Positions 1 through 64,000 of a stretch of 64,000 nucleotides of DNA are shown in pieces. The stretch is taken from positions 2,496,001 through 2,560,000 of the forward strand of contig CP182352.1 of NCBI GenBank assembly GCA_048571215.1. The letters run 5' to 3'. Both the position numbers and the translations under genes were made by a program. Origin of the DNA: Halarcobacter sp. GTDB lineage: Bacteria; Campylobacterota; Campylobacteria; Campylobacterales; Arcobacteraceae. Every line of letters begins with the position of its first letter. Positions within the stretch are counted from its first letter, which is position 1. The notes under the pieces are model-generated. The model was not told the origin of the DNA. It did not search any database and saw nothing but the letters and a program-made list of their open reading frames with translations.

Positions 1-608
1 ATAATTTTTATTTTCGTAGTTTTGTCTTTATTATAACTTTGTCTATCTAAATAGTTTGAATAAAGACTAAATGAAGTTTTACCTACTTTATTAGAGACAA
101 AAAAATCAACTGCTTTTTTATCTTCTGCCCCAATAATTTGTAAACTTCCTTTTAATGTATTTTGTGATTTTTTAGTTATTATATTAATGACACCTCCCAT
201 TGCATCACTTCCATAAAGTAAACTTGAAGCTCCTTTTAATATCTCAATTCTTTCAATCATACCTGCACTAATTCTTTCAAGTTCAAAGGTTTTTGAAAAC
301 TCTCCATTTACTCGTCTACCATCAATTAAAATCAAGGTATCAGAGTGTTGCATACCCCTTATAGAATAAGTTGTTCCCGAGGGTCTTATATAAATCCCAG
401 CGGTACTATTTAAAATCTCTGTTAAATTACTTGCTCCTGAATTTTCAATCTCTTCAGGACCAATAACTTGTACACTTGTTGTTAAGTTTTTTACACTATT
501 TTGCGTTTTTGTTGCAGTCACCACTACATCTTCTAATCTATTTATATCTTGTGCATATAAATAGATTGAACAAGCTAAACTACAAAGACATATTTTTTGT
601 AAATCCAT
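1..608 (-). CDS. TonB-dependent receptor, N-terminal part (runs off window start)
   Basis: Manual translation from ATG at 608: signal peptide, LEDVVVTATKT, then plug motifs SIRGM..TLILIDGRR and IERIEILKGASSLLYGSDAMGGVINIITKK. Confidence 0.9.
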   Translation of the reverse strand, partial: MDLQKICLCSLACSIYLYAQDINRLEDVVVTATKTQNSVKNLTTSVQVIGPEEIENSGASNLTEILNSTAGIYIRPSGTTYSIRGMQHSDTLILIDGRRVNGEFSKTFELERISAGMIERIEILKGASSLLYGSDAMGGVINIITKKSQNTLKGSLQIIGAEDKKAVDFFVSNKVGKTSFSLYSNYLDRQSYNKDKTTKIKI

Positions 609-622
609 TCTATTTCCTATTA

Positions 623-637
623 TGATTATTATTATCA
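623..637. promoter_or_regulatory. Fur box upstream of TonB-dependent receptor
   Basis: TGATTATTATTATCA, one mismatch to the TGATAAT-N-ATTATCA palindrome, just upstream of the receptor start. Confidence 0.7.
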
Positions 638-702
638 ATATGATAATAGATAATAGTTTAGAAATTGCTTAATATAATTATAACTTATAGTAATATTATA
701 AG

Positions 703-923
703 TTATAGTAATCTAAATACAACAAAGTTCTTAATTAGATGATCTTCACTTGGATTTGATGAATTTTTAGTTTTTCCTATAATATTTATACCTATAACTC
801 CAACTTTTTCACCAGCTATTTCTTTAATTACATTTGGTGTCCAATACCCCTCTAAGATATTTCCTGCTTGGGGGAGACTATATTTGTGGAGATTATAGAA
901 ATTGTATTATCTAATTTATTCAT
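703..923 (-). pseudogene. Frameshifted internal fragment of a 5'-nucleotidase (NadN/UshA-like)
   Basis: Translation across a G5 run (870-874): ..ISIISTNIVS/PQAGNILEGYWTPNVIKEIAGEKVGVIGINIIGKTKNSSNPSED.., resembling the SAN..PY.IKE..GEK.G.IG region of 5'-nucleotidases. Confidence 0.55.
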
Positions 924-981
924 TTTGATAAAACCCTTTAAAATTAAAAAGGGTTCTATCATAACTTTAGTAAGAAAAGTT

Positions 982-3282
982 TTAGTGTTTTATTGCTGTA
1001 ATACCTGTTGACTTACCAATTGTAATCTCTTTATATACAGTATCATCAAGGGGACCAACATGACCAGATTTGCCATATATATAACTTTGTTCATCAACTA
1101 TAACTTTATAGGCTTTGTTTAATTGAATTGCTCTTTGTACTGATGGTAAAATTAAATATGTGATATCATCTGCTATTTTATCAACTTCACTTTGAATTAA
1201 AATGCCATTATTATCAAAAAACTTTGATTTAACCTCTTGATTTCCTCTAAATTCATCACCAGCATTATTTTGTTCTAAATAATATGCATATTCACCTTTT
1301 CCATTTGAAAGAACTCTATCTTTTATACCTGTTAAATCTTTTTGACTCCAGTGATACCATCCATTATTATAACTATTCTCTTTTCTAGGGAAAGCGAAAG
1401 TTGAGTCTGTAATAGCCCCAATACCTGAATGACACCCAATACAAGAAACTGTTTCTTCATAAGTTTGTGGTCTTAAATCACCTTGTGCATCTTCAATAAA
1501 ACCTTGATAAACCCACCCCAGTCCAGTTTGAAGTCCATCTTCAATATTACCAGTAATTGTTTTTAGTCTATCGGGAAAATCATCTTTTTCTTTTATTTCT
1601 GAAAGTGCTGCATTGCTAAGTTGTGAATAATTATTCCAAGTAGTTTTTTTAGCATATCTTAACTCTTTCATTCTATTAGACATTTTTATAGAGCTCTTAT
1701 CTTTTGTAACACCAACATATCTAACAGAGTGCAAAAATTCTGTTCCATCTGGATAAAGACCTGGAGATATATGTAACTCATTTGTTACTAGTTTTTCTTT
1801 TGCTAAACCAACATAATAATTCTTGTAAATCACCTTGGGATAATTTGTTATTGAATCAGGTTTATTCCATTTGAAAACTATTGTTGATGTTTTATCCATA
1901 GTATCATTATGATTTAAATCAACGCCATAATCATTTTCATCAACTTCAAAACCTAAATCAATATCTTCTTTTTTTATCATAGACTCAACTATTGCTAAAT
2001 TTATTTTATAAACCTCTTTTGAAAATCTTCCATCTTTATCTTGCATCAGTGAAGGGCTTAATCTAATCATAACATCATCAGTACTTCCATTTGTAGGCCA
2101 AAATGTACCTAAAAATGGTGAATAAGCAAAAGCTCTCCATCCTGTATAATTTCCATTTTTATCTTTATCAAAACCCTCATCATCAAAATTAAAATAACAA
2201 TCAGGAATAAAGCCATTCCATTTTCCATCTTTTGAACCATCATATGGGAAATCCCATTCTTCTGGAAATGCATATTTTAATCTATTTGCTAAAATAATCT
2301 TTCCATCTTTATTTAGATAATTATTTTCATCAATATAAGTTAATATATCTTCATCACTTATTGCTGAAATTTCAGAGCTTCTATCTTTAAATAGATTTGT
2401 AAATGGATTTGTTTTACTATTATTACTAAAATCATAACTCTCTTGTAAATCCTCATCATTTATATAGTTTGGAACTTCTGAGTTAATGTGACAAGAGTAA
2501 CAAGGGTTATGAATTCTCCCCTTTGAATCTTCAGTTTTTGTATAACATTGAGCAGAGATATAAGTACTCTTTTGATTTATAATAGTTTTTGATGATAAAT
2601 CACCCCCTTTATAAATAGGTAAATTTTCACTTAAAATCTTTTTTGATTTAATCTCTCTAATTGTCTCTTTTTCACTCTCTTCTAAAAACTCTTTTGGAGT
2701 TAAGTTTATATAATCATCTAGATTTACCGCTGTATATTTATTTAAAATATCAACATCATTATTTTTAATTTTATCTATTATCTGGGAACTACTAATATTT
2801 GGGTTAAGCTCTAATTCTTTATATATTAAATTAGTTAATAGTGCAACTTTTTTATTATCAGATGGTAAAAGCAACAAATCAGAAGAGTTTATTGAAAAAA
2901 CTTTTTTAAGATTTTCTAAGTTTTCATCTCTTTTACTTCCAATAATTGTTGAAATTAAAGTTATAGTGTTCCCACTATAGGTTGATAATATCATATCTAA
3001 GTCGATATCATCTGTATTTTTTATTCCATTTCCATCAATATCAATAAAGCCACCTGATACACTTACAGGATATTTTACCTTATCATCAAAAACATATTGA
3101 TTTGTATTAGGTATTTGTTTTGCTACTTGTCCATTATCATCTTTTACTGTTGCATTAACAATTGCACCTCTTTCAACAGTAAATGTTGTAGAAGATGAAC
3201 CACTACCTCCACTACTGCTACCCCCACCACATCCAATTAGAAAAATTGAAATTATTACACCTAATAAAGCTTTTTTAAACAT
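982..3282 (-). CDS. Lipoprotein with two CXXCH haem c motifs (putative di-haem cytochrome c, function unknown)
   Basis: 766 aa ORF; lipobox LIGC followed by a Ser/Gly linker; CYSCH and CIGCH. Confidence 0.75.
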   Translation of the reverse strand: MFKKALLGVIISIFLIGCGGGSSSGGSGSSSTTFTVERGAIVNATVKDDNGQVAKQIPNTNQYVFDDKVKYPVSVSGGFIDIDGNGIKNTDDIDLDMILSTYSGNTITLISTIIGSKRDENLENLKKVFSINSSDLLLLPSDNKKVALLTNLIYKELELNPNISSSQIIDKIKNNDVDILNKYTAVNLDDYINLTPKEFLEESEKETIREIKSKKILSENLPIYKGGDLSSKTIINQKSTYISAQCYTKTEDSKGRIHNPCYSCHINSEVPNYINDEDLQESYDFSNNSKTNPFTNLFKDRSSEISAISDEDILTYIDENNYLNKDGKIILANRLKYAFPEEWDFPYDGSKDGKWNGFIPDCYFNFDDEGFDKDKNGNYTGWRAFAYSPFLGTFWPTNGSTDDVMIRLSPSLMQDKDGRFSKEVYKINLAIVESMIKKEDIDLGFEVDENDYGVDLNHNDTMDKTSTIVFKWNKPDSITNYPKVIYKNYYVGLAKEKLVTNELHISPGLYPDGTEFLHSVRYVGVTKDKSSIKMSNRMKELRYAKKTTWNNYSQLSNAALSEIKEKDDFPDRLKTITGNIEDGLQTGLGWVYQGFIEDAQGDLRPQTYEETVSCIGCHSGIGAITDSTFAFPRKENSYNNGWYHWSQKDLTGIKDRVLSNGKGEYAYYLEQNNAGDEFRGNQEVKSKFFDNNGILIQSEVDKIADDITYLILPSVQRAIQLNKAYKVIVDEQSYIYGKSGHVGPLDDTVYKEITIGKSTGITAIKH

Positions 3283-3317
3283 TTTCGTCCTTTAAAAAAA
3301 TTTAAAAAAACTAAATA

Positions 3318-3343
3318 AAAAAGAAGAGGTTCCCCTCCTCTTT
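3318..3343 (-). terminator. Intrinsic terminator-like hairpin after the PhoX fusion gene
   Basis: AAAAGAAGAGG-ttcc-CCTCCTCTTTT; one G-U pair on the minus strand, followed by a T run. Confidence 0.55.
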
Positions 3344-3349
3344 TATCTT

Positions 3350-6300
3350 TTATTTTATACTTATAGGAGCACCTTTTGTGCTATCCATCTCAATCTCATA
3401 AACAGCAGTTGAACCTGTTCCTTCATATGCTACTAGTAATAATGGTTTACCAGTTGAAGAATTACTTGAATCAACAAACTTCATACCTTCAGGAGAAATA
3501 TCATAATTACTATCCATAATTAAATATTTAACAAATTTTGCAGAAGTAGGAGTTGTGATATCATAAACTACAATTGCACTTTGTCTTTCTAAACCAACAA
3601 AAGCATAAGTTTTTCCATCAATAGTACCTACAGTTAAAGCTTCTGGTTCTACCCCCTTATTACCACTTCTTTTATCCATTTCACCTTCATCTTGGTTAAA
3701 TAAAGTTGGCATAAATTTTGCAGTTAATTTTGATAATTCGTTTTTAGAATCTAAAACTAAAACTCCATTTGAATCCCAAATAGAAAAACTTCTAGCTCCA
3801 AATGTATATAGTTTTTCATATTCTCCATCTAAATTTTTACCCATTTCATTATTAACTTTTAAATCATTATCATCTGCATAGTCTGCTGAAATAGATGGAT
3901 CTAAAGTTAACTTTTTGATTTTTGTTTCATTTGCATAAGCACCATAGTCTCTACCATCACCCTCATTTGCAGTTACTAAATATGTATTACCATCAACAGT
4001 ATATGAGGCAATTGAATCTGGCATATACATACCATATAATTGTGAAAATGTTTTAAGCTCAATCTTACCATTCTCTTGAATATCTATTGCGTTCTCTGGT
4101 TTAGAGTAATCTTTAAAGCCTAAAGCAACTACTGAATCTATTTTAGGAGTAGTTAAATCTACTATTGCAATTGCATTATTTTCTTGTAAAGTTACATAAG
4201 CTTTTGTCCCTGAAACTGTAATATATTCTGGTTCAATATCATTTGCTGCAACTGCTCCTGCTTTAATAACAACATCTTGCGGAATATCAATCCCATCAAA
4301 TGTTAAATCAGTATAAGTTTTTGTTCCAACATTAATAACTCCAACTGAACCTTTTGGGTCATGAGAATAATCACTACTAGGTTCCCCCTCATTAGCAACA
4401 ATTATTAAAGAACCATCTTTATTAAAAGTAACCATATCTGGTAGATATCCAGCATTAACTGTAGTTTGATGAGTTCCATTTGTATCAAAAATAACAACTA
4501 CACCTTTTTGTTGAATACCATTTATAGCTTTATTATACATTGCAACTGCAACCATACCATTTTTTACAGCTACTGAATTAACCCCATCTGCATAAGTAGA
4601 TAGATCAATAGCATTTGAAAAAGTTACACTTCCATCGCTATTTATAGTTGAGATATCTAAAGTATTATCTGCACCATTTGTTGTAAACATTTTTTTTGAT
4701 GCCTTGTCATATGCAACAATTTCAGAACCTGCAGCTTTACTTGTATTATAACTACCAACTTTTTTTATAGATTTAATAGTTGATAAATTTTTAAATGGTC
4801 CAACATAACCAATTACAGATTCTCCTGCATCAGTAGTTGCTTGATCAGGGTGTTGTGTAACAACCGATAAGTACCCAAAACCATTAGCCAAGTTTGTATA
4901 CCAATATGTAGATGTTGTTTCTGCTCCAACAGGACTTGTAAATAGTCTTGTTAATTCATTTGTTTTTGTATTATATGACCATACTACATTGTTTTTATGA
5001 GAACCTGTATCTTCACCAATTGTCAAAATATCAGAGTTTGGTAAATATGTAATATTATCTGGATTTGATATACCATTAACATCACAACTATTTCCTGCAT
5101 ATATTGAATCATCTGCATATTTCATTGGAGTTCCCTCAATGATTGAATACATATTTGAAACTACATAATTAGATGAGATATCATTTGTTGATGTATCTTT
5201 TACTGTAGATTCTGCAAGATCTAAAGCATAAACTGCCCCACATTTATTTGCAGTCAATTTAATATCATTGTTACCACCTAAATCGTATGAAGAATCATCT
5301 TCCATACCCTTTCTAACTTCACTCATAGATACATACAATCTTCCTGAGTTTTTATCAAAAGTAATACCCTCTTCTTTTCTAAACTCAGTTGTTGCACCTA
5401 AGTATGCAGCATATCTTCTTGCCTCTAATCTAGAAGCTGCTTTTTCCATACCAGTTTTTAGTTTTAGACACTCATGTCCTGCACTTGTATTAACTGATTT
5501 ATATCCATCTGAACAAGTTCCATTAGTACCTGTTGCTATATCAAATATATCTGAAAACACAGGAGCATCATTAGTTGTTACATCATTATCTGGATCTAAA
5601 ATTGTTTTAATCTCTGAATCAGTAGCATGCCCTAAATTAATCCATGTCAAATCAGCACTTCCTGCTTTTTCATTTGATGTTTGGTTCCATTTAGCAGCAT
5701 ATAAAGTACCAGCACTTAAATCTGTTGGATTATCTGCAATATACATAAATAGTCCGACATTCGTACCATCATCTGATAGATATACAGTTTTATTATCTGG
5801 CATTACATAAGAGATTTCATGAGAAAATCTACCCATTGAATAGTGTTTAGAATAGTTTGCATTACCTTGTGTATCAATTTTTACTTCAGGAGTCCATCCA
5901 TAATAATATGGAGACATTTTTGTTGCATCCCCACCCCAAAATTTTGCAGTTTCATCGTAATACTTATTCCCAGTTATACCATTAGAATCTACGCTATTTT
6001 CTACTGTTTTTGCATCATTTTCATACTCTTCACTTCCTAGATGAGATTCCCAAGGAGTTTTCATACCTGCACAATGTACAAATCCACCAAATTCATCTTT
6101 TTGAGAGATATATTTTAATGTTCCACTTTTTGGTGTTAATGCACCAGTTGTTGAATCTTGTTCAAGTTCTGTCATATACATTGCACCAATTTGACACTCA
6201 AATTGAGATACCATATATAATTTATCATTTATATTTAAAAATGATGAATAATCAAGTCCAGAACCTACTCCTGAGTTTGTCCCATTACAAATATAATTAC

Positions 6301-7054
6301 TTGAATCATCAAATTGAATTGGTTTATCTTGATAATCTTTTACTAAACCAAAAATCTCACTATTATCAGCATTACCTGTTTTCATAATAGTTGCATAACC
6401 AATTGTTTGTTCAGAACCATTTACATAAGCTTTAGGTGATGCTTGTTGAGTATTCATAGCAACTTCAGTTAATGGAGTTGCTATAGTTTTAAAGCTTATA
6501 TCTAATCTGTTTGCAAACTCTATTTGTTTATCGAAGTTTGATTTAGCAATATTCTCTAAATATTCTTTCTTTTTTGTACTACTCATATTTGTATTAGAAG
6601 AGATTGCTGAGATAACTTTTTCACTAGTAGAAAAATCAACTATAGATTTTGTTTCTGCTTTATATGATGAAGGTATAGTAAGTACATCATTTACTACAGT
6701 ACCACCTGATGCATAAAAATAATCATCCAATGCTTTTCTAGTTACACTACTGTTTGCATCAGCAAGTTTTTGTGTAGATATCTCATTAGAGTTTGGTGTA
6801 ACTTTAAGTTCTAATCCCCCAACATAAAATTTACACTCATCTCCTGCGTTATAATTAAACTCACCAGTAGATGTAGTTTGTTTTAGCCCTTGACCACAAT
6901 TATAATCAATATTTGCAAGATTTGGATTCATACTTAAAATACTAGTACTTGTTCCCGTTGATACAGAACTACTTCCACTACTTCCCCCACAACCACTCAA
7001 TATAACAGTGGCTAACAATGAACATGCGCTTATGCTAAGATATTTCTTATTCAT
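3350..7054 (-). CDS. Lipoprotein: PhoX-family alkaline phosphatase domain fused to a choice-of-anchor I (alkaline phosphatase-like) domain
   Basis: Lipobox LSGC; PhoX motifs CAG..TPW.SHLGSEE, MGRFSHE, NPDN, GAETT, QHP; C-terminal PDMV.F..ANEGEP, EPEYI, MPD, TANEGD.R, RS.NKG.EPE, GLER, SPEG. Confidence 0.85.
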   Translation of the reverse strand: MNKKYLSISACSLLATVILSGCGGSSGSSSVSTGTSTSILSMNPNLANIDYNCGQGLKQTTSTGEFNYNAGDECKFYVGGLELKVTPNSNEISTQKLADANSSVTRKALDDYFYASGGTVVNDVLTIPSSYKAETKSIVDFSTSEKVISAISSNTNMSSTKKKEYLENIAKSNFDKQIEFANRLDISFKTIATPLTEVAMNTQQASPKAYVNGSEQTIGYATIMKTGNADNSEIFGLVKDYQDKPIQFDDSSNYICNGTNSGVGSGLDYSSFLNINDKLYMVSQFECQIGAMYMTELEQDSTTGALTPKSGTLKYISQKDEFGGFVHCAGMKTPWESHLGSEEYENDAKTVENSVDSNGITGNKYYDETAKFWGGDATKMSPYYYGWTPEVKIDTQGNANYSKHYSMGRFSHEISYVMPDNKTVYLSDDGTNVGLFMYIADNPTDLSAGTLYAAKWNQTSNEKAGSADLTWINLGHATDSEIKTILDPDNDVTTNDAPVFSDIFDIATGTNGTCSDGYKSVNTSAGHECLKLKTGMEKAASRLEARRYAAYLGATTEFRKEEGITFDKNSGRLYVSMSEVRKGMEDDSSYDLGGNNDIKLTANKCGAVYALDLAESTVKDTSTNDISSNYVVSNMYSIIEGTPMKYADDSIYAGNSCDVNGISNPDNITYLPNSDILTIGEDTGSHKNNVVWSYNTKTNELTRLFTSPVGAETTSTYWYTNLANGFGYLSVVTQHPDQATTDAGESVIGYVGPFKNLSTIKSIKKVGSYNTSKAAGSEIVAYDKASKKMFTTNGADNTLDISTINSDGSVTFSNAIDLSTYADGVNSVAVKNGMVAVAMYNKAINGIQQKGVVVIFDTNGTHQTTVNAGYLPDMVTFNKDGSLIIVANEGEPSSDYSHDPKGSVGVINVGTKTYTDLTFDGIDIPQDVVIKAGAVAANDIEPEYITVSGTKAYVTLQENNAIAIVDLTTPKIDSVVALGFKDYSKPENAIDIQENGKIELKTFSQLYGMYMPDSIASYTVDGNTYLVTANEGDGRDYGAYANETKIKKLTLDPSISADYADDNDLKVNNEMGKNLDGEYEKLYTFGARSFSIWDSNGVLVLDSKNELSKLTAKFMPTLFNQDEGEMDKRSGNKGVEPEALTVGTIDGKTYAFVGLERQSAIVVYDITTPTSAKFVKYLIMDSNYDISPEGMKFVDSSNSSTGKPLLLVAYEGTGSTAVYEIEMDSTKGAPISIK

Positions 7055-7117
7055 AAACTTACTCCTTTATCATTTTTTATCAAATTTTTATTTACGCACA
7101 AAACTGGACGATTGTGA

Positions 7118-7150
7118 ATTATAGAAAATGAGAATTACAAGTTAATAACA
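7118..7150 (-). promoter_or_regulatory. Pho-box-like direct repeat plus -10 for the phoX-like gene
   Basis: Minus strand reads TGTTA-N6-TGTAA-N11-TATAAT. Confidence 0.55.
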
Positions 7151-7290
7151 TTTATCAATATGGTTACTTACAATTTTGTATAAGTCTTATGTTATTTATT
7201 GCTATATAACTCTTCTAAAAAAAAAATAAATAAGTTTTTATTTTATCTGTGGTTACTCTATTCTTTTTTTTAATTTAAATTTTTTTTATT

Positions 7291-7323
7291 TGTAACTCAT
7301 TTGTAATTTATTTTCCTTAATAT
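7291..7323 (+). promoter_or_regulatory. Pho-box-like direct repeat plus -10 for the olsF-like gene
   Basis: TGTAA-N6-TGTAA-N11-TAATAT, same geometry as the divergent promoter. Confidence 0.55.
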
Positions 7324-7344
7324 TTTATATTCTAAGGAGTAATA

Positions 7345-9057
7345 ATGATAGATGTGCAAAAAGAGATAGAAAAAAAGTTTCCAAAGGTAGCCAAAAATCC
7401 GAACTTTTTAAATCAATCTTTGATAAAACTTGCAAAAAAAGTAGTACACGAAAACTCTATAAATGATTTTTTAAATAAAAATTCTCACCTTAAAGGTTTT
7501 GAATTTGTTGATGCAGTACTTGATTATTTTAATTTTGATTACACTGTATCAAGTAATGACTTGCAAAATATACCAAGTTCTGGAAAAGTTGTAATAATAG
7601 CAAACCATCCACTAGGGGGACTTGATGCCTTATGTTTACTTAAACTTGTAAGTACAGTAAGAAGTGATGTTAGAATTGTAGCAAATGATTTTTTGGTTGG
7701 TATTGATGCCTTAAAATCATTATTTATACCAATAGACAATTATAAAATGAGACAATCAAAAAAAGATATAAAAGCTGTATATGAAGCCTTAAACAATGAA
7801 GAAGCAGTTATATTATTTCCAGCAGGGGAAGTTAGTCGCGCTAGTGCAAAAGGGGTTAAAGACCCAAACTGGAGCAAGGGTTTTTTAAATTTTGCTTTAA
7901 ATTCAAACTCTCCAATACTACCTATATTTATTGGGGGCAAGAACTCAAGAACTTTTTATACAATCTCAGTTTTAAATAAAACCTTTTCAACTCTTTTATT
8001 ATCCCATGAGATGTTTAAGAAAAAATCATCAAATATAAATATAAAAATAGGTGAGATAATCCCAAATGAAAATATCCTTCCAAGGGGTATTGATAAAAAA
8101 TATTTAGTTAATCTATATAGAAAACACCTATACTCTTTGAAAAAAGGAAAAAAATCTTTTTTTGTTACGCAAAAAGCTATTGCTCACCCACAAAAAAAAG
8201 AGGATATTATAAAAGAGTTAAAAAAATCACAACTTATTGGAGAGACAACAGATGGTAAAAAAATATATCTTTATGATTATGTAGAAGACTCAGTTGTTTT
8301 AAAAGAGCTTGGAAGATTAAGGGAGCTAAGTTTTAGAAAAGTTGGTGAAGGTATAAATAAAAAAAGAGATACTGATAAGTATGATATCTACTATCAACAT
8401 ATAATTTTATGGGATGAAAATGATTTAGAGATTGTAGGTTCTTATAGGATAGGAAATGGGGATTATATAAATAAAAATATCGGAATAAAAGGTTTTTATT
8501 CCAATACTTTATTTAAATATTACGATGAATTTAATCCTTATTTAAAAAACTCAATTGAGCTTGGAAGAAGTTTTGTACAACCAAAATACTGGGGAACTAG
8601 AGCTTTAGATTATCTTTGGTATGGTATTGGTGCTTACTTAAAGAATCATCCAGAGATAAAATATATGTTTGGTCCTGTTTCTATCTCTGCTTCATTTCCT
8701 ATTGTGGCAAAAGATATGATGATATATTATTATACACACTATTTTTCAAGCAATAAAAAAATGATAGAATCAAAAATTCCATACCAATACTCATCAAATG
8801 TGCAAGAGATAATAAATCTCTTTACCCTAGATGATAAGAAAAAAGATTTTAAAATCTTAAAATCAAGTTTAAATGGTATGGGAGTTACTGTGCCAACGCT
8901 ATTTAAACAATACTCTGATATTTGTGAAGAGGGTGGTGTTAAATTTTTAAGCTTCAATGTAGACCCAGATTTTTCAGACTGTGTAGATGGATTTATCTTA
9001 GTTGAAGTTGAAAAAATAAAAAGTAGTGCTAGAAAAAGATATATAGATAAAGAATAA
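7345..9057 (+). CDS. Bifunctional acyltransferase (PlsC-like plus GNAT domain), OlsF-like ornithine lipid synthase
   Basis: N-terminal NHPLGGLD and FPAGEVSR; C-terminal LGRLRELSFR.VGEG..D.D.YD, VGSYR, ELGRSFV.P.YW. Confidence 0.8.
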   Translation: MIDVQKEIEKKFPKVAKNPNFLNQSLIKLAKKVVHENSINDFLNKNSHLKGFEFVDAVLDYFNFDYTVSSNDLQNIPSSGKVVIIANHPLGGLDALCLLKLVSTVRSDVRIVANDFLVGIDALKSLFIPIDNYKMRQSKKDIKAVYEALNNEEAVILFPAGEVSRASAKGVKDPNWSKGFLNFALNSNSPILPIFIGGKNSRTFYTISVLNKTFSTLLLSHEMFKKKSSNINIKIGEIIPNENILPRGIDKKYLVNLYRKHLYSLKKGKKSFFVTQKAIAHPQKKEDIIKELKKSQLIGETTDGKKIYLYDYVEDSVVLKELGRLRELSFRKVGEGINKKRDTDKYDIYYQHIILWDENDLEIVGSYRIGNGDYINKNIGIKGFYSNTLFKYYDEFNPYLKNSIELGRSFVQPKYWGTRALDYLWYGIGAYLKNHPEIKYMFGPVSISASFPIVAKDMMIYYYTHYFSSNKKMIESKIPYQYSSNVQEIINLFTLDDKKKDFKILKSSLNGMGVTVPTLFKQYSDICEEGGVKFLSFNVDPDFSDCVDGFILVEVEKIKSSARKRYIDKE

Positions 9058-9062
9058 TTTAT

Positions 9063-9090
9063 GTAAAGTAAAGAAAAATCTTTACTTTAC
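9063..9090. terminator. Bidirectional terminator hairpin between convergent genes
   Basis: GTAAAGTAAAGA-aaaa-TCTTTACTTTAC perfect inverted repeat. Confidence 0.65.
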
Positions 9091-10301
9091 TACTCATACC
9101 TTAAAGCATCAATTGGGTTTAATCTTGCAGCTTTTCTAGCAGGAAAATATCCAAAGATTATCCCAATCAAGGTTGAAAATACAAAAGATATTATTATAAT
9201 TTGAGTATTAATTATAAAAGCTAGTTCCATGAAATGCACGGCTGTATAGCCTATTAACAATCCAAATACAATTCCTACTAATCCACCAAGTGTTGATAAT
9301 ACAATTGATTCAACTAAAAACTGTAATAACACTTCACTCTCCATTGCTCCAATTGCTAATCTAATCCCTATTTCTCTGGTTCTTTCTGTAACAGATACAA
9401 GCATAATATTCATAATACCAATTCCACCAACAAGCAATGAGATAGCTGCTATTGAACCTAAAAGATAAGTTAACATCTTAGTTGTTGAAGTCATTGTAGA
9501 TAATAAATCCTCCATATCTCTAATATAAAAATTATTATCCTCTCCTGGTTTTATTCCTCTTCTTTCTTGCATCAAAAGAGTTATATCTGTTTTTGCTTTT
9601 TCTATATTTTTACTCTTATTTATTGAAATCAAAATAGAATCAATATCTGTATCACCTTGGATTTTTCTTTGAAACATTTTAAGTGGAGTGATAATAATCT
9701 CATCTTGATCTCTACCAAAGGCTGCTGCTCCTTTTGATTCTAAAACACCAATAACTGTACAAGCAAAATTTTGAAGTCTTATTTTAGAACCAATGGGATC
9801 TTGTCCATCAAATAGCTGTTTTACAATAGTAGTTCCTAAAATACAAGAACTTTTACCAAAACTTTGTTCACTTTCATCAAACTCTCTACCACTTTTTAAA
9901 GGCCAATCTTTTATTATAAAATAATCATTACTAGTACCTATAATACTTGTAAAATAACTTTTATTTGAATAAATAGCATTTATACTACTAGCACTTTCTG
10001 CTGCCACTGCTTTTACATTTTGAATTTCACTTTTTATTGCATCTATATCTTCTTGTTTAAAAGCTCTAGCACTATTATCACTTCTTACTTTTCCTCTTCT
10101 TTCTTGACCAACTCTTAAAATTAACATATTTGTTCCAAGCTTTGAAATATCAGCTCTTACTTTTGCAGTTGTTCCATCTCCTATCATCACCATACCAATA
10201 ACCGAAGCAACACCAATAACTATTCCAAGGATTGTCAAAAATGATCTTAATAAATTTCTTCTTATCTCTTTTATCGCTATTAAAAAGGCATTTAACAACA
10301 T
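9090..10301 (-). CDS. MacB-like ABC transporter permease
   Basis: RSFLT.LG..IGV, GGIGIMNIMLVSVTERTREIGIR.AIGA, P.DALRYE. Confidence 0.92.
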   Translation of the reverse strand: MLLNAFLIAIKEIRRNLLRSFLTILGIVIGVASVIGMVMIGDGTTAKVRADISKLGTNMLILRVGQERRGKVRSDNSARAFKQEDIDAIKSEIQNVKAVAAESASSINAIYSNKSYFTSIIGTSNDYFIIKDWPLKSGREFDESEQSFGKSSCILGTTIVKQLFDGQDPIGSKIRLQNFACTVIGVLESKGAAAFGRDQDEIIITPLKMFQRKIQGDTDIDSILISINKSKNIEKAKTDITLLMQERRGIKPGEDNNFYIRDMEDLLSTMTSTTKMLTYLLGSIAAISLLVGGIGIMNIMLVSVTERTREIGIRLAIGAMESEVLLQFLVESIVLSTLGGLVGIVFGLLIGYTAVHFMELAFIINTQIIIISFVFSTLIGIIFGYFPARKAARLNPIDALRYE

Positions 10302-11005
10302 TATTTGTATCCTTTTTTCAAACTATTTTCAATATGTCCATCTCTAAAATATATAATTCTACTAGCATATTTTGCCATTTCATCTTCGTGGGTTACCATA
10401 ATAATAGTAATACCTAACTCTTCATTTAACTTTTTTAGCAACTTCATAATCTCTATACTTTTTATACTGTCAAGGTTTCCGGTTGGTTCATCTGCAAGTA
10501 AAACTAAAGGATTTGTAACAATTGCCCTAGCTATTGCAACTCTTTGTTGTTGTCCTCCTGAAAGTTCAGCTGGTGTATTATAAATAACACTTTCTAAACC
10601 AACTTTTTTCAAAGCTTCAAAGGCTAAAAGTTTTCTTTGTTTTGAGGGAACTTTTCTATAAACTAAAGGCAACTCAACATTTTCTAAAGCACTTGTTCTT
10701 CCAAGTAAATTAAAGCCTTGAAAAACAAATCCCAAATAGTTCCTTCTTATCAAGGCCATTTGGTTTCTATTTAATTGTTCTACATTTACTCCATTAAACA
10801 AATACTCTCCACTACTTGCAGAATCCAAACATCCAATAAGATTCATAGATGTTGATTTCCCACTACCACTTGCACCCATTATAGCTACAAACTCAGCCTC
10901 TTTTATCGATAAATTAACTTTATTTAGAGCATATGTTTTAGCTTCACCTTTACCATAGGTTTTAACTATATTTTTAAACTCTATAATTGTTTTTGATTCA
11001 TCCAT
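10301..11005 (-). CDS. ABC transporter ATP-binding protein (MacB/LolD type)
   Basis: GASGSGKST, LSGGQQQRVAIARA, DEPTGNLD. Confidence 0.95.
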   Translation of the reverse strand: MDESKTIIEFKNIVKTYGKGEAKTYALNKVNLSIKEAEFVAIMGASGSGKSTSMNLIGCLDSASSGEYLFNGVNVEQLNRNQMALIRRNYLGFVFQGFNLLGRTSALENVELPLVYRKVPSKQRKLLAFEALKKVGLESVIYNTPAELSGGQQQRVAIARAIVTNPLVLLADEPTGNLDSIKSIEIMKLLKKLNEELGITIIMVTHEDEMAKYASRIIYFRDGHIENSLKKGYK

Positions 11006-12252
11006 TAGATACTCTTTTGTGAAACTACAATCTCATCACCAACTTTTAAATTTTTTGATTCTACACTAGAGTATTTCCCATCTGTATCTAAAACCTTAAC
11101 ATCAATTTTTTTTAATTGTTTATTTTCTAATAAATATATAGTTCTTATATTTTCACTTTCTAAACTCTTTGATTTTTTTTCTGCCATATCTCTTTTTGGA
11201 GGTCCTACAAAGTTTACCTTTCCATTTGATTTATTAGTTGGCTTAAATCTTAAAGCACTATTGGGAACTAAAAGTTTATCTTTTATATTTTTTGTAATAA
11301 TTTTAGCAGACGCAGTCATCCCTGGTCTTAGGTGTAAATCTTTATTATTTACTAAAGCAACAGTTTCATAAGTTACTACACCACTTTGTTCAATGGGGTT
11401 ATATCTTACTTGTTTTATTTTTCCTCTAAAGATTTGTGTTGGATAAGCATCAACTGTAAAGCTTACATCTAAACCTTTTTTTATATCTGCAACATCTGCT
11501 TCATCAATACTTATTACTAAATCCATTTTAGATAAATCTTTCGCAAGAGTAAATAACACAGGAGTAGACATAGAAGCTGCAACTGTTTGTCCAACCTCAA
11601 CAGCTCTATTTAAAACTATCCCTTTTATGGAAGATTTAACAACTGCTTTATCAAGATTTTCCTCATCTGTTTTTAGGTTGTATTCTGATTGTTTAACTTG
11701 GGCTTTTGAAGCTTCATAAGAAGCTTTAGCACTCTCATATGAAAACCTAGAATCATCTACATCATTTTGAGAAGGATATTTTCTATTAGATTGTTTAAAC
11801 ATTTTCAATGTTCTTTCATAGTTTAGTTTTTTACTTTTTAGATTTACTTCATTCTCTTTCATATTTGCTTTTGTAACTGCTAAGGATGCTTTTGAACTAT
11901 CAACTTTTGCTTTTAATTTTGTAGTATCAAGTTTAGCTAATACTTGTCCTACTTCAACCTTATCATTAAAATCTACAAGTATCTCTTTTATAGTACCTGA
12001 AACCTCAATACCAATATCAACACTATTTGTAGGATTTAGATTTCCTGTAGCCAATACAGTTACTTGTAAATCACCTTTTTTTATTTTTTGTGTATTGTAT
12101 GAAATCTCTTGATTAGCATTTTTGTTTTTTAGAATAAAAAAGTAATAAGAACTTGCAAAAATTACCATCAAAGCAAGAATAATCCAAATATATTTTTTCT
12201 TTGAACTTGATTTTTTATATGAGTTTAATTGATCTTGTAAATTTGTATCCAT
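11005..12252 (-). CDS. MacA-like periplasmic adaptor subunit
   Basis: N-terminal TM; VSG.IK...VDFND.V..GQ.LA, GQTVAAS, IDEAD, LRPGMTA. Confidence 0.9.
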   Translation of the reverse strand: MDTNLQDQLNSYKKSSSKKKYIWIILALMVIFASSYYFFILKNKNANQEISYNTQKIKKGDLQVTVLATGNLNPTNSVDIGIEVSGTIKEILVDFNDKVEVGQVLAKLDTTKLKAKVDSSKASLAVTKANMKENEVNLKSKKLNYERTLKMFKQSNRKYPSQNDVDDSRFSYESAKASYEASKAQVKQSEYNLKTDEENLDKAVVKSSIKGIVLNRAVEVGQTVAASMSTPVLFTLAKDLSKMDLVISIDEADVADIKKGLDVSFTVDAYPTQIFRGKIKQVRYNPIEQSGVVTYETVALVNNKDLHLRPGMTASAKIITKNIKDKLLVPNSALRFKPTNKSNGKVNFVGPPKRDMAEKKSKSLESENIRTIYLLENKQLKKIDVKVLDTDGKYSSVESKNLKVGDEIVVSQKSI

Positions 12253-13446
12253 TTAATTATTTACCTTTGTATTAAAATATAATTTCGCATATTCCAACTG
12301 AATATTTATATCATTTATTGATAAATCATATTGATTTATTTTTTTTGTATTTTTAAGTATCTCTAAATCATAACCTGAAGACATCCCTGCACTATTTGAA
12401 GCTTCATTCACTTGTATTAAGTCATCATATAATTTTATATTTTCATTTATGATTTTATTATAGTTTTCATAAGTGTCAATTCTTGTAATTGCTTCCTCAT
12501 ACTTATTTGATACTTGTGTTTTTATATCACTTAAATTTAGTTTTTGTTTTAAAACTTCAAGTTTTGATTTTTCCAAATTTGATTTTTTATTGATATCATA
12601 AATTGGTACAGATAAGTTTAAAGATATAGAACCATTACTATTATCACTTTGGATATTATTAACTAGATTATCATTATTTGAATAAGCTAGATTTGTACTT
12701 AGATTTACTTTTGGAAGATAATCTGTTTTATCTTTTTTATAATTTATGTTAGCTAAATCCACTAAAGATTTTTCATATAATAAATTTATATTTTTTTTCA
12801 AATAATCATCTTTTTTAATCTTTTCAAAATCTATTAGATTTATTTGTTCATATTTTAAGTTAGTATATTTTTCAAGATTTAGTTTTGCCTCTTTTATGGA
12901 GTTTTTTAAATCTACATTTGTTTTATATTGAATATTTTTTGCCATAATAGCATCATTTAATTCTGTTATGTCACTTTTTCCATTTTCATATTGAATTTTC
13001 TTTAAAACCAATTCAATATTTTTATTTTTTAATTGATATTCATTTTGTTCAAGTTGAATATTTAATTTTTTTATTTGTAATAAGGTTTCATAAATTTTTT
13101 CTAAAAGAGTTGAATTATCATTCTCCCAAGATAATAAATCTGATTTATATTTTTCATTGGCATATTCAATTGTAAATTCTATTCCACCTGATTCGTAAAT
13201 ACTTTGTGTAAAACCTATAGAAACACTTTTTGAAAACTGATCATTTTTATCACTAAAAGAGTGAGTTCTACTTAGCCCTGAGTTTAAATTTAATGGTGAA
13301 ATCCAACTATTTTTTAAACTTTTATAATCTTCTTGTATAATCTTTTTTTCAACCTCTCTTAACTCTTTTTTATCTTTGTTTAATAGATTTAAATCATTGG
13401 CAAATATGAGGGAACATAAAAAGGGTAATATAATTAATTTTTTCAA
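12253..13446 (-). CDS. TolC-family outer membrane efflux protein
   Basis: Signal peptide, coiled-coil repeats, YLPKVNL..VPIYD; first gene of the MacAB-like operon. Confidence 0.8.
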   Translation of the reverse strand: MKKLIILPFLCSLIFANDLNLLNKDKKELREVEKKIIQEDYKSLKNSWISPLNLNSGLSRTHSFSDKNDQFSKSVSIGFTQSIYESGGIEFTIEYANEKYKSDLLSWENDNSTLLEKIYETLLQIKKLNIQLEQNEYQLKNKNIELVLKKIQYENGKSDITELNDAIMAKNIQYKTNVDLKNSIKEAKLNLEKYTNLKYEQINLIDFEKIKKDDYLKKNINLLYEKSLVDLANINYKKDKTDYLPKVNLSTNLAYSNNDNLVNNIQSDNSNGSISLNLSVPIYDINKKSNLEKSKLEVLKQKLNLSDIKTQVSNKYEEAITRIDTYENYNKIINENIKLYDDLIQVNEASNSAGMSSGYDLEILKNTKKINQYDLSINDINIQLEYAKLYFNTKVNN

Positions 13447-13597
13447 TACTACTTCTCCTTGACTAGTAATAATTCTACTTTGAAATTATAATAGAGTATT
13501 GTAAATAGTTTTTAAACATAAACTTAATAGTTGTTTAATAAAAGATTTTGATAATTGTTATTATAGAGTTTTTTATAAAAGAGTATAAACTACCCTT

Positions 13598-13975
13598 TTA
13601 TCTACAAATAGATATAAGTTCTAAAAGTGTATCTTGGATCTCTTGTGCAAGCTCTAACATATCAGGATTTATATCATCAACAAGTTGAGTTAATGAGTTT
13701 ATTGAAATATTTGTTTTCCCCTCTTGTGTATAAACTGCAATTTTACATGGTAAAATAACTGCTAATTTCATATCTTCGTCTAAAAGAGTTTTTGCATAAT
13801 TTGGATTGCATACTTCCAATACTCTACACTCATTTTTAAACTCTAAACCTTTTGATTTAAGAATATTTGATATCTCATGAATATGCAAAATGCCAAACTT
13901 ATATTCACTAATCTTTTCTTGAATTGCATCTACTACCTCATCAACACTTTTTTTACTCTCAACTATATATTGCAT
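13598..13975 (-). CDS. DUF302-family protein
   Basis: FGIL..H, EVCNP..A, LPCKIAVY motifs. Confidence 0.8.
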   Translation of the reverse strand: MQYIVESKKSVDEVVDAIQEKISEYKFGILHIHEISNILKSKGLEFKNECRVLEVCNPNYAKTLLDEDMKLAVILPCKIAVYTQEGKTNISINSLTQLVDDINPDMLELAQEIQDTLLELISICR

Positions 13976-15621
13976 TAACTTTCCCTTTTTATAATTGTAT
14001 CTTCTATAAAGTCTATCTTACACTCTTTTGTTTCATTTACTAAGGCTTTTGCTATAATATCATCCTCTACAATAATATGCTCTAAATGTAAGTTTTCCAA
14101 CTCCTCTTTTTCACTAAATCTAGTAACCTTTACAATAGTTTTTGTATTGTGTGTCAAGTCATCAATAACCTCACAAATAAGATGTAGTTTTTCTGGGTTG
14201 TCAATAGCTACAATTACAGCACAAGCATTTTTTATATTTACAGCTTCAAGTATATGTTTACTTGCTGCATTTCCAAAAACTATTGGTTCCTTATCAGACA
14301 TTCCCATCTCAAAAAACAATTGATTATGTTCAACTATTACATACTCATGTCCATCTTCTCTTAAGTTTTTAGTGATTTGTTGTCCTAAATGTCCATATCC
14401 AAGTACTACTATATGACCTTTTGTATCTTTGTCTACTAAATGGGTATTGCAAACTATTAACATATCTTCTGGTACTAAAGAAGCTGCCAAAGAGGATAAG
14501 TTTTTTAAAATAATTGGTGTAAGAATCATTGAAATTACAATTGTTACTATCAAAATCTGCGTATATGTTGAACTTAATAAATTGCCACTTCTAGCTAGTT
14601 CTAAAATTGCTAAAGAGAACTCTCCAATTTGAACTAAAGATAAGGCTGTTTTAAAAGCAACTCTTTTTGTATCATCAAGTTTTACTAGTGTATATATAAT
14701 AAAATATTTTAAAACTAATAAAATAGGTAGAAGTAATAAAATTATTAAAATATAATCAGCAATAATCTTAAAACTAATTTGCATACCAACAGTGATAAAG
14801 AAAACCCCAAGTAAAAGATTTCTAAAAGGAGTAAGGTCAGCCTCAACTTGATGTTTAAATTTAGTTTCACTAATCATCATACCAGCTACAAAAGCCCCTA
14901 AAGAGTATGTAAAACCAAAATAATGTGCTAAATAAGATGCTCCAATTGCTACAAGTAAAACAGAAGCAACAAAAAGTTCTTCTGATTTTGATTTTGTAAC
15001 ATGTTCGAAAAATGGCTGAAGCAGATATTTTCCGGAAAAATAAAGAAGTGCTAAAAGTGCAATTGCAGCCAAGGTTGTTTTTAATACAAGAAAAAATATA
15101 CTACCATTTTCATGGGAAGAAAATAAAGATATCATAAGCAAGATTGGAATAACTGCAATATCCTGCATAATCAAAATACCAAGTACCCTTTGCCCATGTC
15201 TTTTTTTGATATCATTATTTTCATTATATGTTTTTAAAACAATTGCAGTTGATGATAAGGATAAGGCAGCACCTATTACAAGTGAAGTTTTTAAATCAAA
15301 GCCTAAAACAAACATACAAATTAGAAAAACAAATAAAGTGGTTACAACAATTTGTAAGGTACCTGTAAAAAACACCTCTTTTTTCATTTTTTTTAAATGT
15401 TCAATTGAGAACTCTAAACCTATTGTAAACATAAGAAATACTACACCAAACTCAGCTATCTCTTTTAAATCATGATTATTTACAGCATTATGTAAATCAA
15501 AAGCATAGGCAATAATAGTTCCTGTAACTATATAACCAATAATTGTAGGTAAATGAAACCTTTTTAATATAAGATTAACTACTATTGATATTAGTAGTGT
15601 CCAAACGATTATTCCTAACAT
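13975..15621 (-). CDS. Cation:proton antiporter (KefB/KefC-like) with TrkA-N domain
   Basis: AEFGVVFLMFTIGLE, SSTAIV, QD, QIGEF; C-terminal GYGHLG. Confidence 0.9.
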   Translation of the reverse strand: MLGIIVWTLLISIVVNLILKRFHLPTIIGYIVTGTIIAYAFDLHNAVNNHDLKEIAEFGVVFLMFTIGLEFSIEHLKKMKKEVFFTGTLQIVVTTLFVFLICMFVLGFDLKTSLVIGAALSLSSTAIVLKTYNENNDIKKRHGQRVLGILIMQDIAVIPILLMISLFSSHENGSIFFLVLKTTLAAIALLALLYFSGKYLLQPFFEHVTKSKSEELFVASVLLVAIGASYLAHYFGFTYSLGAFVAGMMISETKFKHQVEADLTPFRNLLLGVFFITVGMQISFKIIADYILIILLLLPILLVLKYFIIYTLVKLDDTKRVAFKTALSLVQIGEFSLAILELARSGNLLSSTYTQILIVTIVISMILTPIILKNLSSLAASLVPEDMLIVCNTHLVDKDTKGHIVVLGYGHLGQQITKNLREDGHEYVIVEHNQLFFEMGMSDKEPIVFGNAASKHILEAVNIKNACAVIVAIDNPEKLHLICEVIDDLTHNTKTIVKVTRFSEKEELENLHLEHIIVEDDIIAKALVNETKECKIDFIEDTIIKRES

Positions 15622-15632
15622 ATTTTTCCTAA

Positions 15633-17747
15633 TTAAATGTAATGCATCTGCTTGTAACCCTCAAGCCTTTTTTTATAAGTTGAGTTTAACATAGCATTTT
15701 TAAAATCTAAAAAATCAATAGCTAAACACTCTTGATTTCCTCTACCAATTCGTCCTAAATATTGAACCAACCTTCCATAATATGAAATTGGTGTTGCAAA
15801 AACTATTGTGTTTAAATGTGGAAAATCAATACCCTCTCCAAAATATGAACTTGTAGCTAAAATAAGATTTTTACTCTCAACAAGTGACATCTTTTCATTT
15901 TGTTCCTTCTTACTTAGACTTCCATGAATTGATACAAAACTAATATTCTTCTCTAAGAGTTTCTTTTCTAAAATATTTATATGTTCTATTCTATCAGTTA
16001 AAACTAAAATTTTTCTATCATTATACTCTATAAGTTGTTTTATTATTAAATTGTTTCTATCTTCATCTAAACAAACTTCATTTATTAGTGTAGAATAGTT
16101 ATCACTAGTGCTTGTAAAATCTGTTTTTACAACTTTTAATTTATTATTAAAGGTTCTTTTCTTTTTATGTTCATATACAACTTTTCCTAATTGTTGAAAT
16201 AAAATTGGTTCTAAACCATCTTTTCTATTTGGAGTTGCACTAAGTCCTAAAATATATTTTCCAAAAAACTGTTTAACTATTTGTTCAAAGGTTATTGCTG
16301 GGATATGATGGCACTCATCAACTATTACAAAAGAGTAGTCATTTATAACATCAGGTGAGTTTTTAAGACTTTGCATAGTTGCTACATCAATATTTCCATT
16401 TAAACTATTTTTACCTTTTCCTAAAAAACCTATATCTTTTTTGTTATATCCAAAATAGTCTACAAATCTTTGTCTCCACTGATCTAATAACATATTTTTA
16501 TTTACTATTATAAGTGTAGTACAAGCCCTTTGTTCAAACATCTTAGCACCTATTAAAGTTTTACCAAAACCAGGTGGGGCAACACATATTCCAAAATTGC
16601 TTTTTGTTATATTTGATATGGCAATTTTTTGTTCATCTCTTAAATCATATTTAACTTTTTTTGTCTCAATTTTTTGGTAATATGTTTTGTCATCTATTAA
16701 ATAATCTATCCTATTGTCATGAAAAAAACTTTTTAAAGTAAATATTAAACCCCTTGGAAGTTTTAGATATTTTTCATCCTCTTCAAAATTTTTTATCTGT
16801 CGTGGAGTATTATAAAGGGGTTTTCTAAGATTTAATAAAATCTTAATTTGTGGATTATCAAAGGTAGCAAAACCTTTAAGTTTATTTATAAATGATTTTG
16901 AAAGATTAAGAGTTGGAATATACAAATAATCATAAAGTTTTATATCCAATTTAAACATAGGGAATTCAATATCTTCAAAGGCTAAATTACTTGATACATT
17001 TTGAAAATCAAGATATTTATTTACAATACTTGTTGAAATAAAACTAATATTTTGTAAAACACTCCATTGATCTTCAATCACATTTGAGGACTCAATATCA
17101 AAAAACACTGTTTTTTGATACTCCCTAAACTTTAGATGAAGTGGTAACTCAATTGGCTCCTCAAAAGAAGCATTGGTACAAAAATCTCTATTTGGAAAAA
17201 GTTTTCCACTAGCGTTTGATTTTTTTAGTATATATTGAGCAAATTTTCGTGCATCTTTTGTTTCAATTTTTGTTTCAAAAAAAAGCCAAATAAGTATTGA
17301 ACCATAAGAACTGTACTCATATAAGGCCTCTATTCCTAAAGTTTTCAAAGTTATATAGATTTTTTTTAAGTTATCATTTGAAACCTCTAAAACCAAAAAC
17401 TTTGATTTGTTATCTTTATCTATTAAATAAGTAGCTAATTGAACATTTCCTCTTAAGTGTTCTTCTATATCCACATTTGTTATAGGGATATAGTCATTTC
17501 CTTTAAAGGTTTGAGTTACTGCAAAAAAGTTTTGTTTTTTTCCATCTTTACTTATCCATTTTTTAGCAAACCTATCAAGTCTAGCTAAAAATAAAGATTT
17601 AAATAATTCTATTTTTTCTTGTTTTGTTAGTTTTTTATTTTTTAAAGAGTGAGTTTGAAGTTGAGATTCCAAGTTTGAAATCTCAACTTCAATAGCTCTT
17701 TTTTGAGAGTAAAGTTCTTCTAATCTTGCATTGATTTTATTTTTCAT
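15633..17747 (-). CDS. SF2 DEAH-type helicase (XPB/ResIII-like) with a degenerate primase-like N-terminal domain
   Basis: APPGFGKT, DECHH, GLSATP.R.DG, EGIDFP, Q..GRI.R; N-terminal LFKSLF..R.D.FAK.W and I..HL.G. Confidence 0.8.
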   Translation of the reverse strand: MKNKINARLEELYSQKRAIEVEISNLESQLQTHSLKNKKLTKQEKIELFKSLFLARLDRFAKKWISKDGKKQNFFAVTQTFKGNDYIPITNVDIEEHLRGNVQLATYLIDKDNKSKFLVLEVSNDNLKKIYITLKTLGIEALYEYSSYGSILIWLFFETKIETKDARKFAQYILKKSNASGKLFPNRDFCTNASFEEPIELPLHLKFREYQKTVFFDIESSNVIEDQWSVLQNISFISTSIVNKYLDFQNVSSNLAFEDIEFPMFKLDIKLYDYLYIPTLNLSKSFINKLKGFATFDNPQIKILLNLRKPLYNTPRQIKNFEEDEKYLKLPRGLIFTLKSFFHDNRIDYLIDDKTYYQKIETKKVKYDLRDEQKIAISNITKSNFGICVAPPGFGKTLIGAKMFEQRACTTLIIVNKNMLLDQWRQRFVDYFGYNKKDIGFLGKGKNSLNGNIDVATMQSLKNSPDVINDYSFVIVDECHHIPAITFEQIVKQFFGKYILGLSATPNRKDGLEPILFQQLGKVVYEHKKKRTFNNKLKVVKTDFTSTSDNYSTLINEVCLDEDRNNLIIKQLIEYNDRKILVLTDRIEHINILEKKLLEKNISFVSIHGSLSKKEQNEKMSLVESKNLILATSSYFGEGIDFPHLNTIVFATPISYYGRLVQYLGRIGRGNQECLAIDFLDFKNAMLNSTYKKRLEGYKQMHYI

Positions 17748-18171
17748 GTTCTATTTGAGGAGATGAAGTTATAATATTATTGATTTTTTGTTCAATTTCA
17801 TCATATCTACTTTTTAACTTAGAGCCTTTTCTAACTCCTTGTCCCTCAAACTTACCATCTTCTTCAATAATAAGTTCATTGTATTGCATTTTTCCAATCA
17901 CTTTTCCAGTAGATAAGATTTGAACTTCATTGCAGTCAATTTTACCATCTAATAAGCCACTAACTATAAGATTATTGGCTTTTATATCCCCAATAACTTC
18001 ACCTGTCATACCTATAGATATAACATCTGCTTCTAAGATAACACCTTCGAATTTCCCATCAATATGAACTGTACCCTCAGTAGAAATACCACCTATTATA
18101 CAAGTTCCTTTTGCTATTACTGTAGCACCATTCTGGATTGATCTCTTATTAGATTTACCAAAGATTCCCAT
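17737..18171 (-). CDS. Bactofilin (polymer-forming cytoskeletal protein, CcmA-like)
   Basis: TVIAKGT.I.G..IDGKFEG..G.V.GDI.A beta-helical repeats; adjacent to an M23 peptidase. Confidence 0.9.
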   Translation of the reverse strand: MGIFGKSNKRSIQNGATVIAKGTCIIGGISTEGTVHIDGKFEGVILEADVISIGMTGEVIGDIKANNLIVSGLLDGKIDCNEVQILSTGKVIGKMQYNELIIEEDGKFEGQGVRKGSKLKSRYDEIEQKINNIITSSPQIEHEK

Positions 18172-19037
18172 TTAACTCTCCTCTCTTTTTTGAAGATATC
18201 ATTAAAGTTATCCATTTGCCATTTCATAAAGTTTATTGGATTTAGTATTCTTCCACCATACTTTACTTCATAGTGTAAATGGGGAGCAGTGCTTCTACCA
18301 CTACTTCCACTTAATCCTATCTCTTGATTTTTCTTTATTATATCACCAGCCTTAACTTCTGTTTTATTTAAATGCGCATAAATTGTTTCAAAACCAAAAT
18401 TGTGCTGTATCTTAATAACCCTTCCAAAATCTCCAATATTTCTAGGTTGAACATAGGTTACAATCCCATCTGCTGTTGCATAAACTTTTGTATTCCACCC
18501 AGCTTTTAAATCAATCCCTCTATGAAATTTTCTCTTTTTTGTTACAGGGTGGATTCTATATCCATAGTTTGAAGTAACTCTAGTCTCTTTTAATGGTGCC
18601 CCATTTGGTATAGAGATAAACATAAGTCTTTTATTTCTTACACTAATTGAATTTAAAGTTTCTGCAGAAAGCTCTTTTTCTTTTTGAGCCTTAATTCCAA
18701 TCATCTCTTCTATCTCATCTAGTTTTGAACTAAGAGCCTCAATATCTTCAACTTTACCCTTTATCTGCATAGAGTAAAATTGATTTTGAGCTTGAAGTTT
18801 TTTCTCTTTTTCAGTCAAAACTTTTATCTCATTTTCTTTTTGTGTAATTGCTTCTTTTTTTTCTATTTTAACAGTTTGTATCTCCGTACTTAAACTATTT
18901 ATAAATAAAAAAGCTATTCCTAATATAAGCAATACAGAAATAATTATAATTACACTCAACTTTTTTACTATTTGATGTACATTATATGCTTTTGTCCCAT
19001 GTACATCAGATACAGTGATTATCAATCTATTCTTCAT
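18117..19037 (-). CDS. M23 family peptidoglycan peptidase (Csd1-like)
   Basis: GYR.HP..FHRGIDL, YAHL, SGRST.PHLHYEV. Confidence 0.92.
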   Translation of the reverse strand: MKNRLIITVSDVHGTKAYNVHQIVKKLSVIIIISVLLILGIAFLFINSLSTEIQTVKIEKKEAITQKENEIKVLTEKEKKLQAQNQFYSMQIKGKVEDIEALSSKLDEIEEMIGIKAQKEKELSAETLNSISVRNKRLMFISIPNGAPLKETRVTSNYGYRIHPVTKKRKFHRGIDLKAGWNTKVYATADGIVTYVQPRNIGDFGRVIKIQHNFGFETIYAHLNKTEVKAGDIIKKNQEIGLSGSSGRSTAPHLHYEVKYGGRILNPINFMKWQMDNFNDIFKKERRVKWESLVNLIRDQSRMVLQ

Positions 19038-20196
19038 TAAACCTACCCATCTGTTTTAAAAACTTCTCCACTACTAAAAATGATCCGAAAATTAAATAAT
19101 TTTTAGAATTTTCAATTTTTGAAAAACTGGTTACCATTATATTTAAATTATTACAAATTTCTAATAAATTATTTTTATCACACATCCTATCATCAATATC
19201 TATTATAGTTATTTCATCTATTATAGGTTTTAATATACTTAAAACACTTGCATAATCTTTATCTTTATATGAGTTATAGATTAGATGTACCTTTTTTTTA
19301 TTTTTAAACTCATTTAAAATCGCCTTTGCTGCAAGGGGATTATGCCCAACATCAATGGTAACATTTGGTAAAACCTTTTGACATCTTCCAAAAAGTTCTG
19401 TTTTGCCAAAAAGGTTAGTATCCACTTCTATTTGTAAATCTTTTAAAAGTTCAATTACTAAACTTAAATTTTTATTTAAATAATTTGCAAAACTAGTTGG
19501 AAGTTTATAATCATCAAAATTTTCAACGCTCTTTATCTCTATATCTAAATTTTTTTCCTCTTTGAGTTCAAGTTTAACTTCATTTGCTACTTTAAAAACC
19601 TCATCAAACTCTTGATAACCTATAATCATCTTTTTATCAACTGATCTTAGTTTTGTTTTTGCAATCTCTTCTATAGTATTACCTAAAAAACTTTGATGGT
19701 CTAAACCGATGGTGGTCACTAAAGTCACATCACTTGGAACTACATTCGTAGCATCAAACTCTCCACCAAGCCCAGCTTCTAAAACTAAATAATCCATATG
19801 TGTAGAAAGTGTTAAAGCTAAGAGTGTTGTGTATTCAAAATATGTAAGTTTTTCTAAAAGCTTAATATCTAAAAGTTCTTGAAGATTTTTGTGTCCAATC
19901 TCTAACTCTAAATCACTACTATTTTTACCGTTTAACCAAATTCGTTCATTGAATTTTAATATATGTGGAGAGCTATAATGTAAAGTTTTGAATGATTTTT
20001 CAACTAAATATGAAGCTAGAAATCTACCTGTACTTCCCTTCCCATTTGTACCCACAATATGTATTACATATGGTAATTTTATTTTAGAAGAAAGTTTATC
20101 CCATGCTTTTTCAACAATAGAAAAATCTATTTTGTCATAATACATAGTTTTATGTTCTAAAAGCTTCACTAAGGAAGCTTTTTTAAAATCTAACAT
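19027..20196 (-). CDS. folC: Folylpolyglutamate synthase / dihydrofolate synthase
   Basis: GTNGKGST, SPH, TYFE, EAGLGG..DATNV, DVGHNP. Confidence 0.93.
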   Translation of the reverse strand: MLDFKKASLVKLLEHKTMYYDKIDFSIVEKAWDKLSSKIKLPYVIHIVGTNGKGSTGRFLASYLVEKSFKTLHYSSPHILKFNERIWLNGKNSSDLELEIGHKNLQELLDIKLLEKLTYFEYTTLLALTLSTHMDYLVLEAGLGGEFDATNVVPSDVTLVTTIGLDHQSFLGNTIEEIAKTKLRSVDKKMIIGYQEFDEVFKVANEVKLELKEEKNLDIEIKSVENFDDYKLPTSFANYLNKNLSLVIELLKDLQIEVDTNLFGKTELFGRCQKVLPNVTIDVGHNPLAAKAILNEFKNKKKVHLIYNSYKDKDYASVLSILKPIIDEITIIDIDDRMCDKNNLLEICNNLNIMVTSFSKIENSKNYLIFGSFLVVEKFLKQMGRFNEE

Positions 20197-20201
20197 ATAT
20201 A

Positions 20202-20717
20202 TTATTCTTTAAATGAGCTTACAGCAAGTTTTGAAATAACATCATCTAGGGCTCTTTTTGCAGCAACTTTTATAGCTTCGTATCTTTTTGTATCTGTAAT
20301 AGTTGTACCATTATCAATAGAAAAATCATAATCAGAACTAACTTTAAAGCTGTTCTTTTTTGTACTTTTTTTATTTTTGTATTCAACCAAAATAGAAACA
20401 ACAGCTTTGTATAATTTGTTATATCCCAAAGAGTCATATTGTAACTCTTGCATAGAAACAGAGTTTAGCTTTAGTTTTAAAACTGTATCAGCTAGCTCTT
20501 TACTATTTACAATCTGAGAATCAAGTCTGTTTACTATAAGTTTGTTCATTATATCTTTTATTATTACTGAATTTCTTGGGTCTTGCAAACTTACCTTTAA
20601 GTCCACAAAAATCTTTCCACTTAACTCTTTTTTAACATAATAACTAGATGGTTTATATCCACACCCTGTTAAGATAAAAAGTGACAAAAGACAAACTAAT
20701 AAAAGACCTGCTCTCAT
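20202..20717 (-). CDS. lptE: LPS assembly lipoprotein LptE
   Basis: Lipobox LTGCGY.P directly downstream of leuS (conserved synteny). Confidence 0.8.
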   Translation of the reverse strand: MRAGLLLVCLLSLFILTGCGYKPSSYYVKKELSGKIFVDLKVSLQDPRNSVIIKDIMNKLIVNRLDSQIVNSKELADTVLKLKLNSVSMQELQYDSLGYNKLYKAVVSILVEYKNKKSTKKNSFKVSSDYDFSIDNGTTITDTKRYEAIKVAAKRALDDVISKLAVSSFKE

Positions 20718-20718
20718 G

Positions 20719-23184
20719 CTATCCCTTTACAACTAGATTTACTAACTTATTTGGAACTACAATCTCTTTGATAAGAGTTTTTTCTTCCAACCATTTGCTT
20801 GAAGCCTCTTTTGCTAAAGCCAAGATTTCATCTTTGCTTGTATCAGGAGCCACTTCTATTTCACACCTTTTTTTACCATTTATTGTAACAGCTAAAACGA
20901 TTGAATCTAAAGCAAAAACTTCATCTTTTATCTTTATATCTGCTCCAAAATTTTTTCTATCAAATAGTACATCTGCAATTTCCCAAGTTAAGTGAGGGAT
21001 AATTGGTTCTAAAATATTTGTTAAAATATAGTATCCCTCTGCCCATACAAGTTCATTATCTTGTGCTTGAAGTGCATTCATAGCTTCCATTGAAGCTGCA
21101 ATTAGTGTATTAAAAGCATAAGTTTTATTAAATACATCACTAGACTTTTGTAAGGCTTCATATACTTTTCTTCTTGCCTCTTTTTCATCTTTTGACAAAC
21201 TAGAATGATCAATATTTTGGAAGTTTTTAACACCCTCGCTTGTAACTTGTGCTGATCTTTCTGAGAACTTTCTTATAAATCTAAAAGCTCCATCAACTGC
21301 ACTGTCATTCCACTCTAACTCTTTTGTAGGAGGAGCCGCAAACAACATAAATAATCTAGCTGTATCTGCTCCATATTTTTCTATAATCAAATCAGGGTCA
21401 ACTACATTACCCTTAGATTTAGACATTTTAGCCCCATCTTTTAAAACCATACCTTGAGTAAGTAGTCTTTTAAATGGTTCCCTTGAATTTGTATAACCTA
21501 AATCATTTAATACTTTTGTAAAAAATCTTGCATAAAGTAGGTGTAAAATTGCATGTTCAATCCCACCAATATATTGGTCAACATCCATCCAATAGTCACT
21601 ATCAGATTCTGATACACCTATTTTATTCCATTTTTTTGGATTTGTAGCATATCTTAAGAAGTACCATGATGATTGAACAAAAGTATCTAAGGTATCTGTT
21701 TCTCTTATAGCATCTTTTCCACATTTTGGACATTTACAATGTTTCCAAGTTGGATGAGTATCTAAAGGATTTCCTTCCCCTGTAATCTCAACATCTTCTG
21801 GAAGTGCAATAGGTAGATTTGATAGTTTTTCAGGGACTAAACCACAACTATCACAATGTACAAAAGGAATTGGTGCACCCCAATATCTTTGACGACTCAC
21901 TCCCCAATCTCTAAGTTTGAAGTTTATTTTTTTTGTTCCAAGTGAATTTTGCTCAAAGAAATAAATTATCCCTTTTTTAGCTCTTGTATTTGGTTGTCCT
22001 GAGAAACCTTCAGAGTTTATAAGTTTACCCTCAGCTGTATAGGCTTCCGTCATTCTATCAATAACTCCAGCATCTCCAACAATTACTTGTTTTAAAGGTA
22101 ATTCATACTCTTTTGCAAACTCAAAATCTCTTTGGTCATGGGCAGGCACTGCCATAACAGCTCCCCCACCATAAGAACTCAATACAAAGTTTGCAACCCA
22201 TACAGGGATTCTTTCAGCTGTTAAAGGATGGATAACTTCTATCTCTAAAGATACACCCTCTTTTGGCATAGTTGCTCTATCTCTTTCACTAACCTTTTGC
22301 ATAGCTTTTATTTTATTTAGCTTATTGTCATCTAAAAGTTTATTTTCAACTAGATATTGTACTATTGGATGTTCTGGCGCTAAGGCTGAGTAGGTAACCC
22401 CATAAATAGTATCTGGTCGTGTAGTAAATACATTATATGAAGAGAATTGTTTATCAAGTTTGTATCTAGCCTCTTTTGTAAGCTCAAAAGTAAACTCTAA
22501 ACCTTCACTTCTACCTATCCAATTCTCTTGCATAGTAAGTACCTGAGATGGCCATTGCCCCTCTAGTGATGACAAATCATCAAGTAACTCTTGGGCATAT
22601 TTAGTAATACCAATATAATATCCTGGCATCTCTTTTTGCTCAACAGGTGTTCCACATCTCCAACAACACCCCTCTTCTAACTGCTCATTAGCTAAAACAG
22701 TTAAATCATGCGGACACCAATTTACAGTTGTAGACTTTCTATATAAAAGCCCCTCTTCAAACATTTTGATAATAAACTCTTGTTCCCATTTAGTATATAA
22801 CTCATCACTTGTAGCAAACTCTCTTGTAGTAGAAAAACTAAGACCTAAAGATTTAAGTTCATCTCTCATATAGTCTATATTTTCATAAGTCCATTTTTTA
22901 GGATGAAGTTTATGCTTAATCGCTGCATTTTCTGCTGGCATACCAAAACTATCCCAACCAATTGGGTGTAAAACATTAAAATTAGCTTTTCTAAAAAATC
23001 TAGCAAAAGCATCACCTAAACAGTAGTTTCTAACATGCCCCATATGAATACGTCCACTTGGGTATGGAAACATACTTAAAATATATTTTTTCTCTTTTTC
23101 TGTACTATCTTCTGGTTCAAAACTATTATTTTCAATCCAATATTTTTGCCATTTTGCTTCAATATCTTTTGGATTATATTCCAT
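20719..23184 (-). CDS. leuS: Leucine-tRNA ligase
   Basis: MFPYPSG..HMGH, KMSKS; 821 aa. Confidence 0.98.
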
Positions 23185-23528
23185 TAATACTCTTCCTTAT
23201 CTTGACTTTTTGTACTCTCAATTAAAGCTAAAGCGATTGAGAATATATTTGCAACAACTGCACCAATTGCAAGTGAAGTTGCCATTGATTCATCTCCAAT
23301 AAAAGTCAACACCATAAATGCAGGAATAAGATGTAAATCTGCAACTAACGAACTAGCTAATAACTCAGCCGCCAAAAGATTTTTAACTCCAATTTTAAGA
23401 ATCGTAGAGATTACATTAACACCAGCTGCTAAAAAAAGAGCTACCGAATTTGGTTCATATAAAAACCCCGCTGTAGTTGTTAGAGACATAAGTGAAAAGA
23501 ATATGTATGTTACCTTACCCCAATCCAT
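23184..23528 (-). CDS. Conserved Campylobacterota membrane protein (DUF6394-like)
   Basis: MDWGKV..FF.LMSLT..; overlaps the leuS start. Confidence 0.7.
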
Positions 23529-23614
23529 GATTATCCTTCTATTATTGTATATTTAAGGGTAGATTTTATCTAAACTATAATAAAAAAGCTCTTTTGAAAG
23601 CTTTTATTATAACT

Positions 23615-24082
23615 TTAGGTTCTTTTTTTAATCGTAACTATCAATTGATATAAGAAATAAGTTAGTAAAAGTTTGAAAAATAGTTCAATAAAAAAAACAA
23701 ATCCAAATTTTAAATCAAAGAAATGAAAAGGGTTTATATTTTGAAGTAAAAAATTAAGTGTAAAATCATTTGTAACAACAAAATAAAGACCAATAGCACT
23801 AAAAAACATAAACTTCATAATAGTTCTTTTAGTTCCTTGAATAATATTATAAATAAAAAACCAAACATAAGTTGTAACAAGAATAGCAACTAAAGCCTCA
23901 GTATAAATAGAATGGGGTATGTTTTCAATTATTTTTTCACTATTATCTATAAACAAATATTCAATTATAGAAGCTATCAACTCAACAACAATAAGCCAAA
24001 AAAGTAGTAGCTGCCAATTTGTAGTATTTTCAGATGTCACTTTGTCAAAATTATATTTTATTTTTTTTATATTATCTTTCAT
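23615..24082 (-). CDS. Hypothetical membrane protein
   Basis: 155 aa with about 4 hydrophobic segments; RBS GAGG. Confidence 0.65.
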   Translation of the reverse strand: MKDNIKKIKYNFDKVTSENTTNWQLLLFWLIVVELIASIIEYLFIDNSEKIIENIPHSIYTEALVAILVTTYVWFFIYNIIQGTKRTIMKFMFFSAIGLYFVVTNDFTLNFLLQNINPFHFFDLKFGFVFFIELFFKLLLTYFLYQLIVTIKKRT

Positions 24083-24160
24083 GCGTCCCTCATGTAAATA
24101 TTTTTTAGTTATTATATATATTATAACATTAGAATAGTATCACATCAGTATCATTTTATG

Positions 24161-25039
24161 TTAATTTTTTATTTTTTTATTATATATCTTTATTTTCGTC
24201 TTGTATTTTGACGAATTGAGATAATTAGTTGGGAGACTAGGTAATTTTTTTTCTAAAATATATTTAGAAAGAATTGAACTAAGAATTATTTTTCTAATTT
24301 TATGTTCAATATAAATACCACACTTACAATTTATCATTGAAATGTTATAAAAACGATTCCATGTTTTACCATTATCTTGAGATATTTCTAGTTTGTTTTC
24401 ATTTCCTTTTAAATGTATGTCCTTATATCTCATATTTAATTTTTCAATAATTAACTTACTTGGGGGTAAAATTTTTATTTTTAGAGAAATTTCTCTTAAT
24501 TTTTCTCTAATTAAAATTACATTTCCTATACATTCTATATCCCAATTATCAATATATACATCCCATTTATTATTAATAATTTTTAACGATTTTTTTCCTA
24601 ATGAATTATAAAAAACTCCTGAAATCAATATTCCATTCTCATCTTTTTGTATAGATAAAATTGGCTTCTCATTTATTTGAATTAAGTTTTTACAATTTTT
24701 ATAATGTGTACCAGCTATGCTTATATCTAAATCATTATCTGAAAAATCAAAATATTCATGAGCAAATTTATCTGATAAACATTTTGGTTTTTCATTCGCT
24801 TTAATAACTTTTTCTAAAGATAAAACTCCTCTATTTCTTTTTTGATTACATTGCATACATAATAATGTAATTTCATCTTCACTATGTTCTAAAGCATCTT
24901 TAAATTCAGGATAGAAATGTTCATAATCATACCATGCAAATCCACATATTACACAGCCATAACCACATCTTTTTCTTACATTTCTTTTTATATCTGCTGG
25001 TATATTTCTAGATAAACCATGTTTGTTAATACTAGACAT
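24161..25039 (-). CDS. HNH endonuclease-like protein
   Basis: SR.IP.D.KR.VR.RCGYGCVICG...YEHF.P..H..ITLLC..CN; probable start MSSINK at 25039. Confidence 0.7.
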   Translation of the reverse strand: MSSINKHGLSRNIPADIKRNVRKRCGYGCVICGFAWYDYEHFYPEFKDALEHSEDEITLLCMQCNQKRNRGVLSLEKVIKANEKPKCLSDKFAHEYFDFSDNDLDISIAGTHYKNCKNLIQINEKPILSIQKDENGILISGVFYNSLGKKSLKIINNKWDVYIDNWDIECIGNVILIREKLREISLKIKILPPSKLIIEKLNMRYKDIHLKGNENKLEISQDNGKTWNRFYNISMINCKCGIYIEHKIRKIILSSILSKYILEKKLPSLPTNYLNSSKYKTKIKIYNKKIKN

Positions 25040-25130
25040 AACTTTCCTAAATAAAATTAATAAAATCATTATATTTAAAATATAATTTATTCTCTCTTGA
25101 AGAGTAAGCAGAGAAAAATTTTCTTATGTA

Positions 25131-25359
25131 AATTGAATATCACACCAACTAAAACAAAATGGTACTAAAAAATGCAAAGGTCAATTTTCCCTATTCCCGC
25201 ATTTGAGAAGCCGAGTGTTTATTTATTGTTTCGGAGAAGTTTTGTAACTGTTTGAACAGAACAAATATGCTGGGAGCATATTTTTATGTGAGTTTTACAA
25301 AACAGAAACAATAAATAATAAGCGAGGGTAGTTTCACCTTCGAAACCCGCGGGATAATT
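25131..25359 (+). repeat. Structured repeat element copy A, left part (interrupted by IS110)
   Basis: Aligns with 27023-27256; nested inverted repeats. Confidence 0.85.
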
Positions 25360-25369
25360 CGTATAATAA

Positions 25370-25600
25370 AATATTGGAAATATGATAGTATATTTTCATA
25401 GAGTTCAATAGAAGATGATATATTGTGTGGGTGGTTGAAGCAATTAAAAATAATTTTAATTAGCTTGTAAAGAAGTTCAATAGTTATACTTCAAATTTGA
25501 GTGGCAACAAGAACAGTTTTATAACTAGTTCGTATTTACGAGTCTAAAGTTTGTATGACGAAATATCAGGTAGGAATTTTATTCCTACCCTAACGAACTC
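25370..25600 (+). ncRNA. Putative IS110 bridge RNA
   Basis: TATAAT at 25362; two stem-enclosed internal loops whose unpaired segments match the target (25429-25436, 25469-25475) and the donor junction (25501-25508, 25537-25542); transcript ends approximate. Confidence 0.75.
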
Positions 25601-25626
25601 TTTATATTAATACAAAGGTTCTAGAT

Positions 25627-26610
25627 ATGTATTCTATCGGATTAGATATAAGTAAGTCAACAATTAATATTTATATCCCTATCAATGATTTAGATATTCA
25701 AATATCAAATAATTTGAAATCACTTAAAGGTTTTTATTCTAAGTTAAAAAAACTTTATAAAAAAGATATAGATAAACTTGTATTTGTTTTTGAACCTACA
25801 GCTAATTATTCCTTTTTAATTAAAAAGTTTTGTTCTGAAAAAAGTATACACTGTTTTATTGTTAATCCAAAGAAAAGTGCTAACTTTGCTAAAGCAATTG
25901 GTCAAAGAAATAAAACTGACCTTTTAGATGCTAGAATGTTATCTCAGATGATAGTTACTGCAAGAAAAAATCAGATTAAAATACCCATTATTAATCCTTA
26001 TGCCGAGGAATTAAAAGAGCTTATTACATATTATAAATTTATATCAAAAATTAAAACTCAAAATAAAAATCATTTGGAAGCTTTAGTTTCAAAAGATGCT
26101 TCATCTATTATAATTAAATCATTAAGAAAAGATATAAAATCATTTGAAAAAAAAGAAAAAGATATTCTTATTGAGATAAAAAAAGTTATTGCAAAAGACA
26201 AAAATTTACATAATGCATTTTTAAATATCCAAACTATAAAAGGCATAGGAGAATTATCTTCAATTATATTATTACACCATTTTATACAATATCCTGATAC
26301 AAATCAAAAGCAAATTGTTTCATTAGCTGGATTAGATCCAGTTAGTAGAGATTCTGGTTCATCAATAAAAGGAAAAACAAAAATATCAAAATCTGGTTCA
26401 AAATTATGTAGGGGTACATTATTTATGGCAGTAATGACAGCGATACAATACAATGAAGAATTAAAAATATTTTATAATAGATTAAAAGAGAATGGCAAAC
26501 ATACTACTGTAGCACAAATTGCTGTAATGCGAAAAATGATTGTAATTGCTCACTCATTATATAAAAATAATAATATATATGACCCTAATAAATTTAAAAG
26601 TATATCATAA
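25627..26610 (+). CDS. IS110-family transposase (DEDD recombinase)
   Basis: GLDISK, FEPT, KTDLLDA (DEDD); I.GIG, AGLDP...SGSS, ISK.G...R. Confidence 0.95.
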   Translation: MYSIGLDISKSTINIYIPINDLDIQISNNLKSLKGFYSKLKKLYKKDIDKLVFVFEPTANYSFLIKKFCSEKSIHCFIVNPKKSANFAKAIGQRNKTDLLDARMLSQMIVTARKNQIKIPIINPYAEELKELITYYKFISKIKTQNKNHLEALVSKDASSIIIKSLRKDIKSFEKKEKDILIEIKKVIAKDKNLHNAFLNIQTIKGIGELSSIILLHHFIQYPDTNQKQIVSLAGLDPVSRDSGSSIKGKTKISKSGSKLCRGTLFMAVMTAIQYNEELKIFYNRLKENGKHTTVAQIAVMRKMIVIAHSLYKNNNIYDPNKFKSIS

Positions 26611-26659
26611 ATATTAGATTTAAATATTTTATATTTTATCATTTTTTAAGGTGGCAACT

Positions 26660-26755
26660 TCTTTGCTACTTTCTTTTTCACAAAAGAAAGTCGATAGAAA
26701 TTAAGACGTATAGTAAAAGTTTATTTATACTCAAATATATTAATAATAGTTTTAA
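26660..26755 (+). repeat. Structured repeat element copy A, right part
   Basis: TTTGCTACTTTCTTTT..AAAAGAAAGTCGA..AGACGTA..AAAAGTTTATTTATACTCAAATA matches 27258-27372. Confidence 0.85.
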
Positions 26756-26782
26756 GTGTATGCAATTATCTTGTAGAACAAA

Positions 26783-26990
26783 GTTCTCCGCTTTCTTTAC
26801 TTTTAGTGGTAAAAGTAAAACAAAAGCCACCAGACGGTTGTTGAAGCTAAAGTTCCCTACAGCTTTCTAATTATTTCCTGACCTGCGGGACGCCTTCCTA
26901 AAAGGTACATTCAGTACCTTTTATCCAGTTGAACGGTCCTCGGTCTTCTCCGAAAATAATTAAAAACCTTCCGGCTTCAACAAAGTCTGG
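26783..26990 (-). repeat. Structured repeat element copy C (inverted, diverged)
   Basis: Reverse complement keeps TTG..GAAGCCG, TTCGGAGAAG, AGGGAAC..GCTTC and the terminal TACTTTT/AAAAGTA hairpin in the same nested order. Confidence 0.7.
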
Positions 26991-27022
26991 ACAAATACTC
27001 TAGCCACGAACTTTCTCTTAGT

Positions 27023-27372
27023 AATTGAGTATCACACCAGCTTAAATAAAATGGTAACAAAAAATGCAAAGGTCCTTATCCCACCTTCCCGCATTTGAGA
27101 AGCCGAGTGTTTATTTATCTCTTTTGAAAACAAGTGACTAAACTGTCTGAAGCGTAAAGAAATGTGCTGGGAGCACATTTTAGCAAGTTTTTAGGCACTC
27201 AAAAGGGATGAATAATAAACGAGGGAACCTTCGGCTTCGAAACCTGTGGGATGATTTTTTTGCTACTTTCTTTTTGCCTGCGAGCAGGATTGACATCACA
27301 AAAGAAAGTCGAGAAAGCCAAGACGTACATTAAAAGTTTATTTATACTCAAATATTTTGAAAATAGTTTTAA
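27023..27372 (+). repeat. Structured repeat element copy B (uninterrupted)
   Basis: Homologous to copy A with compensatory stem changes. Confidence 0.85.
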
Positions 27373-27409
27373 TTGGTGAGATACCCAATATATATAAAAT
27401 TTTAAATAT

Positions 27410-27441
27410 AAAAAAAGGAGATAGCAAACTGCTATCTCCTT
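27410..27441 (-). terminator. Intrinsic terminator after secF
   Basis: AAGGAGATAGC-aaact-GCTATCTCCTT followed by a T run on the minus strand. Confidence 0.8.
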
Positions 27442-27475
27442 TGATAGATTAGATGATATTTAGAAACTATGTTTC

Positions 27476-28444
27476 TTATACAGTTCCCTGCTCATACATA
27501 GCTCTTAACTTATCTTTCTCTTTTTGCTTCTTAACTTTCTCAGCCTCTTTAGCTCTAAAATTTGCAATATTAAATTTTAATTGCACTAAAAATGAAGCTG
27601 CAATAAAGATAGATGAGTATGTACCAACGATGATACCTACAAGCATTGTAAAGGCAAAACCGTGGATTATCTCTCCACCGAAGGCAAATAGTGTTATAAC
27701 AACAAAGAATGTTGTCAATGAAGTAAGTGTAGTTCTTGATAAAGTTCTACTTACTGATTCATTTGTTATAAGACTAAGTACTGTTTCTTTTGAGCTTTGT
27801 ATCCCTTCTCTAATTCTATCAAATACGATAATTGTATCGTTTAGAGAGTACCCAAGGATAGTAAGGATTGCTGCTAGGATATCTAGGTTAACCTCTACAC
27901 TAAATAAACTTATTGCACCCATAGCAATAGTAACATCATGTGCTAAAGCTAGGATCGATGCAATGGCAAATCTCCATTCAAACCTAAAAGATACATAAAT
28001 TAGAATAACAATTAAAGAAAGTCCTAATGCCATTAGACCCTTTTCCCTTAACTCTCCACCAACTTTTGGTCCAACCATATCCACTCGTCTTACTTCAAAG
28101 TTTCCAGTTGTATCCAAAATCTTATGCATCTCATCACCAATATCAGTTGCAAGATTTGATGAAGTTCCTGTTACTCTAATAACAACCTCTTCAGGTGTTC
28201 CAAACTCTGTTATTGAAGAACCTTTATAATCTGTTTTATTTAATACTTCTCTTATCTTATCTATTGGTGCTTTTTTGTCATATTTTACTTGTACAATAGT
28301 ACCTCCAGCAAAATCAATACCAAAGTTTAATCCCTTTGTTGTAAGTAAAATAATAGAGGCAATAACCAAAATAGCTGATAGACCTAAAAATGGGATTCTT
28401 TTTCCCATAAAATCATAAATTTTATCGCTTTTAAAAATTTCCAT
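27476..28444 (-). CDS. secF: Protein translocase subunit SecF
   Basis: GIDFAGG, VGPKVG.EL, GYSLNDTIIVFDRIRE; likely start MEIFK at 28444. Confidence 0.97.
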   Translation of the reverse strand: MEIFKSDKIYDFMGKRIPFLGLSAILVIASIILLTTKGLNFGIDFAGGTIVQVKYDKKAPIDKIREVLNKTDYKGSSITEFGTPEEVVIRVTGTSSNLATDIGDEMHKILDTTGNFEVRRVDMVGPKVGGELREKGLMALGLSLIVILIYVSFRFEWRFAIASILALAHDVTIAMGAISLFSVEVNLDILAAILTILGYSLNDTIIVFDRIREGIQSSKETVLSLITNESVSRTLSRTTLTSLTTFFVVITLFAFGGEIIHGFAFTMLVGIIVGTYSSIFIAASFLVQLKFNIANFRAKEAEKVKKQKEKDKLRAMYEQGTV

Positions 28445-28446
28445 TG

Positions 28447-30009
28447 CTAAATCCCAAACCATTTTTTTGTATTTTTATCTTTTGATATTTTAGGTAATAG
28501 TGCCTCATACATTCCATGAGTTCCTAAAATAGCTGTTAACATTGAAGCTAAAATACCAATTGAGATAGTTACTGCAAAACCTTTTATTGGTCCTGTACCA
28601 TATGCGTATAAAATAACTGCTACAAGAAGAGTTGTAATATTTGCATCCAAGATGGCTCTCATTGCATTTGAGTATCCATCTTCAATAGCTTTTGGTATAC
28701 TCATACCGCCTCTTAGAAGCTCTCTTATTCTTTCACTAATAATTACATTGGCATCAACTGCCATACCAACAGTTAGAACAATACCTGCCATACCAGGAAG
28801 TGTTAAGGTTGCTCCAAACATAGCCATAACAGATATAATAATAAAAATATTTGTAACCAAAGCTACATTTGCAATAACACCTGCTCTTCTATAATAAACA
28901 ATCATAAAAATAAATACAATTAAAAAACCAGATATCAGTGCAAACATTGAGGCTTTAATAGAATCAGCTCCCAAGCTAGGTCCAACACTTCTTTTTTCAA
29001 GTAGTGTAACAGAAGCAGGTAATGCCCCACTTCTTAAGGCAATTGCTACATTTCCAGCTTCAACTGTTGTAAAACCACCAGAGATTTGTCCAGAACCACC
29101 ACCGATTCTCTCTCTAATATTTGGTGCAGAATAGACCTTCCCATCTAATACAATAGCAAGTCTTTTTCCTATATTCTTAGCTGTAAAATCTCCAAAAATT
29201 CTTGCTCCACTTGCATTAAGTGTAAAGTTAATAATTGCTTGATTTGACTTATCAAAGGCAACTTTTGCATCTATTACTTGACTCCCATTTAAAATGGGAA
29301 TCTCTTTTACTAAATATTTTTTTTGAGAATTTTTAGTATCTTCTAAGATAATATCTCCATATTGTGCAACTTGAGCTTTACTCATAGTATATACTTGATC
29401 TGCTCTTTCCTCATCAATTGACATCAACTCTAAATTTGCAGGTTTAGAGATAAGTTCCCTTGCTGCCTTTTCATCTGCTTGAGTTTTAATACCAGGAAGT
29501 TCTACAACAATATCAGTATCACCCTGCCTTATAACAATAGGTTCAGCTAAACCAAATTGGTCAAGTCTATTTCTAATAGTCTCAACAGCTTGAGAAACTG
29601 CTAAATCTTTAGTTGTTAAAACTTCAGATTTTGTTAGTTCAACTTTTAAGTCTAAACCATCTTTTGTGATGTTTAAACCTTTTATCTTTTCTAACATCTT
29701 ATCAACTTTTGGTATTTCGTCTTTATCCAAAACAGTAAAAACAACACTGTCATTTTTTATTGAAAGTCCATCTATTAAAATATCTTCATCATCAGCAAAA
29801 TATTTTATAGATGTAGCTATTGATTTGATTTTTGATGTTACTGCTTCATCGGTTTTTACACCCAAAAGCATATGTAGCCCACCTTGTAGGTCAAGACCTA
29901 GTGAGATTTTCTTCCCTGAGTCCATTTGTAAGAAAGAGGGAATTGAAAAAACAACCCCAAATATTACACTCAGCATAAATATAATTAGTCTATAATTAAA
30001 GATTTTCAA
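28447..30009 (-). CDS. secD: Protein translocase subunit SecD
   Basis: LGLDLQGG, GPSLG.DSI, GMAVDANV..ERIRE. Confidence 0.97.
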   Translation of the reverse strand: MKIFNYRLIIFMLSVIFGVVFSIPSFLQMDSGKKISLGLDLQGGLHMLLGVKTDEAVTSKIKSIATSIKYFADDEDILIDGLSIKNDSVVFTVLDKDEIPKVDKMLEKIKGLNITKDGLDLKVELTKSEVLTTKDLAVSQAVETIRNRLDQFGLAEPIVIRQGDTDIVVELPGIKTQADEKAARELISKPANLELMSIDEERADQVYTMSKAQVAQYGDIILEDTKNSQKKYLVKEIPILNGSQVIDAKVAFDKSNQAIINFTLNASGARIFGDFTAKNIGKRLAIVLDGKVYSAPNIRERIGGGSGQISGGFTTVEAGNVAIALRSGALPASVTLLEKRSVGPSLGADSIKASMFALISGFLIVFIFMIVYYRRAGVIANVALVTNIFIIISVMAMFGATLTLPGMAGIVLTVGMAVDANVIISERIRELLRGGMSIPKAIEDGYSNAMRAILDANITTLLVAVILYAYGTGPIKGFAVTISIGILASMLTAILGTHGMYEALLPKISKDKNTKKWFGI

Positions 30010-30044
30010 CTCTTTTCCTTAGAATTTAGAAATAAAATATGAGA

Positions 30045-30075
30045 TTTAAAACATGTAAAAATTACATGTTTTAAA
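30045..30075. other. Perfect hairpin between yajC and secD
   Basis: TTTAAAACATGTAA-aaa-TTACATGTTTTAAA. Confidence 0.5.
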
Positions 30076-30079
30076 AAAA

Positions 30080-30352
30080 TTAATCCACAAGTTTTGCTAC
30101 GAATTCTCTAACAAGTTTCATTTCAGTATTATCATGATTTTTTACAATTAAGTATTCATCTTCAACTTTTGTAATTTCAACCATTAAGCCACCATTTGTT
30201 ACAATCTTATCACCCTTTTTAAGTTCTGCAACCATAGACTTGTGCTGTTTAGCTTGTTTTTGTTGTGGTCTTATAATTAAGAAGTAGAATATTGCAAATA
30301 ATGCAACAAGAGGTAGTAATGAGCTTATTAAATCTGTACTTTGACCGTCCAT
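30080..30352 (-). CDS. yajC: Preprotein translocase subunit YajC
   Basis: FYFLIIRPQQKQ.K..L.KGD.IVT.GG. Confidence 0.95.
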   Translation of the reverse strand: MDGQSTDLISSLLPLVALFAIFYFLIIRPQQKQAKQHKSMVAELKKGDKIVTNGGLMVEITKVEDEYLIVKNHDNTEMKLVREFVAKLVD

Positions 30353-30380
30353 TAAATTTCCTTTGTAAAAGTATTTTTAT

Positions 30381-31610
30381 ATGTTTTTAGTAAAACGCGA
30401 ATATTTTAACAAAACCTATATTATAAAAGGCTTGATAACTTCATGCTTTTTTAGTGCTTTTATATACTTAAGCTATTTTGGTTTTGAATATAAGCTTTTA
30501 AATACAATTTTAGGGCTTATTACAATATATCTTTTATTGAAAAATGAAAGATTATCTTTATTTTATAGTGGATTTTTTACAGCTATTTTTTGGTTTTATT
30601 GGGTTGGTATTAGTTTTCAATATTACGATTTAACATATCTAAGCCCCCTAATAATCATATTCTTTGGTATTGTTTATGGATTTTTATTTTTATTTATAGC
30701 TTTAATTGATAATTTGTTATTTAGAGTGATTATAATTTTTTTACTCTCATATATTCATCCTTTTGGATTTAATTGGTTTATTCCCGAACTTGTTTTTATA
30801 AATAGTTACATTCCTGTTACAAAAGAACACTTTGCACTTGTTTTGGCTTTAACTTATATGTTCATAAGTTTAAAAAAATGGAAATTTATTGCAATTATTC
30901 CACTTTTTTTCATAACATCTAATACAGGTTTATATATAGATAACCCCCATTTAAAAATTGCAATGCCACAACTAAATACTAAACAAGATTTAAAATGGAT
31001 AAAAAATAACATCTCTACACAAATTCAAATAAATTTTGAATATATAAATAAAGCAATAAAAGATAAAAAAGAGTTAATAATACTTCCAGAAACTGCTTTT
31101 CCTATAGTTTTAAATAAAGACACCTTTGTTTATCATAATCTTCAAATGATGTCTGAAGATATAGATATTATTGTTGGTTCTATTTATTTACAAGAAGAAC
31201 AATACTACAATGCCACGTACTATTTTTCTAAAGGTAAAGTAAAAATTGCAAAAAAAGTGGTATTAGTTCCTTTTGGAGAGAAGATTCCCCTTCCAAAGTT
31301 TTTTGTTGATTTGATAAATAATACCTTTTATAATGGTGCAAAAGATTATGAAAAAGCAAAAAAGCCAACTGATTTTGAGATAAAAGGTATAAAATTTAGA
31401 AATGCCATATGTTATGAAGCTACAAGTGATGAGATTTATCAAAATCTAAACACAGTAAGGTATATGATAGCAACTTCAAATAATGCTTGGTTTACCCCAT
31501 CAATTGAACCCACTTTACAAAAACTACTTTTAAAGTATTATGCTAAGAAGTATGATATAACGATTTTTCACTCAATTAATGGTAGTTCAAACTATATCAT
31601 AAGACCTTAA
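30381..31610 (+). CDS. lnt: Apolipoprotein N-acyltransferase
   Basis: LPETAFP, K..LVPFGE, ICYE, SNNAWF. Confidence 0.92.
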   Translation: MFLVKREYFNKTYIIKGLITSCFFSAFIYLSYFGFEYKLLNTILGLITIYLLLKNERLSLFYSGFFTAIFWFYWVGISFQYYDLTYLSPLIIIFFGIVYGFLFLFIALIDNLLFRVIIIFLLSYIHPFGFNWFIPELVFINSYIPVTKEHFALVLALTYMFISLKKWKFIAIIPLFFITSNTGLYIDNPHLKIAMPQLNTKQDLKWIKNNISTQIQINFEYINKAIKDKKELIILPETAFPIVLNKDTFVYHNLQMMSEDIDIIVGSIYLQEEQYYNATYYFSKGKVKIAKKVVLVPFGEKIPLPKFFVDLINNTFYNGAKDYEKAKKPTDFEIKGIKFRNAICYEATSDEIYQNLNTVRYMIATSNNAWFTPSIEPTLQKLLLKYYAKKYDITIFHSINGSSNYIIRP

Positions 31611-31661
31611 ATTATTTTAAGCTACTATTCTAAAATTATTTATTAAAAAAAGGATTATTTA

Positions 31662-32468
31662 ATGGAAGAATATGCATCTTTGTTTATAAATTTAACAATA
31701 GAATATGCACCAAAACTTGCATTGGCAATTGTTACTTTAGTTTTAGGTTTATGGGCTATTGGTATTGTTGCTACTATTTTAGAAAAAAGTTTAATTACTG
31801 CTAAAACAGATAAAACACTTATCCCGTTTTTAACAAGTCTTACTTCATGGATTTTAAAGATATTGTTATTTATCTCAGTGGCTTCCATGGTAGGTATAGC
31901 AACCACCTCTTTTGTTGCTGTCTTAGGTGCTGCTGGTTTAGCAGTTGGATTGGCGCTACAAGGTTCATTGTCTAACTTTGCTGGGGGAGTTTTACTTTTA
32001 ATCTTTAGACCTTATAAGGTTGGAGATTTAATAGAATCTCAAGGGCATATTGGACGAGTAAAAGAGATACAAATATTTAATACTATTTTGACTACTTTTC
32101 AAAATAAAACTATTATTATTCCTAATTCTGTTGTTTCATCTAACTCAATTGTAAATATTTCTGGAAATGGAACAATAAGAGTAGATATGGAGATAGGTAT
32201 CTCATATGGAAGTGATATAGACAAAGCAAGAGAAGTTATTTTAAGTACAGTTTCTAAAAATGAAAAGGTATTAAAAGATCCTGCATGTGCTGTTGGTGTT
32301 AATGCTTTAGCAGATAGTTCAGTAAATCTACTTGTTATGCCATGGTGTGAAGCAAAAGATTATTGGGATGTTTATTTTGGTGTTAGGGAAGATATCAAAA
32401 AAGCACTAGATGCAAACAAAATCGTTATCCCATTCCCTCAAAGAGATGTACATATTATCAACTCTTAA
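31662..32468 (+). CDS. mscS: Small-conductance mechanosensitive channel
   Basis: GAAGLAVGLALQGSLSNFAGG, RP.KVGD, IPFPQ. Confidence 0.92.
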   Translation: MEEYASLFINLTIEYAPKLALAIVTLVLGLWAIGIVATILEKSLITAKTDKTLIPFLTSLTSWILKILLFISVASMVGIATTSFVAVLGAAGLAVGLALQGSLSNFAGGVLLLIFRPYKVGDLIESQGHIGRVKEIQIFNTILTTFQNKTIIIPNSVVSSNSIVNISGNGTIRVDMEIGISYGSDIDKAREVILSTVSKNEKVLKDPACAVGVNALADSSVNLLVMPWCEAKDYWDVYFGVREDIKKALDANKIVIPFPQRDVHIINS

Positions 32469-32476
32469 ATTATATA

Positions 32477-32498
32477 AAGTAGTCAAAGTGACTACTTT
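32477..32498. terminator. Bidirectional terminator hairpin
   Basis: AAGTAGTCA-aag-TGACTACTT between convergent genes. Confidence 0.6.
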
Positions 32499-33865
32499 AT
32501 AAACTCTTTTTTTACCCTTTTTAGAATCTCTTCTTTTTGTAAGTTTTCATCAATTTGTAGATTTAAAGCAAACTCTAAAACCACTTTAAACTCTTTGCTA
32601 GGTTTCATGCCCAAGGTAATTAAATCCCTTCCTTGTACTAAAGGTTTCAAGCCCTTATTTGAGATATCCATTTCTCTTGCTTTTTCTAAAAGCCAAGTTA
32701 TGGCTTTGTCACATTTATCTTTATCAGGTATTGTTCTACCTTTACAATCACAAAGGCAAACTATACATAAATCTTCAATATTACACTTTAAAGATAGTCT
32801 TTTTACAGCTTTTGTTGAAGAGTCTGCTTTATATAGTTGAAAAGGTGCTAAATGGTTTTTTACTAAAGGGATAATTTTTTCTATAAATTTTTTTTCATCA
32901 CTTAATCTTGATAAAAAACTTATTGTTGGTTCAACTCCTAAACTCTCGTGTTTATGGGATGTAATTTTCCCCTCAATCTCTTTGGTACAAAAAGGTTTTC
33001 CTAAATCATGGCATAAAAGTGCATAGAATAGATATAAATCCCTATAATCATCACCTGTTTTATTTTTTGCCATCTCATCAAGGGTCATCAAAGTATGTAT
33101 CCATACATCACCCTCAGGATGATACTCTTTATCTTGGATGCACCCAACAAGAGCTTTTAATTCTGGAAAATGTTTTAGTATCCCTAGTTCTTTTAAAAGA
33201 TTTAAACCTTTTGAGGGTTTATTTGATTTTAAAAATAGTTTCTTAAACTCTTCAAAAATTCGTTCTTTTGCTAACTCATCAAGTAGATTTTGCTTAGCCA
33301 TATTTTTACAAAGGTTAAAAGTGGTTTTATGAAGAGATAAATCAAATCTAGCACAAAATTGAACTGCTCGATATACTCTTAAACTATCTTCTACAAAAGT
33401 GTCATCTTTTATATGTTTTAAAATACCATTTTTTAAATCTTCTATGCCGTTATTTGGGTCTAAAAACTCTTTTTTAAAATAATCATAGCCTATTGAATTT
33501 ATAGTGAAGTCTCTTCTTAAACTTGCAGTTTTAAAGTCCATATTTGGATTTATACTAACTTCAAAACCTTTATGACCTTGAGATACTTTTTTTTCAGTTC
33601 TTGCTAATGCAAAATCAAAATCATATCCATCTACACTTAGGATTAAAACCCCAAAGGATTTTCCAACTTGTTTTACATTACCAAATTTTTGTAAAGATTT
33701 TTCAACTATATTCAAAGAGTTTATTTTAAAAAGCTCAATATCATAGTCTTTTATAGGAAGATTTAAAAAGTGGTCTCTAACACAACCACCTACAAGTATA
33801 GGTAAGGCACCTATACTTCTAAGTTCATCTAAGATATATTCTAATATCTTAGGTATTTTAATCAT
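32492..33865 (-). CDS. cca: CCA-adding tRNA nucleotidyltransferase with HD domain
   Basis: VGGCVRD..D.D, RRDFTINS, ED.LR..R, HPEGDV..HT, HDLGK; start probably 33865. Confidence 0.92.
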   Translation of the reverse strand: MIKIPKILEYILDELRSIGALPILVGGCVRDHFLNLPIKDYDIELFKINSLNIVEKSLQKFGNVKQVGKSFGVLILSVDGYDFDFALARTEKKVSQGHKGFEVSINPNMDFKTASLRRDFTINSIGYDYFKKEFLDPNNGIEDLKNGILKHIKDDTFVEDSLRVYRAVQFCARFDLSLHKTTFNLCKNMAKQNLLDELAKERIFEEFKKLFLKSNKPSKGLNLLKELGILKHFPELKALVGCIQDKEYHPEGDVWIHTLMTLDEMAKNKTGDDYRDLYLFYALLCHDLGKPFCTKEIEGKITSHKHESLGVEPTISFLSRLSDEKKFIEKIIPLVKNHLAPFQLYKADSSTKAVKRLSLKCNIEDLCIVCLCDCKGRTIPDKDKCDKAITWLLEKAREMDISNKGLKPLVQGRDLITLGMKPSKEFKVVLEFALNLQIDENLQKEEILKRVKKEFIK

Positions 33866-34667
33866 TATTGTAGTGATGAACATCCTGTTGTGGGTAAGGA
33901 ATACTAATCCCCTCTTTATCAAAAGTAGTTTTCACACTTTCAGTTAAAGCAAACTTCACATCCCAATAATCAGGAGTATCAACCCATGCTCTTACTACAA
34001 AATTTACAGAAGAATCAGCTAGTTCTGAAACTGCTACAGTAATCCCCTTATCTTGTAAAACTCTAGAATCAGCTTTTACAATCTCATTTAATAGATCTTT
34101 TGCCTTTTTAATATCATCATCATATGAGATACCAACCACTAAGTCAACTCTTCTTTGAGGTTTTGCATTTACATTTGTGATAGTACCACCAGTAACAGTA
34201 CCATTAGGAATTATGATTTTTTGATTATCAGGTGTTCTTAAAATAGTATTGAAAATAGAAACCTCTTCAACAGTACCAGAAACACCTCCAGCATTAATAT
34301 AATCACCTACATGAAAAGGTCTAAACATAATAATCATAACACCAGAAGCTAAGTTTCCTAAAGAATCTTTTAATGCTAAACCAATAGCAAGACCAGCTGC
34401 ACCTAAGATGGCAAAGAATGATGTTGTATCCACACCTAACTGTTTTACAGAAGTTAAAATTACAACTATCATTAAAACATAATAAATGATATCATCTAAA
34501 AAGTTTGCCAATGTATCATCAATTCTTTCATTTCTCAACATTAACTTATGAGCAATATCAGTAACTTTTCTTGCTATCCATTTACCTATAAAAAATATTA
34601 CAATTGCTGTTGCAATATTTAAAGCATAAAGTCCAATCATATCTGAAACAGTTTGTACACTATCCAT
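33858..34667 (-). CDS. mscS: Small-conductance mechanosensitive channel (paralogue)
   Basis: GAAGLAIGLALK.SL.N.ASG, IPYPQ. Confidence 0.92.
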   Translation of the reverse strand: MDSVQTVSDMIGLYALNIATAIVIFFIGKWIARKVTDIAHKLMLRNERIDDTLANFLDDIIYYVLMIVVILTSVKQLGVDTTSFFAILGAAGLAIGLALKDSLGNLASGVMIIMFRPFHVGDYINAGGVSGTVEEVSIFNTILRTPDNQKIIIPNGTVTGGTITNVNAKPQRRVDLVVGISYDDDIKKAKDLLNEIVKADSRVLQDKGITVAVSELADSSVNFVVRAWVDTPDYWDVKFALTESVKTTFDKEGISIPYPQQDVHHYNND

Positions 34668-34718
34668 CTTTTCTCCTAATAATTTTAGAAATTATAACAA
34701 AAATATATTTACAAAGTA

Positions 34719-36440
34719 CTATTTTAATTTATCAAATAATACTTGTGTAACTCTTTTGATATCAACCTCTTGTTTTTCTAAGGTTTTTCTATCTACAAGT
34801 TCAACTAAACCATCGCTTAATTTTTTCCCTACAACTATCGCATAAGGGAAACCAATAAGTTCAAAATCACCCATTTTAAACCCAAATCTTGCATTTTTTC
34901 TATCATCAATTATCGAATCAACACCAAGGGCTTTTAAATCTTCATAAATTTTCATTCCAGCTGCTAACTCTTCATCTTTTTTTGCATTTGATACAATAAT
35001 ATCTACTACAAAGGGAGCTGTTTCTTTTGTCCAGATTGCACCTTTATCATCATGGTTTTGTTCAATTACAGCAGCAACAAGTCTTGAAACACCAATTCCA
35101 TAAGTTCCCATAATAAATGGTTTTGATTTTCCATTTTCATCTAAAAAATTTGCTTCTAAAGGTTCAGAGTATTTTGTACCTAATTGAAAAATATGTCCAA
35201 CTTCTATCCCTTTTGTATAAGATAAAGACTCTCCACAACAAGGGCATTTATCCCCTTCTTGCACTGCTATAAGATCAAAATATTTTGCATCTTTTAAAGA
35301 AGAAAGATCTGTACCAATAAAATGATAGTCTTCCTCATTTGCTCCACAAATAAGTCCTATCTCATTTTCTAATTCTAAATCAATAACAAAATTAATACCT
35401 TGAGGTAAACCAAATGGACCACAATATCCTGCAACCAATTCTGCATCTTTAATCTCAACTTCATTTGCATCTGCTAAAGCTAAAGCATTTACTGCATTAC
35501 AAGCTTTAGTCTCTTCAAGTTCATCATTTCCTCTTATAAAGAAAACTACTATTTCCTCTTTTTCATCATATATTGCTTTTTTTATAACTGCTTTTATTGA
35601 TTGTGATTGAGAAACACTTAAAAAATTTGAAACATCTTCAATAGTTTTCATCCCCTTAGTTTCAACTTTCTCTTTTACTATATGAGTATTAGTAGTCTCT
35701 TGCCAGTTTGGAATTTGTTTTTTTGCCCTTGTTGCAGCTTCTATATTCGCTCCATAATCACATTTTGAGCATACAACCAAAGTATCTTCTCCACTATTTG
35801 CCAAAACCATAAACTCTTTTGAACCACTTCCACCAATAGCGCCGCTATCAGCAGCAACTACTCTAAACTCTAATCCAAGTCTTGTGTAAATTTTTTTATA
35901 AGTCTCTTCCATAAGATTAAATTCTCTTATTAAATCTTCATGACTTGAATGAAAAGAGTAAGAATCTTTCATCAAAAACTCTCTTCCTCTCATAAGACCA
36001 AATCTAGGTCTTGCTTCATCTCTAAATTTTGTATTGATTTGGTATAGATGTACAGGTAAATTTTTATAAGATGTTACTCTATTTTTTACTAAATTTACCA
36101 TTGCTTCTTCATTTGTAGGACTTAAAACAAAATCACCATTTTTTCTATCTTTTATTCTAAGCATCTCTAGTCCCATCTTAGAAGCTCTTCCACTCTCTTC
36201 CCATAGAGATAAAGGAGTTATAAAAGATAATTGAACCTCATTTAATCCTGCATCATCTAACTCTTCTTTCACTATTGTTCTAATCTTATCAAGAACAATT
36301 TTACCAAGGGGTAAAAAATTATATAAACCAGAACCCTCTTGGTTTATAAATCCACCTCTTACTAAAAATTGATGAGATGGTAAAGTTGCATCATTTGGTG
36401 TTTCTTTTGTTGTTGGTATAAACATTTGAGAAAATTTCAT
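34719..36440 (-). CDS. proS: Proline-tRNA ligase
   Basis: [37 protein letters not shown]. Confidence 0.98.
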
Positions 36441-36442
36441 AT

Positions 36443-37753
36443 TTAGCTATCCTGTTGATTGATTTTAAGTACATGATCGCACTTATATTTATTTACAAAG
36501 TTTGTTTCTGAGGTAAATCCAAATATTGATTGTATTGTTCCTACAACCACATCACACTCCATATCTTTAGAGATACCTTTTAGGGTAGTTGATGGTTTGT
36601 GTAGATATTCTGTTAAGACTGTTTGACAAAGCTTTTTTATATTTTTTTCATCACTTGCACTAATAAAACCTTTATTAATTGCATTTTTTAACTTTTTGTC
36701 AATAATATCTTCCCCTCTTAGATACATATTTTTTATAACTGGCTCAATCTCCAAAGATTTTAACCACTCAAAAAACTCCAATGACATTTTATTTACTATT
36801 GAATATGCCATCTTTGCTTGTTTTGCTCTTTGAGTCATATTACTATCAACAATATCTTGTAAATCATCAACCGAATATATCATTAGATTAGATGATTCAA
36901 TATCATCAATATCTCTTGGTACTGCTATATCAAACCAATATCTATCGAAAGAACACTCATGGGTTAAATCTTTGGTTATTATTGGATATGGAGCTGCTGT
37001 TGCTGTTATCATCACTGGTATCTCATTTAAAAGTTTTTCCAAATTTGAATAATCTGAAACTTGAATATAGTCTTCAAAGGTATCAGCAAGAATTGTAGCT
37101 TTTTTCAAATCTCTACTTGTTAAAACTACATCAAAACCAGAAGACAAAAGATGTTTTATAGTAAGTTCACTCATCTCACCTGCACCAATCACAAGAGCTT
37201 TAACTCCTCTTGTATCTCCTATAATTTCTTTTGCTTTTGCAACTGCTGTACTTGCAACTGAAACTGAACCTGTACCTAAACTTGTTGCATTTCTAACTGC
37301 TGCCGCACATTTAAAAGAGTAGTGTAATGCCCGAGGAAGTTTTTGTTCACAATAGTTTTTAGCTAATGAAAATCTAAATGCATCTTTTAACTGCCCCACT
37401 ATTTGTGTCTCTCCAATAACTAAAGAATCTAAAGCAGAGGCAACTGAAAAGAGATGGTGTATCGCCCCATCATCTTCGTATATATCTGCTCTATCATATA
37501 ACTCTTCAAACTCTATTGTAGAATAAGCGGCTAATTTTTGAATAATCTCTCTTGCAGCTTTTTTTGTGTGAGGGGTTGTTGTAATAATCTCAACCCTATT
37601 ACATGTAGATAAAAGTATAGCCTCTGTTACAAGCTTCTCTTCTAACATCTGTTTTAAAAACCTATCTTTATTCTCTTCGTTTGGAAATGCTAACTTTTCT
37701 CTTGTCTGAATATCTATATTTTTGTGAGAAAAACTTATTACTAAATAACTCAT
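36443..37753 (-). CDS. hemA: Glutamyl-tRNA reductase
   Basis: STCNRVE, LDS..GE.QI.GQ, GAGEM, DIAVPRD. Confidence 0.97.
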
Positions 37754-37756
37754 TAA

Positions 37757-38695
37757 TTAAAACTCTCTATCAATCATAGCACTCATTATTTGCACAAGTG
37801 CTTCATTATTATTTGATGAACCTTCTTCTGAGTTTTTATCAGAAGAATCCTTCTGCTCTTTTACAGCTTCAATAGCTTCTAAACCTAATTTTTTTGCTTC
37901 ATTTATAGAATCTTCCAATGCTTTTGTTTGAACCATCTGCTCTTTTATCCAAGATGAATCCTCATCACTTAAAGGCTTTTTATATAAAGACTCTAACCTT
38001 TGTTTATCTTCAATTCTTTGATGCAATAGTAGATATGGAATAGTAACTTTTCCTTCTACAAAATCTAAAAGTGCTGGCTTACCTAAGGTCTTACTATCTT
38101 GTGTAATATCTAAAATATCATCAATCATTTGAAAAGCAAGTCCTAGATTTTTACCATATAAAGCAAATTTATCCTTATCAAGTCCCGCTAAAATAGCTGC
38201 ACTTTTAGCACTAGCTTCTATTAGTGATGCAGTTTTTTTATAAATCATATCTAGATATTTATCATATGAGGTATTGAACTCTTGGGTTAAATCAACATCC
38301 AACATCTCACCAATACTAAGTAGTGTTACTGCATTTGATACTATATATGCAACTTCTCTATGCATTTGTGATAATTCAGCAAAAGCTTTTGAATATAAAA
38401 TATCCCCAAACATAATTGAGGTTTTATTATCAAAAATTGCATTTATAGAGGGTTTACCCCTTCTTGTATCTGCCTCATCTATAACATCATCATGTAAAAG
38501 TGAAGCTGCATGAATCATCTCAACTATAGCACAAAGCTTTATTGTCTGTTCATTTACTCCAGCAATTTTCAAAATAAGCTTACTTCTTAACATCTTACCT
38601 GTTGCTAGAAGATCAAGAAGTTTTAAACTCTTTTCATCATCACACTCTTTAACAAAACTTTTAATCTGTTCTTTTACTTGAACTAATTCTTCCAT
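37757..38695 (-). CDS. ispB: Polyprenyl diphosphate synthase (IspB-like)
   Basis: GK..R, HDDVID..RRG, KTA, FQ..DD.LD. Confidence 0.88.
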   Translation of the reverse strand: MEELVQVKEQIKSFVKECDDEKSLKLLDLLATGKMLRSKLILKIAGVNEQTIKLCAIVEMIHAASLLHDDVIDEADTRRGKPSINAIFDNKTSIMFGDILYSKAFAELSQMHREVAYIVSNAVTLLSIGEMLDVDLTQEFNTSYDKYLDMIYKKTASLIEASAKSAAILAGLDKDKFALYGKNLGLAFQMIDDILDITQDSKTLGKPALLDFVEGKVTIPYLLLHQRIEDKQRLESLYKKPLSDEDSSWIKEQMVQTKALEDSINEAKKLGLEAIEAVKEQKDSSDKNSEEGSSNNNEALVQIMSAMIDREF

Positions 38696-38716
38696 TTTCC
38701 ACTTTTCATTTTTTAT

Positions 38717-39013
38717 TTAACTATCTAATCTACAAACAATATCACCAGTCAACTCAATGTAAAGACCTTTTTTCATCTCTTCAACCTCTTCCATATTTTC
38801 AAAAACATATTGCTTGATAAGTTTATTGATATCAAAATCAACATCTTTGTCTTTTGATAAAAGTATCTCCATAACAGCTACTTTTTCTAAAAGTTTATCA
38901 AATTCATCTTCAACAATTTCATTATTTGCTTGTCTACTTATATCAAAATATTTTGATTTTGGGCTTCCTACAAAAATATCATCTTCATCTTCTAAAAACC
39001 AATCTTTAGCCAT
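38717..39013 (-). CDS. Conserved hypothetical protein (DUF2018-like)
   Basis: DIF.GSPKSK.FDI motif; RBS AGGAG before ATG at 39013. Confidence 0.7.
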   Translation of the reverse strand: MAKDWFLEDEDDIFVGSPKSKYFDISRQANNEIVEDEFDKLLEKVAVMEILLSKDKDVDFDINKLIKQYVFENMEEVEEMKKGLYIELTGDIVCRLDS

Positions 39014-39113
39014 ATTATTTACTCCTTTAAAATGCCCCATTTTAATATTTTATAACTTCTTTTAACAAATTAGCAAAGCTAATCTTAAAGAAACAAACTC
39101 TAACGAGTTGTTC

Positions 39114-40409
39114 TTAATCTTCTAATCTAACCCTAACCGATTTGGCATGGGCTGTTAAGCCCTCTGTATCAGCTAATAATGCACACGCTTCTCCCAACTC
39201 ATCAATTGCTTGTTTTGAGAAGTTTATTATTGAACTTTTTTTCATAAAATTTTCAACATTTAAAGGACTATAAAATTTAGCAGTACTTCCTGTTGGTAAG
39301 GTATGGTTTGGACCAGCTATATAATCACCTATTGGTTCAGGTGTATTTTCCCCTAAGAAAATTGCCCCAGCGTGTTTTATTTTTGGTAAAAGTTCAAATG
39401 GATTTTGTGTCATCACCTCTAAGTGTTCAGGAGCTATTTCATTCATAAGCTCTATTGCTTCATCCATTGATTGGGCAACAATTATAGCTCCCCTATCATC
39501 TATAGATTTTCTTGCAATTGTTTCTCTACTTAATGTTTTAAGATAGTTTTCAACCTCATCACTTGTATATTTTGCTATCTCTTCGCAAGTTGTAATCATA
39601 ATTGAACTTGCCATTTCATCATGTTCTGCTTGAGATAATAAATCAATAGCTAAATATTTTGCTTTTGCACTTCCATCAGCTAAAATCCCTATTTCAGAAG
39701 GTCCTGCAATCATATCAATATGAACCTCTCCAAAAACTAATTTTTTAGCTGTTGCTACAAAAATATTTCCAGGTCCCGTAATAACATCAACCTTAGGAAT
39801 AGTTTGTGTTCCATAAGCCATAGCTGCAATTGCACTAGCTCCTCCTACTTTATATGCTTTGCTTATATTACAAATATAACAGGCTGCAAGTAGAAGTTCA
39901 TTTATCTCATTATTTGGAGTAGGAGTACATACAACTATCTCTTCAACTCCTGCAACTATTGCTGGTATTGCATTCATAAGTAAACTACTTGGATATGCAG
40001 CTTTCCCCCCAGGGATATAAAGACCTGCTTTATCTACGGCAGTTACCTTTTGACCTAAAATTGTCCCATTTTTTTCAAAATCAACCCATGATTTCGGAAG
40101 TTGTTTTTCATGATAAGATTTAATTCTATCATATGCTGTATGTAGTGCAGTTCTTAAGTTCTCATCAATATTTTCATAAGCTGCTTTCATATCCTCTTTT
40201 GATATCATCAACTCATCATCACTTTTAACTTCCCATTTATCAAACTTTTCAATATGAGATTTTAAAGCTTCATTTCCATTTTCAACTATCTCATCAATTA
40301 TAGTTGTAACAATTTTTGAAACATCTTTTATATCTGTTTTTGCTCTTGCTAAAATAGCTTCAAACTCCATATTAAAGTTTGCATCATTTGTATTTAAAAT
40401 CTTCATCAA
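39114..40409 (-). CDS. hisD: Histidinol dehydrogenase
   Basis: GLYIPGG, GPGN, AGPSE, QAEH, APEHL, GPNH.LPT. Confidence 0.98.
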   Translation of the reverse strand: MMKILNTNDANFNMEFEAILARAKTDIKDVSKIVTTIIDEIVENGNEALKSHIEKFDKWEVKSDDELMISKEDMKAAYENIDENLRTALHTAYDRIKSYHEKQLPKSWVDFEKNGTILGQKVTAVDKAGLYIPGGKAAYPSSLLMNAIPAIVAGVEEIVVCTPTPNNEINELLLAACYICNISKAYKVGGASAIAAMAYGTQTIPKVDVITGPGNIFVATAKKLVFGEVHIDMIAGPSEIGILADGSAKAKYLAIDLLSQAEHDEMASSIMITTCEEIAKYTSDEVENYLKTLSRETIARKSIDDRGAIIVAQSMDEAIELMNEIAPEHLEVMTQNPFELLPKIKHAGAIFLGENTPEPIGDYIAGPNHTLPTGSTAKFYSPLNVENFMKKSSIINFSKQAIDELGEACALLADTEGLTAHAKSVRVRLED

Positions 40410-40918
40410 ATCTTTCCTAATATCTCTTTTATAATATCTTCTATATCTTTTTTTTCAACATTTACAACACAATCAGCAACATCTTTGTAATCTTCAATTC
40501 TTTGATTATAAATCTTTAATGCTTCATTTAAGTTTTGTAATAAAGGTCTTTTTCTTAATTTTCCTTGTGCGTTTGGTGCGCTATGAATTCTATTTAAAAT
40601 TCCTTGGAAGCTAGATTCTAGATATACTACTTTCCCAATTTCATGGATATTTTTTTGTTTAAAAAAACCTCCACCTGTTGAGATAATTGTATTATCAACA
40701 TTTTTTTCCAACCATAAAGCGCACTTTTTTTCTAAGTTTCGAAAGTAGGTTTCACCCTCATCTTTAAAAATCTTTTTAATTTTTTTGTTTTCAACACTCT
40801 CTATTAAATCATCTGTGTCTATGGCAAAATAGTCAGTTGCTTTTACTAAAGCCCTAGCAACTGTTCCTTTACCAACACCCATAAAACCTATTAAAATAAT
40901 ATTATTTTTTTTACTCAA
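40406..40918 (-). CDS. aroK: Shikimate kinase
   Basis: GFMGVGK, GE.YFR..E, STGGG, RPL. Confidence 0.93.
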   Translation of the reverse strand: MSKKNNIILIGFMGVGKGTVARALVKATDYFAIDTDDLIESVENKKIKKIFKDEGETYFRNLEKKCALWLEKNVDNTIISTGGGFFKQKNIHEIGKVVYLESSFQGILNRIHSAPNAQGKLRKRPLLQNLNEALKIYNQRIEDYKDVADCVVNVEKKDIEDIIKEILGKI

Positions 40919-40989
40919 ACTAGTTTCCTATTGTGATAAATCTAAGGATTATATCTAAATTTTGGTAAAACTTTTTATGAAATAAGATT

Positions 40990-43872
40990 TTATATACTTT
41001 TTAAGGGTAATTTAATAGTGAATTTTGCCCCTATATATTCAACACCATCATATAAAAACTTATCATTTTCCACTTCAATTTTTCCCTTCATATTGTTTTC
41101 AATAATTTGGTGGGTCATATATAAACCTATTCCTGTACCTTGTGCTTTATGCTTAGTAGTAAAATATGGATCAAATACTTGATTGATTGTATCTAGTGCT
41201 ATCCCTTTTCCATTATCTTTAATACTTATAATTGCATACTCTTTATCTACAAAAATATTTATTATAACTATTCTCTTACCGTCAATTTTTTCCAATGCAT
41301 CTTTTGCATTGTTAAAGATATTTATTAAAGCTTGTGTAAACTCATTTTCATAGTTATAAACTTTTACATCATCTTTCTTTTCAAAATTAACTTCAATATT
41401 GTACTTTTTAAACATTCCCTCTAAAAGTTTTAGATTTTTTTCAATTGCTGATACTATATAAAAATCAATTTTAATCTTGTCTGTTTTAAAAAAGTTTCTA
41501 AAATCATCAATTGTTTGTGATAGATATTGAGTTGTTCTATTTATTAATGCTAAAGATTTATCTTGATCATCTTTTTCTAAAATATCTAATTGACTTTTTA
41601 ACTCCAAACTTGTGGCTGTTGTACTTATCACACTTAAAGGTTGTCTCCATTGATGGGCAATATTTTCTAACATCTGTCCCATTGAAGCCATTTTTGATTG
41701 TTGGAAAAGTATTTTATCTTTATATTTCATATCAGTTATATCTACAATCGATACTATTTTTACTTTTTTATTTTTATAAGTGTTAAAATTTACTTTTATT
41801 ATTAAAGGAAATTCTACTCCACTTTTTTTTATTCCACTTGTTTCATAAGAATTATTTTCTGGAAATTTATTATCTTCTAATAATATAAATTCAGAAAATT
41901 TTCTATTTAAAACCTCTTTTTTGTCTTTATATTCAAACATATTTAATATCAAATTATTTACTTCAATACAAATATCATCTTCAAATATTATAATACCTTC
42001 AACTACAGAGTCTAAAAGGATTTGAAAATCTTTATTTGAATTTTGTAATCTTTTTTTTGTATTATTTAACTCATCTTGTTTTTTTCTTAGTGCTCTATTA
42101 TATTTTAATAATTGAAAATGTCTTATAATACCTATAGCTATAACAATCAACATTACAGCAAGAATTTGAAAAAAAAGTTTATAATCAAATCCTTTTTCAA
42201 ATGTAACAGAGATATATTTATTTAAAATCCCTTGCTTAGTATCTTCGTCTATTTTATCAACTGCCTTTTCAAAGAGTTCAAAAAGTATAGGGTCATCATT
42301 TCTCACTCCAATTCCCAATCGTGAATAATCATTAAGTTTACCTGCTATTTTTAGTTCACCAATATATTTATGTTGTAGTTCATATGCCACAGTAGGAAGT
42401 GCACCTAAAAAACCAAAAAGCTTTCCATCAGCTACCATTTCCATACCTGTTTTAACATCAGGGACATCAACTATTTTATTGTTTGGGTGTCTTTTTTTCA
42501 TTAACTCCCCTATAGCATACCCCTTTACAATTCCTATTTTTTCTTTTGTCAATAAAGATTCAACATCAGCAATAAAAAGTTTATCTACTTTTGTTGCTAA
42601 TACTAAAGGGAAAGAGATATATGGTTTTGTAAATTTCATATATTTTAATCTAGATGGAGTTGGCATAGCTAAAGAGAAAATATCACATTTTCTTTTTTTT
42701 GCAAACTCTATTGATTCATTCCAACTTCTTGTTTTAACTAATTTTATAGGGATACCTATTTTCTTCGAAATCAAAGGTATATAATCAGAAGTCATACCTA
42801 TATATTTTCCATCTTCAAGTTTTTCATAAGGCATCCAATTTGGATCAATACACATCTTAATATTTTTTTTATTTGCAATATATTTTTTTTGCTCTTGTGT
42901 AAAATCAACTTCTAAATCATTTTTTAAATTTAAATCTAAAATTATCTTTTTAATATTAAAATCATCTTTTAACAATCCATCCTCATATAAATTATGAATA
43001 TTCTTTTGTAACATTGTCTGATTTATCTCTCCAATGTTGTATATATTTGGCATTATAAGTTTTTCTATTTGTGAAGCTTCAAATCTTAAAGCTTCTTTTG
43101 TTTTTTTCTTTGAATAATTTTTATATATAATATCAATAATCTCATCTTTATTATTTAAAGCATACTTCCAACCCTTTGTTGTAGCTTGAACTATTTTTTG
43201 TACTCTCTCAAAATTATTTTTAGTTTCATCAATTGAAGTAAAAAGATTTAGACCTGAACCATATATTCCATAAGATGCTGGATCTATAATGGTATATGGC
43301 TTTTTTGACTTTCTTATATTATAAAGTTCATTTGATAAATATATACTCATCACATCAACATTACCATCAATAAAATCATTTGGATTAAATGTATGTTGAA
43401 TAAATACATATTCATCTGATTTAATATTAAATTTATCCAGTAGAGTTTTTAATGTTGACTCTTCTAACTGTACCTTGTCTGCCATAATAATTTTACCCCT
43501 CAAATCATCAGGAGTAATAATATCTTGTGTAGCAACGAAGACTAGTGGAGATCTTTTAAAATAATTTGCTACAAGTTTTATCTTATCTCTAAGATCATAC
43601 AATTTTACTAAAGATAAATCATAAACAATATAAGTTGAGTTTTTATTGGTAAGTTCATCAACTACATTCATACCCTCTTTAAACTCTTTAATATCTACAT
43701 CCAATCCTAAATCTTTATAAAACCCTTTCTCTTTTGCAGCAATAAAACCTGCAAATTCAAATTGGTATTTCCAATTAAGCTGAATTGATACTTTTTCTAA
43801 TTTTTTTTGTGAAGCAAAAAGTGAAGTAAGCAATAAAAAAAAGATTAATAAAATTTTTATATAAGAGAACAC
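40990..43872 (-). CDS. Sensor histidine kinase with NMT1-like and family-3 substrate-binding domains and a PAS-like region
   Basis: QL.WKYQFEFAGF.AA.EKGFY; CIDP.W.PYE; IAHQWRQPL; DNG.GI, FDPYFTTK, GTGIGL. Confidence 0.9.
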   Translation of the reverse strand: MFSYIKILLIFFLLLTSLFASQKKLEKVSIQLNWKYQFEFAGFIAAKEKGFYKDLGLDVDIKEFKEGMNVVDELTNKNSTYIVYDLSLVKLYDLRDKIKLVANYFKRSPLVFVATQDIITPDDLRGKIIMADKVQLEESTLKTLLDKFNIKSDEYVFIQHTFNPNDFIDGNVDVMSIYLSNELYNIRKSKKPYTIIDPASYGIYGSGLNLFTSIDETKNNFERVQKIVQATTKGWKYALNNKDEIIDIIYKNYSKKKTKEALRFEASQIEKLIMPNIYNIGEINQTMLQKNIHNLYEDGLLKDDFNIKKIILDLNLKNDLEVDFTQEQKKYIANKKNIKMCIDPNWMPYEKLEDGKYIGMTSDYIPLISKKIGIPIKLVKTRSWNESIEFAKKRKCDIFSLAMPTPSRLKYMKFTKPYISFPLVLATKVDKLFIADVESLLTKEKIGIVKGYAIGELMKKRHPNNKIVDVPDVKTGMEMVADGKLFGFLGALPTVAYELQHKYIGELKIAGKLNDYSRLGIGVRNDDPILFELFEKAVDKIDEDTKQGILNKYISVTFEKGFDYKLFFQILAVMLIVIAIGIIRHFQLLKYNRALRKKQDELNNTKKRLQNSNKDFQILLDSVVEGIIIFEDDICIEVNNLILNMFEYKDKKEVLNRKFSEFILLEDNKFPENNSYETSGIKKSGVEFPLIIKVNFNTYKNKKVKIVSIVDITDMKYKDKILFQQSKMASMGQMLENIAHQWRQPLSVISTTATSLELKSQLDILEKDDQDKSLALINRTTQYLSQTIDDFRNFFKTDKIKIDFYIVSAIEKNLKLLEGMFKKYNIEVNFEKKDDVKVYNYENEFTQALINIFNNAKDALEKIDGKRIVIINIFVDKEYAIISIKDNGKGIALDTINQVFDPYFTTKHKAQGTGIGLYMTHQIIENNMKGKIEVENDKFLYDGVEYIGAKFTIKLPLKSI

Positions 43873-43889
43873 TTCTTACCCCTCCTAGT

Positions 43890-44798
43890 TCAGTTAATTC
43901 TATCTAAAGATAATTTAAATTTCCTATTATATCTAGAAAGCATACTTTCATTGCCTAAAACTCCACCTTGATGGATGTATAATATTGTTGGTAAGTTCGT
44001 AGTCTGGTAGCTTTGCAGGTATTCAAAGAGAGTTTTAAAACCTAGAGAATCATAAAGTAAATCAAACTCTATACCTGTTTGTTCTATAAGTTCTTCATAT
44101 ATTTCTATAAACTCTTTATATAATTTTCCAAAATGATATTTTTTTTCACTTTCTAAAATAATAGGATGATATTTTTCCTCTTTTTCTAAAGAAAAAAACT
44201 GTTTCTTTAAATACTCACTTCCACCAACACAAGATACAGTCAAAACCTCAAAAGGTAAATGCTTTTGTAAAAAAAGTGCTGTTGTACCTGTGCCACTTGG
44301 CAAAAACACTTTAATATCATCAAGTTTTTTCTCTTTGGCCCATGTTTTAATCTCATTTGCTAAAATCTCTACCCCAAACTCTGCTTCTTTTACTCTACCA
44401 CCCTCCTCAATATATAAAATATCATCTTCAAGTAGATTTTTTCTTATAAAAAGATTTAGATCTTCAACATCTTTTTTTATAATATTAGCTCCATTTTTTA
44501 ATGCTTCTTTATAGTTTCCATGGGGATTTTCTTCTAAGTAAGAACCTATATGCTTAACATAAAAGTCAAGCTCTAAACCCTTTAGTTTTGCTAAAACTGA
44601 TAAAGAGTACAAGGAGTTTGCTTGGGCTGAGCCATAAGATATTATCTTTTTTATATTGGGAAAATCCTTTGCTAAAAAGTAATAAAATTTTCTAGCTTTA
44701 TTGCCACTAAAATCTTTGTGTAATAAGTCATCTCTTTTTACATAAAGTTGTTTATTTCTAAATTTAATTTTGTTGATTGGGGAGTTTATATAATTCAT
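43890..44798 (-). CDS. ACC deaminase / D-cysteine desulfhydrase family PLP enzyme
   Basis: KRDDL..FSGNKARK, SGTGTT, IHQGG. Confidence 0.85.
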   Translation of the reverse strand: MNYINSPINKIKFRNKQLYVKRDDLLHKDFSGNKARKFYYFLAKDFPNIKKIISYGSAQANSLYSLSVLAKLKGLELDFYVKHIGSYLEENPHGNYKEALKNGANIIKKDVEDLNLFIRKNLLEDDILYIEEGGRVKEAEFGVEILANEIKTWAKEKKLDDIKVFLPSGTGTTALFLQKHLPFEVLTVSCVGGSEYLKKQFFSLEKEEKYHPIILESEKKYHFGKLYKEFIEIYEELIEQTGIEFDLLYDSLGFKTLFEYLQSYQTTNLPTILYIHQGGVLGNESMLSRYNRKFKLSLDRIN

Positions 44799-44848
44799 TA
44801 AGGTAATTATACTAAAATTACACAAAATATTTTAAAAAAGAGTTATTA

Positions 44849-45328
44849 ATGGATTTATTAGAAATTATAGATAAGGGTGGGATTATAGTATATATCTTGA
44901 TATTTTTAAATATTATTGGATTTACTATTATAATTTGGAAATTTTTAACAATCCCAAGAAAAAGAGCAATGGTTGAAAAAATAAAATCTAAAGTTGATAC
45001 AAGTAATCTAAAAAGCTTGGAGATACAAATAGAATATGAAGTGAAAAGATTAGAAGGTGGATTAACTTATATAAAAAATATAGCTTCTGTAGCTCCTTTA
45101 CTTGGTTTATTAGGAACAGTATATGGAGTTTATAAATCTTTTGAAATCATTACACAAAAAGGTTTAGGGGATCCTACAATTTTCTCAGGTGGTATTTCAA
45201 TTGCTCTTATAACAACAATTGCTGGGCTAATAGTAGCAATTCCACACCATATAGCATATAATCACTTTATATCAATGATTGACTCAATTGAACTAAAAGC
45301 AAAAAAAGAGCTAATAGGTAAACAATGA
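44849..45328 (+). CDS. exbB: MotA/TolQ/ExbB proton channel protein
   Basis: APLLGLLGTV, GIS.AL.TT.AGL.VAIP. Confidence 0.88.
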   Translation: MDLLEIIDKGGIIVYILIFLNIIGFTIIIWKFLTIPRKRAMVEKIKSKVDTSNLKSLEIQIEYEVKRLEGGLTYIKNIASVAPLLGLLGTVYGVYKSFEIITQKGLGDPTIFSGGISIALITTIAGLIVAIPHHIAYNHFISMIDSIELKAKKELIGKQ

Positions 45329-45711
45329 AAAGAAGAGAACAATTAGGGATAGACTTAACACCAGTAATTGATGTGGTGTTTATTTTACTAATCTTTTTTA
45401 TAGTAACCTCTGTATTTAAAAAAGAGGAACTAGCTTTAATCCTTGATTTACCAAAAGCAGATGCAAAAGAGACTAAAATAGATAATGATCAAATCTATAT
45501 AGAACTTAGTGAAAAAAAACTTGCTATAAAAGGTATTGAGGTTTCATTTATCTCCCTAGAAGACAATATCAAAGAGATTAAAGATAATAAAAAGCCTGTA
45601 ATTATTAGAATTGATAAGAATACAACATATGAAAGAGTTACAAAAGTTTTAGATTTACTTCAAAAGTATAATTTAAACAATTTAGCTTTGGTTACCAATA
45701 AAGCGGAATAA
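45325..45711 (+). CDS. exbD: ExbD/TolR protein
   Basis: DLTP.IDVVFILLIFFIV..LP.A. Confidence 0.9.
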   Translation: MKRREQLGIDLTPVIDVVFILLIFFIVTSVFKKEELALILDLPKADAKETKIDNDQIYIELSEKKLAIKGIEVSFISLEDNIKEIKDNKKPVIIRIDKNTTYERVTKVLDLLQKYNLNNLALVTNKAE

Positions 45712-45727
45712 AAACTAAGCTTAAAGC

Positions 45728-46795
45728 CTAGTTTTTATTTAATGCACACAAATCAGAAAAAGCTATTTCAAGTCTTGCTATCATAGATTCTTGACCTGAT
45801 CTAATCACTTTTCTTGGGTCATAATAAGATTTATTTGGTTTATCTTCACCCTCAGGGTTTCCAATTTGAGTTTGTAAATAATCATGATATTTAGCCTCAT
45901 AATCTTTTACTCCACTCCAAAATGCCCATTGAGTATCTGTGTCAATATTCATTTTAATAACCCCATAAGAGATAGCTTCTCTAATCTCTTCTAAAGCAGA
46001 ACCTGAACCACCATGGAAAACAAAATCAACAGGTTGTGCTATTGTATTATGTTTTTCTTGAATATATTTTTGAGAGTTGTCTAAAATAACTGGACTTAAT
46101 ACTACATTTCCAGGTTTATAAACCCCATGTACATTACCAAATGAAGCAGCAATTGTAAAGTTTGGTCCAACCTTACTTAACTCTTCATAAGCAAAGCATA
46201 CCTCTTCTGGTTGAGTATAAAGTAAGGCATTATCAACATCAGAGTTATCAACACCATCCTCTTCTCCACCTGTAATACCTAACTCAATCTCAATTAACAT
46301 ATCGATATTGTTCATTCTTTTAAAATAATCTACACAAGTTGAAACATTCTCTTCTAAAGAATCTTCACTTAAATCAAGCATATGAGAAGTAAATAAAGGT
46401 TTACCATGTTTTTCATAAAAAGTTTCACCTGCTTGAAGTAAAGCTTGAATCCAAGGTAATAGTTTTCTAGCTGCATGATCTGTATGTAAAATAACTGGAA
46501 CACCATAAGCTTCAGCCAAAGCGTGAACATGCATAGCACCTGAAATTGCACCAAGTGCAGGAGCATTTGCAGCTTTTAAACCTTTTCCTGCAAAAAATTG
46601 TGCTCCACCATTTGAAAACTGAATAATAACTGGCGAATTAACCTTCGCAGCCACTTCTAATACAGCATTAACGGAATCAGTTCCCACAACATTTACAGCA
46701 GGAATAGCAAAATTATTCTCTTTTGCATATGCAAAAAGTTTTTTAGCCTCACTACCACTTAAAACACCTGGTTTTACAATATCTAATACAGCCAA
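45728..46795 (-). CDS. fbaA: Class II fructose-bisphosphate aldolase
   Basis: HTDH, SHMLDLS, GGEEDG, FGNVHGVY, FHGGSG, YDPR. Confidence 0.97.
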   Translation of the reverse strand: MAVLDIVKPGVLSGSEAKKLFAYAKENNFAIPAVNVVGTDSVNAVLEVAAKVNSPVIIQFSNGGAQFFAGKGLKAANAPALGAISGAMHVHALAEAYGVPVILHTDHAARKLLPWIQALLQAGETFYEKHGKPLFTSHMLDLSEDSLEENVSTCVDYFKRMNNIDMLIEIELGITGGEEDGVDNSDVDNALLYTQPEEVCFAYEELSKVGPNFTIAASFGNVHGVYKPGNVVLSPVILDNSQKYIQEKHNTIAQPVDFVFHGGSGSALEEIREAISYGVIKMNIDTDTQWAFWSGVKDYEAKYHDYLQTQIGNPEGEDKPNKSYYDPRKVIRSGQESMIARLEIAFSDLCALNKN

Positions 46796-46805
46796 CTTAA
46801 ACTCC

Positions 46806-47630
46806 TTATTTTATAACTATTTTTGCTTTTTTTCTTAAAGATTTTAATTCTGAATCAATTTTTTCTTTAAATTTAGTTTGCAACAACATACCATTAATAT
46901 TTTTTGATACTTTATCATAGTCTAAAGTTTTTGATGGTTCTTTTCCATCTAAATATATAACATGGTAACCAAATTGAGTTTTAACAGGAGTTTTTGTATA
47001 TGTTCCAACTTTTAAAGATTTTGCAGCTTTAGAAAACTCTGGTACCATTTTATCTTCTGAAAATTTACCTAAATAACCACCCTTTGGACCTGTAGGACCA
47101 ACTGACTTTGTTTTTGCTAATTTTTCAAATTCCTCTTTTTTGTTTGAAGCTTTATCTAATGATTTGATTATATCTTTTGCCTCTTTTTCAGTTTTTACTA
47201 AAATATGTCTTGCTTCTAGCATAGTTGGAGTAATAAATTTTTCTTTGTTTTTATTGTAATAAGCTTTTGCCTCTTTTTCAGAAACTTTTATTTTTTTAAA
47301 CTCTTCTTGCATCCAAATCTCTAAAGATAAATCCTCTTTTAGTTTTGCTAATGCTTCTTTAAAAGCTTTTCCTTTATCAACACCACTCTTAACTGCTTTT
47401 TGTGTTAAAAGTTTTCTTTCTACAATTTGGTCTAATACTTTCTCTTTTGATTTTTGTGGTAAAGCATTAAAATCAACTTTTGCATTTCTCAATGCAATGT
47501 TAACATCTTGTTGTGTAATCTTATCACCATTTACTGAACCATAACTATCAGCAGCATTTAATGCCCCAGTAGTTATTGCAATAGAAGCTATTAAACTTGT
47601 AACAATTTTTTTAGTTGTAATTTTAAACAT
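46806..47630 (-). CDS. Periplasmic parvulin-type peptidyl-prolyl isomerase (PEB4-like)
   Basis: ARHILV, GG.LG.F..MVPEF, PVKTQFGYH; upstream of fbaA as in Campylobacter. Confidence 0.9.
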   Translation of the reverse strand: MFKITTKKIVTSLIASIAITTGALNAADSYGSVNGDKITQQDVNIALRNAKVDFNALPQKSKEKVLDQIVERKLLTQKAVKSGVDKGKAFKEALAKLKEDLSLEIWMQEEFKKIKVSEKEAKAYYNKNKEKFITPTMLEARHILVKTEKEAKDIIKSLDKASNKKEEFEKLAKTKSVGPTGPKGGYLGKFSEDKMVPEFSKAAKSLKVGTYTKTPVKTQFGYHVIYLDGKEPSKTLDYDKVSKNINGMLLQTKFKEKIDSELKSLRKKAKIVIK

Positions 47631-47856
47631 TATATTCCTTCTTTGAGTTTACTTTATTAGTGATTTGTATTCTATCTTTATTTTATTAACAAAGAGTTAA
47701 TTTAAAAAAAAATTATTAGAGAAAATATACACTAATTAGTAAATTTTAAAATTTAGCTTAAAAACCCTTTAAATTTTAAGGAATTTATGATATAATTCCG
47801 CTCAAAAATTAAGATTAACTTAAATTTAAGCTAATTTGAAAGCAAGGGAAGTCTAA

Positions 47857-48540
47857 ATGAGAATACTTATTATTGAAGATGAAATTACACTAAACAGAAC
47901 GTTACAAGAGGGGTTAACCGATTTTGGTTACCAAGTTGACACAGCAGAAAATTATAAAGATGCTGAATATTTCATCGACATTAGAAATTATGATTTAGTT
48001 TTAACTGATTGGATGTTACCAGATGGAGACGGTATTGAACTATGTAAAATTGTAAAAAATAGAAGTTCAAGAACTGCTGTTGTTATATTATCTGCAAGAG
48101 ATGATAAAGATTCAGAAATTGAAGCACTTAAATCAGGTGCTGATGATTATATTAAAAAACCATTTGATTTTGATATTTTACTAGCAAGAATTGAAGCTAG
48201 ATTAAGATTTGGTGGAACAAATGTAATTGAGATTGAAAATTTATCTATTAATCCAGATGAAGAAAAAATTGAATACAACGGTGAAGAGATAGAATTAAAA
48301 GGTAAACCTTTTGAAGTTCTAACTCACTTAGCTAGACATAGAGATCAAATTGTATCAAAAGAACAACTTTTAGATGCTATTTGGGAAGAACCAGAACTAG
48401 TTACTCCAAATGTTATTGAGGTTGCAATCAACCAAATTAGACAAAAAATGGATAAACCATTAAATATTTCTACTATCGAAACAATTAGAAGAAGAGGTTA
48501 TAGATTCTGTTACCCAGATAATGGTGCAGAAAACAACTAA
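47857..48540 (+). CDS. hsrA: OmpR-family response regulator, HsrA/CosR-like
   Basis: DIRNYDL, GKPFEVLTHLARHRDQIVSKEQLLDAIWEEPE.VTPNVIEVAINQIRQKMDKPL. Confidence 0.9.
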   Translation: MRILIIEDEITLNRTLQEGLTDFGYQVDTAENYKDAEYFIDIRNYDLVLTDWMLPDGDGIELCKIVKNRSSRTAVVILSARDDKDSEIEALKSGADDYIKKPFDFDILLARIEARLRFGGTNVIEIENLSINPDEEKIEYNGEEIELKGKPFEVLTHLARHRDQIVSKEQLLDAIWEEPELVTPNVIEVAINQIRQKMDKPLNISTIETIRRRGYRFCYPDNGAENN

Positions 48541-48556
48541 TTTCTAAGATAAAATA

Positions 48557-49849
48557 ATGCAAGCGAAGAGTATATATAGACAGTTTCATCAAAAACTTGT
48601 TATTGCTACTTCGCTGTTTATTACCGTACTATCTTTTATATTTTACGGCTTTACAAAATCAACTATTTTTGATGAACTCCAAGAATCTTTATATGCGGAT
48701 GCAGAACTAATACTTAAAATTAGCCAAAGGTCAGATTTGACCAGTGAAAACTTTAATGTAATCACAAATGGTGGAACAAATATAGATATAGTAAAACTAG
48801 ACGATATTCCAGCTGTAGCATACACAACATTTAAAATCAAAAATGATAATTTTATACAAATTTTATACCCTTTTGATACAACTAAAAAACTTTATATTAA
48901 AATAATAAAAAATATAAACTCATCTATAAATATGTTAAATAAAATATTTAATAATATTTTGCTTTTATCTTTAGGTGGTTTTATACTTGTAATATTATAT
49001 GCATTTACAGTTTCCAAATCTTTACTTAGACCTATTATTCAAATCACTAGAAAACTTATAAATATGGATGAGAATTTTTTAACACAAATTGATAAAAAAC
49101 ATCTTCCTATTGAGTTTCATCCATTGGCAAACTCAATCAACTCTCTTACAGCTAGAATTGAGAGTAATATAAGGTTTAAAAAAGAGTTGTTTATTGGTGT
49201 TGCGCATGAACTTAAAACACCACTTGCTGTTATGAAACTAAAAAATGAAGTAACACTTATGAAAGAAAGAACTCCTGAAAAGTATCAAGAAACACTTAAA
49301 CTTTCAGTTGATCAAATAAACGATATGAATAAAATGATTAGCTCAATTTTAGATATAGGAAGAGCTGAGGGTGCACAATTTGAAAAACCTGAAGAGATAG
49401 ATTTAGTACAATATTTACAAAGAAAAACAAATGATTATAGAATGTTAAGTGCAAAAAAGAAAATTGTATTAACCTTTTTCTCAAATGTAAATCATCTTGA
49501 AATCTATTTACAAGCAACACTTCTAAATCAAATAATCCAAAACTTTGTACAAAATGCAATAAAATTTACTCCAGATGATAAAGCAATTGCAATAAGAATA
49601 AACAAACAAAAAGATATAGCAACAATAACTGTAACTGATGATGGTGCAGGGATTGATGAATCTATTGATTTATTTGCGCCATTTAAAAGAATGGGACAAG
49701 AAAGTGGTGCTGGATTAGGACTATTTTTGGCAAAAAATGCTGCTGATTCATTGGGAGCTGAGATAAGTTTAAAAAATAGAACTGACGGTAATAGCGGATG
49801 TGTTGCCTCACTTACTTTAACAAACACACCCACTTGTAAATTTAGTTAA
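48557..49849 (+). CDS. Sensor histidine kinase (HAMP-HisKA-HATPase)
   Basis: AHELKTPL, N..QNAIKF, D.G.GI, GAGLGL. Confidence 0.92.
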   Translation: MQAKSIYRQFHQKLVIATSLFITVLSFIFYGFTKSTIFDELQESLYADAELILKISQRSDLTSENFNVITNGGTNIDIVKLDDIPAVAYTTFKIKNDNFIQILYPFDTTKKLYIKIIKNINSSINMLNKIFNNILLLSLGGFILVILYAFTVSKSLLRPIIQITRKLINMDENFLTQIDKKHLPIEFHPLANSINSLTARIESNIRFKKELFIGVAHELKTPLAVMKLKNEVTLMKERTPEKYQETLKLSVDQINDMNKMISSILDIGRAEGAQFEKPEEIDLVQYLQRKTNDYRMLSAKKKIVLTFFSNVNHLEIYLQATLLNQIIQNFVQNAIKFTPDDKAIAIRINKQKDIATITVTDDGAGIDESIDLFAPFKRMGQESGAGLGLFLAKNAADSLGAEISLKNRTDGNSGCVASLTLTNTPTCKFS

Positions 49850-50273
49850 AAATATTTCTATGTTCTATTTTGGTACATTTATTTTGTACCACTTTTAAGC
49901 CTGCTTCTTCTGCTTTTTTTGCCGCTTCATTATTTACAAGTCCTAGTTGAGTCCAAACTGTATCAACATCTCCTCGTTCAATAGCAGCATCAACAACTAG
50001 TCCAATTACATCAGGTTTTCTAAAAATATCAACCATATCAACTTTAAATGGGATCTCTTTTAGACTTCTATATACCTTTTCACCTAAAATCTCTTCCTCT
50101 TTTGGATAAACAGGTACCATTTTAAAACCAGCATTTTTTAAATAGTTTGCAACCATATTGCTTGCTTTACTTGGGTCTGGAGAACAACCGATTACTGCAA
50201 TGGTTTTTGTATTTTCAAAAATCTCTTTTATCTCATCACTACTACTATTTACACTTGGAAATTCACACTCCAT
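49842..50273 (-). CDS. CoA-binding protein (YccU-like)
   Basis: TIAV.G.S..P.K.S, PVYP, VD.VDIFR, W.QLG. Confidence 0.9.
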   Translation of the reverse strand: MECEFPSVNSSSDEIKEIFENTKTIAVIGCSPDPSKASNMVANYLKNAGFKMVPVYPKEEEILGEKVYRSLKEIPFKVDMVDIFRKPDVIGLVVDAAIERGDVDTVWTQLGLVNNEAAKKAEEAGLKVVQNKCTKIEHRNIFN

Positions 50274-50339
50274 TAATAATCCTTTTAATTTTTCTTTTTA
50301 TAATATCAAAATATTATTAAGCATACTTTTAAGCTTTAT

Positions 50340-50360
50340 TATTAACACTTCATTATCAAA
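50340..50360 (+). promoter_or_regulatory. 21-bp regulatory motif, copy 1
   Basis: TATTAACACTTCATTATCAAA, identical to 51539-51559. Confidence 0.6.
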
Positions 50361-50459
50361 AATCTTAAATTATAATAAAAAACTACTAAGCACTTTATTC
50401 TTATTTTTTATCTCCTAAGATAAATTTTAGTATAGTACATTTTTTAAAAAGGATTTATC

Positions 50460-50810
50460 GTGTTAAAAGGTATTATTACTCTATTATTATTTCAATTTAT
50501 GGGTGAATGTGTTACAAAATTTTTTGATTTATTAGTTCCAGGACCTGTCATTGGAATGATTTTTTTATTAATATTTTTATTGATTAGAAAAAGAAGTTTT
50601 ATTAGTCTTGACAATGCAGTTACTCTACACTTAAGATATTTGCCACTACTTTTTATACCGGCTGCCATGGGTATTATCACCCAAATTGATATTATCAGCA
50701 AAGAGTTTTGGGCAATAACAATTGCACTTTTTGTTGGAACCATAGTTGCTCTTATATTTACAGCAAAATTTATAGATTATCTTACAAATAAGGCTCAAAC
50801 AAATGAATAA
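50460..50810 (+). CDS. CidA/LrgA family protein
   Basis: GE..VPGPVIGM, LLFIPA. Confidence 0.9.
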   Translation: MLKGIITLLLFQFMGECVTKFFDLLVPGPVIGMIFLLIFLLIRKRSFISLDNAVTLHLRYLPLLFIPAAMGIITQIDIISKEFWAITIALFVGTIVALIFTAKFIDYLTNKAQTNE

Positions 50811-51516
50811 AGAAGCTTTAATAACTTATATACATTCTACACCACTAACTTGGTTGATTGCCACATTAGCAGCTTTTAAATTAGGAATAATCATTTATGA
50901 AAAATGTAACAAACACACTTTATTGCAACCAATAATTATAGCTTATGTGATTCTTATAACTTTAATTATCTACACAAATACCTCTTATGAAGAGTATTTT
51001 AAAGGTGTTCAAATTATTCATTTCTTTTTAGGACCAGCAACTGTTGCTTTAGCCTTACCATTATATAAAAACTTAAAATATATAAAATCACTTTTTATAC
51101 CCATAGTTTTTACCTTATTTATAGCTGGTGTTTTTTCAATTGTAATAGCTATTTCATTACTTTGGATTTTTGGAGCACAATTACCAACAATTTTATCTAT
51201 GACAACAAAATCAATCACAGCACCAATTGCAATAATCACTTCTGAACAAATAGGTGGCATACCATCTTTAGCAGTTGGTTTTGTACTAATTACTGGAATT
51301 ATTGGCGCTTTATTTGGTACAATTATTTTTAAACTTATAAAAATAAAACATGATACTTCAAAGGGTTTTGCTCTTGGTTTAGTTTCCCATGGAATTGGAA
51401 CAGCAAGAGCTATAGAAATAAGTGAAAAAGCAGCTGCATTTTCTGCACTTGCAATGGGACTTAGTGGGATATTTACAGCTATTTTTCTTCCTATGATAAT
51501 TACTTTTTTTAAGTAA
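50803..51516 (+). CDS. LrgB family protein
   Basis: LGPATVALA.PLY, KS.T.PIA, SHGIGTA.A. Confidence 0.92.
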   Translation: MNKEALITYIHSTPLTWLIATLAAFKLGIIIYEKCNKHTLLQPIIIAYVILITLIIYTNTSYEEYFKGVQIIHFFLGPATVALALPLYKNLKYIKSLFIPIVFTLFIAGVFSIVIAISLLWIFGAQLPTILSMTTKSITAPIAIITSEQIGGIPSLAVGFVLITGIIGALFGTIIFKLIKIKHDTSKGFALGLVSHGIGTARAIEISEKAAAFSALAMGLSGIFTAIFLPMIITFFK

Positions 51517-51538
51517 TTATCAGAAGTTAAACTATCAC

Positions 51539-51559
51539 TATTAACACTTCATTATCAAA
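51539..51559 (+). promoter_or_regulatory. 21-bp regulatory motif, copy 2 (upstream of eptA)
   Basis: Identical to 50340-50360; internal ATTA(A/T)CA repeat at 11-bp spacing. Confidence 0.6.
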
Positions 51560-51603
51560 CTATTAATTTTTTAACTATACAATTCTTTTTTTAAAGGAAA
51601 AAT

Positions 51604-53217
51604 ATGAAAAACATTACAACTAATAAACTTATATTATTTACATCAATTTATATGACGTTATTTTATAACTACACATTTTTTAAAAATATTATAAAGGTTT
51701 ATGGTTTTGAAAATTACAATATTTTGTATATTGCATCAACAGCTTTAGTACTATTTGCTTTAATTGTATTTTTATTTAGTATAGTAAGTAGTAGATTTAC
51801 AACAAAACCTTTGTTGATCTTAGTCTTATTTATCTCTTCATTTGCATCCTATTTCATGGATACCTACAATACCATAATAGATAGTGAGATGATAAGAAAT
51901 GTTGTTCAAACCAATATAAATGAATCTATGGACTTAATTAGTATGAAGTTAGTTTTATATATTTTATTATTGGGTGTTTTACCTTCTATTTTTATTTATA
52001 AAACAAAAATAGAGTATGGAACTTTTAAACAAGAGTTATTTTCAAAACTAAAAATACTAAGTTTATCTTTGATTATTATAGTTATTATGCTTTTATCATT
52101 TAGCAGATTTTATTCTTCATTTTTTAGGGAACATAAACCTTTAAGATACCATGTAAATCCTATTTATTGGATTTATAGTATTAGTAAATATATAAACTCA
52201 AGTGTCAATTCTGGACCTATTGTAGTAAAACCTATAGGTAAAGATGCAAAAATTATTCCCGATAAGAATGGCAAAGAAGATGAAAAAACAGAACTAGTTA
52301 TAATGGTTGTAGGTGAAGCAGCAAGAGCAGATAGATTCTCTTTAAATGGTTATGAAAAAGAGACAAACCCTCTTCTAAAAAAAGAAGATATTATTAACTT
52401 TCCAAATATGTATTCATGTGGTACTGCTACAGCTCAATCAGTTCCTTGCATGTTTTCTATTTATGATAGAAGTGATTATGATTATAAAAAAGGAATCTCA
52501 ACAGAAAATGTTGTTGATGTTTTAAAGCATACAAATTTTATAAATATCTTATGGAGAGATAATAACTCTGATTCAAAAGGGGTTGCTTTAAGGGTTGAAT
52601 TTGAAGATTATAGAACATCAAAAACTAATACTATATGTGATGATGTTGAGTGTAGAGATGAGGGAATGTTAGTTGGACTTGATGAGTATATAAAAAAACA
52701 TAAGGGTGAAGATATTTTAATTGTGCTTCATCAAATGGGAAATCATGGTCCAGCCTATTACAAAAGATATCCAAAATCTTTTGAAAAATTTACCCCGGTA
52801 TGTAAAACAAACCAATTAGAACAATGTACAAAAGAGGAAGTAAGCAATGCCTATGATAATGCTATTTTGTATACTGATTATTTTTTATCAAAGGTTATTA
52901 ACTTTTTAAAACCCTATTCAAAAGATTATGAAACTGCAATGATTTATATGAGTGATCATGGGGAAAGTTTAGGTGAAAATGGTTTTTACCTTCATGGTAT
53001 ACCTTATATTATTGCACCAAATGAACAAAAACACATAGGCTCAATAATGTGGTTTGGAGAAGATATAAAAGAAGATATAGATACAAAAAAACTATCTACA
53101 TATAAAAATAATGAGTTTTCACAAGATAATCTTTTCCATACTCTTTTAGGAATTTTTGAAGTTGATAGTAAAGTATATGACAAAGATAAGGATATATTAT
53201 TTAATGCACAAAAGTAA
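51604..53217 (+). CDS. eptA: Lipid A phosphoethanolamine transferase
   Basis: About 5 TM; VVGE.ARA, SCGT.TA.S.PCMFS, H.MG.HGP.Y, SDHGESLGE.G.YLHG. Confidence 0.93.
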   Translation: MKNITTNKLILFTSIYMTLFYNYTFFKNIIKVYGFENYNILYIASTALVLFALIVFLFSIVSSRFTTKPLLILVLFISSFASYFMDTYNTIIDSEMIRNVVQTNINESMDLISMKLVLYILLLGVLPSIFIYKTKIEYGTFKQELFSKLKILSLSLIIIVIMLLSFSRFYSSFFREHKPLRYHVNPIYWIYSISKYINSSVNSGPIVVKPIGKDAKIIPDKNGKEDEKTELVIMVVGEAARADRFSLNGYEKETNPLLKKEDIINFPNMYSCGTATAQSVPCMFSIYDRSDYDYKKGISTENVVDVLKHTNFINILWRDNNSDSKGVALRVEFEDYRTSKTNTICDDVECRDEGMLVGLDEYIKKHKGEDILIVLHQMGNHGPAYYKRYPKSFEKFTPVCKTNQLEQCTKEEVSNAYDNAILYTDYFLSKVINFLKPYSKDYETAMIYMSDHGESLGENGFYLHGIPYIIAPNEQKHIGSIMWFGEDIKEDIDTKKLSTYKNNEFSQDNLFHTLLGIFEVDSKVYDKDKDILFNAQK

Positions 53218-53911
53218 TATTTTTCAACTATCAATAACAATTGTTTTATTACTAATAACCTTAGCAATATTCCAGTTTACTCAACTTGATATCTATGTTC
53301 AAGAGTTTTTCTATGATTTTGAATCAAAAAGTTGGCTTATAGATAAAAAAGAGCCTATTTTAAAACTCTTTTTATATGATACAGTTAAAGTTTCACTTAT
53401 CATTTTTGCTGTTTGTATACTAATATCCTTAATTTTCTTTAGAAAAAAAAGATTGATACAAGAATACAAAAAGGGTCTATTGGTAGTTTTGTTATCAGCT
53501 ATTTTTGTTCCTTTGAGCATTGGAGCACTAAAGAAATATACTAACACTCCTTGCCCTTGTAATATACAACATTTTAATGGCTCTTATCCTGATATAAAGG
53601 TATTTGATTCATATCCAAAAGATTTTGTTCAAAAATCAAAGGCTAGATGTTGGCCTGCTGGTCATGCTAGTGCTGGATTTGCTCTTATGTCCTTGTTTTT
53701 TTTATTTAAAAAAGATAAAAATAAAAAAATAGCCCTAATAGCTGCAATAACTTTAGGGTGGATTACAGGTATTTATAAAATGGTTTTAGGGGATCATTTC
53801 CTAAGTCATACTATAATCACAATGTTGTTAAGTTGGATTATTATAATAAGTATTAATAATCTTGTAAACAAATCAAAAAAGGATAACTTTGAGAAACCAA
53901 CCCAAATATAA
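53204..53911 (+). CDS. PAP2-family membrane phosphatase
   Basis: K....CP, C.PAGHAS, G.HF.SH; start probably 53204. Confidence 0.85.
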   Translation: MHKSNIFQLSITIVLLLITLAIFQFTQLDIYVQEFFYDFESKSWLIDKKEPILKLFLYDTVKVSLIIFAVCILISLIFFRKKRLIQEYKKGLLVVLLSAIFVPLSIGALKKYTNTPCPCNIQHFNGSYPDIKVFDSYPKDFVQKSKARCWPAGHASAGFALMSLFFLFKKDKNKKIALIAAITLGWITGIYKMVLGDHFLSHTIITMLLSWIIIISINNLVNKSKKDNFEKPTQI

Positions 53912-54251
53912 TTTTTTTAAAAATACAAACTATGCACTTAAAGGTTTATTAGATTTATTAAAAACAGAAAACTCTTTTAGACTAGAACTTTTAATTGTAA
54001 TAATTTTAATACCTACACTTTTTTTTATTGATACTTCAATTACAAATAAACTACTTATGTTTGTAACACTTATGGGGATGCCACTTACTGAAGCTATAAA
54101 CAGTGCCATTGAAAGAGCTGTGGACTTGGTAACTTTAGAACATCATCAAATGGCAGGAAGAGCTAAAGATGCAGGAAGTGCTGCTGTGTTTTTAAGTATC
54201 TCAATTTTTGTAATTACTTGGCTTGTTATACTTTATGATACTTTTATCTAA
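53889..54251 (+). CDS. dgkA: Diacylglycerol kinase
   Basis: E.SFR.E, E.INSAIE..VD, AKD.GSAAV. Confidence 0.92.
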   Translation: MRNQPKYNFFKNTNYALKGLLDLLKTENSFRLELLIVIILIPTLFFIDTSITNKLLMFVTLMGMPLTEAINSAIERAVDLVTLEHHQMAGRAKDAGSAAVFLSISIFVITWLVILYDTFI

Positions 54252-55123
54252 AACTTAATTGATACATAAAAACTTATATCAAACTCATTGTCATCACTTA
54301 AAAAATTGTTTTTATGGTAGATTATATATGATGGTTTAATTGTAGTTTCATATTCACTATTTATTAACCATTTATGATAAACCCAATTTATAAATTTCAA
54401 AATATCCCCTTGGTGCCCTTTTAAATCAAATTTTGCATATACACCTTTTGAGATTTTAAACTTAGGAACCCTTTGCAAAAGTGTTTGGGTTTTTTCATCT
54501 GTTTCTATACAAGCGATATATTGACACTCATTTAAAGGTGTTATAACTGGATTATCATGTAAAAGTGCTATTTGTTTATACTCTTTTATATCATTACTTA
54601 ATATCAAAGTTTGTAGTTTTTGCCAAGTCTCTTGTATATTTATATTGTAACCTTTGTTTCTAATATAAAAAGCCTCAAGCTCTGGCATTTTGACTATTGT
54701 GGGTGTAAGATGTGAAAAATTTGCTTTTGATTGCATAGCTTTTTTTGATTGTCTCATAATCTTTTCACTATACTCTTTATAACCACCATTTCTCCAAAGT
54801 TTTGGAGAGATCTCAAATCTATTTGAAAAAGCTTTTATAAAAGAGGAATGGGAACTATATCCACAAGAATTTGCAATATCTGAAATAGTTGAGTATTTGT
54901 TTGTCAAAAGTAGATTTGCAGCTTTTTGAAGCCGTATTGATTTTATACTCTCATAAATATTTTTACCAAAGGCTTCTTTAAATATTCTATGCATATGAAA
55001 TTTACTCACATCTAAATCGATACTTAACTCTTCAATATCTATATGCGTATCAATATGAGTATAAATATAATACATAATATCGTTTGCTATTTTCACTCTT
55101 TTTTGTAGTGTTTCTTTTTTCAT
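54248..55123 (-). CDS. AraC-family regulator with GyrI-like effector domain
   Basis: S.FH.HR.FK, RL..AA..L, GYSS.S.F..AF; C-terminal HDNP..TP...C.Y.AC. Confidence 0.9.
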   Translation of the reverse strand: MKKETLQKRVKIANDIMYYIYTHIDTHIDIEELSIDLDVSKFHMHRIFKEAFGKNIYESIKSIRLQKAANLLLTNKYSTISDIANSCGYSSHSSFIKAFSNRFEISPKLWRNGGYKEYSEKIMRQSKKAMQSKANFSHLTPTIVKMPELEAFYIRNKGYNINIQETWQKLQTLILSNDIKEYKQIALLHDNPVITPLNECQYIACIETDEKTQTLLQRVPKFKISKGVYAKFDLKGHQGDILKFINWVYHKWLINSEYETTIKPSYIIYHKNNFLSDDNEFDISFYVSIKF

Positions 55124-55269
55124 ATCTAAATGATATCAATAATAAACTAAAATTAAAGCACTAAAGAACAATTATTTTAGCAATATATAATCAAATAATT
55201 AGCACATAATATAAAGATTTTTTCTTTTTTTAATCATACAATAATAAACAAACAAAAAAAGGGTTAAAA

Positions 55270-56721
55270 ATGGAAAAGATTTCAAAAGTATTGATAGCAA
55301 ATAGAGGAGAGATAGCACTTAGAATTGTTAGGGCTTGTAAAGAGTTGGATATCACAAGTGTTGCGATTTTTTCTGAGATAGATGTTGAAGGTCTTTGGGT
55401 TAGAAAAGCTGATGAGTGTTATCCAATTATGGGTGATCTTATACAAGCATATTTAAATTATGATGTTATAATCTCAATTGCTAAAAAAGCAAACTGTGAT
55501 GCAATACATCCAGGATATGGTTTTTTAAGTGAAAATGCTGACTTTGCAAAAGCTTGTGAAGATAATGGAATAATCTTTATTGGTCCAAAACCTGAACATA
55601 TTGCTCTATTTGGAGATAAAATGGCTTCAAAAGTTGCCATGAAAAAAGTTGGAGTTCCTGTACTTGAAGGAACTGATGAACCAATAGAGGATAAAAGTGA
55701 AGCCAAAAAAATAGCTTCTGAAATTGGATTTCCAGTTATAATAAAAGCTGCCTTTGGTGGTGGCGGTAGAGGTATGAGAATTGTAAGGGAAGAAAAAGAG
55801 TTTGAAGCAATGTTTGATAGTGCTACAAATGAAGCCTTAAAATATTTTGGAAATGGTGAGGTTTTTATTGAAAAATATGTTGAAAACCCTAGACATATTG
55901 AAGTTCAAGTTATAGCAGACAAATATGGAAATGTTGTTCACCTAGGTGAAAGGGATTGCTCTATTCAAAGAAGACATCAAAAAGTTATTGAGATAGCTCC
56001 ATCACCAAGACTTAATGAGGATGTAAGAAGAGAGCTTTATAGAATCTCAACAAAAGCTATGTTTAAACTAGGTTATGAAAGTGTTGGAACTGTCGAATTT
56101 TTGGTAGATGAAAATGATAATATCTATTTTATTGAGATGAATACAAGAGTACAAGTGGAGCACCCAGTAACAGAGATTATCAGTGGAGTTGATATTATCC
56201 AAAGAATGATAGAAATAGCTGAAGGTGATAAAATGAAATTTCTTCAAGAGGAGATAAACTTTAGAGGTTATGCCATTGAGTTTAGAATAAATGCGGAAAA
56301 TCCTCAAAAAGGTTTTATGCCTTCAACTGGTACAATAGAAAAATATCTAACACCAAATGGACCTGGAGTTAGACTAGATTCAAGTGCTTATACGGGATAT
56401 AAGGTTCCTGCAAATTATGATTCAATGATTGGTAAACTTATAGTTTGGGCATTGGATTGGGATGGTGCTGTTAGAAAAGCTAGGCGAGCATTAGATGAGT
56501 TTGTTCTAGAAGGTTTTCCAACAAACATCCAATTGCATAAAGAGATAGTTAGAGATGAGGATTTTAAAAAAGGAAATCTTACAACTAGTTATTTAGATAA
56601 AAAAATGGAGATGTTCACCTTAAGTGCGCAAAACCATTCTAAAGAGGAAGAGGAAAAAATAGCTTCAATAATGAAGTTTTTAGAAACCCTTAAAGCAAAA
56701 AATGTAAAAGTAAAACACTAA
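55270..56721 (+). CDS. Biotin carboxylase (acetyl-CoA or pyruvate carboxylase subunit)
   Basis: ANRGEIA, HPGYGFLSEN, GGGGRGMR, CSIQRRHQK, EMNTR.QVEH. Confidence 0.95.
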   Translation: MEKISKVLIANRGEIALRIVRACKELDITSVAIFSEIDVEGLWVRKADECYPIMGDLIQAYLNYDVIISIAKKANCDAIHPGYGFLSENADFAKACEDNGIIFIGPKPEHIALFGDKMASKVAMKKVGVPVLEGTDEPIEDKSEAKKIASEIGFPVIIKAAFGGGGRGMRIVREEKEFEAMFDSATNEALKYFGNGEVFIEKYVENPRHIEVQVIADKYGNVVHLGERDCSIQRRHQKVIEIAPSPRLNEDVRRELYRISTKAMFKLGYESVGTVEFLVDENDNIYFIEMNTRVQVEHPVTEIISGVDIIQRMIEIAEGDKMKFLQEEINFRGYAIEFRINAENPQKGFMPSTGTIEKYLTPNGPGVRLDSSAYTGYKVPANYDSMIGKLIVWALDWDGAVRKARRALDEFVLEGFPTNIQLHKEIVRDEDFKKGNLTTSYLDKKMEMFTLSAQNHSKEEEEKIASIMKFLETLKAKNVKVKH

Positions 56722-56731
56722 AGTAGGTTAT

Positions 56732-57358
56732 ATGACAATTGAAGAGTTAAAACAAGGTAATAAATCATTTAGACAAACAAAATTTAATGACTATAAAAAC
56801 GATTTTGAAACCTTAGTTGAAAAGGGTCAAACACCCAATGTGCTATTTATTGGGTGTAGTGATAGTAGAGTTGTACCTGATTTGATTTTGGACTCAAAGC
56901 CAGGGGATTTGTTTATTGTTCGAAATGTGGGGAATTTTGTCCCTCCTTTTAAAGCAGACCAAGATTTTCATGGTAATGCAGCTGCAATTGAGTATGCTGT
57001 AAGTGTTTTAAATGTTGAACACATAATAGTTTGTGGACATTCCCATTGTGGAGCTTGTAGATCTTTATATATGGATTTAGAAAATAATATCTCTTTGATT
57101 CATATTAAAAAGTGGCTTCAACTTGGTAAAAAAGCAAAAGATTTTGTTTTTGAAAATTATGGAACTAGTATAGATGAAAACCAAAAATATACATTAACAG
57201 AAAAAAGCTCAATAGTGTTCCAATTAGAAAACCTTTTATCTTACCCAGAAGTTAGTAAAAAAATAAAAAATAAAAAGCTTAAAATACATGGTTGGTACTA
57301 TAAGATAGAGGATGGTTCTATAGAATACTACAACTTTGAAAATAAAAGTTTTGAGTAG
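56732..57358 (+). CDS. Beta-class carbonic anhydrase
   Basis: CSDSRV, RNVGN, GHSHCG. Confidence 0.95.
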   Translation: MTIEELKQGNKSFRQTKFNDYKNDFETLVEKGQTPNVLFIGCSDSRVVPDLILDSKPGDLFIVRNVGNFVPPFKADQDFHGNAAAIEYAVSVLNVEHIIVCGHSHCGACRSLYMDLENNISLIHIKKWLQLGKKAKDFVFENYGTSIDENQKYTLTEKSSIVFQLENLLSYPEVSKKIKNKKLKIHGWYYKIEDGSIEYYNFENKSFE

Positions 57359-57417
57359 TATCTCTTAAGATAAAATATATTATGATTCATAAAAATAATA
57401 AATTATGGATGACAATA

Positions 57418-57762
57418 ATGAATAAGTTCTTAGAAAATGCAAAAAAAATTGAAGTGGAAAATAGTAGTGTAGACTTTTTTGAGTTTGAAAAAGATGGACT
57501 CACATATTATTATTTTGATAGTTCTATAACTACTCCACCTCATCCAATGGTTAATGCAATGTTAGGATTAAAACTGCTTGATAATCCAAAAAAAAGACTT
57601 TTAATGAGAAATCATCAAAAACCAATGGGACTTTTCCCTAAAATAAAAGAAAATTTTGAATATGAAATTTTAGAAGAGGATGAAGATATTTTAATTGAAT
57701 TTAAATATAAACAAGGAACAACTTTAAATGTAGATTTTAATGATAGCAATTGCCAAGGTTAA
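57418..57762 (+). CDS. Hypothetical protein
   Basis: ORF with PPHPMVNAM.GL motif; start 57418 or 57382. Confidence 0.65.
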   Translation: MNKFLENAKKIEVENSSVDFFEFEKDGLTYYYFDSSITTPPHPMVNAMLGLKLLDNPKKRLLMRNHQKPMGLFPKIKENFEYEILEEDEDILIEFKYKQGTTLNVDFNDSNCQG

Positions 57763-57823
57763 TCCTTTAAGCTATCAAGTTTTTTTATAGATAATTTTTA
57801 GTATAATTTTTTAAAATTTGTGG

Positions 57824-57852
57824 TTTTTTAAGGTGGCAACTGACTCCTAATT
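57824..57852 (+). repeat. Cassette junction site type A (left border of array)
   Basis: TTTTTTAAGGTGGCAA-CT-GACTCCTAATT; first 18 nt identical to IS110 right end 26642-26659. Confidence 0.85.
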
Positions 57853-57917
57853 TTTCTAATTTCCGCCCGTAATTTCCGCCCGGATTTTCTATTTTCTATT
57901 TTCTATTTTTTATTTTT

Positions 57918-58262
57918 CTATTTTTTCGATGTTTTTACATAATATACAATATTTAATATTTGTAATGTTGAGATACTTAGAATTATAAAATAATACTTAT
58001 CTAAACTATAACTACATTCAACATTAACATATAAAAAAAATATATTCAATAATATAGCAATTACTAAAATCAATAATGAAATAACTATATATTTAGTATT
58101 TTTCACTAATTTATCCTCAAAAAAATAAGATGCGAAAAACATTCCACCACCAATAAAGGACAACTCTTTAATATTATTATCGTATAAAAAAACAAGAATA
58201 AAACAATTTATTGCTACAACTTTAAATAAGCATACTAAAACATAATTTAAAACTATTTTCAT
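57918..58262 (-). CDS. Putative immunity membrane protein (cassette 1)
   Basis: Hydrophobic 114 aa; ATGA overlap with the upstream toxin-CT. Confidence 0.65.
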   Translation of the reverse strand: MKIVLNYVLVCLFKVVAINCFILVFLYDNNIKELSFIGGGMFFASYFFEDKLVKNTKYIVISLLILVIAILLNIFFLYVNVECSYSLDKYYFIILSISTLQILNIVYYVKTSKK

Positions 58263-58813
58263 GGAGATATATACTCTTGAGTCTGCTTCATTGCTTCATT
58301 ACTAAGATAGCCTGCAGTATCACTTATTTTATGAAAACCTATAGTTGTTGACACATCTCTTGTAAAATCAACCCAATTTGTCTCACCTATTGAGAATAAT
58401 GTTAAATGTTTTAATCCTGTAAATACTGTTGATGCAGTGTAAGGAATAACACTAACTAATCTCATAAATTTATTACTACTCATCATCAAACCTAGCCTAG
58501 CACTTTTTTCAGCCATACTGTCAAGTCTATTAGCTGTAAATCGCATATCCTCTTTTACATTTCTGTATTTTCCATGTAGTGCATATTCTTGTAAAGATTC
58601 ATTAGTATGCATCGCATGATTAAACAAATGCACAAAAGCCCCAGTAACAGTACCATTTGCAAACTTACCACCACTTATTTCTGAAACAGTACCACCAATT
58701 ACTGCCATTATCATTGTTCTTCCTTCAACACCACCATAGTCTTTATTACCAACACTAAAACCACTTGAAGCAAACCCACTCCAAAATCCTGCGCTAAATC
58801 TTCCACCTTGTGC
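58259..58813 (-). pseudogene. Orphan polymorphic toxin C-terminal module (cassette 1)
   Basis: Frame open from AQGGRFSAGFWSGFA..GGKFANGTVTGAFVHLFN into a variable tail. Confidence 0.75.
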
Positions 58814-58884
58814 TTATATATAATTATATATATTACTTAGTTAAAAGCTATTGAAAGTGGAGATTCATCCTTAGGGGTGTTAGT
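58806..58884. repeat. 79-bp linker repeat, copy 1
   Basis: One mismatch to 61815-61893; contains the TATATATAATTATATATA palindrome. Confidence 0.85.
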
Positions 58885-58940
58885 TTGGTGTTAGTTTCTT
58901 GCCATCACCTATCCTTAGTTTTAATAAGGATAATTAAAGG

Positions 58941-58970
58941 TTTTTTAAGGTGGCGACTGTCCCCTTTATT
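58941..58970 (+). repeat. Cassette junction site type A
   Basis: TTTTTTAAGGTGGCGA-CT-GTCCCCTTTATT. Confidence 0.85.
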
Positions 58971-59009
58971 TCAAGCTGGGGCTTGGGAACGAGGGAAACT
59001 TACTTAACT

Positions 59010-59297
59010 TTATTTAATGTCCATATTTCCTTTAAAAATAAACATTATTGTTACAATACATAATAAAACTAAGGAGAAATTTTGAATCTCATTTGCATAT
59101 GGATAATTGTCAGAAAAAATATATATATAAAAAACTCCTCCTCCCCAAAAATTTCCATAAATAAATGCACTAAAAAGAACTAATCCTATAGTAGGAAGTC
59201 TATATAAAAACTTTTTATCTTTAAAATAAGATAAAAGTTTATAGTTTATTAAAAGAGAAAAAATACCTATTATGATATATATTAATAGCTTAGTCAT
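59010..59297 (-). CDS. Putative immunity membrane protein (cassette 2)
   Basis: 95 aa, about 3 TM; overlaps the toxin-CT stop. Confidence 0.65.
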   Translation of the reverse strand: MTKLLIYIIIGIFSLLINYKLLSYFKDKKFLYRLPTIGLVLFSAFIYGNFWGGGVFYIYIFSDNYPYANEIQNFSLVLLCIVTIMFIFKGNMDIK

Positions 59298-59847
59298 TTA
59301 ATGTTTTACCTGACAAACCTGTTTCTAATAATAAAGCACCTTTTCCAGCACTTGTTGAATATTTATAAGTTGGAATCGCTATTTCAGCTTTTCCTGGAAA
59401 ATACTTTGAGATTGTTTTAATACCTGTTCTTAATAAGTTAGGTGCTGCTCCTATGGCAGAAACTCCTACTTCAATATATTTATAATAGCCTTTTCCAAAT
59501 TTATCATCGTAAAATTCATGTAACAAACCTATTTTACCTGTGTAACCTTCATATATATTGTTACTTCCATGTGCAATTAATGCCAATCCAGCAGGAGCTC
59601 CCCAGCCAGTCAATGTAAGCCCTGTATCCGCAATAACCTGTAAACCTCCTGCAAACATATTAATAATACCTTCCGCATTAAACAAATGCACAAAAGCCCC
59701 AGTAACAGCACCATTAGCAAACTTTCCACCACTTATTTCTGAAACAGTACCTGATACAAAAGATGTAAACATAGTTCCCTTTCCTACTCCCCAACTACTT
59801 GATGCTACAAATCCAGAAACTGCAAATCCAGACCAAAATCCTGCACT
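59290..59847 (-). pseudogene. Orphan polymorphic toxin C-terminal module (cassette 2)
   Basis: SAGFWSGFA..GGKFANGAVTGAFVHLFN then a tail containing LIAHG.NN.YEG (DUF4225-like by recollection). Confidence 0.75.
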
Positions 59848-59852
59848 CCATT

Positions 59853-59877
59853 GATAAAGGTGCCTGTCCCCTTTATT
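59853..59877 (+). repeat. Cassette junction site type B
   Basis: GATAAAGGTGC-CT-GTCCCCTTTATT. Confidence 0.85.
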
Positions 59878-59928
59878 GTTATTTGTCCCCTTTATTCTAG
59901 TATTATCGTTCTTCTAGTATTTTTGTAT

Positions 59929-60393
59929 TTATTCCACCTTTATAATTTCACTAGTTTTACAAAATTCTTTTATTGACTTTTTTTCTCTTTTTTTATTTAA
60001 TTCATTAAATGAAATTAAATAAGGATACTTATATACATTTATTTTTTCAATAAATCCTTTTTTTAGAGTAATCTTTTCTTTTTTTATATAACAACTATCT
60101 ATATTTATGTTTAATTTTAAATTTCTAATTCGAAATTTATATTCATCAATAGACTTAACTTTCTTGATAGTGTATAATATACTCTCTTGTTTAAAATTAC
60201 TTAAAAATATAAAAGATTCAATGAAATTATTATTAAAATTTTGACTCAAGTTTGAATTTAAATTCCTAAATAAAAAAGGTTTTTCTATAGTAAAGTTATC
60301 TATTTTTACATTTTTACTATCAAAAAAACCAACCTTAAAAATAATAAAAATAATTATAAATATTAGAATAATTATATAAAAATACTTTCTCAT
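59929..60393 (-). CDS. Putative immunity protein with N-terminal membrane anchor (cassette 3)
   Basis: 154 aa; RBS AAGGA; preceded by a short ORF at 60395-60490. Confidence 0.55.
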   Translation of the reverse strand: MRKYFYIIILIFIIIFIIFKVGFFDSKNVKIDNFTIEKPFLFRNLNSNLSQNFNNNFIESFIFLSNFKQESILYTIKKVKSIDEYKFRIRNLKLNINIDSCYIKKEKITLKKGFIEKINVYKYPYLISFNELNKKREKKSIKEFCKTSEIIKVE

Positions 60394-60394
60394 A

Positions 60395-60490
60395 TTACTT
60401 TTCCTTATATAAGAAATTTAATTCTATTTTTTTTCTTCTTGCGTATTCAGTTATTACACTATTCATTGCATTATCATAGTCATTCATCAT
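60395..60490 (-). pseudogene. Short remnant ORF, probable extreme end of a toxin tail (cassette 3)
   Basis: MMNDYDNAMNSVITEYARRKKIELNFLYKEK*; stop lies 1 nt before the next ATG. Confidence 0.35.
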
Positions 60491-60614
60491 CTTATCAATT
60501 ATTACCCTCTCTTTATTCTAAAGATGAAAGTGATTAGATGTCACTTTTTCTATATTTTAATATTCACTTTTTTATTGAAAAAAGTAAAACAAAAAGGCAT
60601 TCCTTTCAAAATTG

Positions 60615-60667
60615 TTTTTTAAGGTGGCGACTGACCCCTAATTTGAAGGTGAAAACTGACCCTATTT
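60615..60667 (+). repeat. Tandem cassette junction sites (type A plus a degenerate copy)
   Basis: TTTTTTAAGGTGGCGA-CT-GACCCCTAATTT then GAAGGTGAAAA-CT-GACCCTATTT. Confidence 0.8.
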
Positions 60668-60793
60668 TTGTCTTCTTAAAAACTTAATAAATAATAATAT
60701 CATAATCAACAAAAAGAATATAAAGGAATAAAAATATTCTCCTGTACTTATTTCATTTGATAAAATAAAAAATCCATAAATTTTTGAAAACAT
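60662..60793 (-). CDS. Small hydrophobic putative immunity peptide (cassette 4), below ORF-track cutoff
   Basis: MFSKIYGFFILSNEISTGEYFYSFIFFLLIMILLFIKFLRRQK*; stop falls inside the junction site. Confidence 0.45.
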   Translation of the reverse strand: MFSKIYGFFILSNEISTGEYFYSFIFFLLIMILLFIKFLRRQK

Positions 60794-60807
60794 ATTTATC
60801 CAATTTT

Positions 60808-61302
60808 TTATTGTCTATTTTTTCTATTATCATAATAATCAATTGCTCCTTTTATCATTCCATATCCTATTGCAGGAATTTTAAAAAACTTTGATGCTAA
60901 GTTAATATTATCAGTATAGACATCAACTGTTTCACCTATGTTTTTACCTGCGTTGAAACCATCATACCCACCCTTAACTACGGAACATACAAAGCTTTCA
61001 ATACATGGAGCCTTAGGTCTCAAAATATAAGATGCATTATGTCCAGTATCTTTTAAACTTGCAGTATCAACTGTAGTAATATAATATCCATCTTTCCCTG
61101 TTCCGTCATTAACAACTGTCATATTTAATCCTTTAGCACGCAACTCTGCTACTTGCTGCTCCGCCTCATGCTTCAAATAATTAAACAAATGCACAAAAGT
61201 CCCAGTAACAGCACCATTTGGAAACTTACCACCACTTATTTCTGAAACAGTACCTGATACTAAAGATGTAAACATAGTTCCCTTTTCTACTCCCCAACTA
61301 CT
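60808..61302 (-). pseudogene. Orphan polymorphic toxin C-terminal module (cassette 4)
   Basis: Conserved block nearly identical in DNA to cassette 2 (GTMFTS..GGKF.NGAVTG.FVHLFN) with a different tail. Confidence 0.75.
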
Positions 61303-61386
61303 TGGTACATATATCTTATATCCACTTTTCCCATATATAATTTTTTTGATAATTATATCATATGTTTTATTTCTTTTATTGTTATA

Positions 61387-61416
61387 TTTTTTTAAAAGGC
61401 GACTGTCCCCTTTATT
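61387..61416 (+). repeat. Cassette junction site type A variant
   Basis: TTTTTTTAAAAGGCGA-CT-GTCCCCTTTATT abutting an immunity stop codon. Confidence 0.75.
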
Positions 61417-61656
61417 TTATTTTAGGAATTTTTTATATATTAAATAGCATATATACAAAAAAAATCCAAATCCAAAAAGTATATTTGTAATAGCTGAACT
61501 TTCAGATAAAATAATCATTCCATCTGTTTTAGAAATTACTTTATTCCCAAAATATGCATAAATACCAAAATAAAAAAAATAACCTAATGCTAATAGTATT
61601 AATAATAAATACCCACCATATCTAAAGATAAAAAATGTAAAATTATTTTTCATCAA
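61417..61656 (-). CDS. Putative immunity membrane protein (cassette 5)
   Basis: Paralogue of 61953-62192 (YFGIY...GNKVI.K..GM..LSE.SAITNI). Confidence 0.7.
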   Translation of the reverse strand: MMKNNFTFFIFRYGGYLLLILLALGYFFYFGIYAYFGNKVISKTDGMIILSESSAITNILFGFGFFLYICYLIYKKFLK

Positions 61657-61822
61657 ATGTTCCTTTTATTTTATCTATTAAATTAAATGCAGCACCATGT
61701 GGGGTAGATGGAGGCATACTACTATTAAATACATCATTACCTACTTCTGCAATATAAGGAATAGCAACATATTCATATTTTACTAACAATCTAGTCAAAG
61801 TATATGCTAATCCTCCTTGTGC
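61643..61822 (-). pseudogene. Truncated toxin tail (cassette 5)
   Basis: AQGGLAY..EVGNDVFNSSMPPSTPHGAAFNLIDKIKGTFDEK*; homologous to the end of cassette 6. Confidence 0.7.
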
Positions 61823-61893
61823 TTATATATAATTATATATATTACTTAGTTAAAAGCTATTGAAAGTGGAGATTCATCCTCAGGGGTGTTAGT
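61815..61893. repeat. 79-bp linker repeat, copy 2
   Basis: One mismatch to 58806-58884. Confidence 0.85.
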
Positions 61894-61899
61894 CTGTGG

Positions 61900-61929
61900 T
61901 TTTTTAAGGTGGCAACTGACCCTTAATTT
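61900..61929 (+). repeat. Cassette junction site type A
   Basis: TTTTTTAAGGTGGCAA-CT-GACCCTTAATTT; first 18 nt identical to the IS110 right end. Confidence 0.85.
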
Positions 61930-61952
61930 CCTTAATTTCTTTATTTTAATTT

Positions 61953-62192
61953 TTAATTTTTCTTATATTGATCCTTGAAATAAATAAATAAAATTATTAT
62001 TACTCCTATAATTATATTTGTAATTGCTGATTTTTCTGATAAATAAACCATTCCTTGACTTTTAAGAATTACTTTATTACCCATTAATGAATATATACCA
62101 AAATATCCTATAAAGATACCACCAAAGATACAACTTAATATAAAATTGGAATATTTATCTGATAATAGTAATTCTAAAAACCATTTTTTCAT
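61953..62192 (-). CDS. Putative immunity membrane protein (cassette 6)
   Basis: 79 aa, 2 TM; ATGA overlap with the toxin-CT. Confidence 0.7.
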   Translation of the reverse strand: MKKWFLELLLSDKYSNFILSCIFGGIFIGYFGIYSLMGNKVILKSQGMVYLSEKSAITNIIIGVIIILFIYFKDQYKKN

Positions 62193-62740
62193 TTTTTTGA
62201 ATTCCTTATATTATTTATAATATTTATTGCAGCACCATGTGGTGTAACAGGTGGCATACTTTCGTTAAAAATATCATTTACTACTTCAACTGTATAAAGT
62301 TTACCTGCAAATCCTTGCGTTTTGAAAATCATAATTACTCCTCTTGCAATCCTTACCGAAGGTAGTGCTAATGCAACATTAAGAGCTAAATATTTATCCT
62401 TAGAACCATGTACTCTTAATTCAGAGACATATCTATATCCACCACCAAGATCAACATAGTAACCATTCTCTCTTTCAATGGGATTTACAATTTTTCCTTT
62501 TCGACCTGTTGATTCAAGATACTTCAAATCTTTTTCAGCCTCATGCAACTTATAATTAAACAAATAAGTAAAAGCCCCCTTAACTGCACCATTAGCAAAT
62601 TTGCCACCAGAAATAACAGAAACTGTTCCTGATAAAACTCCACTTACCATTGCTTGAATTGCTTCATGTGCTTTTCCTAAATATTTTCCAACTATAGGAG
62701 CAAAAAAGGAACTTGCAAAACCAGACCAAAAACCTGAACT
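62189..62740 (-). pseudogene. Orphan polymorphic toxin C-terminal module (cassette 6)
   Basis: SSGFWSGFA..GGKFANGAVKGAFTYLFN plus a variable tail. Confidence 0.75.
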
Positions 62741-62745
62741 CTATC

Positions 62746-62770
62746 GATAAAAGTGCCTGTCCCCTTTATT
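62746..62770 (+). repeat. Cassette junction site type B
   Basis: GATAAAAGTGC-CT-GTCCCCTTTATT. Confidence 0.85.
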
Positions 62771-62774
62771 TTTA

Positions 62775-63089
62775 TTATCTTTCATCAGGAAATTTTTCAA
62801 AATATTTTTCAAAATCAATTGTTTTTATATCACATTTAGGACACATACCTTTTTCTAAAGTAGAATAAGTATATGTCTCTTTACATTTTGGGCATTTTGA
62901 ATATTCAATTTTTTGTTTTATTCTTTTTGCTAAAAAATAAATAAAAATGGCAGAAAATACCCATAGTAAAGACTCTATATTCGAAACCTTATGCCAATGT
63001 CGGACATAAACCTCTCCATAAAACAAACCTAGAATACCTTCAATAAAATTTACTATTGAAATTAAATATAAACTATTCTTTAAATTCAT
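62775..63089 (-). CDS. Putative immunity protein, 2 TM plus Zn ribbon (cassette 7)
   Basis: CPKC..CPKC after two hydrophobic segments; TAATG overlap with the upstream ORF. Confidence 0.65.
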   Translation of the reverse strand: MNLKNSLYLISIVNFIEGILGLFYGEVYVRHWHKVSNIESLLWVFSAIFIYFLAKRIKQKIEYSKCPKCKETYTYSTLEKGMCPKCDIKTIDFEKYFEKFPDER

Positions 63090-63457
63090 TATTCATTACT
63101 TTTTAAAAATTCTACTAATGACTTTCTATTATCATACATATTATAAATTTTTCCAAAACTAGTATCAGCAGGCATACTAGAATTTACAACATCATTAGTG
63201 AAATTAACTACAGCTATAGCTTCAAGTGGTCTAGTGTAAAATAATGTCTTCACAAAATTATATGCCTTTACTATAGGAACAAACAAAGTTATTACACCTA
63301 TTGCAGTTAAATCTCCATGTGAATTTATTTTTCTTTCACCTACTGGATTTTCTGCGGCATATCCTATTGAATTATTTAAAACTTTCGCATCATTTGCTGT
63401 TTGAAGATATTTATAAGATGCATTAAACAAATGCACAAAAGCTCCCGTGACAGACAC
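63089..63457 (-). pseudogene. Orphan polymorphic toxin C-terminal module (cassette 7)
   Basis: VTGAFVHLFN plus a tail with NDVVNSSMP; begins at an inverted junction-like site. Confidence 0.7.
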
Positions 63458-63465
63458 CTTTACTC

Positions 63466-64000
63466 CTACTCCCCACTAATTATACTTTGATTAATCACAC
63501 CAACCATAGCTTTTATAAGCAAACTATTATCTTTTTTTATTGGTTCAAACTCTTTTTCTGTTATATTCTCGATATCATTAGGTACTTCAAATCCTACTTT
63601 TTCATTAATTGATGATAAACCTGAAAGATAAACCATATTGAATGTTGGAAAATTCTTATACTTTATTTCTCCTAAAGGATTTAACAAATACATTTTTGCA
63701 TCAACACCCAAAACAGAAAAATATTTTTTAAATCCAATAAAATGATGAGATACCAAACCTGAACCCTTATTTGTATAGAGAAAAGGATGAAGATATAGGC
63801 TAACATTCGAATCATTTATTACTATAACCGCTTTTAATTTTAAATCATTTACAAGCTTATCATAAATATTTTGTTTGTTTATAATCCATTCTTTTTCATT
63901 TGCTATTATTAGATTATTTAATGACTCTAAGCTAATGTTTTCTTGATCTAAATTAACTAATTTAACATTTATTTGACTTTTTAGTTCTTCTTCAATTTGT
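63466..64000 (-). CDS. Hypothetical protein, partial (frame open to window end)
   Basis: Manual translation shows no stop from 63999 down to the TAG at 63466. Confidence 0.6.
   Translation of the reverse strand, partial: QIEEELKSQINVKLVNLDQENISLESLNNLIIANEKEWIINKQNIYDKLVNDLKLKAVIVINDSNVSLYLHPFLYTNKGSGLVSHHFIGFKKYFSVLGVDAKMYLLNPLGEIKYKNFPTFNMVYLSGLSSINEKVGFEVPNDIENITEKEFEPIKKDNSLLIKAMVGVINQSIISGE

Follow-up and report, generated by a model that had tools for sequence, protein, structure and literature searches.

Introduction

The described systems closest to the locus analysed here are IS621 of Escherichia coli, with its 177-nt bridge RNA (PMC11208160, PMC11208158, PMC13626964; structure 8wt6), and ISCro4/IS622 (10.1101/2025.05.14.653916; PDB 9t56). 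In IS621, the top strands are cut after position 9 of the site and the bottom strands between positions 5 and 6 (converted here from the 9*/10* numbering); T9 of the core is read by the protein and C8 is not (PMC11208158), and the products carry mismatches beside the core, at positions 6-7 (PMC13626964). CT and GT cores abolish cross-recombination in IS621 and are in this sense orthogonal, and different cores have been used to keep two guides apart (10.64898/2026.04.29.721476). In bridge-recombinase designs, two sites are combined only if their cores are identical (10.1101/2025.05.14.653916). Integration of CazIS110-1 is described as mainly top-strand (10.1101/2025.10.25.684509). In the IS1111 group (seekRNA), the guide RNA lies downstream of the transposase (PMC11187229).

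A published pipeline took cores to be repeated sequences and gave priority to CT, so natural elements with unlike cores could have been missed by it (PMC11208160). Our literature search for natural mismatched or non-identical IS110 cores, or for IS110 together with Arcobacter, returned nothing relevant, although supplements may list such elements. Here we describe element A, an IS621-like element in a 64,000-nucleotide stretch of a Halarcobacter sp. genome (the window; contig CP182352.1, positions 2,496,001 to 2,560,000). A bridge RNA is predicted to arise from its left end, and this RNA likely directs a CT-core donor into a TT-core target.

Results and discussion

Element A is an intact IS621-like IS110 element

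The genome carries four copies of element A with 0 nucleotide differences among them, and its boundaries (Table 1) were set independently by these identical copies with unlike flanks and by empty sites; the joint at an empty site omits about 1,300 bp. Both junctions, GGATAA-TT/CGTATAAT on the left and GGTGGCAA-CT/TCTTTGC on the right (slash, boundary of the element), lie where a first-pass annotation, made from the sequence alone, had put them. A paralogue, B, is present in three genomic copies with 63% identity to element A. The relatives that bear names belong to Arcobacteraceae and Sulfurimonas.

The single open reading frame of element A encodes a recombinase of 327 aa, which matches PF01548 and PF02371 and scores above the cut-off of the NCBIfam IS110 model NF033542. 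It aligns over its full length with the IS621 protein (8wt6; E 5.6e-27) and is equally similar to that of ISCro4 (9t56; E 6.6e-27), and residues D7, E56, D98 and D101 (DEDD) and S243 line up with the catalytic residues of IS621. Protein size, domains and the DEDD-plus-serine set are thus shared with IS621, and the intact recombinase claimed in the first-pass annotation is confirmed, as is the identity of element A as an intact IS621-like IS110 element. Programmability is suggested by natural re-targeting among relatives. The non-coding ends, 267 bp on the left and 49 bp on the right, show the long left end and short right end of the IS110 group; the guides lie upstream of the recombinase, and the IS1111-group layout is absent. 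Rfam returned no relevant family for window positions 20000-32000.

Beside the host repeat that flanks the element, a 302-aa ORF on the minus strand (24161-25069) contains paired cysteine motifs that hint at an HNH-type nuclease; it has no Pfam or NCBIfam match.

Table 1. Features of element A and its target in the window (all on the plus strand; RNA features are predictions).
Feature	Position	Strand	Evidence
Left part of interrupted host repeat unit	25119..25359	+	
Left target positions 1-7 GGGATAA and target core TT (25358-25359)	25351..25359	+	copies, empty sites
IS110 element A, 1,300 bp including right-end CT core	25360..26659	+	four-copy comparison, empty-site joint
Right donor CGTAT, positions 10-14, overlapping TATAAT, -10-like hexamer 25362-25367	25360..25367	+	putative promoter role
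Predicted bridge RNA 5' stem-loop	25375..25398	+	5/9 pairs with two-sided change
Predicted target-binding loop; closing stem 25421-25424/25479-25482, inner hairpin 25438-25466	25421..25482	+	covariation
Left target guide TGGGTGGTT, positions 1-9, U at position 8	25428..25436	+	covariation, 9/9 allele
Right target guide AAAGAAG (25469-25475; reads core CT and TCTTT), then handshake UU	25469..25477	+	covariation
Predicted donor-binding loop; outer stem GTTATAC/GTATGAC, inner hairpin 25511-25531	25483..25559	+	covariation
Left donor guide GTGGCAAC	25501..25508	+	six variants match own right ends
Right donor guide, likely AT-(TT bulge)-ACGAG, then handshake UC	25534..25544	+	bulged register by analogy with IS621 (PMC11208158)
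Conserved extra hairpin 3' of donor loop	25569..25589	+	98% paired, 6/8 pairs two-sided
IS110 recombinase, 327 aa	25627..26610	+	PF01548, PF02371, NF033542
Left donor GTGGCAA and donor core CT	26651..26659	+	copies
Right target TCTTT, positions 10-14	26660..26664	+	copies, empty sites
Rest of interrupted repeat and more repeat; empty target GGGATGA-TT-TTTTT at 27248-27261	26660..27380	+	

Covariation supports a two-loop bridge RNA

Folding the left end, which the first-pass annotation had proposed as a check, did not recover the two loops from the single sequence: the 226-nt segment gave a z of -2.74 with a different minimum-energy fold, and the separate loops gave -0.79 and -1.05. The predicted fold therefore relies on covariation among 25 aligned left ends. 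In the structure first proposed, 88.4% of cells were paired and 18 of 32 pairs showed two-sided changes, against a shuffled mean of 10.8 (0/500) and 23-52% pairing when the structure was slid along the alignment. Both of its inner hairpins are borne out, with two-sided changes in 10/12 pairs of the target loop and 7/8 pairs of the donor loop. For the stem TATTG/CAATA that was to close loop 1, four pairs hold and the fifth is unpaired in 21 of the 25 sequences. The closing stem given for loop 2, CAAATTT/AAGTTTG, is a weak point (0/7 two-sided changes, 73.7% pairing) and needs re-registering; a shifted register with GTTATAC/GTATGAC fits better (96.5% paired, 4/7 two-sided).

The IS621-type layout proposed for the left end, which consists of a left-end RNA with a 5' stem-loop and two guide loops (PMC11208160), is nonetheless upheld by the covariation in the 25 sequences, and the two stem-loops with internal loops typical of the IS110 group are present in the predicted fold. 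The guides of 9, 7 and 8 nt are likewise shared with IS621, although in element A the right target guide is naturally 7 nt. Unlike IS621, element A has the extra 3' hairpin and possibly a long-range enclosing helix, AGAGTTC/GAACTCT, which is conserved (90% paired) with no two-sided change.

The GTTAT strand of the donor-loop stem can alternatively extend the loop-1 stem (96% paired, 3/5 two-sided), so that one RNA strand (25415-25419, 25483-25489, 25553-25559) can close either the target or the donor loop, and both pairings covary. This alternative could correspond to a two-fold switch or to processing into separate loops. In one relative (L095), the inner hairpin of the target loop contains a long extra palindromic insertion.

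Guide segments track target and donor sequences

All four guide segments were found at the coordinates first assigned to them, with the left target guide then read as 8 nt, GGGTGGTT (25429-25436), and the right donor guide as TACGAG (25537-25542). Relatives with a match were gathered from 30 of 151 family genomes. The 84 loci obtained yielded 48 distinct insertions and 26 guide sets after duplicates had been merged and incomplete or unparsed loci dropped (nine without donor loop or right end, L031, L032 and L004). With 1 point for a match and 0.5 for a wobble, the left target guides scored 5.87/7 against their own left flanks (shuffled 3.72, maximum 4.60) and the right target guides 4.51/5 against their own right flanks (shuffled 1.84), with 0/3000 permutations reaching these values in the 26 guide sets, which are related to one another, so that p values overstate significance. 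The covariation of guides with insertion sites on which the first-pass annotation had staked its reading is therefore found: the target guides of relatives track their real junctions.

Each of positions 1-8 of the left guide covaries with the target and position 9 is invariant; position 0 covaries weakly (0.45 vs 0.26, p 0.008), and positions -1 and -2 show no covariation. Position 8, the first core base, follows the target even with element A excluded (0.74 vs 0.48 shuffled, p ~0.0007, 21 sets). The AG of both right guides, by contrast with this re-programmed position, is invariant (25/25). Donor guides occur in six variants, each matching its own element end. In the donor loop, the handshake follows target position 7 (0.71 vs 0.44, p ~0.002), and in 24/26 sets the first base of the target-loop handshake is U opposite donor A7. 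Element A and its relatives hence show the IS110-group arrangement in which left guides read the bottom strand and right guides the top strand, covarying with target and donor, and in which the handshake bases correspond to positions 6-7 of the other partner. The probably bulged right donor guide, the handshake bases and insertion in an intergenic repeat are further points shared with IS621.

Target and donor cores differ at position 8

Empty sites were located by a pattern in which the core was left free. TT occupied the core in 31/31 of them and CT in 0/31 (4 of 25 genomes), all four copies of element A have TT at the left junction, and the element ends in CT. The mismatch between a TT target and a CT donor, which the first-pass annotation had put forward, is therefore real. 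Target and donor have one base in common, T9, without further duplication. The identical two-base CT core of IS621 and IS622 is thus absent (TT/CT in place of the CT/CT of IS621), the short core common to target and donor in the IS110 group comes down to T9 alone, and element A has every testable feature of the IS110 family except the identical two-base core.

Among the 26 guide sets, the left junction was CT in 17, TT in 4, AT in 2, mixed CT/TT in 2 and GT in 1, a doubtful case (L005) that may be a 1-base insertion; 9/26 are non-CT. The empty sites establish the TT target for element A, and for relatives the target core was read from the left junction. Two more TT junctions beyond these sets, in L096 and L071, go with U at guide position 8, and in a close pair of relatives guide C stands with target CT (L023) and guide G with target AT (L022). 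On a 30-protein tree, a quick version without bootstrap, the left-junction core label changes 7 times, with at least 4 changes forced. TT left junctions recur on separate branches. The unlike core is not peculiar to element A. The right junction was CT in 48/48 insertions, partly by construction since the parser searched with the donor guide, and a one-mismatch fallback yielded no non-CT end. Moreover, a contig of public run X6 places a left end identical to that of element A at a non-repeat site with a CT core; this single contig (depth 6, RNA library) is weak evidence, on which the same bridge RNA appears to accept both CT and TT targets.

Target and donor have the same base at position 7 in 23/48 insertions. 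The window copy is among them and, unlike IS621, has target and donor alike at positions 6-7 (25356-25357, 26656-26657). Element A shares with ISCro4/IS622 the 14-nt site geometry, and breaks both of the design rules given for that system, identical cores and non-matching positions 6-7 (10.1101/2025.05.14.653916).

A one-T-short junction was observed in run X9, and the junction pattern had no match in metagenome contigs. In L002 and L094, related IS110 elements are inserted at the same codons of a probable IS3-family transposase gene; one of the two left junctions is TT, the other CT.

The guide matches an allele of a multicopy host repeat

All four copies of element A interrupt a multicopy intergenic repeat at one and the same base, in both its AA and GG alleles, and paralogue B occupies another position of the same repeat family; within this repeat, elements A, B and several relatives seem to have different target positions. 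The repeat is a non-coding unit of ~600 bp with several hairpins, often tandem, beside accessory-looking genes; it forms about 16 clusters in the genome, its copies are 70-95% alike, and it has no Rfam match. A partial repeat copy at G000 2240365-2240465 (G000 being the genome of element A) is joined to a short stretch resembling a tRNA end.

The first-pass annotation had taken the G-rich left guide for a wobble-tolerant design. This interpretation does not stand, as the guide TGGGTGGTT is a 9/9 match to an existing repeat allele. That allele, which lacks an extra A, is empty in the genome of element A (G000 382952), and in public run X7 exactly this allele is occupied by a sister element whose right guide is altered so as to match TTTTT. 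The window copy matches the left guide poorly, with one mismatch and three wobbles; A3 and A4 have one mismatch and a single wobble each. No insertion is present in two repeat copies whose left targets match better. The guide of a sister element in runs X5 and X9 carries three differences, and each of them corresponds to a polymorphism of the repeat. In the relatives as a whole, positions 1-7 of the left guide comprise 271 matches, 26 wobbles and 39 mismatches. The Gs of the guide accordingly reflect the target, and the tolerance of wobbles is real but family-wide rather than special; IS621 itself has a G·T wobble in its left target guide, G53·T (PMC11208158).

Insertion in copies of one intergenic repeat and wobble tolerance are shared with ISPpu10, for which a target stem-loop requirement is reported (10.64898/2026.03.19.712850). 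Extra specificity from a target hairpin was considered for element A and found not to be needed; the repeat segment, as DNA, folds like its shuffles (z 0.05). With a loose score, 552 non-repeat sites equal the window's site against 21 empty repeat sites, and with a strict rule there are 22 non-repeat sites, 21 of them in genes, against 14 empty repeat sites. Guide matching together with selection against insertions in genes can explain the choice of sites without a stem-loop.

One of the 31 sites departs from the repeat. At G000 635817-635847, minus strand (L087:1501-1531), GGGTGG-TT is followed by CGTAT in place of TCTTT and then by normal repeat; guide positions 2-9 are matched, and CGTAT equals the right-donor bases of the element. 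The motif GGGTGG-TT-CGTAT has no exact match in the other 150 genomes. This copy may be a scar left by an insertion that was aborted or lost imprecisely.

Alternative readings of the junctions

The four copies would overstate RNA-guided activity on TT targets if one or two insertions had been followed by spread among the repeats through homologous recombination or gene conversion. The similarity of the repeats, the 148 identical bp of left flank shared by A3 and A4 and the 79 bases of right flank shared by A1 and A4 would all suit such spread, and because of the flank common to A3 and A4 the number of independent insertions is two to four. The AA and GG left flanks, however, differ 3 bases from the junction, which makes at least two insertions separate, and sister elements at other alleles in public runs as well as the TT left junctions on separate branches of the tree also speak against it; we judge spread from one or two insertions to be quite improbable. 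Still harder to maintain, and largely refuted, is the notion that the true target core was CT and that a later mutation or repair event produced the T of the left junction. The right target guide does read CT rather than TT, and CT is the preferred core of IS621, but CT is found in none of the empty sites and TT in all four copies, and position 8 of the left guide is itself U.

The wobbles of the left guide could also be an artefact of register, if the guide read the repeat with a one-base DNA bulge (TGTGGG-TGGTT on TGTGGG(A)TGGTT, 11 pairs) instead of through G·T pairs. All 11/11 bases then match for A3 and A4, position 0 covaries weakly in relatives as noted above, and the sister guide varies between T and C at 25428, as does the repeat. 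Yet the same facts are expected of a guide derived from the allele that lacks the extra A, no covariation is seen at positions -1 and -2, and the protein wedge of IS621 limits the opened DNA to 14 bp (PMC11208158). We regard the bulged register as unlikely.

A model for joining unlike cores

By analogy with IS621, the joined ends of element A would form the donor GTGGCAA-CT-CGTAT, the top strands would be cut after position 9 and exchanged, and positions 6-9 would go through a heteroduplex stage in which mismatches at 6-7 are already tolerated. The T/C difference would lengthen this mismatch by one base, and the RNA would accommodate the added mismatch at position 8: U8 of the left target guide would pair with A in a TT target or G in a CT target, and the G8 kept by both right guides would pair with C, or with T by wobble, both before the exchange and after it. 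Of the products, the genome would then retain those of the top strand, with the target core at the left junction and the donor core at the right, and the real common core would be the single base T9. All four copies have this top-strand outcome, which is expected from top-strand insertion, or from repair or selection favouring an intact donor end; it also fits the mainly top-strand integration of CazIS110-1 (10.1101/2025.10.25.684509). From the orthogonality of CT and GT cores in IS621, mismatches at position 8 are not generally free, and right-guide wobble offers no explanation for the AT-core cases.

A broader proposal, for which we see about even chances, is that the bridge RNA of this Campylobacterota clade specifies the first core base independently in target and donor. 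The left guide would be re-programmed (U for T, A or G for A) and the right guides would stay G, with T9 alone in common; CT and TT would be non-orthogonal, the junctions would record top-strand-only joining, and the CGTAT repeat copy may be a one-strand scar.

The bridge-RNA mechanism was already described in 2024, and element A is otherwise one more IS621 relative, a modest variant. Its interest lies in natural CT-to-TT joining with a readable wobble explanation, which predicts that TT sites are targetable with a CT donor and that CT/TT would be a poor choice where orthogonality is wanted. Unlike cores would likely loosen the identical-core design rule for genome-editing bridge recombinases, and they are natural markers of which strand is joined, a disputed point. 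No unlike cores are described for ISPpu10 or CazIS110-1 in the available portions of their reports (10.64898/2026.03.19.712850; 10.1101/2025.10.25.684509).

Circle joint and candidate promoter

Members of the IS110 group form a circular intermediate whose junction creates a promoter, and their RNA is expressed, binds the recombinase and guides recombination. For element A, no circle joint was present in the contigs of six runs, which proves nothing since contigs drop rare forms. In run X6, an RNA library seen as contigs, the left end, the gene and the flank are covered alike, and RNA and DNA are inseparable in it. A TATAAT hexamer lies at the left end of the element (Table 1), and the host repeat provides a TCGAAA hexamer 16 bases before it (25340-25367), with a promoter-scan count at chance level; the integrated copy might be transcribed from this pair.

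Follow-up and report, generated by a model that had tools for sequence, protein, structure and literature searches.

Background

REP, BIME and REPIN elements are multicopy intergenic palindromes made of 20-40-nt hairpins and accompanied by RAYT (Y1 HUH) transposases; elements of the REP type occur in arrays of alternating orientation, form strand-specific hairpins and are targets of the IS110 family. The attC sites of integrons, about 55-150 bp in length, have the polarity R''(..AAC)...R'(GTT..), and one site is found behind each cassette. Correia, ERIC and BOX sequences are modular, hairpin-forming multicopy repeats, which can carry promoters and alter neighbouring transcripts.

Two "free-floating RNA" motifs, ffRNA-1 and ffRNA-2, were described by Stav et al. 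(2019, BMC Microbiol 19:66, PMC6429828). In the parts of that paper which deal with them, the founding loci are NC_017192.1/411394-412153 and 619521-620256; the motifs, 736 and 760 nt long, are intergenic in an Arcobacter genome, occur in many copies per species with varying gene neighbours and no known function, and are suspected by the authors to be a selfish element. The two motifs are reported mostly from Beta- and Gammaproteobacteria and from other phyla.

The window analyzed here is a stretch of 64,000 nucleotides from Halarcobacter sp. (contig CP182352.1, positions 2,496,001 to 2,560,000), and contains three long hairpin-forming arms, named A, B and C. Compared by description only, and as far as the description in Stav et al. 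extends, ffRNA-1 and ffRNA-2 appear to be their closest published counterpart. The two reported lengths are near that of one two-armed unit of the present repeat, and the arms are equally multicopy (57 in the genome), free of a common gene association and provided with a long stem with conserved internal loops (AACTGTTTGAG, GAGTTTT). The ffRNA motifs are reported mostly from the groups just named, whereas a model search of 144 Campylobacterota genomes outside Arcobacteraceae detected no arms. At the coordinates of the two founding loci, 16 complete genomes contained no match to B or C, and two single-contig genomes with R1 matches have no intergenic region there.

The arms resemble REP, BIME and REPIN elements as multicopy intergenic palindromes, strand-specific, arranged in alternating arrays and hit by IS110 elements, but they measure 160-350 nt, include a multi-helix clamp, do not co-occur with Y1_Tnp genes, and do not flank the single Y1 gene of this genome. 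Like integron attC sites and CALIN, they are folded strand-specific repeats placed between co-oriented accessory genes, and in this genome B arms stand before attI-like sites and cassettes. Their P3 stem, however, reads GTT...AAC, as opposed to AAC...GTT in attC, including the attC sites beside the single intI gene of this genome; the latter are 154 nt long. Moreover, the arms are located before an attI-like site and not behind each cassette, and the family is present also where intI is missing. Modularity, hairpin formation and high copy number are shared with Correia, ERIC and BOX sequences, from which the arms differ in size and in their two-armed, clamp-plus-rod architecture, no sequence or Rfam match being found.

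The sequence-only reading had been unable to name a family for the element, and a cmscan of Rfam 15 over positions 24800-27700, with E up to 10, gave nothing near a gathering score. Five of the seven weak matches fell on a terminator hairpin near 27384-27455 and one within the IS110 transposase ORF (26481-26563), while ZNFX1-AS1_2, in arm C at 26882-26922, scored 13.1 bits (E 5.7), far below its gathering score. Literature searches for ffRNA returned only unrelated papers among the matches listed; those combining Arcobacter, integron and attC returned resistome papers, none on this repeat.

Organization of the array and family size

The three copies are located where they had been indicated, with slightly wider limits. 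The features of the region are as follows.

25117-25359, plus strand: arm A, 5' part, with promoter-like region, leader and core 25196-25356 (P1-P2 clamp and P3 hairpin)
25360-26658, plus strand: insertion sequence assigned to the IS110 family, splitting arm A between core and P4 hairpin
25627-26610, plus strand: IS110 transposase ORF, 327 aa
26659-26756, plus strand: arm A, 3' part, with P4 hairpin CTACTTTCTTTT/AAAAGAAAGTCGA and 3' tail
26757-27008, minus strand: arm C (C'), with core 26830-26990, then two small 3' hairpins
26991-27087, no strand: central spacer of 97 bp, separating the 5' end of C' from that of B
Within the central spacer: conserved leader block AAAAATGCAAAGGTCCTTATCCCACCTT
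Central spacer, minus strand: extended -10-like box TGTGATACT, read by eye
27009-27375, plus strand: arm B, complete long form, with core 27088-27253, P4 hairpin 27262-27312 and 3' tail ending in ..GAAAATAGTTTTAATTG
27025-27030 and 27047-27052, plus strand: -35/-10-like boxes for B, TTGAGT and TAAAAT, separated by 16 nt (promoter scan match)
27276-27296, plus strand: insert of 21 nt forming a mini-hairpin, GCCTGCGAGCAGGATTGACAT, within the P4 loop of B

Arm B, used as the reference copy, has 46 BLAST matches in the genome, and the C-arm family accounts for 32 BLAST HSPs. A and B are direct repeats, with 83% identity over the first 110 nt; the two parts of A match the B profile over hmm positions 2-248 and 241-343, respectively, and the 3' part has the direct repeats D2, D7 and D8 in common with B. 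Since the B profile also matches C on the opposite strand, with an E-value of 2.5e-7 in the window and down to 1e-12 elsewhere, C is a diverged inverted homologue. All three copies thus belong, as homologous arms, to a single repeat family.

The element had been described as triplicated, which understates the total, as the covariance model R1 counts 57 arms genome-wide. Such a number is unusual for a functional RNA gene, and speaks against RNA. Within the window, R1 matches arm A at 25196-25353 (plus strand, genome 2521196-2521353), arm B at 27088-27250 and arm C at 26830-26990 (minus strand). Cores range between 158 and 190 nt, and a full B arm is about 350 nt long. Many copies are truncated or hybrid, and a C-left/B-right hybrid arm is found at genome positions 2205543-2205763. 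The tyrosine recombinase adjoining this hybrid (2205930-2207030) was considered as an element-specific enzyme and discarded, being the phage-type integrase of an island with CBASS-like genes.

The arms have a GC content of 33-41%, higher than that of their flanks (22-32%), as had been observed, and of the whole window (28.4%). The absence of any ORF, also stated earlier, holds with one small exception: on the minus strand, 27199-27351 could encode 50 aa, but this frame is shifted in 11 of 22 aligned B copies and interrupted by stops in about half, and is therefore not conserved as coding sequence. A small peptide in the B leader (ATGCAAAGG...) was also rejected: its second codon is TAA in 5 of the 22 aligned copies, it has no ribosome-binding site, and its length differs out of frame between genera.

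Secondary structure

All three arms share one architecture built from stems of different sequence, and the stems quoted in the sequence-only reading are present. A short clamp, formed by P1 (5-6 bp) and P2 (GAAGC/GCTTC), leads to a three-tier hairpin of about 100 nt, P3, followed by the terminal ACTTT..AAAGT hairpin, P4. The base of P3 reads GTTTAT...ATAAAC, and its conserved internal-loop motifs are AACTGTTTGAG, GAGTTTT and GAGGGAA. The outer stem of A, TTATTTATTGTTTC/GAAACAATAAATAA, is complementary at 14 of 14 positions, and that of B contains the two expected G-T wobbles on the plus strand; middle stems, apical stems and terminal hairpins also match the earlier description. In arm C, P1 is CCAGAC/GTCTGG, P2 is TTGTTGAAGCC/GCTTCAACAA and the apical part of P3 is AAAAGGTAC-TGAAT-GTACCTTTT.

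The ability to fold was evaluated against 200 dinucleotide shuffles of each sequence. RNA folding z-scores were -4.6 for B, -5.0 for C (minus strand) and -4.4 for the core of A, as compared to -0.7 and 0.0 for two flanking controls. Arms from other genera, where the full sequence is shown, individually fold in the same way.

Covariation was analyzed on an alignment of 26 arms, collected as BLAST and model matches from this genome and 14 others, belonging to several Arcobacteraceae genera. The proposed compensatory mutations were borne out, with changes on both sides in 36 of 51 pairs. Paired cells amount to 82.8%, against 71.5% after shuffling and 35-51% when partners are slid; the covariation score is 0.357, a value reached by none of 500 shuffles, against 0.175 for shuffled and at most 0.128 for slid alignments. 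P1 covaries, with five or more different sequences. Many of the "compensatory" changes are swaps among a few whole-stem alleles common to several species, so that independent covariation events are fewer than raw counts suggest; much of the covariation comes from these shared alleles, which speaks against the RNA reading.

Selection on a strand-specific, single-stranded fold had also been proposed, and three results agree with it. G-U pairs exceed A-C mismatches on the predicted strand by 140 to 24 in the B family (22 copies) and by 125 to 17 in the C family (19 copies, minus strand), for an overall ratio of about 6:1; MFEs are lower on the predicted strands; and R1 matches occur on predicted strands only, each arm of the window included. 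The two arm types lie on opposite strands of one array, so that a mutation bias linked to replication strand is not sufficient, by itself, to produce the ratio. In DNA hairpins too, no mismatch is tolerated better than the G-T wobble, a point that counts against RNA. Unpaired loop motifs and the leader block are kept across genera, at about 70% overall identity.

IS110 insertion and mini-hairpins

Identical copies of the transposase encoded within arm A match the Pfam domains DEDD_Tnp_IS110 and Transposase_20, and score 159.9 bits with NCBIfam NF033542 (IS110 RNA-guided transposase), against a cut-off of 140. Four arms have B interrupted at an identical point by an ORF of equal length. On these sequence matches, the insertion is placed in the IS110 family and appears to be site-specific in this repeat.

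The mini-hairpin found in the P4 loop of B is missing from the other 21 aligned B copies. The module has seven copies in the genome, all located in or beside arms and each preceded by TTTT.

Distribution and partner enzymes

The family is patchy within Arcobacteraceae, where it was found in at least 11 of 22 genera. No match was found in plasmid and phage collections. A pattern scan of viral contigs produced no locus passing R1 out of 12, while 20 of 80 loci fetched from metagenomes passed (33 arms), with a GC content of 32-47%, similar to that of the arms described here; no spread to other phyla was seen in these scans, whose pattern is itself derived from this family.

The suggested link with Y1/HUH transposases was not sustained. 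Within the same genus, 8 of the 18 arm-bearing genomes have Y1_Tnp, as do 2 of the 6 that lack arms; arms without Y1 are found in the complete genomes G006, G018 and G023, and no arms lie beside the single Y1 gene of this genome. Mobilization by RAYT/HUH enzymes was discarded on this lack of co-occurrence. In genus g18, intI is found in none of 44 genomes and arms in 10. The presence of the family follows neither Y1/HUH transposases nor the integron integrase. No RT was found in this genome, and a retron or group II link was discarded on this ground.

Of the features expected in a MITE, terminal inverted repeats accompanied by a target-site duplication were not seen around the arms; a short inverted match, TTGAGT...ACTCAA, lies near the ends of B. 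Comparison of the secF locus in 12 genomes revealed no clean empty site or duplication, and no parent element was seen.

Central spacer and transcription

Arms are arranged head-to-head around a spacer of about 97 bp, often in tandem arrays. Ten head-to-head pairs from several genera were compared: in eight, the spacer measures 92-103 bp and contains the leader block, and in one it is 112 bp long, without the block. In the eight, -35/-10-like boxes adjoining the leader block can be read by eye. Of the copies, 27 have TTGAGT with the 16-nt spacing and 26 have TAAAAT, the latter number rising to about 42 if any first base is allowed (NAAAAT).

In the promoter scan these hexamers show no excess over shuffles of the same AT-rich DNA, and none of the arms closes with a hairpin and a T-run behind it, the T-run standing before P4; both observations speak against RNA. 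No replication-strand bias was found, with 27 lagging and 20 leading copies for B, and 10 and 19, respectively, for C. Of 20 matching archived sequencing runs, one is RNA, holding 7% of words; it consists of contigs only, as do the other three runs inspected, covers copies of relatives at a depth of 2-8, and is uninformative on transcription, one contig spanning 740 nt upstream of the predicted start.

Nature of the repeat

The interpretation we tentatively prefer is that the arms constitute a two-armed structured repeat family, each arm being probably transcribed outward from the common spacer as a rod-like non-coding RNA of about 250 nt. The spacer would carry divergent promoters, and the B-type RNA would begin with the conserved block AAAAATGCAAA(G/T)GTCCTTATCCC as its single-stranded 5' end. 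Transcription has indirect support in the recurring boxes, in the spacer with its leader block, in the same-strand ORFs behind most terminal B arms (12 of 14) and in the lack of replication-strand bias. The family would probably persist as a selfish, "free-floating" element with no enzyme of its own; homologous recombination, or gene conversion, together with tandem duplication would increase its copies and swap their stem modules. The same stem alleles, found in mixed combinations in several species, and the hybrid arm argue for recombination. The array in the window is one locus of the family, with arm A struck by an IS110 element targeting this repeat. Behind 12 terminal B arms of the genome, that of the window not among them, come a leader and an attI-like site; read-through from such an arm would transcribe the captured genes.

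It is also possible, though doubtful, that the arms act as folded single-stranded DNA, extruding on their own strand in replication, transformation or repair. They would then serve as binding, priming or recombination sites, in the manner of REP/BIME, attC or single-strand origins, and, with the two arms on opposite strands, whichever strand was exposed would always contain one of them. Folding with DNA parameters gives very good z-scores (-5.6 to -7.8), equal to or better than the RNA ones, and strand-specific pairing with tolerated G-T, lack of terminators, patchy multicopy arrays of alternating orientation with hybrid arms, and insertion of small hairpin modules into arms all suit a DNA element. 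So does the clustering of arms, since the regions concerned are variable and contain integron-type platforms as well as accessory genes. No partner enzyme, however, tracks the family, Y1/HUH and IntI being uncorrelated with it and RT absent; an orientation bias relative to replication is lacking, the GTT...AAC stem polarity is the reverse of that of attC, and a non-palindromic leader block with promoter-like boxes would have no obvious role in a DNA hairpin.

The genes next to the arms are varied. Simple attC finders gave only two sites. A same-strand ORF follows 12 of 14 terminal B arms, 11 of them at a distance of 262-341 nt, across a common leader of about 260 nt ending in TATATATAATGTAT..AATAAGTAG|TT, which resembles the site adjoining the single intI gene (..TATATATAATGTATGTTCAATAAATAG|TTGT). 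As the promoter-like boxes of B are oriented toward those genes, the B arm might be mainly a cis-acting promoter-plus-leader module for the genes behind it, perhaps with a stabilizing or anti-terminating 5' structure. At attI platforms without an integrase gene, it would fill the role of that gene's promoter region, and free arrays, like that of the window, would be spare or decayed copies. We consider this unlikely, in that 15 of the 29 B arms whose 3' end is intact have a C arm, and not genes, behind them, the terminal B of the window is directed at the 3' end of secF with a terminator in between, the arm-bearing g18 genomes are from a genus in which no intI was found, and C arms have no such context.

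A bolder conjecture, which we regard as quite improbable, is that of a new class of self-propagating structured element without a transposase of its own, made of head-to-head rod-like RNAs or folded DNA with recombining stem modules, which in Halarcobacter would occupy the place of the integrase gene, and provide the promoter, at a dozen integron capture sites or more, so that one distant integrase could serve many enzyme-less platforms.

Least of all is it to be expected that the arms are functionless, selfish palindromic DNA, with complementarity maintained by hairpin-templated repair or gene conversion and a G-T excess due to strand-biased deamination: the reshuffling of few whole-stem alleles among species, the many truncated and hybrid copies and the parasitism by IS110 elements and mini-inserts would fit, but not the cross-genus conservation of the unpaired motifs AACTGTTTGAG, GAGTTTT and GAGGGAA and of the leader block, the G-U excess on opposite strands for two arm types of one array, or the covariation of P1.

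Implications

A covarying, strand-specific fold of 160-350 nt, present in dozens of copies per genome and in at least 11 genera, appears to be missing from catalogues of RNAs and repeats. Should the arms be RNAs, they would be among the larger unexplained classes of bacterial non-coding RNAs; if they are folded DNA, they would extend the small set of natural elements working via single-strand hairpins. In both cases they are markers of the variable regions, rich in defence genes and cassettes, of these marine bacteria, and appear to attract RNA-guided IS110 elements of their own. Their position in front of gene-capture sites without an integrase makes them relevant to the question of how integron platforms increase in number and come to be expressed.

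The array in the window

Three homologous non-coding arms of one folded repeat family, A, B and C, form an array with a gene of 302 aa on one side and, on the other, the 3' end of an ORF which, by position, we take to be secF, its neighbours presumably being secD and yajC.

Features of the array (window positions)
25117-25359 and 26659-26756, plus strand: arm A, in two pieces around an IS110-family element
25360-26658: IS110-family element of about 1.3 kb in arm A; transposase at 25627-26610 (NF033542, 159.9 bits)
26757-27008: arm C, folding on the minus strand
27009-27375, plus strand: arm B, complete

Arms A and B form a direct repeat. The B profile matches C as well, on the opposite strand, which marks C as an inverted copy that has diverged. 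As the sequence-only reading had noted, GC content is higher in the arms (33-41%) than in the flanks (22-32%). The secF terminator hairpin begins 37 nt past the end of arm B, and an attI-like leader platform is absent at this array.

The 302-aa ORF (24161-25069, minus strand) adjoins the array, and a 155-aa ORF (23615-24082, minus strand) lies beside it. Searches of Pfam, PADLOC and NCBIfam returned no match to either; in our reading of the translation, the N-terminus of the larger protein carries CxxC...H...CxxC motifs resembling an HNH nuclease. The two ORFs may be paired, with an uncharacterised accessory or defence role.

Fold and covariation

The same set of parts is found in every arm, read on its own strand, and includes all the stems named in the sequence-only reading for A, B and C. 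P1 measures 5-6 bp (CCCGCA/TGYGGG in B, CCAGAC/GTCTGG in C'; CTGCC/GGCAG, CCAAC/GTTGG and others in further arms), and P2 is centred on GAAGC/GCTTC. P3 is a hairpin of about 100 nt, whose outer, middle and apical stems are separated by conserved loops, AACTGTTTGAG at the 5' side and GAGTTTT at the 3' side; a purine-rich junction, GAGGGAA, is also conserved, and P4 is the hairpin ACTTT..AAAGT. B-type arms have, in addition, a conserved 5' leader, AAAAATGCAAA(G/T)GTCCTTATCCC.

Compared with 200 dinucleotide shuffles, RNA folding z-scores were -4.6 for arm B, -5.0 for the minus strand of arm C and -4.4 for the core of arm A, versus -0.7 and 0.0 for two neighbouring control stretches; DNA parameters gave -5.6 to -7.8 for the arms. 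Folding energies were lower on the predicted strands (-74.5 versus -53.5 kcal/mol for B, -73.4 versus -64.1 for C). G-U pairs outnumber A-C mismatches 140:24 on the plus strand of B arms and 125:17 on the minus strand of C arms, a strand-specific signal, on opposite strands inside one array, that bears out the strand specificity proposed earlier.

Compensatory changes, also proposed earlier, were evaluated on A3, an alignment of 26 arms taken from BLAST and model matches in the Halarcobacter sp. genome and 14 others, from several Arcobacteraceae genera. Standard pairs fill 82.8% of the cells (71.5 ± 0.7% after shuffling, 35-51% with the 3' partner slid), 36 of 51 pairs are changed at both sides (23.7 shuffled, 17-22 slid), and the covariation score is 0.357 (0.175 shuffled, with 0 of 500 as high; at most 0.128 slid), figures which overstate independence, because the structure was built from the same sequences and alleles are common to kin. 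Despite this, covariation is seen in P1, in P2 and in each of the three tiers of P3. Within the genome, P3 stems fall into a small number of whole-stem alleles; each is self-complementary, they are freely combined, and identical alleles are found in related species.

Rfam 15 contains no match to the arms. The nearest published description is that of the ffRNA-1 and ffRNA-2 motifs, from two intergenic regions of about 750 nt of Arcobacter sp. L (Stav et al. 2019, supplement, PMC6429828), the likeness being one of descriptions. Tests for membership among REP/RAYT elements and integron attC sites placed the arms in neither class. The overall interpretation given earlier, of a repeat whose strand-specific fold is under selection, is supported, and the arms are, with strong support, a real structured repeat family.

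Copies and distribution

BLAST with arm B gave 46 matches in the genome, a more sensitive BLAST 53 HSPs for B and 32 for C, grouped into some 15 clusters, and a profile search 47 B and 29 C primary matches. The covariance model of the family, R1, found 57 arms (E <=0.001), each on a single strand, the three of the window included. Arms are placed head-to-head, C' pointing leftward and B rightward, around a spacer of about 97 bp, and such pairs often recur in tandem, about every 600 bp. One hybrid arm (genome 2205543-2205763; 2540-2765 of fetched locus L040) has a C-type left half and a B-type right half joined at the apical hairpin, and looks like a recombination product of inverted arms; it lies directly upstream of a gene for a phage-type integrase and of an island whose CBASS-like genes include a DncV-like NTase and AGS-C.

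Near-identical matches occur in Halarcobacter and Arcobacter MAGs. Within the genus, B is matched in 13 of 24 other species, and a search with C plus B gave matches in 18 of 24; by BLAST, matches extend to 50 of 184 Arcobacteraceae genomes and 10 of 22 genera. R1 added one genus missed by BLAST (7 of 28 genomes, E <=1), and detected arms in 10 of 44 genomes of another. No match was found in an even sample of 144 genomes of Campylobacterota outside Arcobacteraceae (stricter filters, 19 candidates scored per genome), nor in plasmid and phage collections. Among loci from a motif scan, R1 accepted 20 of 80 fetched from metagenomes and none of 12 viral ones.

Arms or remnants lie downstream of secF in 4 of 12 genomes examined, that of Halarcobacter sp. 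included, and in a fifth, by coordinates, a C arm adjoins secF. The secF site is therefore old or favoured; array make-up there varies between species. Relatives without arms at this place (loci L145-L148, L150, L152) share another conserved hairpin, ..GGAG(C/T)TTAC-NNNN-GTAA(G/A)TGAC..

Insertions into arms

An ORF of 327 aa splits B arms at an identical point, between ..GGGATAATT and TCTTTGCTAC, in four copies, three of which have identical IS110 Pfam domains. A second IS110 transposase (323 aa) is found at other positions, within C or B fragments or next to them (genome 383537, 424877, 969584). RNA-guided IS110 elements apparently favour this repeat family as a target. Two short inserts have seven copies each in the genome. 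The mini-hairpin module GCCTGCAAGCAGGATTACAT, 20-21 nt long, is always inside or adjoining arms and directly 3' of TTTT; it occurs either way round with respect to the arm and at no fewer than five different positions, and looks like a tiny mobile insert. The other, CTCACAGAGAGTGCAAGCACAAG (23 nt), also present in related species, is always past TTTT, within P3 or beside P4.

Positions of the inserts
Window 25360-26658; genome 1467506-1468826, 1705041-1706358, 2826475-2827792: B arms split by the 327-aa ORF
Window 27276-27296; genome 267701, 963604, 967227, 1464574, 1717522, 1721355: mini-hairpin module
Genome 387976, 958066, 971114, 1711671, 1717624, 1803912, 1804526; also fetched loci L048, L061, L084: 23-nt insert

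Candidate enzymes and neighbouring genes

The single Y1/HUH transposase gene of the genome (2560411-2560746; L041 2378-2911; 177 aa) lies 411 nt past the window end. It is solitary, with no arms alongside and no obvious flanking inverted repeats, and is a RAYT-like candidate for another small repeat, perhaps the mini-hairpin inserts. Y1 genes, proposed earlier as neighbours to check, do not track the element across the family: in the genus they occur in 8 of 18 genomes with arms and 2 of 6 without, and three complete genomes have arms and no Y1. The Halarcobacter sp. genome has no reverse transcriptase and one intI (398 bits; cut-off 265), and intI is found in none of the 44 genomes of the genus where 10 have arms. 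From these results, a dedicated enzyme is not apparent.

The 29 B arms whose 3' end is intact were classified by what comes next: a C arm in 15, a same-strand ORF in 12 (at 262-341 nt downstream in 11) and an opposite ORF in two, the window's B and one cross-hit. The constant interval between B arm and ORF is a leader common to these loci, whose end, TATATATAATGTAT..AATAAGTAG|TT, resembles the site beside intI, ..AATAAATAG|TTGT. Past the leader lie varied accessory genes: TIR-Mrr, Mrr, kinases, MarR, a beta-lactamase-fold protein, methyltransferases and others. Two 154-nt attC-like sites (ACAACGGCGGTGCTGA...TCAGCACCGCCGTTAT) stand beside the single intI (genome 896503-896680, 898414-898567); the sites at further cassette ends nearby are different and weaker.

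RNA or folded DNA

Action of the arms as RNA is given roughly even weight, falling slightly to one side or the other with the counting of a cis-leader variant. It is favoured by a promoter-like TTGAGT - 16 nt - TAAAAT in the spacer ahead of B: TTGAGT with the 16-nt spacing is found in 27 copies, and the -10-like box reads TAAAAT in 26 and NAAAAT in about 42. The head-to-head spacer measures 92-103 bp in 9 of 10 pairs (112 bp in the other), and in 8 of the 10, from several genera, it holds a leader block, beside which we read putative -35- and -10-like boxes. The conserved leader is non-palindromic and starts near the expected transcription start, arms have no replication-strand bias, and terminal B arms face co-oriented genes. 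Against RNA, promoter-like sites are equally common in shuffles of the same DNA, canonical terminators are lacking in the arms, copy number is high and folds are equally good with DNA parameters. That the arms act instead as folded single-stranded DNA is judged less likely than action as RNA. Our best guess is that the two arms would be transcribed divergently as non-coding RNAs and would belong to a selfish element.

Follow-up and report, generated by a model that had tools for sequence, protein, structure and literature searches.

Jackson (2009) and Poole (2011) are said to deal with Rhs C-terminal displacement and with arrays of orphan tip-immunity modules. For this displacement, the accessible text of Kirchberger et al. 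(2017, PMC5361080) proposes an anchor of homology and an illegitimate join at the 3' side, and reports no evidence of an enzyme for that join. TIRYT/TIRtron elements, in the accessible parts of their descriptions, have a Y1/HUH gene with inverted repeats of consensus GGGGWSAS (Di Nocera et al. 2013, PMC3733652) and correspond to TnpA-Y1 subclass 2.1/2.2 (Quentin et al. 2018, PMC6006769). Several IS110/IS1111 elements target repeats: IS621 and ISPa11 are found in REPs, ISKpn4/ISPst6 in attC and IS4321/IS5075 in the TIRs of Tn21 (accessible parts of PMC11208160 and PMC11187229). In the literature we searched, mostly without subscription papers and supplements, we have found neither a test of TIRYT activity or function nor any report that connects Rhs arrays with TIRYT or IS110.

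The array and its boundary sites

We have analyzed a window of 64,000 nt from Halarcobacter sp. (GCA_048571215.1, contig CP182352.1, forward strand, 2,496,001-2,560,000), part of a 3.61-Mb genome labelled G000. The array studied is found at window positions 57824..63465 (Table 1). It is composed of six modules with a tip and a small gene, a gene on its own (59929-60393) and another which is lipoprotein-like. A previous sequence-only reading of this DNA had counted at least seven toxin-immunity modules: The repetition of modules is correct, the count is not. Gene X (57382-57762) directly adjoins the DHH-type gene at 7 of its 25 non-self loci.

The fragments are C-termini of Rhs/FG-GAP proteins of 2,200-2,300 amino acids, and a small gene is found after the tips. 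Five fragments retain the GAF..LFN block which precedes the tip, as had been claimed. We have found no full-length Rhs parent with this block in the genome. In profile searches no tip or partner gene of the array reaches the Pfam or NCBIfam cut-offs, so the labels toxin and immunity come only from the Rhs context. Neutralization of toxicity by the partner gene is putative, from the same context; Atlas hits for the tips are leads only, and for two tips Atlas gave no function. No plasmid match was found. We interpret the array, with moderate confidence and jointly with the explanation of its ends and displacement given below, as a set of displaced Rhs C-terminal tips with their partner (putative immunity) genes.

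Table 1. Features of the array and related elements. Coordinates refer to the window, except those which begin with G000.
Feature	Position	Strand	Remarks
Intact IS110	25358..26659	+	bridge-RNA region about 25390-25560, recombinase 25627-26610, right end to 26659
3' end of gene X (57382-57762), 147 bp	57637..57783	+	duplicate (99.3%) beyond array and TIRYT at G000:C1:2561022-2561168
Right-end stub, about 60 bp, of TIR-targeting IS110 + CT + TIR outer half GACTCC	57784..57847	+	best match L156
Small membrane-protein gene, putative immunity 1, 114 aa	57918..58262	-	no family above cut-off
Displaced Rhs tip 1	58259..58813	-	begins at AQGG of conserved pre-tip block
AT-rich spacer with REP-like GGAGATTCATCC motif	58814..58940	.	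not an IS110 left end; copies: 4 here, 3 in G020, all inside Rhs-tip arrays
IS110 right-end stub (about 25 nt) + CT + TIR outer half GTCCCC	58941..58964	+	
Putative immunity 2, 95 aa	59010..59297	-	40/88 residues identical to gene behind full-length Rhs (L101)
Displaced Rhs tip 2	59290..59853	-	122/187 aligned residues identical to C-terminus of 2241-aa Rhs/FG-GAP protein
Native TIRYT TIR AAAGGTGC-CT-GTCCCC + tandem partial copy	59856..59890	+	without IS110 stub
Lone 154-aa gene	59929..60393	-	no tip upstream
IS110 stub + CT + GACCCC, then second tandem site AAGGTGAAAA-CT-GACCCT	60615..60663	+	
Displaced tip 3 (60808-61317) + short or broken partner ORF (60662-60814)	60662..61317	-	tip begins PSSWG
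Degenerate IS110 stub + CT + GTCCCC	61387..61410	+	
Putative immunity 4 (61417-61653) + tail of tip 4 (61643-61822)	61417..61822	-	front of tip apparently lost at CACAAGG microhomology; a contig of run X5 extends the tip into the full block
Second AT-rich spacer + IS110 stub (18-20 nt) + CT + GACCCT	61823..61923	+	
Putative immunity 5 (61953-62189) + displaced tip 5 (62189-62740)	61953..62740	-	
Native TIR AAAAGTGC-CT-GTCCCC	62749..62764	+	
Zinc-ribbon-like putative immunity 6 (62775-63089) + displaced tip 6 (63089-63454)	62775..63454	-	tip begins VTGAF
Opposite-facing junction AAAGGTGT-CT-GTCAC	63449..63465	-	TIR inner half fused to tip coding sequence
Lipoprotein-like gene	63466..64000	-	runs on past window end to G000:C1:2560224
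Left TIR GGGGACAGGCACCTT	G000:C1:2560259-2560280		outside window, just past lipoprotein-like gene
TIRYT Y1/HUH gene	G000:C1:2560378-2561040	+	frameshifted near 2560900; gene-X duplication in place of right TIR

The TTTTTTAAGGTGGCAACT sequence is found exactly at 57824 and 61900 and at the IS110 right end (26642), with 17/18 identities at 58941 and 60615 and as a degenerate variant at 61387. These matches, and the derivation of the left halves from IS110 right ends, had already been described and are confirmed. There are 16 copies of TTAAGGTGGCRACT in the genome, compared to 0.05 expected from an order-3 Markov model. Seven of them are the right ends of intact IS110 elements and nine lack an intact transposase; a (G/C)WCCCY-like half follows all nine of the latter and none of the former. 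CTGWCCCY alone is not enriched genome-wide, with 68 copies observed and 56 expected. In the 6.5-kb array, the strict CTGWCCCY core appears 8 times (0.12 expected).

The constant part of the boundaries is CTGWCCCY, not the IS110 half. An IS110-type left half had been reported at nearly every boundary: It is present at five of the seven main ones; at 59864 and 62757 we find AAA(G/A)GTGC, the native TIR belonging to the Y1 element that lies immediately beyond the window. Left halves are highly varied, both in this genome and in its relatives. The TIRs are found 14-78 nt past each partner gene, they are left TIRs which read GGGGWCAG on the Rhs coding strand.

The Y1/HUH element and the IS110 elements aimed at its ends

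Next to the array, some 380 bp beyond the end of the window, lies the TIRYT gene, the only PF01797 gene in the genome (Y1_Tnp domain, E 1.2e-18); its score with NF047646 is 78.2 bits, with a cut-off of 80. It has GGGGACAGGCACCTT upstream and the same end as the array sites (AAGGTGC-CTGTCCCC). The HUH/catalytic residues H60, H62 and Y120 are invariant across 12 homologs. By our own reading, an outward-facing CTGWCCCY is found on at least one side at 21 of 30 homolog loci, and on both sides at 11. TIRs on both sides are present in four of the five closest homologs, with an inner sequence which differs from locus to locus. Since the Y1_Tnp gene with GGGGACAGGCACCTT, the flanks of the homolog loci and the published GGGGWSAS consensus agree, these comparisons show that the CTGWCCCY boundary motif is the TIR of TIRYT/TIRtron Y1-HUH elements. 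The resident TIRYT is impaired: Its gene is frameshifted and the right TIR has been lost. The close homolog L110 gave no hit for a C-terminal HTH; the longer type L100 has HTH_23.

The resident IS110 is present in four identical copies in the genome, and its recombinase matches PF01548 (DEDD) and PF02371 (Tnp20). Its target is a REP-like repeat, not the TIR; the sequence-only reading was right in stating that the local bridge RNA aims at a different sequence, and had called for a sibling with another target guide or a different recombinase. Intact siblings do exist in relatives, 56-58% identical to the resident copy and with the same layout (upstream non-coding end), and their bridge-RNA guides spell the TIR, close to GGTGC and GGGACAG. 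In this genome, on the other hand, we have found no TIR-targeting bridge RNA and no extra bridge-RNA locus. Guides and flanks covary around a CT core: For 18 distinct guide sets the values are 104/126 and 108/126, while the shuffle means are 72 and 73, and 0 of 20,000 shuffles reach them. The array TIR fits the guides of L149 in 6/7 and 7/7 positions, and those of the resident elements in 4/7 and 3/7. In the tree, the seven TIR-targeting IS110s are on one side of a 100/99 branch, which excludes the resident ones. A predicted bridge RNA from a sibling has z 0.57 in a single-sequence fold, which is not significant, and Rfam gave no match in window positions 24000-64000; of the eight runs listed for a DNA query, none is an RNA run. 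As judged from sequence, we have shown that this IS110 clade inserts at the CT of the TIR, forming a hybrid of IS110 right end, CT and TIR outer half.

The array keeps only stubs of 14-65 nt, which derive from no fewer than two or three distinct IS110 lineages. In the family as a whole, the transposase is absent at 27 of 51 right-end/TIR junctions, some of which form inverted dimers or tandem repeats, as free TIRs do; 11-12 of 23 left ends are stranded. These counts come from search patterns of unequal sensitivity, and the expectation that only right ends would be stranded partly failed. A candidate right-donor half at 58812 is native coding sequence. We have also rejected spacers 58812-58958 and 61822-61917 as mini-IS110 elements: The supposed CT is native K-A-Q-G-G coding sequence in three G020 copies, and the true joint in these copies is 9 nt away from it.

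Construction of the array

An oriented TIR is found within 420 nt upstream of 17 of 24 orphan blocks, versus 3.7% of random windows and one of ten long genes, with the opposite orientation in four blocks; ten of the 24 are from this genome, kin are not independent, and one or two of the 17 are chance matches. The block codons to which independent TIR subtypes are fused, within about 10-20 nt, are not the same. On the other hand, the TIR-tip junction is identical in several tips, hence copying and homologous exchange gave rise to some of the modules. A TIRtron follows full Rhs genes in L100, L102 and L103; in L100, the displaced tip begins 10 bp outside the right TIR. In L305, from a related genome, an intact TIRtron sits between the new and the displaced tip, in the order tip-partner-TIR-TIRYT-TIR-27 bp-displaced tip, with a 344-bp duplication (98%).

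We propose an account of the array which combines TIR ends, IS110 parasites and displacement aided by TIRYT, and we consider its chances of being correct about even. A new tip-immunity module would arrive with a TIRtron behind it, and would enter the rhs gene by homologous recombination in the conserved block. The join of its non-homologous 3' side, at or near the TIR, would most likely follow single-strand nicking and strand transfer, both by TIRYT, and the old tip would be pushed downstream. Later deletions would take the TIRtron body and any IS110 inside it, and a TIR, a stub and a truncated tip would remain. IS110 looks like a parasite or passenger of the TIR, not the builder of the array, and the transposase ends may indicate the way in which new toxin tips are acquired.

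TIRYT may make the displacement join, a role that we infer. Across the order, TIRYT is present at only 2 of 19 sampled Rhs loci and most multi-core arrays have no TIRs, so TIRs are not required for Rhs array building. A general TIRYT-Rhs link across bacteria is weak: A motif scan finds the Rhs core motif at only 5 of 80 TIRYT loci from all taxa (4 of about 15 in Campylobacterota), one of the five being DNA already counted, and a home-made Rhs HMM is positive at 3 of 80, yet misses this genome's own Rhs. It is rather doubtful that TIRYT is the enzyme so far missing from Rhs C-terminal displacement in these Campylobacterota, joining a TIR-tagged module to the old tip, with an IS110 clade which parasitizes the TIRs and stubs which could stay half-match substrates for resident bridge recombinases.

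The TIRs might instead be passive, a tentative possibility. TIRtrons would gather and decay behind immunity genes, where the region is variable and tolerant. Tips would be stacked by homologous recombination, homology-facilitated illegitimate recombination, which is the published model (accessible text of PMC5361080), and microhomology deletions, which are seen at AQGG junctions; the IS110 stubs would be scars. The scarcity of TIRs in the Rhs arrays of the order agrees with this explanation, as do orphan TIRs and stubs beside unrelated genes, for example an ABC operon. The uniform orientation of TIRs directly before most displaced tips argues against it, and so do the different block codons to which independent subtypes are joined and the displaced tips which resume 10-27 bp outside the right TIR in L100 and L305.

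According to the sequence-only reading, the array would be put together or rearranged at its CT cores by an IS110 bridge recombinase which uses donor half-sites, as an integron-like cassette system. We find this improbable. The half-sites are true IS110 left-donor arms which match the resident donor guide GAGTGGCAAC, and TIR-targeting siblings exist. For IS621, the accessible part of a 2026 preprint (bioRxiv 10.64898/2026.08.31.748434) shows recombination between a full donor and a partner in which only one half matches; therefore, stubs could still be weak substrates for the seven resident IS110s. However, the same source indicates that excision needs both donor arms, and no right-donor half was found in the array. 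The strict left-end pattern of the clade has no match in the genome, with one diverged stub 270 kb away, and none of 22 distinct left-end junctions has the donor arm on the left. The boundary half belongs to the TIRYT TIR, and two of the seven main boundaries, as well as many in relatives, have no IS110 sequence. Breakpoints had been predicted at the CT, and their location in the coding block had been named as contrary evidence: In fact, the fragments begin at points scattered through this block, and the one module common to G000 and G020 shares both sides of the CT and starts to differ about 20 nt into the IS110 stub. In contigs of runs X3, X4, X1 and X5 we see no clean excision joint at the CT core; run X1 may include the source sample, and contigs drop rare forms, hence they are uninformative on circles.

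An integron- or rAID-like system, run by a tyrosine recombinase elsewhere in the genome, is very improbable: The array is similar to rAID (accessible text of PMC12247911) in its co-oriented short genes and conserved intergenic motif, but about 240 kb separate it from the nearest PF00589 gene, and the motif is already accounted for as a TIR. The sites lack attC-like RYYYAAC..GTTRRRY pairs, and they show no consistent hairpin, with z below -2 in 2 of 14 site folds.

Comparison with known systems

This locus, together with L100 and L305, provides concrete substrates for the Rhs 3'-join question and for TIRYT function. The IS110 clade, a natural one whose guides for the TIR subtypes are varied, apparently represents a target class undescribed so far, and offers a set of bridge RNAs reprogrammed by nature. 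Should TIRYT be passive, the outcome is an ordinary one: nested mobile-element scars in an orphan Rhs array.

Integrons and rAID (accessible text of PMC12247911) also have co-oriented short defence-type genes and conserved intergenic motifs. Here there is no adjacent tyrosine recombinase or attC, toxin tips are kept, and the neighbouring enzyme is a Y1 HUH transposase. The IS110/IS1111 repeat-targeters, as far as their accessible descriptions go, share the bridge RNA upstream of the recombinase, the CT core, the target-loop guides which fit both flanks and the insertion into the repeated end of another element; here it is the TIRYT TIR that is targeted, and this genome retains nothing but stubs. 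The TIRYT/TIRtron elements of the accessible parts of PMC3733652 and PMC6006769 coincide in the flanked Y1/HUH gene and in the free TIR copies, as monomers, dimers and clusters. In our case oriented TIRs punctuate Rhs tip-immunity modules, many of them with an IS110 stub as inner arm, neither of which is mentioned in those parts; the short type found here also differs from subclass 2.1, as it has no C-terminal HTH. Finally, the Rhs orphan arrays in the accessible text of PMC5361080 are likewise strings of orphan 3' tips and immunity genes, with a conserved block ahead of each tip. This genome differs in that a full-length parent with the block was not found, and in the TIRYT ends which stand at the joins.

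TIRYT ends at the array boundaries

The boundary sites of the array (57824..63465 of the window) carry the terminal inverted repeats (TIRs, core CTGWCCCY) of a TIRYT, a Y1-HUH transposase. The sequence GGGGACAGGCACCTT, which precedes the resident Y1_Tnp gene, is found at boundaries 59864 and 62757. Homologs of this gene are present in 29 of the 151 family genomes. Read by eye, outward-facing CTGWCCCY lies beside them on at least one side in 21/30 loci and on both sides in 11/30. The inner arm differs by TIRYT subfamily: AAGGTGC, AATTGTAC, AAAGTAGC, TTATCAC, AAAGGGT or ATTCATGAC. These flanks agree with GGGGWSAS, the consensus described for TIRYTs and TIRtrons, which are TIRYTs with their TIRs (PMC3733652, PMC6006769). 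The related TnpA-REP of E. coli is described as a C|T cutter of low specificity, whose cuts can lie more than 400 nt away from where it binds (PMC3333891); a CT core therefore does not by itself identify IS110.

A frameshift interrupts the resident TIRYT. Its 3' end runs into a 147-bp duplicate of the gene-X end, whose other copy forms the left border of the array. In 7 of 25 non-self loci, gene X and a DHH-type gene are adjacent with nothing between them; therefore, the array and the TIRYT together make up an insertion in which the end of a gene is duplicated.

The sequence-only reading had placed its sites correctly within the array. The window spans G000:C1:2496001-2560000. Composition and gene content of the genome point to a member of the Campylobacterota of Arcobacteraceae type, and its TIRYT has named relatives. 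In the genome under study (G000, a single contig of 3.61 Mb with 28.5% GC), 16 copies of TTAAGGTGGCRACT are found, against 0.05 expected. Seven of them terminate IS110s that are intact: Four match the copy in the window exactly, the remaining three have 63% protein identity, and (G/C)WCCCY follows none of the seven. The other nine have no intact transposase, and (G/C)WCCCY continues directly in all nine.

The array contains six modules, each with a tip (a displaced Rhs C-terminal fragment) and a small partner gene, plus one lone gene and one lipoprotein-like gene. The conserved block which precedes the tips is found in 12 of 151 family genomes, near the C-terminus of Rhs/FG-GAP proteins of 1,700-2,300 aa; no full-length Rhs parent with this block was found in G000. 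Tip 2 shares 122/187 identities with the end of a 2241-aa Rhs protein in another locus (L101), and its partner shares 40/88 with the gene that follows. This context suggests putative toxin and immunity roles for tips and partners. Locus L007, whose Rhs open frame has 2365 aa, presents the same architecture with a different type of Rhs.

IS110 elements that target TIRs

Intact IS110 siblings have been found in relatives. In L145 the guides are AAAGTATCC/GGGACAG and the insertion site is AAGTATC-CT-GTCCCC; in L149 they are ATGGTGCG/GGGACAG and CGTGC-CT-GTCCCC. The TIR arm of this array, AAAGGTGC, directly borders other sibling left ends. For 18 distinct guide sets out of 26 parsed elements (one element with Ns was dropped), guides and flanks match at 104/126 and 108/126, versus 72 and 73 in shuffled pairings, and 0/20,000 shuffles reach the observed values; some right guides are mis-parsed, and the relatives are not independent. 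The array TIR agrees with the guides of L149 at 6/7 and 7/7, and with those of the two resident IS110 types at 4/7 and 3/7. A 100/99 branch groups seven TIR-targeting elements and two with another target, with the resident elements outside (26 rows). This TIR-targeting clade is apparently undescribed, and its stubs, end remnants which stop at the CT core, supply the donor halves of the array. Its behavior resembles a habit already described in IS110/IS1111, which target ends or repeats of other elements (PMC11208160, PMC11187229).

The IS110 half at the boundaries is a scar. Different siblings are represented: The stub at 57784-57841 resembles L156 over 64 nt and that at 58941 resembles L145 over 25 nt, while at other sites of the genome, 35-198 nt align with L147 and L145. 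Among 184 family genomes, 24 contain the junction of right end and TIR, with 51 matches in all (control 2). Of these, 27 lack a transposase, 8 have one, 4 are partial and 12 lie too close to a contig end. The sibling-clade left end was matched 23 times, in 15 genomes: A transposase accompanies 7 of these matches, 11-12 are stranded and 4 lie too close to a contig end. Hybrid IS110/TIR ends occur as inverted dimers and tandem copies, like free TIRs.

Features detected in G000 and in other records
Feature	Location	Remarks
Only Y1_Tnp gene of the genome	G000:C1:2560378-2561040	~380 bp beyond the window end
Related arrays	G000, ~807-812 kb and 2,377 kb	Same core, other left halves
Full Rhs gene, partner, other-subtype TIR, orphan tip, further TIRs	G000:C1:3395400-3404300 (L007)	Core with other left halves
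Palindromic REP-like repeat, ~300 bp	window 25100-25357 and 27020-27330	>30 genome copies; target of resident IS110s; GGAGATTCATCCTCWGGGGTGTTA at one end is the target of another IS110 (L169)
302-aa gene adjoining IS110	window 24161-25069	Weak HNH match, E 0.029, below cut-off
Joint between DHH-gene start region and duplicated gene-X end	L385:9203 to 8040	Contigs of sequencing runs X3/X4; holds 31 foreign letters; possibly a repeat artefact
Inverted dimer of two IS110-stub/TIR hybrids	L228 (G002:C37:1218-1269)	28 bp between; REPIN-like
Inverted pair of IS110-stub/TIR hybrids (CT-CTCCCC)	G000:C1:474306-478281	Faces an ABC operon, which we take from its translation to be of glycine-betaine type; right-hand site also in genome G147
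TIR-targeting IS110 remnant: C-terminal fragment and complete right end	G000:C1:1715240-1715482	Longest remnant in genome; joined to GTTCCC
Diverged left-end stub of the TIR-targeting clade	G000:C1:2831975-2832030	Ends before guide loops
Broken TIRYT between 500-bp direct repeats	L285:8306-11201	Nitrospira record; upstream, a 231-aa duplicate of the N-terminal part of a 2917-aa protein, a possible N-terminal displacement

Growth of the array

Of 24 orphan blocks at loci taken from the block-positive genomes, 10 are from G000. In 17 of the 24, a TIR with at most one mismatch lies on the coding strand no more than 420 nt upstream, one or two of these matches being due to chance. At the same criterion, the background is 3.7% of random windows and 1/10 long genes. 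In L100, L102 and L103, a full Rhs gene is followed by its partner and then by a TIRtron; in L100, a displaced tip begins 10 bp outside a right TIR. The order in L305 is tip, partner, TIR, TIRYT, TIR, 27 bp and a displaced tip, and both tips share 344 bp at 98%. Such flanking direct repeats are found in 7 of the 56 TIRYT loci with enough flank. An incoming module would be anchored by homology and its 3' side joined illegitimately, with the TIRYT as candidate enzyme; we infer that the TIRYT makes this displacement join.

The TIRYT and its TIRs may instead play a passive role in array growth. Against a general TIRYT-Rhs link, a TIRYT is present in only 2 of 19 Rhs loci (drawn from 42 positive genomes), most arrays have no TIRs, and an Rhs core is found in only 5 of 80 TIRYT loci.

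It had also been proposed, from sequence alone, that IS110-type recombination at CT cores built or rearranged the array as an integron-like system, possibly guided by RNA. The donor halves do come from IS110, as stubs of the sibling clade. Construction by IS110 was not borne out: The array has only left arms, tip starts are scattered, and divergence begins inside a stub. The tips start all over the conserved block (KGAVIG, ITKAQ, R|WS, S|GFW, PSSWG, FTLRT, VTGAF), 8-100+ nt from the TIR. The sole module common to G000 and a second genome, G020, is 97.6% identical over 378 bp; TIR, CT and donor arm are present in both, divergence appears ~20 nt into the stub, and G020 has a longer IS110 remnant which includes the transposase C-terminus. 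A search of the G000 genome gave no strict sibling-clade left end; the one stub of this kind, at 2,831,975, is diverged. The bridge-RNA loci found there are the seven resident ones and no others. A candidate right-donor junction at 58812 was rejected, as it is native coding sequence. A small opening is left for assembly or reshuffling by an IS110 bridge recombinase, since in half-match recombination one matching arm is enough for a site that recombines with a full donor, whereas bridge excision requires both donor arms (2026 preprint, 10.64898/2026.08.31.748434) and those in the array are all left arms.

As for a displacement join made by the TIRYT, our literature search, with most subscription papers outside its scope, found no published link of TIRYT or IS110 to Rhs arrays. 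In the passages of PMC3482391 consulted, the only mention is of XerC/D near polyimmunity loci. The published model of Rhs C-terminal displacement combines a homology anchor with an illegitimate 3' join, and no enzyme is shown in the available part of that paper (PMC5361080). The layout of the array fits this model: Here, the TIRYT is a candidate for the 3' join.
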